26,093 nt of DNA from Candidatus Hermodarchaeota archaeon. Lineage in GTDB: Archaea; Asgardarchaeota; Heimdallarchaeia; Hodarchaeales; Hodarchaeaceae. The position numbers and the translations under genes were made by a program. The stretch covers positions 1-26,093 of the forward strand of contig JBHLKY010000037.1 of the NCBI GenBank assembly GCA_048886185.1, read 5' to 3'. Under the pieces are notes generated by a model. The model saw nothing but the letters and a program-made list of their open reading frames with translations, had not been told where the DNA came from and did not search any database. Position 1 is the stretch's first letter; each line of letters opens with the position of its first letter. Positions 1-26,093 of this stretch are shown here, one piece after another.

Positions 1-3000
1 GGCAGTAGACTATCCCATGAAATAGAAAGTTTTAATCAAGCTGGAAATGGAACACATGCTCACCTAATCGCTTGGGTTAGAATTCCTACTTTTTCAAGCA
101 CCAGGTCGAATGACATCTTTATGTATTATGGTAATAAAGCCGTGTTTAATCAAAAAAATGCTGTAAATGTTTGGAATTCGAATTATGTGGGAGTTTGGCA
201 TATGAATCAAGATCCATCAGGAATATCTCCTCAAATCAAAGATAGCACGTTGCCCTATACAGATGGGAATTCTTCTGGATCAATGACATCTGGTGATCTA
301 ATTACGGGCAAAATCGGAAATGCTTTAGACCTTGATGGAACAGATGATTATATTGATTTTGGTACAACTTCTGAGGTTACTATTACTGACGCATTGACCG
401 TTGAAACATGGTTTCGAGCTGATGATACTGGAAATACATATTTGATATCCAAAAATGGTCCTGGGCCTGATAAACGTTCATGGGATATCAGTTTTGACCC
501 TTACAATACTACACACGGTTTTATAATATTCCGATATGACACTGATGGAGTTCTACCTCATTATGGGGAAGTAGATAACGTTTATTATGAAAAAAATAAA
601 TGGTACCATGTTGTGGGCGTGTTTAATCCATCTAACTATTTGAGATTATACTTAGATGGTGATCTTGTTTATGACAATACAACAGCTGCAGCTTCTCAGT
701 ATGATGCAGGAAATCCTTTGCGATTTGGCACTAGGGGAGATACTCCACCTCCAGCGGATAGCTATTTTGATGGAATTATTGATGAAGTGCGTATATCTAA
801 TATTGCCCGCTCTGCTGACTGGATAAGCACTGAATATACCAATCAATATGACCCAGCAGGATTCTATACTCTCGGTATCGAGGAGGAAACATTATGGTGG
901 GAAGATGCATCATTTTCAATGAAAATGGACATTGGAATAAATAATACAAAAATTACTGGAACATTAACAGATTTTCCTCTCCTTATAGACATAACAGAGA
1001 GTGATCTTAAGACAGGAAAACTTCAAGCTGATGCTGATGACTTGTTATTTATTGATCCAAATGGGACAAAGCTAGATCATGAAATAGAATTCTTTAGTCA
1101 AGATAGTGTTGAAGGGCATCTCATAGCTTGGGTACGGTTACCACAACTATCAAGTTCCCAATATAATCTAATATCAATGTATTTTAACAATCCAAGTCTA
1201 CCGAGTCAAGAGAATCCTACTAAAGTATGGGATTCCAATTTCAAAGGGATTTGGCATTTGAATAATGATCCAGATGATCCAGCCCCTGAAATACTAGATA
1301 GTACCTCTAATGACAATGATGGAACTACTTACAATGGAATGACATCTAGTAATCTCATAAGTGGGATGATTGATGGTAGTTTAAACTTTAGTGATACATT
1401 AGACAATTACGTAAATTTTGGAGATCAAGCTTCATTAAATATGGGTGCTGGAGATTTATCACTTTCTTTGTGGGTGAATTATCCAAATTATGACCATAAT
1501 GGACCATTAGTTGGAAAAGGAGCATATGGAACTGGAGGGAAACGATACTATATAGCCATTGAAAATAATAGATTTAAGGGAGAAATAGATGATAATGGGG
1601 GTTCTGGAAAAAAAGTTATTAATACATCTCTTATTACTGAAAATAAGTGGTATCATGTTGAATTAGTGAGAGATGGCAACAATTTACGACTATATATTGA
1701 TGGGGTTGAGAGTGCTGGCTCACCGATTGATATAACTGGTTATGGTAATCTTGATATAGCTCTACCATTTTATATGAATACTCTACCAAGTGATACAGGT
1801 GGAACCCTCAGTGATTGGTCTGATAATATTATGGACGAAGTGCGGGTTTCTAACATTGCACGCTCCAGTAATTGGATTAAAACATCTTATAACAATCAGA
1901 AAGACTCATCAAGTTTTTATTCTATTGGATCAGTTTTATTTTTTGATTTAAGTCCCCCTATCATCAATGATTTTGGAATAGATGATCCAGGTACTGGAAC
2001 GGGGATATTTTGGGCTGATGTTAGAGATGAAGCATCAAGTGTTGTCACGGTCGACATTAATATCAATGGAAGCGTCTCATCTATGAGTTATAATGGTTCC
2101 CATTGGATATATCAACAATTAGTTGTCCTTGGCACGCTTTATGAATATAAAATTACCAATACTTCTGATAGTAAAGGAAATTATATATTAAATCCTTCAA
2201 ACATCAAACAGAATTATTTCACCAATGATGTAATATCTCCCACAGTAGATGAATGGGATTATTTTGATAATATAGGCGTATATGGAACTTTTCAAGCAAA
2301 TGTAAGTGATTCCTGGGGATTCATTGATACTGTTATTGTAAATGTTACAGAGTTGAATAGTGTACCCCGAAATGATTTATGGGCAATAATGGTGGTCAAC
2401 GGTTCAAGTCATGTGAATGATACGATTAGTATGCCCAAGGGCTCAGTATTTTGGTATGTTATAAGAGTTAATGATACTGCGGGAAATTCATTTACCACCT
2501 CACCTATCCCTGATGTTATCCCTGATGTTAATCATCCACCTGAGGCTCAAAACCTCGCCTTATCACGGGATAACTCTCTTATTCTCTTACCTGTCTATAG
2601 TAATTCTACATTATACCTACATTATGATTTTTACGATGCTGACAATGATAGTGAAGGGGGAACCGAAATTCGGTGGTATAAAAACGGGGTTTTACAAAAT
2701 TCATACAATAATTTAAAGCAAATCGGTAAAACTGACTTAATGAAAGGAGATCTTTGGAATGCAACAGTGAAACCCAAAGACGGCCAAGATTTTGGTACTC
2801 TAAGAACAACTGGAACAATAACAATCCAAAATACTCCACCAGTTGTCGAAAGTATTGTAATCCCAGCAAGTATGTCAACAGATAATCTTACAGTAACCAA
2901 TGTTACCACAGATGAGGATCTTGATCCTATCCTTAGCTATGAGATTAAATGGTACCGTAATTCAACATACATACCTAGCTTGGACAATCTATATTTAATC

Positions 3001-6000
3001 ACATCAGATAACACAAAAAAAGGAGAATCGTGGTCGTGTGAAATCCGTGCAAATGATGGGACAAATTATTCACAATGGGTAACATCTAATACCATTATAA
3101 TTAATAATTCGCCTCCTACTGCCTCAAATTTAGCTATATCTCCGCTTAATCCTAATACAAGTAGTACACTTACTTCTAGCTGGAATTTTGACGATGCAGA
3201 CAATGATAGTCAGGTTAATTATTATATTGAATGGTATCGTTGGGATACACATCAACCGATTTATGATAATTTAATAAATCTGCCATCATCCGCAACAACG
3301 AAAAATCAGGAGTGGTTTTTCAGAATAATTGTGAATGATGGTGAAAGTAACTCCACTAAATATTCCTCCCCAAAAGTAACAATTCAAAATACTCCTCCTA
3401 CAGCCTCAGGGTTAACTATTACTCAAGATCCTTTCACATACACTCCCTTATCTGCTAATTGGAATTTCAATGATGATGATGGTGATAGTCAACCAACTAA
3501 CAGCTGGATCATTCGATGGTATAAGAATAATGTACTCCAATCAGACTATAATAATTTAACAACAGTACCTGATGGTGCGACGAGTAAGGGAGAGGTTTGG
3601 AATTATACATTGAAGGTATATGATGGTACGAATTATTCGATACTATATTATTCTTCAATAAGTATCATTCAAAACTCCATTCCTACAGCTTCAGGAGTAA
3701 CCATAACCTTAACTCCAACCACAACTGAAAACATTACAGCTTCTTGGAATTATCACGATGATGATGATGATCCTCAAAATACTAGCTGGATTATATATTG
3801 GTTTAAGGATAATTCATTGCAAATATCTTACACCAACAAAACTATAGTTCCTGCGAGTGCTACCAGTAAAGGGGAGTTATGGAACTATACATTGAGAATC
3901 TTTGATGGCGAAGCTTATTCAATCCAATATAACTCGAGTATTACTCAAATAGTTAATTCACCTCCAGTAGTAATCACTCCATCCTTTAATAAAACTGTTA
4001 GCGTAACTACAGATGATACAATAAATATAACCTATACTTATTACGATCCTGATAATGATGCTGAAATTAGTAGTGGACGAGTAATTTATTGGTACCAAAA
4101 TAGCTTATATCGCATTGATAAACAAAATCAGACAGTTATATATGATTTTGAGACTACATCAGGTGAATACTGGCAGTATCAAATCAGAGTTTATGATGGA
4201 TTTGAGTGGAGTCAAAATTTTACATCAAATTTAGTTGTAATTGGAAACGCTCAAAATAATATTCCTGAAGTCCAAAATATTTCCCTCTCTGCGAACGAAA
4301 ACACTACATTAGATTCCATTAACCTTAATTATGATTATTACGATCAAGATGGACATCTACAAACCCAAATAGAAATATTTTGGTATAAAAATGGTGTTAT
4401 ACAAAGTGAATTAAATGATTCTATCGTGGTTGATTCCAGTTTTACTAATAAAGGGGAGATATGGAATTGTACAATCAGAGTGAGAGATGGGCTTAATTGG
4501 TCAATTCAATACAATTCCAGCAAACTATTAATTCTAAATGCAATCCCAATTGTTACAGAAATCAGCATTACATTAAATCCCACAACTGACCAAGATATAA
4601 CTGCAGGATGGACATATTACGATCCAGACAACGATCCTGAAAGTGATTGGATTATACTTTGGTATAAGAATGGTCAGTTACAGACATTATTAAACGATTC
4701 GAAAGTAATTAAATCAACTAATACTACTAAAGGAGAAATCTGGAACTACACAATACAAGTGTTTGACGGATTAGATTATTCAATCCAATATAATTCAACA
4801 CAGATTGTAATTGCAAATTCACCACCCTCGATAAGAAGCCCAGCCTATAATAAGACAATTGATGTTACTTCAGACCATTCCATCGAAATATCTTACACTT
4901 TCGATGATAAAGATGGAGATCTTGAAGATAAGAACAATAGAATTGTTTATTGGTATAAAGATACTGTTTATCAAGTTACAAAACCGAATCATTCAATTCT
5001 TTTCTATTATGAAACCATCGAAGGAGAAGTGTGGTATTATATAGTTAGGGTGTTCGATGGTACAGATTATAGCATAAATTACACTTCGGTTCCAGTCTCT
5101 ATAGGTGCTTCAACAAACGATCCTCCAACAGCTGAAAATTTGACATTGACTTTGAATCCAACAACACTAGACAATTTAAATGCCTATTATGATTATCAGG
5201 ATAATCAAAATCATGCAGAAGCTGGATCACTGATTCGATGGTATAAAAATGGTGAATTACAAGTTCATCTCAATGATACAAAATTGATACCTTCGAGTGA
5301 GACAAAAAAAGGTGAGATTTGGTATTTTACACTCCGACCAATGGATGGTCGAGACTATGGGCAGCTTTATATTTCATTAAATGTAACCATTTTGAATACT
5401 AAACCAATAGCTTCAGGTTTAACTCTTCCTTCCTCTCCAAGCACTGTTGATGACCTAACTATAACATGGTTGTACAGCGATGCTGACAATGACATCCAGA
5501 ATAATAGCTGGATTATTATATGGTACAAAAATAACCAAGTTCAAACTGCTTTCAATAATCTTATCACAGTTCCCTCAAGTTTCACTTCAAAAGGGGACTC
5601 ATGGAATTTTACACTCCAAGTTTTCGATGGAGAAGATTATTCAATTCAATATAATTCTTCAACTGTAGTTATCAAGAATACAATCCCTCAAATCGGTGAT
5701 TACACTTATCAATTTGATCCAAGTAATATTAGTTTAGTTGATCCAGAAATAAGATCCTCATTAACTGATCTCATCTTCTTCGTAGAAGATGAGGATATAT
5801 CAATTTACTATGTGTTTGAGGATGCAGACCTCCCGATTGACCAAGACAAATCATTAATTCAATGGTATTATCAACTTGATACTGGAACATGGATTGAGAT
5901 ATTAGTATATCAAAATTTGACCTCTATACCTCATTCTGAAACTTTTGCTGGGGATCACTGGAAATGTATTATTACTCCATTTGATGGTACAGAAATTGGG

Positions 6001-7452
6001 ACAGCAATTACCTTCCCAGAATTAGTCATTGAAAGTAGGCCAAAAATTGTTGATTGTATTATAACACCCCTTATCGTGAATAATGAAGGGAGCTATTTTG
6101 ATGAGGGAAGGTATGAAATAACAATTATCGCAACTAATCTCATCACTATTTCAAGTATAGAAATTCATCTGAATGACAGCCTTGAAGAGGTTTATTATGC
6201 TAGTCAAAGTTCGGATAATAGTTCTATCTGGACCCTAATATATCAATTACCAAAAGTTGACTTTAAAACAAAATATCTCGATAATAGACTGAATATAGAG
6301 GTTAAAGCAGAGAGTATTGTCATGTATGACTTGAAAGAGTTTGGCATAAACTCCCTTTATGAGGATTCGTTCATTGTAGAAGATCAATCACCACCTCGTA
6401 TTGTGGGAACACCACGATATGAGTTTAATGATGAAGAGAATCCTACAAACATCACCTTTTATGCTGATATTATTGATTATGGATCAGAAATCGCTGATGT
6501 CAGCATATTTTATTATTTTAAGGAATTTATCAGTGAAGGAGGAACTGGTTCCTCGGTGAGCGATAATTTGCGAAATGCAAGGATGGTTGCCATAAGTGAA
6601 ACAGACGGAACGTATAGGTACTCAATAACGGTTTTATTCGATCACAACAAGACATCACGAGAGATAATCTATTATATTCAAACAACAGACTCAAAAGGAA
6701 ATACAGGGATAGCATATGATATAAATAATGATCCAGACCGAATCAAAGATACCCGATTTACCTACATTCTTCCTGGTATTGATCCAACCTTTGTTCTGAT
6801 AATAGTGGGAGTCACAATTGTAACTGCTATCTTTGGATCGATAATTTATGTCAAATTTATTAGAAAACCCGAGATTGTTGGTCTTGATAAAGATTTAGTA
6901 ATGAACTCACTCTCAGAAGTCGAGGATAAAGAAATATGGAATTCGATAGATGATCATACAATTGGGATTGTGGTTTCATTCTTTGATCAACGCCATGGAC
7001 CGATCCCAATAATCATAGAGCCTGAAATTTTGAAGGACAATTTTTCAAAACTTGTAGAGTTATCTGATCGATCTTTCAGTAGTACTGGTTTTTGCGAAAA
7101 CTTCAATGCAGAAATAACCTCAAGCTATGACTTTGTATTAGCTCAAGGAACACGATCAAAAGTCATGTCATTTGGATTTGCGTTAGAACGGCCTGAAGCA
7201 AGAGGAGGTCAGGAAAATCTGACTGCCAATATTTTGATACATCAGGAACTCTTTCCATTGGTAAACCAATTTTTACTCAATATCCAACAGCAGATACACA
7301 TTATTCACAAACTAATGGATGAAACTGGAGATAAACCTGAGATTAAGACAAAGATTCAAAACCTTCGAACGTATATTTCAAGAATTATTTTATCCTATGA
7401 GAAAATATATGGCGATGCAGCGGAATTTATTGAAGAAGAAATGATGCATTAA
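1..7452 (+). CDS. Giant single-pass surface protein, 5'-truncated: (DUF2341-like + LamG/concanavalin-like) x2, Ig-like domains, 12 cadherin/Ig-like repeats, TM helix, cytoplasmic longin/uDENN-like domain
   Basis: Frame 1 has no stop from base 1 (GSRLSHEIESF...HLIAWVRIP...) to TAA at 7450-7452, so the ATG at 121 is internal. DUF2341-type motifs: L.HEIE.F...HLIAWVR.P, twice. LamG-type motifs: G.WH.N...DS, W.HV, YLDG/YIDG, G.IDEVR.S..ARS..WI.T.Y.NQ, twice. TM helix FVLIIVGVTIVTAIFGSIIYV followed by KFIRK at about 6790-6867. Confidence 0.93.
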   Translation, partial: GSRLSHEIESFNQAGNGTHAHLIAWVRIPTFSSTRSNDIFMYYGNKAVFNQKNAVNVWNSNYVGVWHMNQDPSGISPQIKDSTLPYTDGNSSGSMTSGDLITGKIGNALDLDGTDDYIDFGTTSEVTITDALTVETWFRADDTGNTYLISKNGPGPDKRSWDISFDPYNTTHGFIIFRYDTDGVLPHYGEVDNVYYEKNKWYHVVGVFNPSNYLRLYLDGDLVYDNTTAAASQYDAGNPLRFGTRGDTPPPADSYFDGIIDEVRISNIARSADWISTEYTNQYDPAGFYTLGIEEETLWWEDASFSMKMDIGINNTKITGTLTDFPLLIDITESDLKTGKLQADADDLLFIDPNGTKLDHEIEFFSQDSVEGHLIAWVRLPQLSSSQYNLISMYFNNPSLPSQENPTKVWDSNFKGIWHLNNDPDDPAPEILDSTSNDNDGTTYNGMTSSNLISGMIDGSLNFSDTLDNYVNFGDQASLNMGAGDLSLSLWVNYPNYDHNGPLVGKGAYGTGGKRYYIAIENNRFKGEIDDNGGSGKKVINTSLITENKWYHVELVRDGNNLRLYIDGVESAGSPIDITGYGNLDIALPFYMNTLPSDTGGTLSDWSDNIMDEVRVSNIARSSNWIKTSYNNQKDSSSFYSIGSVLFFDLSPPIINDFGIDDPGTGTGIFWADVRDEASSVVTVDININGSVSSMSYNGSHWIYQQLVVLGTLYEYKITNTSDSKGNYILNPSNIKQNYFTNDVISPTVDEWDYFDNIGVYGTFQANVSDSWGFIDTVIVNVTELNSVPRNDLWAIMVVNGSSHVNDTISMPKGSVFWYVIRVNDTAGNSFTTSPIPDVIPDVNHPPEAQNLALSRDNSLILLPVYSNSTLYLHYDFYDADNDSEGGTEIRWYKNGVLQNSYNNLKQIGKTDLMKGDLWNATVKPKDGQDFGTLRTTGTITIQNTPPVVESIVIPASMSTDNLTVTNVTTDEDLDPILSYEIKWYRNSTYIPSLDNLYLITSDNTKKGESWSCEIRANDGTNYSQWVTSNTIIINNSPPTASNLAISPLNPNTSSTLTSSWNFDDADNDSQVNYYIEWYRWDTHQPIYDNLINLPSSATTKNQEWFFRIIVNDGESNSTKYSSPKVTIQNTPPTASGLTITQDPFTYTPLSANWNFNDDDGDSQPTNSWIIRWYKNNVLQSDYNNLTTVPDGATSKGEVWNYTLKVYDGTNYSILYYSSISIIQNSIPTASGVTITLTPTTTENITASWNYHDDDDDPQNTSWIIYWFKDNSLQISYTNKTIVPASATSKGELWNYTLRIFDGEAYSIQYNSSITQIVNSPPVVITPSFNKTVSVTTDDTINITYTYYDPDNDAEISSGRVIYWYQNSLYRIDKQNQTVIYDFETTSGEYWQYQIRVYDGFEWSQNFTSNLVVIGNAQNNIPEVQNISLSANENTTLDSINLNYDYYDQDGHLQTQIEIFWYKNGVIQSELNDSIVVDSSFTNKGEIWNCTIRVRDGLNWSIQYNSSKLLILNAIPIVTEISITLNPTTDQDITAGWTYYDPDNDPESDWIILWYKNGQLQTLLNDSKVIKSTNTTKGEIWNYTIQVFDGLDYSIQYNSTQIVIANSPPSIRSPAYNKTIDVTSDHSIEISYTFDDKDGDLEDKNNRIVYWYKDTVYQVTKPNHSILFYYETIEGEVWYYIVRVFDGTDYSINYTSVPVSIGASTNDPPTAENLTLTLNPTTLDNLNAYYDYQDNQNHAEAGSLIRWYKNGELQVHLNDTKLIPSSETKKGEIWYFTLRPMDGRDYGQLYISLNVTILNTKPIASGLTLPSSPSTVDDLTITWLYSDADNDIQNNSWIIIWYKNNQVQTAFNNLITVPSSFTSKGDSWNFTLQVFDGEDYSIQYNSSTVVIKNTIPQIGDYTYQFDPSNISLVDPEIRSSLTDLIFFVEDEDISIYYVFEDADLPIDQDKSLIQWYYQLDTGTWIEILVYQNLTSIPHSETFAGDHWKCIITPFDGTEIGTAITFPELVIESRPKIVDCIITPLIVNNEGSYFDEGRYEITIIATNLITISSIEIHLNDSLEEVYYASQSSDNSSIWTLIYQLPKVDFKTKYLDNRLNIEVKAESIVMYDLKEFGINSLYEDSFIVEDQSPPRIVGTPRYEFNDEENPTNITFYADIIDYGSEIADVSIFYYFKEFISEGGTGSSVSDNLRNARMVAISETDGTYRYSITVLFDHNKTSREIIYYIQTTDSKGNTGIAYDINNDPDRIKDTRFTYILPGIDPTFVLIIVGVTIVTAIFGSIIYVKFIRKPEIVGLDKDLVMNSLSEVEDKEIWNSIDDHTIGIVVSFFDQRHGPIPIIIEPEILKDNFSKLVELSDRSFSSTGFCENFNAEITSSYDFVLAQGTRSKVMSFGFALERPEARGGQENLTANILIHQELFPLVNQFLLNIQQQIHIIHKLMDETGDKPEIKTKIQNLRTYISRIILSYEKIYGDAAEFIEEEMMH
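2530..6033 (+). repeat. 12 tandem ~92-119 aa Ig/cadherin-like protein repeats within the giant ORF
   Basis: Consensus N.PP.A..L.I.....T...L...(W/Y).Y.D.D.D.....I.WYKNG..Q..LN....V....T.KGE.W..T..V.DG..YS..Y.S..I.I. Units start at 2530, 2830, 3106, 3388, 3673, 3955, 4255, 4537, 4816, 5116, 5395 and 5677. Confidence 0.9.
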
Positions 7453-7688
7453 CAGGGAATAGAATATTTTATTAAAATTGATGTTGCGAAAAGCTGGATT
7501 AACACAAGTAATCTACTAATAAAAGCAGTGTAAGGATGATTTTAAAACCATTTTTGTTGTTATTTCTTGGTTTTGTTATTGTAATCACTAATGGAGTGGG
7601 GATTATAGTAGTTACTCACTATTTTGTGAATTTTCAATCCAGATGCAAGGTTGTTATATAGGAACCAGATAATATTGAAATTTAGGAA

Positions 7689-8405
7689 ATGAGGAATATG
7701 CTAAATCTAAAAACCAGAACATCCAAGCTAATTATAACCATAACGCTTGCAGTTATCTGTATGGTATTGTTTTTACTTATAGTAGCTGTAATAAATCCTG
7801 ATAGTTTGTATTGGGGCCTTTTTCTTACAACAGGCCAACTTGTTGCAACTTTGATCTTAATTAGGTTTCTGAATTTAAGTAAAGAAGATTTAGGATTAGC
7901 TTACAATAAATCGAAGTTTTACTTACATATATTATCCATTTTTTCACTACTAGTAATTGTCGTTTTTGTTAAATACCTTGTAGAAGGTGTACAGTCAGTA
8001 AATGATATTTCATTTACCGTAATGTATTATTTCTTCTTCTATATTGTTGTAGCAATAACCGAAGAATTATACTTCCGCGGTATTTTATATAATATCCTTG
8101 AGTCTTGGTCAAAATATGCTGCACTAATTGGATCAAGTGTTGTATTTGGATTATTTCATATTAGATCAGGATTAATCGTCGTTGTAATAATGATTTTCAC
8201 AGGGTTAAGTTTTGCTGTTGTTAGATATGTATCTGGTATGAATCACTTGCTAATCCCATTTCATTTCTTATTTAATTTTCAAAGTGCCTTGATTGTATTT
8301 AACGATTCTACAATGGTCTCAGGAACTCTATATTTAGGACTTTCTTTGTTAGTTGTAATAATCTTTGTCCTTATAGAATCAAGAACTGAGAAGAAGACTC
8401 CCTAA
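7689..8405 (+). CDS. CPBP family (Abi/CAAX type II) intramembrane glutamic protease
   Basis: Polytopic hydrophobic protein with the CPBP motifs AITEELYFRG (EExxxR), SSVVFGLFH (FxxxH) and HFLFN (HxxxN). Confidence 0.9.
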   Translation: MRNMLNLKTRTSKLIITITLAVICMVLFLLIVAVINPDSLYWGLFLTTGQLVATLILIRFLNLSKEDLGLAYNKSKFYLHILSIFSLLVIVVFVKYLVEGVQSVNDISFTVMYYFFFYIVVAITEELYFRGILYNILESWSKYAALIGSSVVFGLFHIRSGLIVVVIMIFTGLSFAVVRYVSGMNHLLIPFHFLFNFQSALIVFNDSTMVSGTLYLGLSLLVVIIFVLIESRTEKKTP

Positions 8406-8572
8406 GGGGTAAAATTCCTTTTTACTGAGAGGTCGCAAAAGGCTGGACGTTAGTGAATGAATAATGACAAAATTGAATATTTCCTAATGTCGTCTAAAGC
8501 TGGTTTAGCTTACAAAAGTATAGATCTGAGATATTGTTTTCCTCAGCTTTATCCAAATATTCTTCCTCCTTT

Positions 8573-9616
8573 TCACTCAATACTAATTACTACTCGACCA
8601 GCAGAATGACCTGTTTCATAATGTCGATGAGCTTCGATAATTTGGCTTAATGGGTAAATAGTATCAATAACTGGTTTAATTTTACCATCTTCAATCCAAT
8701 TCCTAATAAGTTCCATAGCTGAAGGACTTTCATCTGCAGTTCCAGTTTTAAATCTCTTATTTCTCGTTATAATATGAAAAATATTTCTTGGACTGTTAGC
8801 TGGATTATTAGAAATGTAGATTCCATCCGAAGTTAGAATACGCTTACATTTAGAAAGATTCTGAACTGCAACTACATCTAATATAATATCATATTGAATA
8901 TCATTTTTTGTATAAGCTTCCTTAGAATAATCAATTACATGATCCGCTCCAATACTCTTTACTAATTCAATATTATTTGGTCCACAGACACCAGTAACCT
9001 CGGCACCATAAACATTTTTAGCCATTTGAATAGCAAAAGTACCTATTCCTGACGAACCTCCAATAATGAGGACTTTTTGACCTTGTTTTGGTGTCACTAA
9101 ATCTCTAAATGCTTTCAAGGCTGGTGTGGAACCACCTGGGACTGCAGCAGCTTCAAGAAAATTCAAATTTGTTGGTTTTTTTGCTAAATGACATTCTGGA
9201 ATAGCAACATACTCAGCAGTTGTTCCAGCATTTTCTGAAAAGCCATAAACATGGTCACCTATTTTCCATTTTGTAACATCTTTTCCTAATGAAACAATTT
9301 CACCAGAAAATCCTGATCCAGGGATTTTTTGTTTAGGTTTACGAATACCTCCAAAATATAATCGGAGAAAGAATCCCATTACTTTCTTTAGACCAAAAAA
9401 TACTACCTTGGGAGCTTTTCCTCCACGATGGAGGACATCTCCAGTATTAATCGAGGTCCCATAATTTCTTATTAGAACTTCATTATCGTTTGGTCGTGGA
9501 ATGCTTATTTCTTTTATCTCAAGAATCTCAGGGGGCCCGAATTTTGGAATCCAAGCTGCCTTCATATTCTGATTCTCATTACCACTGTCATTTTCGATTG
9601 TTTTCACGTTTTTCAC
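8573..9616 (-). CDS. NAD(P)-dependent oxidoreductase, MDR/quinone-oxidoreductase-like (zinc-independent ADH superfamily)
   Basis: MKAAW..FGPPEILEIKEI..P.P.DNEVLI, GFSGEIVSLGKDVTKWKIGD.VYG, Rossmann motif GGSSGIGTFAIQ, KIKPVIDTIYPLSQI.EAH..YE.GH..GRVVI. No catalytic-zinc Cys set is seen. Start is the GTG at 9616 or the downstream ATG of MKAAW. Confidence 0.9.
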   Translation of the reverse strand: MKNVKTIENDSGNENQNMKAAWIPKFGPPEILEIKEISIPRPNDNEVLIRNYGTSINTGDVLHRGGKAPKVVFFGLKKVMGFFLRLYFGGIRKPKQKIPGSGFSGEIVSLGKDVTKWKIGDHVYGFSENAGTTAEYVAIPECHLAKKPTNLNFLEAAAVPGGSTPALKAFRDLVTPKQGQKVLIIGGSSGIGTFAIQMAKNVYGAEVTGVCGPNNIELVKSIGADHVIDYSKEAYTKNDIQYDIILDVVAVQNLSKCKRILTSDGIYISNNPANSPRNIFHIITRNKRFKTGTADESPSAMELIRNWIEDGKIKPVIDTIYPLSQIIEAHRHYETGHSAGRVVISIE

Positions 9617-9860
9617 CTAGTTTGCTTTGATATAATGTCTGACATTTATTTTCGTGGAATTATCCTTTCTGTTCAAAAGGCTGAATTAGCAACACTGTTT
9701 ATTGTTTCACATCACAGACATGATCAAAAGAGATAGGACTAATTTTCATTACAACCGATCTTGGGTATGATATTAATATGAATTTGAGATCCAATCATAA
9801 TCATTAAATACTCCTTATCTTTCCCCATGTATTCCATTATAACAAAAATTAGAGCTTTTT

Positions 9861-10982
9861 ATGGATTATAAGGCTGTATATCGGAGAATCTCAAAATTGA
9901 CAGAAACATTAGATACTTATGAAAGATTGGCTGAAACTCTGAATAAAATTCCAAACGGTTTTGCTAAAACTGAGGATGAAACACACCTGAAAGTTCTCCA
10001 GTGGATTTATACCCCAGATGAAGCAGATATCGCTAGTAAAATGAAGCTAATACCTGAAACAGTTGAAGAATTTTCTTTAAGAGTGAATCTCCCTATTGAA
10101 GGATTATCTAAAAAACTTGAAAACATGGCTAAGAAAGGCCAGATCAATGCTATTGACACAAGGAATGGAAGACGTTATGGTATTATGCCTTTCGTTGTGG
10201 GAATCTATGAGGAACAGTTGGAGAGAATGGATCCAGAATTTGCTCAATTAATTGAAGAGTATTTTCAAAAAGCTGAAAGCAATAACTTGTTTGACACAAA
10301 ACCATCAATATTCCGTGTAATTCCAATAAATCAAGTAATAAATCCCGAGCTTACGATCCACACTTATGAAGAAGCTGAAGATATAATTAATGAAGCTAAG
10401 AGTTGGGGGATTAGAGAATGCATATGTAAAAAACAAAAGAGCTTACTTGGCAAACCTTGTAAATATCCTACAACAGTATGCTTAACTTTCTCGCGAAGAG
10501 AAAATGCTTACAATGACGAATCATTGTCAAAACCCGTTACAAAAGAGAGAGCACTTGAAATCCTACAAGATGCTGAGGAAGCGGGTCTTGTTCATTGTAC
10601 TATGAATATTCAATCAGGGCACTACTACATTTGTAATTGTTGTACATGCTGTTGTGGTGTGCTTCGAAGCCTTACTGAAAGAAACCAGCCACACGCATTT
10701 GTAAAAGCGAATTTCATTATGAGTGTTGATGAGGAGCTGTGTACAGGGTGTGCTAGTTGTGTTGACAGATGTCAATTTGATGCTTTAGATGTTACAGAAG
10801 AGATTTGTGAAGTTGATCATCAGAGATGCATCGGTTGTGGTGTTTGTGCTATTATCTGTCCAGAAGAGGCTCTTAGTTTAATTACACGACATCCCTTGGA
10901 ACCAGAACCCCCAAGAACCTTTAAGGATTGGATGAATCAGAAAGCGATATCCAGACATGTAGATCCTTCAGATTTACTTTAA
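9861..10982 (+). CDS. 4Fe-4S dicluster (ferredoxin) domain protein with N-terminal helical domain and Cys-rich middle domain
   Basis: C-terminal CTGCASCVDRC and CIGCGVCAIICP (two CxxCxxCxxxC motifs). Middle RECIC...PC......C and ICNCCTCCCG. N-terminal YERLAETL...PNGF..TE....L..L..IYTPDEA. Confidence 0.88.
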   Translation: MDYKAVYRRISKLTETLDTYERLAETLNKIPNGFAKTEDETHLKVLQWIYTPDEADIASKMKLIPETVEEFSLRVNLPIEGLSKKLENMAKKGQINAIDTRNGRRYGIMPFVVGIYEEQLERMDPEFAQLIEEYFQKAESNNLFDTKPSIFRVIPINQVINPELTIHTYEEAEDIINEAKSWGIRECICKKQKSLLGKPCKYPTTVCLTFSRRENAYNDESLSKPVTKERALEILQDAEEAGLVHCTMNIQSGHYYICNCCTCCCGVLRSLTERNQPHAFVKANFIMSVDEELCTGCASCVDRCQFDALDVTEEICEVDHQRCIGCGVCAIICPEEALSLITRHPLEPEPPRTFKDWMNQKAISRHVDPSDLL

Positions 10983-11096
10983 CAAATTATAGCTTTCATA
11001 TTCTTTTAAAAAATCCTTTGAACCAAAGTTTTAAAACATTGGATTTTATTAGATGAGCTGGGACTTTCTAGAGGGAGATCTATTTTGATACTTCCC

Positions 11097-12365
11097 TTAT
11101 CCTACTACCCTCTTTGCTCCAGGAATTCTTCGAATGACCAAATGGCTCAACCCGAAACACAATATAAGAGTTATACCTAAGATTCCAATGAATTTGACTA
11201 GTGGGTGCAGAATTATACCTGATAGTGAAATGGAAGTCACAACTAGAACTGGTGCATGGATAATATAGACTGTGTATGCATTTTGAGATAACATTCGAGT
11301 AAATGTGTTCTGATCATTGAATTTTTTCCGAAAAATTGGAATTAAGCTAATGCAAATCGCAAAACAATTGATTGAACCCCAGATAGACCAAAGAAGAGAT
11401 TCCCAACTAAAGCCTCCCAAATAAACGGAAATGTCATCTTCAAACGCTCCAGTAAGAAAGATAAATCCAATCAGAATAATAATAGATCCTAGAACAACTT
11501 TCAACCAGAATTTTCCTTGGGATTCAGAAATTCTACTAAGCCAATTTTGCTGATAAGCAACAATCCCTAAAATAAACATACTGACGTAGGAGATAAAGTC
11601 ACCAAGAGGTAAATAAAAGATAATTGGTGAAATTAATTCAACTGGACTGTCTGATGGGATAAAAATTCGAACTAGAAAAGTTAACAGTCCTACTAAAGCT
11701 ATTACCAAAAAGATTTGCTTAATACTTGGAACTTCATTTTGATAATGTTCCTGACTGACTAAAATTGTCTTAAATCGCTCAGTACTAGTTAGTACTCTCC
11801 AAATTGTATAACAAATAGCTAGAATCAATAATGCTTGGACAAACCATAGTGGCCCTGCATTAAGAATAATACCTTTTTTTAAAAGTAGTGTATAAAATTC
11901 CAAGAGGGAATATTCGACACCAAATACCGTAAAATTCCGATAATAAATTAAGAGTGGTATAATAATGGTAACAAAGCTTAAAAAGGGAATTCCAAGGCGT
12001 ATAAATCGATCTTTTAGATACACCACAGAACCTTTACGGTTATAACTCCCAGGGGTGAAATAGCCGCTCAATAGAAAAAATGCGGCCATAAAGAACGAGG
12101 AATTTATTGCTGTTACAATTGTTAACAGAATTGAGGTAAGAGGATCATTCGATCCTTCGAGATAGGTGGCGTAGTAATACCACGAACCGTAAGCACCATA
12201 TGTTATAGCAGTGTGATGGAGAACTACGAGAACTGTAAGAAATACTTTTAAGTTATCAAGATAATGAACTCGTGTTAAATGCGTTTGAAATGTCTGTTTA
12301 AACATCTCGGATGTTTTCTCAACAGAATACTGCGTTCTTTGTTCATGAATTAAGATATTATCCAT
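11097..12365 (-). CDS. Acyltransferase family 3 (OpgC/MdoC-like) polytopic membrane protein
   Basis: R.HYLDNLKVFLTVLVVLHH, FFMAAFFLLSGYF, KDRFIRLGIPF, GPLWFV..L, S.NAYTVYIIH; about 10 hydrophobic segments. Confidence 0.88.
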   Translation of the reverse strand: MDNILIHEQRTQYSVEKTSEMFKQTFQTHLTRVHYLDNLKVFLTVLVVLHHTAITYGAYGSWYYYATYLEGSNDPLTSILLTIVTAINSSFFMAAFFLLSGYFTPGSYNRKGSVVYLKDRFIRLGIPFLSFVTIIIPLLIYYRNFTVFGVEYSLLEFYTLLLKKGIILNAGPLWFVQALLILAICYTIWRVLTSTERFKTILVSQEHYQNEVPSIKQIFLVIALVGLLTFLVRIFIPSDSPVELISPIIFYLPLGDFISYVSMFILGIVAYQQNWLSRISESQGKFWLKVVLGSIIILIGFIFLTGAFEDDISVYLGGFSWESLLWSIWGSINCFAICISLIPIFRKKFNDQNTFTRMLSQNAYTVYIIHAPVLVVTSISLSGIILHPLVKFIGILGITLILCFGLSHLVIRRIPGAKRVVG

Positions 12366-12689
12366 TTTAAACCATCAATGAGCTCTTATTATCTAAGAAG
12401 TTCCTTCTTCCAGTTTCTCCTATCTAATCAAAAAAAAAAAAGACTAATTTAATACTATTGATTGGTGCAATGGCTTTTTTAAAGAAAAAACGTGTTCTAA
12501 ATTAAAGAACAATATGTTTTAATTTTTTTTGAGTAAATGTAATTCTCATTCAAAGGTTAAAAATGTCCTACTACTAGCTGCTAGCTAAAGGGGGCTTACT
12601 TTCAACAGGAAATCCCAACGCATCTCCAAGGTATTGGCCTATTAAACAACCCTGAAATTGGAAAGTGGACGGTTTCATTTGATTCCCAT

Positions 12690-13181
12690 TCATTTATTTG
12701 TTCGCAAAATAAGAAGACTGCACTCTTCAAGAACATTCCGAAAAACATGGATTTCATCCGCAAACATTTCATAATAAGAGACATTCAACTCTTTTGCTAA
12801 TTTCACTCCTTCTTCTGTAGTTACTGTCTCGGATTCGCTATTTATCCCCAATAGAATAATTGGCGGATAAGATGAAACAATTTTTCGATATTCGTGATAA
12901 TGTGCTTTTGCCGCTTCAAACGAAAGGCGATTTTCCTTATCAAAAAGGATTATCGCCCCAAAGGAATCAGTTAAAGTTCTGGTCAAGTAAAGATTATTAC
13001 CGCGGACTGGAGTAATCCAAATACTTCGGATAATGTTTTGGCTATTTATTTCAATGTCTTCCCTTATGTAATTACCAATATTTATCAAGTAATCTGGCGT
13101 TTTTGTAAGTAAATAATCACGAATTATCTTGGAAGAAAGTAATGGATCAGCAATAATATTTATTTTGATGGTCTTGGGCAT
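12690..13181 (-). CDS. Rab/Ras-fold small GTPase-like protein with degenerate G-motifs (putative pseudo-GTPase)
   Basis: Rab-like scaffold segments KINII, SIW, GAIILFD.ENRLSFE, PPIILLG and VTTEEG..LAKEL.VSYYE occur in the expected order. GxxxxGKS, DxxG, NKxD and SAK are absent. Confidence 0.72.
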   Translation of the reverse strand: MPKTIKINIIADPLLSSKIIRDYLLTKTPDYLINIGNYIREDIEINSQNIIRSIWITPVRGNNLYLTRTLTDSFGAIILFDKENRLSFEAAKAHYHEYRKIVSSYPPIILLGINSESETVTTEEGVKLAKELNVSYYEMFADEIHVFRNVLEECSLLILRTNK

Positions 13182-13752
13182 TAGTATTATATTACAAACC
13201 TCTTATTCATAAAGCTAATGTAAATTTTAAAAGGTTCTAATTCTTACAACATATACAGACATTTTTTCATGGAGCTAGTTATTTGACGAGATTAACTCTT
13301 CTATCTTCGTCGCAAGACTAACGTCAAGATCGAAACATCAAAGAAAGAATACTTATTCCTGATATTACAATAAGATTAAATGAATTTCCGATAGAAATAA
13401 AGTATCTAAAAAGTGTAAAAAGAAAATGCATGTATGACACTATTTCACTGATGGATCATCATCAGAGAATGAAAATTTTAAAAAAAACAGATAATTTTTT
13501 CTCAAAAACAGGGGATCTTCATTTATCAGATTTAAAAAAACATTTAAAAGATTTCCAGCAATAGAAGCTTGTAATTAATCTTCTCCTAAATCCTAGACAT
13601 CCCTCTCCTCGTAGATAAGGCTTTTCCTTGAATCTTAAGTGCAGTAATCTATATCTTTTTTTAAATCCCAATGAGCCACATTTTGCTGTTTTTTAAGATC
13701 AATCTCACTTGCTGTGTGTCTAATTATAATCTCTTGAGCATTAAAACGACTG

Positions 13753-14907
13753 GTGAAGACAATGAAAAGAATAGTATTTTTTATCCTCATAGTACTATCA
13801 GCTCTATTATTAATTTTTCTTTTTGCGGCTCTCTTCCAAATGACTGAAACGGATGAATCCGAAATTGATCCTAATTCTCCTCCAGTTCCTGAATTTAAAG
13901 ATCATATTATACAAAGTGGATTATTTGGTCCTCTCTATGTGTCAACAATAGATTTAGACCAGGATTCCGATAATGATATTTTAGCAACAATCTTTCACGA
14001 GAACAAAGTTGTTTGGTATGAGAATAGAGGGAATAAAAATTTTCAGGAACATGTTATTGATAATGATTGTAAGCAAGCAGCTTGTGTTCATGGAACCGAT
14101 CTTGATAATGATGGTGATCTTGATATCATAGCCTCCTCTGTAGTAGAAGGCATTTTTTATTACAAAAACCTTGGAAACAACTATTTTGAACAGTTTCCAC
14201 TCAATGAATCCCTAGTTGATTGTTTTATTATCATACCAGTCGATGTGAATCATGATAACCTTATTGATATAGTTGCAGCACAACGAACAAATATTACCGT
14301 CTTATGGATCAATCAGGGCAATTTTTTCTTCACTCGACACACATTAACTGATAATCCAAATATGGTTAGGTATGTTTGTTCTGCAGATCTAGATAATGAT
14401 CAAGATGTTGATATAGCAGCAATATCTGTTAATGGTTATATATTCTGGTTAGAAAATCAAGGCTTCGTCAATTTCTCACAACATAATATTGAATCAGGTT
14501 ATATGGGAGGTCACGGTATTTATGCATGTGATTTTGATAATGATGATGATATTGACATAATTACGTGTGCAAGTGAAAATAATGAAGTTAATTGGTTTGA
14601 AAATAATGGGAGTGGTAATTTTTCAAAAAATGATATAGATACACAAACTCTAGATCCTGGATATGTTCATTGCTCAGACCTAAATAATAATGGATTTGTA
14701 GATATTATTGGAATGTCGTTTGAATTTAAACAGTTGTTCTGGTGGCAACATTTAGAGAATCACAGTTGTATTCGCCACATCATACACGAAGATTACGCAG
14801 GAACTATGTGTACGACTGGAGACATTGATAATGATGGGGACATGGATATTGTTGCTAGTGATTATCTCAATGGATTTATCTATTGGTGGGAAAATCTTCT
14901 AATATGA
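13753..14907 (+). CDS. N-terminally membrane-anchored FG-GAP/VCBS-repeat beta-propeller protein (7 repeats)
   Basis: Hydrophobic N-terminus MKRIVFFILIVLSALLLIFLFAALF; seven D(L/I/V/F)(D/N)xDxxxDI-type motifs, each followed by (W/Y).EN.G...F..H.I-type segments. The start may be the ATG at 13762. Confidence 0.88.
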   Translation: MKTMKRIVFFILIVLSALLLIFLFAALFQMTETDESEIDPNSPPVPEFKDHIIQSGLFGPLYVSTIDLDQDSDNDILATIFHENKVVWYENRGNKNFQEHVIDNDCKQAACVHGTDLDNDGDLDIIASSVVEGIFYYKNLGNNYFEQFPLNESLVDCFIIIPVDVNHDNLIDIVAAQRTNITVLWINQGNFFFTRHTLTDNPNMVRYVCSADLDNDQDVDIAAISVNGYIFWLENQGFVNFSQHNIESGYMGGHGIYACDFDNDDDIDIITCASENNEVNWFENNGSGNFSKNDIDTQTLDPGYVHCSDLNNNGFVDIIGMSFEFKQLFWWQHLENHSCIRHIIHEDYAGTMCTTGDIDNDGDMDIVASDYLNGFIYWWENLLI

Positions 14908-15202
14908 TCAAGGCATTACAAAGTGAGATGATGGATTACAATTCTACTCCAAAAAATCCAATACCATAAAATAAGATAACCGCAGCTCAAATATATCTGT
15001 AATTGATCAAGCATGGATATGTCTCCACTCCATTCATTATCTGGAGATTTCAATTAAAAAATATGTGGAATATTTTACTCCGTTGTAGTTTTACTAGAAA
15101 TCCAACCGATAATGGATGAATCTTGGGGGGGTGATTCTCAATTTCGAAAGGCAGCACACAGAATTCGATATTAATTGCCTAATTCGAATATCATATTAAA
15201 AC

Positions 15203-16012
15203 TTGAAGGATCGAATTATTGTCTTCGATATCAGCGTGATAATTATGAGTAGAAGTACAGTAAAAGAATCCCAGAAGAAATTGGGTTCTCTAGAATCATT
15301 TCAAACTCCTTTAGCTATTCATGCTGCTCATCTATCTAAAATTTTCAATAGTGGACAGCAAGTTATCGCACTTAATGATGTTAGTCTTTCCATTGAGGAA
15401 GGATCTTTCGTTGGCATTGTTGGTGCCTCGGGTAGTGGAAAATCAACCCTTCTTCATCTTTTAGCAGGCTTAGATCGTCCCACAAAGGTTAATGGACAAA
15501 TCTTAGAAGTTGAAGGAAGATCGTTACTTGGCCGCTCAGAAAGTTGGTTAGCTTCTTTTCGTGCTCACAACATTGGATTTGTTTTACAATTCTTTGGTTT
15601 ACTTCCTACTCTGAATACTCTTGAAAATGTGATGATAGCCTCGTATTTTGGTGGAAGTAAGAGAACAACGAGGAGGAAAATCTCCGAGGAGATCCTCAGA
15701 TTAGTTGGTTTAGACGATCGTATGCGTCATTTTCCCAATCAATTATCAGGTGGACAGAAACAACGAGTAGCAATAGCTCGTGCGTTGGTGAATAATCCTT
15801 CAATCCTTTTCGCCGACGAACCTACAGGAAATCTTGATACAAAGAACGGGAAAGAAATTTTTGAACTTCTGAGAAAGTTAAATAGCGAAAATGGTCTAAC
15901 AATTGTCTTGGCTAGTCATGATACCGCTATTTTCGATTATTCCAGTCGTTTGATCGAAATTACTGATGGTAGAATCATCAGTGATAAAAATACAGGTAAT
16001 ATGGATTACTGA
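15203..16012 (+). CDS. ABC transporter ATP-binding protein, LolD/MacB/FtsE family
   Basis: Walker A GASGSGKST, signature LSGGQKQR, Walker B ILFADEPTGNLD, H-switch ASHD. The ATG at 15245 (MSRST) is a more likely start than the TTG at 15203. Confidence 0.95.
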   Translation: MKDRIIVFDISVIIMSRSTVKESQKKLGSLESFQTPLAIHAAHLSKIFNSGQQVIALNDVSLSIEEGSFVGIVGASGSGKSTLLHLLAGLDRPTKVNGQILEVEGRSLLGRSESWLASFRAHNIGFVLQFFGLLPTLNTLENVMIASYFGGSKRTTRRKISEEILRLVGLDDRMRHFPNQLSGGQKQRVAIARALVNNPSILFADEPTGNLDTKNGKEIFELLRKLNSENGLTIVLASHDTAIFDYSSRLIEITDGRIISDKNTGNMDY

Positions 16013-16021
16013 TAGCTTTAA

Positions 16022-18412
16022 GTGATGTCGATGTTATTAAGGAAAATTAGAAGGGATCTAGGCCAGCGAAAGTTCCGTACAAGCCTAACTGTTATTGGAT
16101 TGGCTATTGCAGTAATTGGTATAACTGGAGTCGCAATAACTAATAGTAGTGTAATTGAATCAACTGAAATAGCTTATGGACTTAATATTTCTTCAGACAT
16201 CCACATTTCTGTACGTGAAACAGAGTGGAATAACTCTTCTATTGGAGAGATAAACGGAGTAGATGACTATGAATATGTATATCGATCTTATTCAACCTTA
16301 TCAGTAAATCAAAAGCAACATAGAGTTTCTCTTTGGGGTATCGATATTTCTCGTGTTTCAAATTATCATTCTTTATATGGACTTATTCTGGACAGTGGTT
16401 CACTGCCTGATTCTTCCAAAAATGAGATCTTAATTGATACTAGTGCAGCTCATGCTTTCACTTTAGGCATTGGTGATACTGTTTTACTCCCAATTCTTTC
16501 TAGTTCTGATTCTCAAGTCAATAATATTAATTTCACAATAAGTGGATTAGCAAGAGCAGTTCGGGATCCAGGATATACATTTTCAAGTACGATTAGTGTA
16601 TGGTTGTCTCTAGACAAGGTTCAAAGTTTATTGAGTAAGCCTGATGTGTTCAATAATATATTCATCAAAGTTACCGACGATAGTAATCCTGATGATGTTA
16701 GTAAGCGTGTAATGAATAATTTAGACGGAAAAAGTGTTTTTGTTGAGAATGTAGAGATTATTGAGATAAGCCAAGACTTTCGAATTGAGATTCTTGGCTT
16801 AATGAATGTACTTTTTTCTTTGGCAATGATCATTGGTATAATACTAGGTGGTATTTTAACAACAAGTACTATTCAGATGGCGATTGCGAACGAAAAGAAA
16901 GATATTTCTCTCTTGAAAATTAATGGAGCGACTAGGCGTCATATCTTTTTTATTTATGTTCTAGAAGCTGTTGTTCTCGGATTCATCGGGGCAATACTTG
17001 GGACGATTTTTTCAATCATTTTTGCATATTATTTGTTATCTGCCATAGCTGACCCATATGGCCTTAGCAAACTAATTTTTATTGTGCCTGAGTCGTCAGT
17101 AATTATTGGTTTTGCCATACCTATAATAATTTCAATTATTTTTTCAATTCCAGTAATAGTTGGAGCAATAAGAGTTTCACCCTTGACTGTTTTTCAAACT
17201 CAAGACACATTAAGTAAAAAAGCGAAAAAATACACAACCTCGTTCGTATTATTAAATTTCAGCTTTAATAACTTTAAACGAAAGAAAATTCGAATTTCGT
17301 TGATTTCAATAATGTTGATAATAGCAGTTGGTTCAGTTGTAGGCTTCAGGGTTGTTGGGGATAGTACGGTAACTGTTCTGGTTGATATTTTAGATGATTT
17401 GACTGGAGATGTAGAAATATCTACTTCTACTCCTGAAAATGAAACTTTGATGAGAATCTTCCTAACTGACTACTTTAATGAATATTATCCAGAAGAAATA
17501 GAATTATGGACCACAATTTGGAAGTTCAAGTATGTAAATATGTTCCCCTCGTCTGACATTGAACCTGAAAGTATGACAATATTAGGGATCCATCCTGAGA
17601 ACCCACTATGGGAATCTTATTCAAAGTCTGGGTCATGGTTATCCCCTGAAACGTCAGAGAATCAAGTCCTATTAACTAACTTGTATGTGAATAAACATCC
17701 CAATCTCAATCTCTCCATTGGTTCTCAAATAAACCTTGGAACTCCACTTTATAATGAGACTTTCACAATTGTAGGATATATTAATGATGTGGATAATGGG
17801 GGAATGAGGCTTTACACCTCAATATCCACACTTAATCGTTTTATGGGATCTGAAAACTTAATTAATTTTGTTACAATAGAACTTAAAGATCATTCTATTG
17901 AAAGTCAGATGGTTGCAGCCCTTAGCTCTAATGAATTTGTATTAGCAAAATCCTGGGGTGTTGTAGGTATGACTTTTTGGAAAGAGAAAAATATTGAGGG
18001 AATTAATTTCATAATGTTATTCTTTGATCTAATGGGCTATTTTACATTGTTAGTTTGTATTATTGGTGGAGTTAATGCTTTTACATTGTCAGTTTTAGAA
18101 CGAGAACGAGAAATAGGAATTTTAAAATTAATTGGTGCAAAACCAAGATGGATCATTATTTCCCTTCTTTCCGAAGCGTTGATCATTGGTACCATCGCTG
18201 GAATCTTTGGTATATTAGTGGCTAGATTTGTCATTGCTAACTCATTCCTCGATTTATTTGGACAAATCTTTATTCCAATTCCTATATCTTTTACTTTAGA
18301 CCATATAATCTTAGCACTTACAACAAGTCTTTTAACAATAATAATTGCTTCATTATATCCTAGCTATCGTGCCTCGAAAACTTCTGTTATTTCAGCTCTT
18401 AGATATGAATGA
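16022..18412 (+). CDS. ABC transporter permease, FtsX/MacB-like, two fused repeats
   Basis: Two halves, each with TM1, a large extracellular domain and 3 TMs. EKKDISLLKINGATRRHI and EREREIGILKLIGAKPRWI are FtsX-domain motifs; ends YPSYRASKTSVISALRYE. Begins 9 nt after the ATPase stop. Confidence 0.92.
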   Translation: MMSMLLRKIRRDLGQRKFRTSLTVIGLAIAVIGITGVAITNSSVIESTEIAYGLNISSDIHISVRETEWNNSSIGEINGVDDYEYVYRSYSTLSVNQKQHRVSLWGIDISRVSNYHSLYGLILDSGSLPDSSKNEILIDTSAAHAFTLGIGDTVLLPILSSSDSQVNNINFTISGLARAVRDPGYTFSSTISVWLSLDKVQSLLSKPDVFNNIFIKVTDDSNPDDVSKRVMNNLDGKSVFVENVEIIEISQDFRIEILGLMNVLFSLAMIIGIILGGILTTSTIQMAIANEKKDISLLKINGATRRHIFFIYVLEAVVLGFIGAILGTIFSIIFAYYLLSAIADPYGLSKLIFIVPESSVIIGFAIPIIISIIFSIPVIVGAIRVSPLTVFQTQDTLSKKAKKYTTSFVLLNFSFNNFKRKKIRISLISIMLIIAVGSVVGFRVVGDSTVTVLVDILDDLTGDVEISTSTPENETLMRIFLTDYFNEYYPEEIELWTTIWKFKYVNMFPSSDIEPESMTILGIHPENPLWESYSKSGSWLSPETSENQVLLTNLYVNKHPNLNLSIGSQINLGTPLYNETFTIVGYINDVDNGGMRLYTSISTLNRFMGSENLINFVTIELKDHSIESQMVAALSSNEFVLAKSWGVVGMTFWKEKNIEGINFIMLFFDLMGYFTLLVCIIGGVNAFTLSVLEREREIGILKLIGAKPRWIIISLLSEALIIGTIAGIFGILVARFVIANSFLDLFGQIFIPIPISFTLDHIILALTTSLLTIIIASLYPSYRASKTSVISALRYE

Positions 18413-18421
18413 GAGGGCTTA

Positions 18422-18455
18422 TTTTTTTTCCCTCTCTATTCTGTTTATTTTTTTT
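18422..18455 (+). terminator. Archaeal-type oligo-T terminator candidate after the ABC operon
   Basis: Two T8 runs (18422-18429, 18448-18455) start 10 nt after the permease stop. Confidence 0.45.
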
Positions 18456-19027
18456 GATAATATAGAATATTAAATTTTAAGTTTGGGTGTATTGGATACA
18501 AGCAAACCATGAAATTTATTTTTATATTTGTATGATAATCTTTTCATTTCTTTTCGAGTGTCAATACAGCCTTTTGTAAAGTATTATTTCACATTTTCAC
18601 CAAAAAGAACAAGATCTACATACTAAGGTATATACTGTGAAATAATGTCATTTTAAAGTAATATAGGTTCTATTCTGTGTTTTATTTTACCACATAATCA
18701 TTGAGTTATTTAAAAGAATCACAAAAGCTTTTCAAAACAACATCTAAGGAAATTCAGAAACTGAAGAATAAAGGCACCATCTTAGATCATTCCATAAACA
18801 TTCAAAAAATAAAAGTTCCAATCCTTCCATTCTAATGTTCTATAACTGAATTGCTACTTCCATCTAAGGTTAATACTAACATTAGGAAAAATTAATAACA
18901 CTAAAATTGTCTTAAAATTCGGTTTTGAATATTCACTTCCACAGTGATAGTTTTAAAAACTTAAAAGCTAGTAATATATTGTTCTTTGATCTTTCACGAA
19001 ATAATTAAGGTTGAGGAGAATTAAAAC

Positions 19028-20866
19028 ATGAAAAAACAAGTGATAATCACAGTATTTATACTCATATTCTTAATAAAAATTACTCAAGTAGTTGCAGATG
19101 ATGGGTATGTCCTGATTGTATATTATGATTTTGAAGGTGAAGCACCTAAACCAGGCGATACGTTGACGATAAATGCAGAGCTTTATAAAGAACGGAATCG
19201 GATTACAGATTCAGTTAAGGTGGAAATTGATCATATTGGCGGTATAGATAATTTAAACACTCCTATTTCAATGGTCGATGATGGAAAGGGGATTTTCAGT
19301 TATGAGCTAACTGTACCATCAGTGGTTGATGATACTTACATCTATCTTTCTTTTTCCGCGTTTGTAGACAGGGAGGAGGTTGATTCGGGGGGTCTCTCAA
19401 TTGAAATATATGTAGATAAGGAAGCTCTCTCTCGCCCAATTAGCTTAATTTCTCATCAAGTGGCTGCTCCAGGTGAAACAGTTGAAGTATTCACCTATAT
19501 CCCCGATATTGAATTTGGAAGGGTAGATTCTTCTGATGTTTCCGTCACAGTTGACTTTGAAATCCCTGGTTCTTCACTAGAAAGCATTGAAGAAAAATCA
19601 ACTTATATTGGAGATGGATTCTTCTCAGCAAGTTATAATATTCCTTTTGATGTTGTGGTTGAGGATGGTTATTATAATACTCCACAATTATCAGTTGACA
19701 TATTCTCTGAATACAGTGGAGAAGAATTTAATGATTGGTTTTTGATTGATATTGGGTACTTTACTTTATTTACGAAAGCTGCTTTTACTAATGATGAATT
19801 AACAATAGATGTCTTGGTTTTAGATCTCGATTACACCCCAATTGAAGGTGTAAAGATAAATACACAGATTGAGCTGGTAAATGAAAGTTATCAATCTGAG
19901 ACAATAACATTGCTACTCCCCAAGACTGATGCTTACGGTAGAAGTACTAAAACCATAAAAATTACCGAAACGGATATCAGAGTTATATATGGTGATGTAA
20001 ATGCCACTAAAGATAATTTGTCCTCATTTAGAAGGTTTTACCTTAGTTTATATGAGGATTATTGGCATGAGTACTTTATGGTCGTACCAACTCTGGAGTA
20101 TTTAATAAATATGCTTGAGAATTATGAGAAGGGAGTTTCCATGGATTTGACTGGCTATCTTGAAGGAAAAAAATTGGTAAATGCAAAAATTGATGTTTAT
20201 GCGAGTTGGAGGGGAGGACTAATTGACATTTTCACCATAAAAACAGATAATGAGGGTAGATTTTCATTTGATATTGATTGGCCCAAGAATTTTGGTTCTC
20301 TCCCCCAAGACCTAATGGAAATCACATTCGTGTATAATAATGGTACTGATTGGTTTGAATACGAATTTCTGATGACTAGACCAACTGATCTTGATTACAA
20401 TAGTGGATCTAAGCCAATTATTAATTACAACGATTATAACAATTACCAAGTTGTAACAGTATCATATCAGCTATCATCCTCAGATAAAATAGGATTAATT
20501 TACGTGATGCCAATTTATACAGAATATTCGTTATTTAATTTACTCACCTCGGGAACAGCGGGACCCTTCATCGATTCGGATGGTATATTAGGCGCATCTT
20601 TTAGTAAACCTACAAATGGGATTATTTCCTTTCAGAATATCATTGATAAAGCCTTCACATTGGAATATCTAATGATTATTATTCAAATTCCTGATTCATC
20701 AGCTAGCATGGGTTTTAGATATGTTTACTGGTTACTTGATCCTGATGGGGAACCCATTAGCGAACAATCCGAGAATATTACAGGATTCGATATGTTCTCT
20801 GGTGGAGTCTTATTTATTTGTATGATCACTTTGGTATTTTTAAAACGTCGTAAAAAGTTGGATTGA
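19028..20866 (+). CDS. Exported/surface protein with signal peptide and PGF-CTERM-like C-terminal anchor
   Basis: SD-like GAGGAG upstream; N-terminus MKKQVIITVFILIFLIKITQVVA-DD; acidic, beta-strand-rich body; C-terminus ENITGFDMFSGGVLFICMITLVFL-KRRKKLD. Confidence 0.82.
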   Translation: MKKQVIITVFILIFLIKITQVVADDGYVLIVYYDFEGEAPKPGDTLTINAELYKERNRITDSVKVEIDHIGGIDNLNTPISMVDDGKGIFSYELTVPSVVDDTYIYLSFSAFVDREEVDSGGLSIEIYVDKEALSRPISLISHQVAAPGETVEVFTYIPDIEFGRVDSSDVSVTVDFEIPGSSLESIEEKSTYIGDGFFSASYNIPFDVVVEDGYYNTPQLSVDIFSEYSGEEFNDWFLIDIGYFTLFTKAAFTNDELTIDVLVLDLDYTPIEGVKINTQIELVNESYQSETITLLLPKTDAYGRSTKTIKITETDIRVIYGDVNATKDNLSSFRRFYLSLYEDYWHEYFMVVPTLEYLINMLENYEKGVSMDLTGYLEGKKLVNAKIDVYASWRGGLIDIFTIKTDNEGRFSFDIDWPKNFGSLPQDLMEITFVYNNGTDWFEYEFLMTRPTDLDYNSGSKPIINYNDYNNYQVVTVSYQLSSSDKIGLIYVMPIYTEYSLFNLLTSGTAGPFIDSDGILGASFSKPTNGIISFQNIIDKAFTLEYLMIIIQIPDSSASMGFRYVYWLLDPDGEPISEQSENITGFDMFSGGVLFICMITLVFLKRRKKLD

Positions 20867-21218
20867 CACCAGCTGAAATAATATTGAAATTAATAGATAC
20901 AAGTGCAATTAGAATCAAAAAGAATTAAGAAAAATCCTGATTTTCAAATATCCTTTTCATCACTACGTTAAATATCTAGGGACAAATCACAAGGTACTTT
21001 TTTTATCGTCTCAGAAGGTTGATTTAGATTAGAAAAGTATATACCATAATATATACCTCAAACTATCCTCGGGTATTTTATTTTAATTAAGATCATGACA
21101 AATCTCATTTCATTTTATCCTAATTATTTAGAGCATCTATAACCTCTATTTCCCTGATACATCACCCAAATAATTAGGAGATTTATTAATCATTATTTCA
21201 TAATCGGAAGATTTTTAA

Positions 21219-21260
21219 GCTCGAAGTTCGAGGGTATTAGTGCGAGGCTCGAAGTTCAAG
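21219..21260 (+). promoter_or_regulatory. Tandem palindromic operator candidate upstream of padR-like gene
   Basis: GCTCGAAGTTC occurs at 21219-21229 and 21247-21257. The first copy extends to the perfect inverted repeat CTCGAA-G-TTCGAG and directly follows the TATA-like TTTTTAA (21212-21218). Confidence 0.6.
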
Positions 21261-21267
21261 ATATGAA

Positions 21268-21696
21268 GTGTGGATCATGTCAAAAACTAACCCAGACGAT
21301 AACAATTTTGTGAAGTGGGTTGAAAAAGAGGCTGGAGGGTCATTAACACGATTATTAATACTTTGTATTATACATGAGGCTAACCAAAATGGTACCGACG
21401 CGTGGGGTTATGATATTCAAAAGAAATTAAGGTTGATAACGAAATCTTCTGATTCAGTTAAAAATAGCTCATTATATACCATATTGAAACGTTTCAAAAG
21501 AATTGAGCTTGTTAAATCCATAAAAAAGGAAAAGCGTGTGGTTTATACCTTAACAGAAAAAGGGAAGGTTTCAATGGAGGTAGGTTATGAATACTGGAAA
21601 CAACTTGTAAAATCCAGTATTCTTGCTTTTGATAGTCTTGGCTTCGAAGTAATAGACTTTCTTAAAGAGGAGGAATTGATTGTTGAAGACGATTAA
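21268..21696 (+). CDS. PadR family transcriptional regulator
   Basis: LILCII...WGYDIQKKL, SSLYTILKRF...ELVKS, KRVVYTLTEKGK winged-helix pattern followed by one C-terminal helix. The start is probably the ATG at 21277. Confidence 0.9.
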   Translation: MWIMSKTNPDDNNFVKWVEKEAGGSLTRLLILCIIHEANQNGTDAWGYDIQKKLRLITKSSDSVKNSSLYTILKRFKRIELVKSIKKEKRVVYTLTEKGKVSMEVGYEYWKQLVKSSILAFDSLGFEVIDFLKEEELIVEDD

Positions 21697-23290
21697 AGAA
21701 TACTTGAATCAGGTTGAGAAGGTTATCATTACTCTTCATCAGGACAAATCCTTGGTTGAAGAATATGAAAGTCATTTAATGGCACAGTTCGATGATTTTC
21801 TAGCGGAAAATCCTACGAATCGAAAAAAGGAACTTGAATCTCGATTTGTTGCCCAACTAGAGGATCCAGATGTAATTGCTGATTCGTTAATTGAGAAAGA
21901 ATTTGATATTGAAAGAAAGAAGATTTTTCCTTTTCAATTGGGAAGATTCAAGTTTATTTCAACTCTAAATAAATATTACAATGCAAATCCATTAACAACT
22001 GCAATTGTGACCCTTATTTTTCTTATTGGTTCCTCATTTAGTGTTCTTTGGATCAGTTCATTTTTAATATGGCCCTTATTTCCTGAAGAAACTCTATTTC
22101 GTTATCTCGCCGCATATTTTCTAATTTTACTAATTGTTGTGGCTTTTTTCTATTTGGGATTGAAAAAATCGTTCTCAGAGATCGTTATCACCAGTCTTTT
22201 ATTCACGATTTTATTAATTAGTCTCTTAATGTTAATTCGGTGGCCTGATAAGCTCTATATCATTGTTGATCGATATCGTGATGTAAATCACTATTCTTAT
22301 GACTGGACTATGATTGGAGTCCCAGACCTATTAGAATATCTTATCTATCTTCTGAGTATTGTTATAACTCAATTTCTAAATTACACTGCATTCATTATAA
22401 TTATTGCGTCATTTGGCTACCTAATTAAACTTATCATGACCAAAAGCTTGTTCATTAATAGTAAAAAATTCCAATGGTCTTCCTTATACAAAATTGTACT
22501 AATTTCCTTATGTATTACAGTATACTTCCTAATTCCTGACACTAGTTATCGAATACCTCGTTTCTTTATGAACTCCTATGCAAATACCCCTCCACCTGAT
22601 CCACTACGTTCCCCTCTTTTTTATATTATCACTATTGAACCAGGAACATCAACCTATGAACGCATCTTTCCTGGCCCTGAACCGTTTATAACAAAGGTTA
22701 AGGAATTTGGTAATTTTTCATGTGAAGAACATGCTCTATATACTGTTTCTTTTACTCAAAATGATTTTTCAAGAATAAACTCTTCATATACTGCATCCTT
22801 TAGCCCTGTATATCCAGGTGAAGGGAGAACATCTGAATTTCAATTTCCCATCTTAGGTTCGTTATTCCTTCAACCTGAGAGTATTCCCATAAAAAATCCT
22901 GAAGTTCTGAATTCTTCCTTTCCATTTGAAGGATTCGAACCTACTCAAAACATCGATGTTAAGATGATTGAATGGGGTGATCTAAGAGTAGGAAAAACAC
23001 CAGTTATTACTGTCAAGTATTCCTCCAAGATAAACGATTACTTCTACACATTCCACTTTGATGAGCGAACAGGCTGGCTTATGCAAGCGACATTATCTAG
23101 AATTGATGGATCTTGGTATGATGATTATGATGGCTATGAACAATTAGTTCTAAAAAGGATATTTCTTGAGGAGACTTTTAACCAAATTTCTGATTACCGT
23201 TTCCTTGAAATGATATTCTCATTGAGTATCTTGATTATTACTAGTTGTGTGCTCGTTTATTCCTATCATTACTATAAGAAGAAGGGTTAA
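21680..23290 (+). CDS. Membrane protein with N-terminal HAAS/DUF1700-like helical domain, ~5 TMs, a soluble beta-rich domain and a C-terminal TM
   Basis: IKEYLNQVEK...EYESHL...FDD....E...ES.FV..LEDPD.IA.SL is HAAS-like. Overlaps the PadR gene end by 17 nt. Ends MIFSLSILIITSCVLVYSY-HYYKKKG. Confidence 0.75.
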   Translation: MLKTIKEYLNQVEKVIITLHQDKSLVEEYESHLMAQFDDFLAENPTNRKKELESRFVAQLEDPDVIADSLIEKEFDIERKKIFPFQLGRFKFISTLNKYYNANPLTTAIVTLIFLIGSSFSVLWISSFLIWPLFPEETLFRYLAAYFLILLIVVAFFYLGLKKSFSEIVITSLLFTILLISLLMLIRWPDKLYIIVDRYRDVNHYSYDWTMIGVPDLLEYLIYLLSIVITQFLNYTAFIIIIASFGYLIKLIMTKSLFINSKKFQWSSLYKIVLISLCITVYFLIPDTSYRIPRFFMNSYANTPPPDPLRSPLFYIITIEPGTSTYERIFPGPEPFITKVKEFGNFSCEEHALYTVSFTQNDFSRINSSYTASFSPVYPGEGRTSEFQFPILGSLFLQPESIPIKNPEVLNSSFPFEGFEPTQNIDVKMIEWGDLRVGKTPVITVKYSSKINDYFYTFHFDERTGWLMQATLSRIDGSWYDDYDGYEQLVLKRIFLEETFNQISDYRFLEMIFSLSILIITSCVLVYSYHYYKKKG

Positions 23291-23325
23291 GACCAAGATT
23301 TTGTGTTTTTTTCTGTGAAGTCTGT

Positions 23326-23646
23326 ATGTTTGATGAAGCAGAACATCTTGCTGAGCTAGGAATGAGACTTTTCTGGAAGAAGGACTTCATAGGAAGTATT
23401 GAGCTGTTTGAGGAAGCATTTAGCAAGGGAAAAGTACCAATATGGTTTTATCATCTTGCTGTTCGAACACACTCAACATTGGGAAACACCAATGTCGCAA
23501 TAAGACGGCTTAAAGATGCAGCTGATCATGGGTGGGAAAAAATAGATCACACAGAACATTATGTTGAGTTTGAACCTCTTCAGCACCAAGATCAATGGAA
23601 AAAGATTCTTACTCAAATTAAAGAAAATCAGAATTACTACTATTAG
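23326..23646 (+). CDS. Small TPR-like helical protein
   Basis: A..G..LF.KKDF..SIELFEEAF, YHLAVR.HSTLG.TNVAI..LKDAA.HGW...D; resembles TPR end-of-repeat caps. Confidence 0.6.
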   Translation: MFDEAEHLAELGMRLFWKKDFIGSIELFEEAFSKGKVPIWFYHLAVRTHSTLGNTNVAIRRLKDAADHGWEKIDHTEHYVEFEPLQHQDQWKKILTQIKENQNYYY

Positions 23647-23880
23647 TATAAAGAAGAAACTGGTTTTCTATAGGTTTGGTGGTAATCTAGCCTTTTACGA
23701 AGTTAAGAAATGGACGACATAGAAGTATGAATAGGAAAACTACTACAAAATTTCAAAGCAACTTTGGACAATATTGTGAAGTTCTGGTTTCTTACATTTA
23801 ATAAATAATGGATCTTAATTAGTTAAACAACTGTAAACTAGTAATATTAACTCAATAAAATTCATTTAAGAGGAATTTAT

Positions 23881-24270
23881 ATGTCAGAAGATAAGGAACT
23901 AGAAAGGAATTTATCTGTAATCAAAACGAATCAGATAAAAATTATTTTTGGACTATTAAGTTATTTTATTATAGTTATACTATTTTTCGTTGTTCTATTA
24001 TTGATATTTCCTGACTTTTGGTTAGTCTGGTTTGTGATTTTGATTGTAGTTGTATTATTTACAATTATTCTTCTTGCTAACTGGCATAAACAGAATTTTG
24101 CCTATAAATGTGAAATTTGTGGACACGAATTTAGAATATCTTTTTTATCGGATCTTCTTAGTCCCCATGGACTAAATTTAAGAGGTGGTTGGAAGTTTTT
24201 AAAATGTCCAAAATGTTATAAGAGATCTAGGGCTACAGTTATTAGAATTTCGCCAAATACCACTAAATAA
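23881..24270 (+). CDS. Two-TM membrane protein with C-terminal zinc ribbon
   Basis: SD-like GAGGA upstream; two hydrophobic helices followed by YKCEICGHEF...PH...WKFLKCPKC. Confidence 0.8.
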   Translation: MSEDKELERNLSVIKTNQIKIIFGLLSYFIIVILFFVVLLLIFPDFWLVWFVILIVVVLFTIILLANWHKQNFAYKCEICGHEFRISFLSDLLSPHGLNLRGGWKFLKCPKCYKRSRATVIRISPNTTK

Positions 24271-24339
24271 ATGAAGTTAAAATTCGTAAAAAAAATGAGT
24301 ATAGTCCAAATATCCTAGGGAAGATCTTTACGGGTTTTC

Positions 24340-24876
24340 CTACCAAATTGGCGTTATTGAGCGGATTGCACTTGAGACCCTACCCGCAGGACAGCTACTT
24401 CGGATCGCACAATTAGGGCAGATATTCCACAAGAAAATCACGAAATAAATGATATTGAATCCAAGATACAGAATAGTAATTATAGTTCCTAGTTGTATTA
24501 ACCATAATAACGGCAAAAAGATCATCGCCATAAGGGCAAGGAAGGCAACTGTGCCAAAGATTTCAAAAAATCGAGCAGATTTCCTAGCATTTTGGAAAAT
24601 TCCTAATTTTGCGAATCTACTGCTAGGGATGATTCCAAAGATCCCAGGACAAAATTTTCCAATATATGGGCACTCTTGATAGGCACAGCAGTATGCTTGG
24701 AAAATGCAAGTTATAAGATATAGACCTACGTAAATCAGACTTAGGGGAGGGTATATAAACCATAAATAAAGGAAAATTGTTACCATCAAGATTAATAAAG
24801 GAATAGACATAATTAAATAAAGCCTTTTTCGCCTAAACGGGACACAATTCATGTCTACCTGTATTATATTGTTCAT
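24340..24876 (-). CDS. Four-TM membrane protein with Cys clusters, unknown function
   Basis: Four hydrophobic segments; YCCAYQECPYIGKFCPG after TM2 and ICPNCAIRSSCP after TM4; SD-like AGGAG upstream. Confidence 0.78.
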   Translation of the reverse strand: MNNIIQVDMNCVPFRRKRLYLIMSIPLLILMVTIFLYLWFIYPPLSLIYVGLYLITCIFQAYCCAYQECPYIGKFCPGIFGIIPSSRFAKLGIFQNARKSARFFEIFGTVAFLALMAMIFLPLLWLIQLGTIITILYLGFNIIYFVIFLWNICPNCAIRSSCPAGRVSSAIRSITPIW

Positions 24877-24911
24877 TTAGATGTATTCACCAATCTTCTC
24901 CTTTTAAGTTC

Positions 24912-24929
24912 ATTGACTGGCCAGTCAAT
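24912..24929. promoter_or_regulatory. Perfect 18-bp palindrome, candidate TetR operator
   Basis: ATTGACTGGCCAGTCAAT is its own reverse complement. It lies 36 nt upstream of the 24876 start, next to a minus-strand TATA-like TTATTTAA. Confidence 0.75.
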
Positions 24930-25010
24930 TAAATAAGTTTTGTTTGTGGAAGTGGTAAAATTCCGAAAGAACTTTTTAGTTCAGAAATAAATACATTATT
25001 TGTGAGAAAC

Positions 25011-25583
25011 CTAATTTAGAGTAAATAGACTTAGAATTTCATTGATTAAGGCAGTTATGTCTTTTTCCGACTGTTTTTTCCCCTCCATGTAGAAATATAT
25101 ACCTAGACCATCAAAAATTGACAACAAGATTTGAGCTTTCAGAAATGGATTAGGATATCCAAGTTCTATAAAAAGATCTGTACATTGCTGATAGTATGGA
25201 ATACATCCTTCGTTGAAAATACGAGTGGCATTTTCCTCTCCTACGCGACCTATGATTTGAATAAGGAGCTTAGGAAATCCTGGAGTCTTTGCTGCAAGAC
25301 GAAGCCCTCCCTCAATGAAAAATTTTAATTTTTCCATGGGTGGGCGTTGTGGATCAGGTGAAATCACATGAAGCTGCTGTTTGAGCAGTTCTTCAACAAC
25401 TTCTATTCCTAAGTGCTCCTTTGTCTTGAAGTGGTGAAATATTATTCCCTTTGAAACTCCTGCGTGTTCTGCAATAGCTTCAGTAGTTATCAAATCGAAG
25501 TCCTTTTCAAGAAAAAGCTTAGAAGCCGAGGATAGAATCTTTTTTCTGGTTTGTTCTTTCAGAACTTGACGCTTTATTGACAT
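25011..25583 (-). CDS. TetR/AcrR family transcriptional regulator
   Basis: TRKKILSSASKLFLEKDFDLITTEAIAEHAGVSKGIIFHHFKTKEHL is the TetR N-terminal HTH signature. Confidence 0.95.
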   Translation of the reverse strand: MSIKRQVLKEQTRKKILSSASKLFLEKDFDLITTEAIAEHAGVSKGIIFHHFKTKEHLGIEVVEELLKQQLHVISPDPQRPPMEKLKFFIEGGLRLAAKTPGFPKLLIQIIGRVGEENATRIFNEGCIPYYQQCTDLFIELGYPNPFLKAQILLSIFDGLGIYFYMEGKKQSEKDITALINEILSLFTLN

Positions 25584-25598
25584 CTGTTCATCGATCTT

Positions 25599-25616
25599 AT
25601 TGACCGACTAGTCAAT
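25599..25616. promoter_or_regulatory. Imperfect 18-bp palindrome, candidate TetR auto-operator
   Basis: ATTGACCGACTAGTCAAT is 15/18 identical to 24912-24929. It lies 16 nt upstream of the tetR ATG and abuts a minus-strand TTTTTTAA. Confidence 0.72.
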
Positions 25617-25860
25617 TAAAAAATGTAATCATATTCTATTAAAATAAGTGAAAAATCACTCATCCTAAATAGATGTCTCAAACAGTTAAGATTAGGTTGC
25701 ACCATAATTCAGGAAAGTAAATATACTATCTACTCTCTAAGTGAATCTTTGCTATCAAGCACCCTTTAGATCCCCAGACTGCTTATCTAAAGGACTTAAA
25801 AATTTAGTTGAGAAATCAATTCCTAAAACATCAATCTAATTCTATCTGTGGCGAAGGAAT

Positions 25861-26093
25861 ATGACGAGTACTCAAATACCAATAAAAATCTGTGTAATAA
25901 GCAATCCTAATACTATTGCCACTGATCTCCTACAAGATTACACGGGGGATGTAACAACTGAGGAGGTACTTATCGTAGGTAAACATAATTTTATTAAAGA
26001 ATTCGATGTTGATAATTTCCACATTAGTGTTTACTTAAGTCAGCTCTTTAGTCAGAAGCCTTTGAAAAAGATTAGAGAGAAACATTATCGAGG
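25861..26093 (+). CDS. 3'-truncated Rab-like protein with degenerate G1/G3 (not in the supplied ORF track)
   Basis: Hand translation from the ATG at 25861, open to the window end: MTSTQIPIKICVISNPNTIATDLLQDYTGDVTTEEVLIVGKHNFIKEFDVDNFHISVYLSQLFSQKPLKKIREKHYR. The pattern fits Rab beta1 through switch II. GAAGGAAT lies just upstream. Confidence 0.62.
   Translation, partial: MTSTQIPIKICVISNPNTIATDLLQDYTGDVTTEEVLIVGKHNFIKEFDVDNFHISVYLSQLFSQKPLKKIREKHYR

Follow-up and report, generated by a model that had tools for sequence, protein, structure and literature searches.

Can a GAP-type longin domain be built into a receptor at the cell surface? The known longin-based GAPs are limited to FLCN-FNIP, GATOR1 and C9orf72-SMCR8, which regulate Rag and Arf GTPases during nutrient sensing and have been linked to Birt-Hogg-Dube syndrome, epilepsies and ALS/FTD. 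The longin of FLCN is the RagC/D (Gtr2) GAP subunit of FLCN-FNIP2; FLCN, SMCR8 and NPRL2 are all soluble complex subunits. A GAP-type longin hard-wired to a giant cell-surface protein has no known eukaryotic counterpart, yet such an arrangement is predicted at the start of the stretch analysed here (the window), 26,093 nucleotides on contig C37 of an archaeal assembly.

A giant single-pass surface protein

The host is a Heimdall-group (Hodarchaeales) Asgard archaeon, and the first gene of the window (Table 1) encodes a giant single-pass surface protein with a folliculin/NPRL2-type longin inside the cell. The gene is truncated at its 5' end by the start of the contig, and the remainder is found on another contig of the assembly, C53 (3..3587, minus strand). 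Because the first ~1195 codons sit on C53, the full protein has ~3680 aa; its orthologue in a second genome (G071) has 3671 aa and is 66.8% identical over 2480 aa. The first-pass annotation had recognised the giant surface protein, although its figure of '>2200' aa, given for the extracellular stalk, was too small.

Pfam matches within the first 600 residues of the window reading are Laminin_G_3 (E 5e-40), DUF2341 and Laminin_G_2, and the extracellular part contains 64 N-x-S/T sequons where its composition predicts 36.7. The tandem repeats that follow are spaced 92-97 residues apart, and their alignment shows conserved D-x-D-N-D, WYKN, GExW and DG positions. The AF2 model of one repeat (pLDDT 85.6) has its best Foldseek matches among fibronectin type III and Ig-like domains. 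As these matches are weak, with E values of 7e-3 or higher and TM near 0.5, the repeats are described as probably Fn3/Ig-like and nothing finer is assigned.

Translation bore out the annotated single TM helix at 6790-6852, the 199-aa tail (residues 2285-2483) with both of its motif segments, and the Arg codon. The first segment, IGIVVSFFDQRHGPIPIIIEP, begins at nt 6961, and the second, KVMSFGFALERPEARGGQENLTANILI, holds AGA at 7201-7203. KFIRK directly follows FVLIIVGVTIVTAIFGSIIYV; this basic flank on the tail side, the single TM helix and the sequon-rich N-terminal part together place the tail inside the cell, as the first-pass annotation had assumed. In the juxtamembrane segment the AF2 model places helices at residues 9-18 and 25-35 of the tail, and the segment's residues R4, K5, G10, L11 and D12 are invariant in the homologue alignment.

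Table 1. Positions in the window of the surface protein gene and its parts
Feature	Position	Strand	Basis or remark
Giant surface protein ORF (P0001)	1..7452	+	2483 aa, open at 5' end; TAA 7450-7452
Extracellular part, residues 1-2254 of window reading	1..6762	+	Pfam matches, sequons, G071 orthologue
Eleven tandem ~95-aa predicted beta-sandwich repeats, residues 859-1905	2575..5715	+	Spacing, alignment, AF2 model
TM helix FVLIIVGVTIVTAIFGSIIYV, residues 2264-2284	6790..6852	+	Sole strongly hydrophobic 19-residue window among 2483 residues
Juxtamembrane segment KFIRKPEIVGLDKDLV..., tail residues 1-35	6853..6957	+	Basic flank (stop-transfer) plus two short helices
Predicted longin core, tail residues 36-186	6958..7410	+	AF2 model, VIA-align matches
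GP motif G2333-P2334 (tail G49-P50), within FFDQRHGPIP	6997..7002	+	Beta1-beta2 turn; conservation
Arg loop RPEARGGQEN, tail residues 113-122	7189..7218	+	Candidate arginine finger R2401 (tail R117), AGA 7201-7203
Short acidic C-terminus with the stop codon	7411..7452	+	TAA 7450-7452

Fold of the tail and its two motifs

What kind of domain is the tail? Its AF2 model (pLDDT 87.1, pTM 0.84) has five strands (tail residues 36-45, 49-56, 88-95, 101-112 and 120-130), a first helix at 58-78 and further helices at 131-138, 141-157 and 161-186. The resulting beta-beta-alpha-beta-beta-beta-alpha-alpha topology is that of the longin fold, and the top structural matches are all longins. There is no DENN domain after the longin, the protein ending 13 residues past the last longin helix. 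In this respect the tail resembles yeast Lst7, which consists of a longin domain only (10.1101/2020.04.16.045708).

An unbiased VIA-align search of 48,161 chains places the tail closer to GAP-type longins than to the longins of SNAREs, TRAPP, adaptor-sigma subunits and Mon1-Ccz1. The eight top chains are all GAP-class longins with Z scores of 9.6-14.0, while generic longins do not exceed 8.6, and a second VIA-align search returned the same order. The best match is the longin of a Lokiarchaeota Roadblock-Longin protein (8yqg; Z 14.0, rmsd 2.9 over 140 aligned residues, 14% identity), likewise an Asgard longin; this protein differs from the tail in being soluble and two-domain, and is a crystal dimer according to the entry title. 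The other seven are 6nzd_H (12.0), 7o2w_A (11.6), Lst4 (10.9), GATOR1 8fw5_B (10.7), SEA 8adl_S (10.4), 6lt0_B (10.0) and 6ulg_N (9.6), the last also being the top Foldseek match (E 2.5e-5).

By complex, chains of FLCN-complex entries reach Z 12.0-12.8 with rmsd 2.6-2.8 over 134 residues, in a chain range (2..268) that includes R164. C9orf72-SMCR8 entries score 10.0-11.8 and GATOR1 entries, in chains of 362-370 residues, about 10.7-11.3. Sequence identity to matches of the NPRL2 and SMCR8-C9orf72 class is 3-15%. A shape search of the ESM Atlas gave as its top cluster Heimdall proteins, 23% of them with PF11704. By language-model features the tail scores 0.88 with an archaeal cluster, 19% of which carries NPR2, and 0.80 with LST7; both are leads only. 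LOV/PAS, GAF and LuxR ligand-binding domains appeared in the Foldseek and VIA-align lists and were rejected, with Z 7.1 or less and without the longin helix order. Roadblock/LC7 domains (MglB, LAMTOR) run alpha-beta-beta-alpha-beta-beta-beta-alpha, and roadblock chains align only at Z 6.1-6.6; in the model of the tail two helices come after the sheet, a longin feature, but helices stand at the N-terminus as well. Judged by its best matches the tail is a predicted GAP-type longin domain of the FLCN/SMCR8/NPRL2 class, and the SMCR8/folliculin-type fold proposed by the first-pass annotation holds in the model.

GAP-type longins carry two hallmarks. A GP motif has been described as specific to them, and together with an Arg in a loop it is absent from the non-catalytic partners FNIP2 and NPRL3 and from other longins (PMC12290439). 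The loop Arg, R147 in SMCR8 and the equivalent R164 in FLCN, lies between longin strands 4 and 5 (10.1101/2020.04.16.045708). In the model of the tail, G49-P50 open the second strand right after the first, and R117 lies in the loop between strands 4 and 5, where a pLDDT of 72 is typical of a mobile loop. Both positions are those published for GAP longins (PMC12290439; 10.1101/2020.04.16.045708), and the loop is the one that holds R147 and R164, as expected by the first-pass annotation. Among 159 full-length copies of the domain, G49 is kept in every one, P50 in 154, R117 in 156, E121 in 154 and N122 in 151.

Family range and links to folliculin

The domain is found at 47-72% identity in 61 database proteins, and so the motifs are not a chance pattern; it is present in 185 cluster representatives. 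Its end lies within 15 residues of the C-terminus in all 159 homologues, and a comparable TM segment stands right upstream in 125 of 135. Soluble relatives of 280-390 aa without a TM helix also exist. The family is centred on Heimdallarchaeia, with eight copies in the genome under study.

Is the domain connected with GTPases at all? Eight giant proteins of one genome share a common TM-tail cassette and differ in their ectodomains. In the genome under study the tail is far more conserved among paralogues (profile matches of E-80 to E-105) than the ectodomain (32-35% identity). Together with the many loci that have no GTPase neighbour, this would fit a shared module for sorting or assembly, which directs giant surface proteins to secretion, glycosylation or surface-assembly machinery and has nothing to do with GTPases. 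We consider such a role very improbable, as it leaves unexplained the near-invariant GP and Arg of a GAP-type longin, the soluble relatives, and the enrichment of Rag-like neighbours described below.

The sequence link to folliculin is tenuous. The tail and 30 close homologues gave no match to Pfam Folliculin (PF11704; gathering score 23.3 bits) even at E up to 10, and HMMER searches of Pfam and all PDB chain sequences with the tail alone and with a 30-sequence profile returned nothing meaningful. The best hits, to EXTL2 (E 0.04) and JNK (E 0.24), were rejected as chance-level. Homology to FLCN therefore rests on fold, motifs and weak bridges. Two divergent tail paralogues on contig C13 match Pfam Folliculin at 19.0 and 18.6 bits, under the cut-off, and the matches cover the beta4-Arg-beta5 stretch. 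The same region of the profile gives 27.8 bits, above the cut-off, with a soluble protein of 437 aa on contig C6. Alignment of the tail profile with the soluble Folliculin-like family by hhalign pairs the ARG loops, tail R117 with R99 of a soluble Pfam-Folliculin homologue, a weak bridge (E 8.7e-4, probability 23%) that weakens to E 0.016 and 2.8% against the single soluble protein. The profile of the soluble Asgard FLCN-like family did not retrieve human FLCN from the PDB, where its best hits were unrelated chains (E 0.9 at best), and the single C6 protein had no match among PDB sequences.

Asgard proteins under the label 'Folliculin/SMCR8 longin domain-containing' have been described before: in a 2025 survey, Heimdallarchaeia were found to have FLCN-type longins that carry the GP and Arg signature (PMC12290439, Traffic 2025). 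These longins and the soluble C6 protein share with the tail family their occurrence in Heimdallarchaeia and both motifs (DDPEARG against ERPEARGG in the tail). The tail family stands apart as a membrane-tethered branch of its own, with the domain always at the C-terminus; the terms 'transmembrane' and 'membrane-anchored' are absent from the survey text. Some of the 15 entries of the survey may be fragments of such receptors. The existence of Asgard FLCN-type longins is thus already known; the fusion to a receptor and the linkage to Rag-like genes appear new, no published report of either in Asgard archaea having been found in an incomplete coverage of the literature.

Rag-like GTPases and the role of the tail

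Which GTPases do FLCN-type longins serve in Asgard archaea? The 2025 survey asks this explicitly and leaves the client open (PMC12290439); the locus and its family offer a testable answer. A match to PF04670 (Gtr1_RagA) lies within 3 kb at 14 of 49 tail loci against 0.63 expected, a comparison drawn from 11 genomes of three genera; these genomes are kin, so the Poisson figure exaggerates how independent the loci are. Tail and Rag-like genes stand in six or more different arrangements. In one of them, in the congener G071, a 300-aa Rag-like gene starts 57 bp past the stop of the orthologue, and the same adjacency is found in the congener G070. The other 35 loci, many of them contig fragments, have no Rag linkage. 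In the genome under study, neither C37 nor C53 carries a Rag-like gene, and the neighbour is likewise absent in the congener G067. A P-loop-less Ras-like ORF 5 kb downstream, the only GTPase candidate in the window, was therefore rejected as evidence for a local partner.

The 300-aa Rag-like GTPases have the HKxD motif and an intact P-loop and Gln; those of the genome under study lie on contigs C28 and C9. One source labels them Roadblock/LC7/MglB-family regulators, a name that points to a roadblock part at their C-terminus, which could pair with a longin. The first-pass annotation had suggested a co-fold of the tail with small GTPases of the genome. The tail was modelled with one of the 300-aa proteins, the genome's closest copy of the G071 protein, together with GTP and Mg. 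The complex scored 0.68, against 0.01 for the best of three controls. Of 80 solved complexes 58 reach the mark for a pass, as do 2 of 110 mismatched pairs, in a calibration made without ligands or user alignments, and passing it may simply recall the solved FLCN-RagC, GATOR1-RagA and C9orf72-SMCR8-ARF1 complexes. Runs agreed in 100% of contacts, with a partner pLDDT of at least 85. The GP and Arg loops are placed on the P-loop and switches of the GTPase, the predicted interface comprising tail residues 44-51, 68-80, 117-120 and 122 and GTPase residues 14-16 (P-loop), 37-43 (switch I), and 64-67 and 70 (switch II, with Q64).

Does the tail act on its partner or only hold it? A non-catalytic anchor would recruit Rag-like GTPases or longin/roadblock proteins to the membrane, much as Ragulator tethers Rag dimers to the lysosome, and the Arg and GP could then serve binding instead of catalysis. 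The TM helix would supply the fixation, the linked Rag-like genes and their possible roadblock part would supply partners, and longin and roadblock folds are commonly GTPase platforms (PMC10933270). However, the predicted interface covers the P-loop and the two switches of the G domain and not the C-terminal part, roadblock structures match the tail worse (Z 6.6 or less) than GAP longins, and the GP and loop Arg form a signature that FNIP2 and NPRL3 lack (PMC12290439). An anchor of this kind seems unlikely.

The tail might also be a regulator of another sort, either a GEF- or effector-like longin such as those of DENN proteins, TRAPP and Mon1-Ccz1, or a GAP for Arf- or Ras-like GTPases. Most longin modules are parts of GEFs, and DENND1A/B still align with the tail at Z 9.1-9.5 (DENND1A at 9.4 in the 48,161-chain search). 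C9orf72-SMCR8, which matches the tail closely in structure, has Arf and Rab and not Rag as its clients; the genome has 66 Arf-profile matches, and an archaeal Arf/Ras GTPase fusion cluster ranked second in the ESM Atlas search. Against this stand the linkage specifically to PF04670 Rag-like genes and the co-fold that passes its controls, which covered one GTPase, a Rag-like one. We regard this option as improbable.

We lean towards a receptor whose GAP-type longin tail docks a Rag-like GTPase. The step from a GAP-type longin to a domain that acts as a GAP is one we infer, and it is strengthened by the Rag-like gene linkage and the GAP-like co-fold interface. The protein would be a type I surface glycoprotein of ~3680 aa, its signal peptide lying on the neighbouring contig, with LamG-type lectin-like modules followed by eleven putative Fn3/Ig-like repeats, the TM helix and the cytoplasmic tail. 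The longin, tethered to the cytoplasmic side of the cell membrane, would use the GP turn, the alpha1 helix and the Arg loop to dock a Gtr1/RagA-family GTPase over its nucleotide pocket, with R2401 speeding GTP hydrolysis as arginine finger. Ligand binding, contact or clustering at the ectodomain could then set the local GTP/GDP state of the Rag-like switches. The proposed pairing of receptor and GTPase is testable, with the 300-aa proteins as candidate clients, R2401 as candidate catalytic residue and a predicted interface.

How does this compare with known systems? Like FLCN (Lst7 in yeast), the tail combines the longin fold with a GP turn that follows strand 1 and a conserved Arg between strands 4 and 5, and it shares the link to Rag-family GTPases, genomic for the tail, and the docking on P-loop and switches, predicted for the tail. 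FLCN differs as a soluble subunit: the tail is the cytoplasmic part of a surface protein, has two additional helices at its N-terminus, next to the TM helix, lacks a DENN domain and falls below the PF11704 detection limit. With NPRL2 (GATOR1; equivalent of R164 at R78) and SMCR8/C9orf72 the tail shares structural class, GP motif and the logic of the arginine finger (PMC12290439), whereas these proteins work in large soluble complexes recruited to lysosomes, SMCR8 acting on Arf/Rab.

The preferred reading also has an analogue in plexins, which join a large extracellular part through a single TM helix to a GAP domain inside the cell. Plexins are animal single-pass receptors whose cytoplasmic Rap/Ras GAP activity depends on receptor clustering. 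The likeness is an analogy only, as their domain is RasGAP-like and helical and not a longin, their client GTPase is another one, and they belong to another domain of life. It is possible, though we hold it tentatively, that Heimdallarchaeia own plexin-like receptor-GAPs that switch off Rag-like GTPases according to ectodomain input. They would be a plasma-membrane forerunner of the FLCN/GATOR1-Rag axis in which the receptor tail came first and the soluble, lysosome-recruited complex later. If so, Rag regulation by longin GAPs would be older than eukaryotes, and in archaea it would be coupled to the cell surface and not to an internal organelle. Eukaryotic longin GAPs are heterodimers in which a second longin subunit (FNIP, NPRL3 or C9orf72) forms the catalytic pocket; candidates for such a subunit here include a further tail, the soluble protein on C6 and a 344-aa 'IFDDSGP' protein on contig C28.

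The receptor gene and its ectodomain

Reading frame 1 of the + strand runs without a stop from base 1 of the window to a TAA at 7450-7452, and its translation gives 2483 residues with a single hydrophobic stretch. Translating the DNA bore out the coordinates that the first-pass annotation had assigned to this transmembrane (TM) stretch, to two tail motifs, and to an Arg codon (Table). Because the window covers the opening 26 kb of its contig, C37, the gene lacks its 5' end. The assembly is a metagenome-type bin of 4.84 Mb in 75 contigs, 96% complete with 4.96% contamination.

Where is the remainder of the gene? In the congener G071 the orthologue is 3671 residues long; it shares 66.8% identity with the window's protein across 2480 residues. 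Another contig of the same assembly, C53, matches on its minus strand the first 1204 residues of this orthologue (residues 32-1204, 62.6% identity). Since the C53 ORF corresponds to the N-terminal part of the orthologue, C53 and C37 appear to abut; with its 1195 codons completing the gene, the full receptor would have about 3680 residues. We infer this contig join from orthology.

Laminin_G_3, DUF2341, and Laminin_G_2 modules (Pfam) open the part of the receptor encoded in the window; eleven tandem repeats of ~95 residues follow. A model of the repeat is a beta sandwich (pLDDT 85.6), with weak matches to Fn3/Ig-like folds. The ectodomain contains 64 N-x-S/T sequons, compared with 36.7 predicted from composition, and full-length homologues have a hydrophobic N-terminal segment as well as one TM helix close to the C-terminus. 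Together with the basic KFIRK flank of the TM stretch (positive-inside rule), the sequon bias and the segments of the homologues point to a type I topology with a cytoplasmic tail.

Coordinates of the features discussed. C, contigs of the assembly; L, DNA stretches; tail residues are numbered from the end of the TM helix, with elements taken from the AlphaFold2 model; sequences of the TM stretch and tail motifs were read from the DNA
Feature	Location	Strand	Remarks
TM stretch	6790-6852	+	FVLIIVGVTIVTAIFGSIIYV, then KFIRK
Tail motif	from 6961	+	IGIVVSFFDQRHGPIP
Tail motif	AGA codon 7201-7203	+	FGFALERPEARGGQENLT
Rce1-like gene	7689-8405	+	
Ras-like ORF	12690-13181	-	
FG-GAP-like repeat gene	13753-14907	+	
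Missing N-terminal third of receptor gene	C53 3..3587 (L028)	-	1195-codon ORF off contig start, open at 3' end
Row of three giant genes	C13 1-14398 (L021)	co-oriented	2227, 1563, 1007 aa; 6-nt spacing, then 8-nt overlap
Soluble 437-aa protein	C6, L016 625-1938	-	IIFDEEHGP and DDPEARG
Roadblock/LC7-like gene	C6, L016 2508-2984	-	
344-aa protein	C28, L027 784-1818	+	IFDDSGP motif; no Pfam match
301-aa Rag-like GTPase	C28, L027 1843-2748	-	convergent with 344-aa protein, 24 bp apart
Rag-like fusion gene	L024 5991-7463		
Rag-like fusion gene	L026 10467-12422		
Rag-like fusion gene	L023 9969-12158		
Rag-like fusion gene	L019 1876-3570		
Rag-like fusion gene	L022 14378-16600		
Tail N-terminal helices	tail 9-18, 25-35		
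Tail strands 1 and 2	tail 36-45, 49-56		
Tail helix after strand 2	tail 58-78		
Tail strands 3 to 5	tail 88-95, 101-112, 120-130		
Tail helices after sheet	tail 131-138, 141-157, 161-186, 189-198		

Fold and signature motifs of the tail

The tail had been proposed to be a longin domain of the FLCN/SMCR8 type, and the structural searches agree. An AlphaFold2 model, built with 30 homologues trimmed to the tail (pLDDT 87.1, pTM 0.84), has its predicted elements in longin order plus a short N-terminal extension. The best Foldseek match in the PDB is a chain of an FLCN-FNIP2-Rag-Ragulator entry (E 2.5e-5), followed by GATOR1 entries, an active FLCN complex, a Lokiarchaeota longin, and the SEA complex. 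An independent VIA-align search of 48,161 representative chains found 8yqg (Z 14.0, rmsd 2.9 over 140 residues), 6nzd_H (Z 12.0), 7o2w_A (Z 11.6), Lst4 (Z 10.9), GATOR1 8fw5_B (Z 10.7), 8adl_S (Z 10.4), 6lt0_B (Z 10.0), 6ulg_N (Z 9.6), and DENND1A (Z 9.4), with the longins of TRAPP, AP5 sigma, VAMP7, and Ykt6 at Z 8.6 or less. Judging by residue ranges, these chains would include FLCN (6nzd_H, 2..268), C9orf72 (7o2w_A, 18..196), SMCR8 (6lt0_B, 57..357), and FNIP2 (6ulg_N, 41..396). A shape search of the ESM Atlas returned first a Heimdall cluster with Pfam Folliculin on 23% of its members. A feature search yielded as leads an archaeal cluster in which 19% of members carry NPR2 (0.88), LST7 from fungi (0.80), and a cluster with Pfam NPR2 (63%) and C9orf72-like (16%; score 0.77).

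In the model, strand 2 opens with G49-P50, and the loop that joins strands 4 and 5, the least confident part of the core (block pLDDT 72), contains R117. FLCN, NPRL2, SMCR8, and C9orf72 carry their GP motif at the same turn; FNIP2, NPRL3, and non-GAP longins lack it (PMC12290439). SMCR8 R147, which has been equated with FLCN R164, is located in the betaL4-betaL5 loop (10.1101/2020.04.16.045708). Among 159 full-length copies of the domain, G49 is found in 159, P50 in 154, and P52 in 159; in the loop, the counts are 156 for R117, 146 for G118, 154 for E121, and 151 for N122. Thus the Arg sits in the loop where the first-pass annotation had placed it, and it is conserved. By fold and by both signature motifs, the tail domain is a GAP-type longin. 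Its score does not place it in Pfam Folliculin, and the DENN domain found in FLCN and SMCR8 is missing.

Searched by sequence against Pfam and the PDB, the tail itself has no match. The genome encodes eight tail-profile matches and a weak ninth copy, which ends the third gene of a row on contig C13. Each gene of this row ends in a divergent tail copy, and two of these copies have sub-threshold matches to Pfam Folliculin (19.0 and 18.6 bits, cut-off 23.3) over the strand4-Arg-strand5-helix stretch, at profile positions 48-115. A soluble protein on contig C6 exceeds the cut-off (27.8 bits) in the same profile region; its family has 76 proteins, mostly with a precomputed PF11704 label. When the tail profile is aligned to this family by hhalign, the Arg loops pair residue for residue (E 8.7e-4, probability 23%). 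This weak sequence bridge is consistent with the structural result. The gene 570 bp upstream of the soluble protein, on the same strand, encodes a 158-aa protein that resembles Roadblock/LC7, with a match (E 4.8e-4, 20.2 bits) that stays under the 23-bit cut-off.

How widespread is the tail? A profile search of 1.84 billion representatives found 185 proteins, with an E value of 1e-10 or lower for 142. In the 159 full-coverage copies, from proteins of between 174 (fragments) and 5809 residues, the domain invariably sits at the C-terminus, with no more than 15 residues after it. A strongly hydrophobic segment immediately precedes it in 125 of the 135 copies with enough upstream sequence. Nine homologues of 280-393 residues lack this segment before the C-terminal tail domain and look like soluble variants (P0122, P0126, P0130, P0132, P0135, P0136, P0176, P0200, and P0114). 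Close homologues come from sources named Hodarchaeales, Hodarchaeum mangrovi, Kariarchaeaceae, and other Heimdall-group labels. A survey of 400 genomes of the phylum found the domain in 20 of 21 genomes of the archaeon's own genus, each with 1 to 8 copies. Two other families of this class have it in 22 of 31 and 8 of 12 genomes, and beyond these it was seen in only five genomes.

Heimdallarchaeal longins of the FLCN/SMCR8 type with the GP and Arg signature have already been published, in a text that leaves the client GTPase open and does not contain the word "transmembrane" (PMC12290439). No description of a receptor-longin fusion or of Rag linkage was found in the literature searched. The class is therefore known in Heimdallarchaeia, and the receptor fusion and the Rag linkage appear to be new.

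Linkage to Rag-like GTPases and the predicted complex

Which GTPase might the tail act on? The genome has 66 Arf-profile matches and 11 strong Gtr1_RagA (PF04670, Rag-like) matches. Another client, such as Arf-like GTPases, or another regulatory mode is improbable in our view; the GTPase genes found beside some of the tail genes are Rag-like. On contig C9, a paralogue of 2131 residues begins 24 bp past a 300-residue Rag-like gene, and the congener G063 has the same pair. In G070 and G071, a 300-residue Rag-like gene lies directly downstream of the receptor orthologue (in G071 it starts 57 bp past the stop), its Gtr1_RagA match lying 72 bp past the orthologue. In G074, a 2580-residue tail gene is preceded, at a distance of 239 bp, by a gene for a 729-residue Rag-like fusion. 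In another family, five genomes have rows of one to three tail genes and then, within about 250 bp, a gene opening with a Rag-like domain; where the contig is long enough (G015, G033, and G019), a convergent Rag-like gene of ~410 residues comes next. At least six different arrangements in three genera argue for a functional tie between tail genes and Rag-like genes. A PF04670 match lies within 3 kb of 14 of 49 tail loci (11 genomes) against 0.63 expected; the formal P value of 1e-14 overstates this linkage, because the genomes are related. A sorting or assembly module with no relation to GTPases is very improbable. Several genomes also have, next to tail genes, genes whose Rag-like G domain continues into 300-550 extra residues without a Pfam match.

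The window's own receptor copy has no Rag-like neighbour on C37 or C53. The gene directly downstream encodes a membrane protein of the Rce1-like CAAX prenyl endopeptidase family (E 1.5e-13); since G070 and G071 have a Rag-like gene at the same place, the locus has been rearranged. In this genome, the linked GTPase has its closest homologue on contig C28 (70%), and the family retains intact GLGASGKS, DCGGQE, and HKxD motifs. The convergent neighbour of the C28 gene, a possible GP-type longin by its motif, is a candidate second longin subunit; G071 has the same pair (L025 16179-18004).

The tail and the C28 GTPase (alignment of 40 sequences) were co-folded with GTP and Mg. The score was 0.68, and the best control reached 0.01. 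Of 80 solved complexes 58 attain this level, as do 2 of 110 mismatched pairs; these counts hold only roughly here because our own alignments and ligands were used. Across three runs, contact agreement was at least 100% and partner pLDDT at least 85. The predicted interface is that of a GAP: tail residues 44-51 (GP turn), 68-80 (helix alpha1), and 117-120 and 122 (Arg loop) face GTPase residues 14-16 (P-loop), 37-43 (switch I), and 64-67 and 70 (switch II, including Gln64). Complexes of like kind have been solved (FLCN-RagC, GATOR1-RagA, and C9orf72-SMCR8-ARF1), so the result may only reflect these known structures; it shows likeness, and not binding by this copy.

A non-catalytic anchor for Rag-like GTPases is rather unlikely. 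The best reading, to which we give slightly better than even chances on wholly computational evidence, is a receptor-tethered longin GAP for Rag-like GTPases. Such a tail would be kept beneath the membrane and would bind the GTP form of the GTPase over its nucleotide pocket, where R2401 (R117 of the tail) would complete the active site. Control of the tail by the ectodomain is speculative; clustering, as in plexins, would be one possibility.

Two further genes of the window lie downstream. In a 163-aa ORF 5 kb from the receptor gene, the match to Pfam Ras (E 1.1e-8) starts only at residue 39. This ORF has INIIADPLLSSK at the P-loop GxxxxGK[ST] site, and WITPVRG and GINSE replace DxxGQ and NKxD, respectively; it resembles a degenerate small-GTPase fold that is probably nucleotide-free. 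The product of the other gene, which is secreted or anchored, has five FG-GAP-like repeats (Pfam FG-GAP_3, E 1.8e-32), a beta-propeller motif of the integrin-alpha type.
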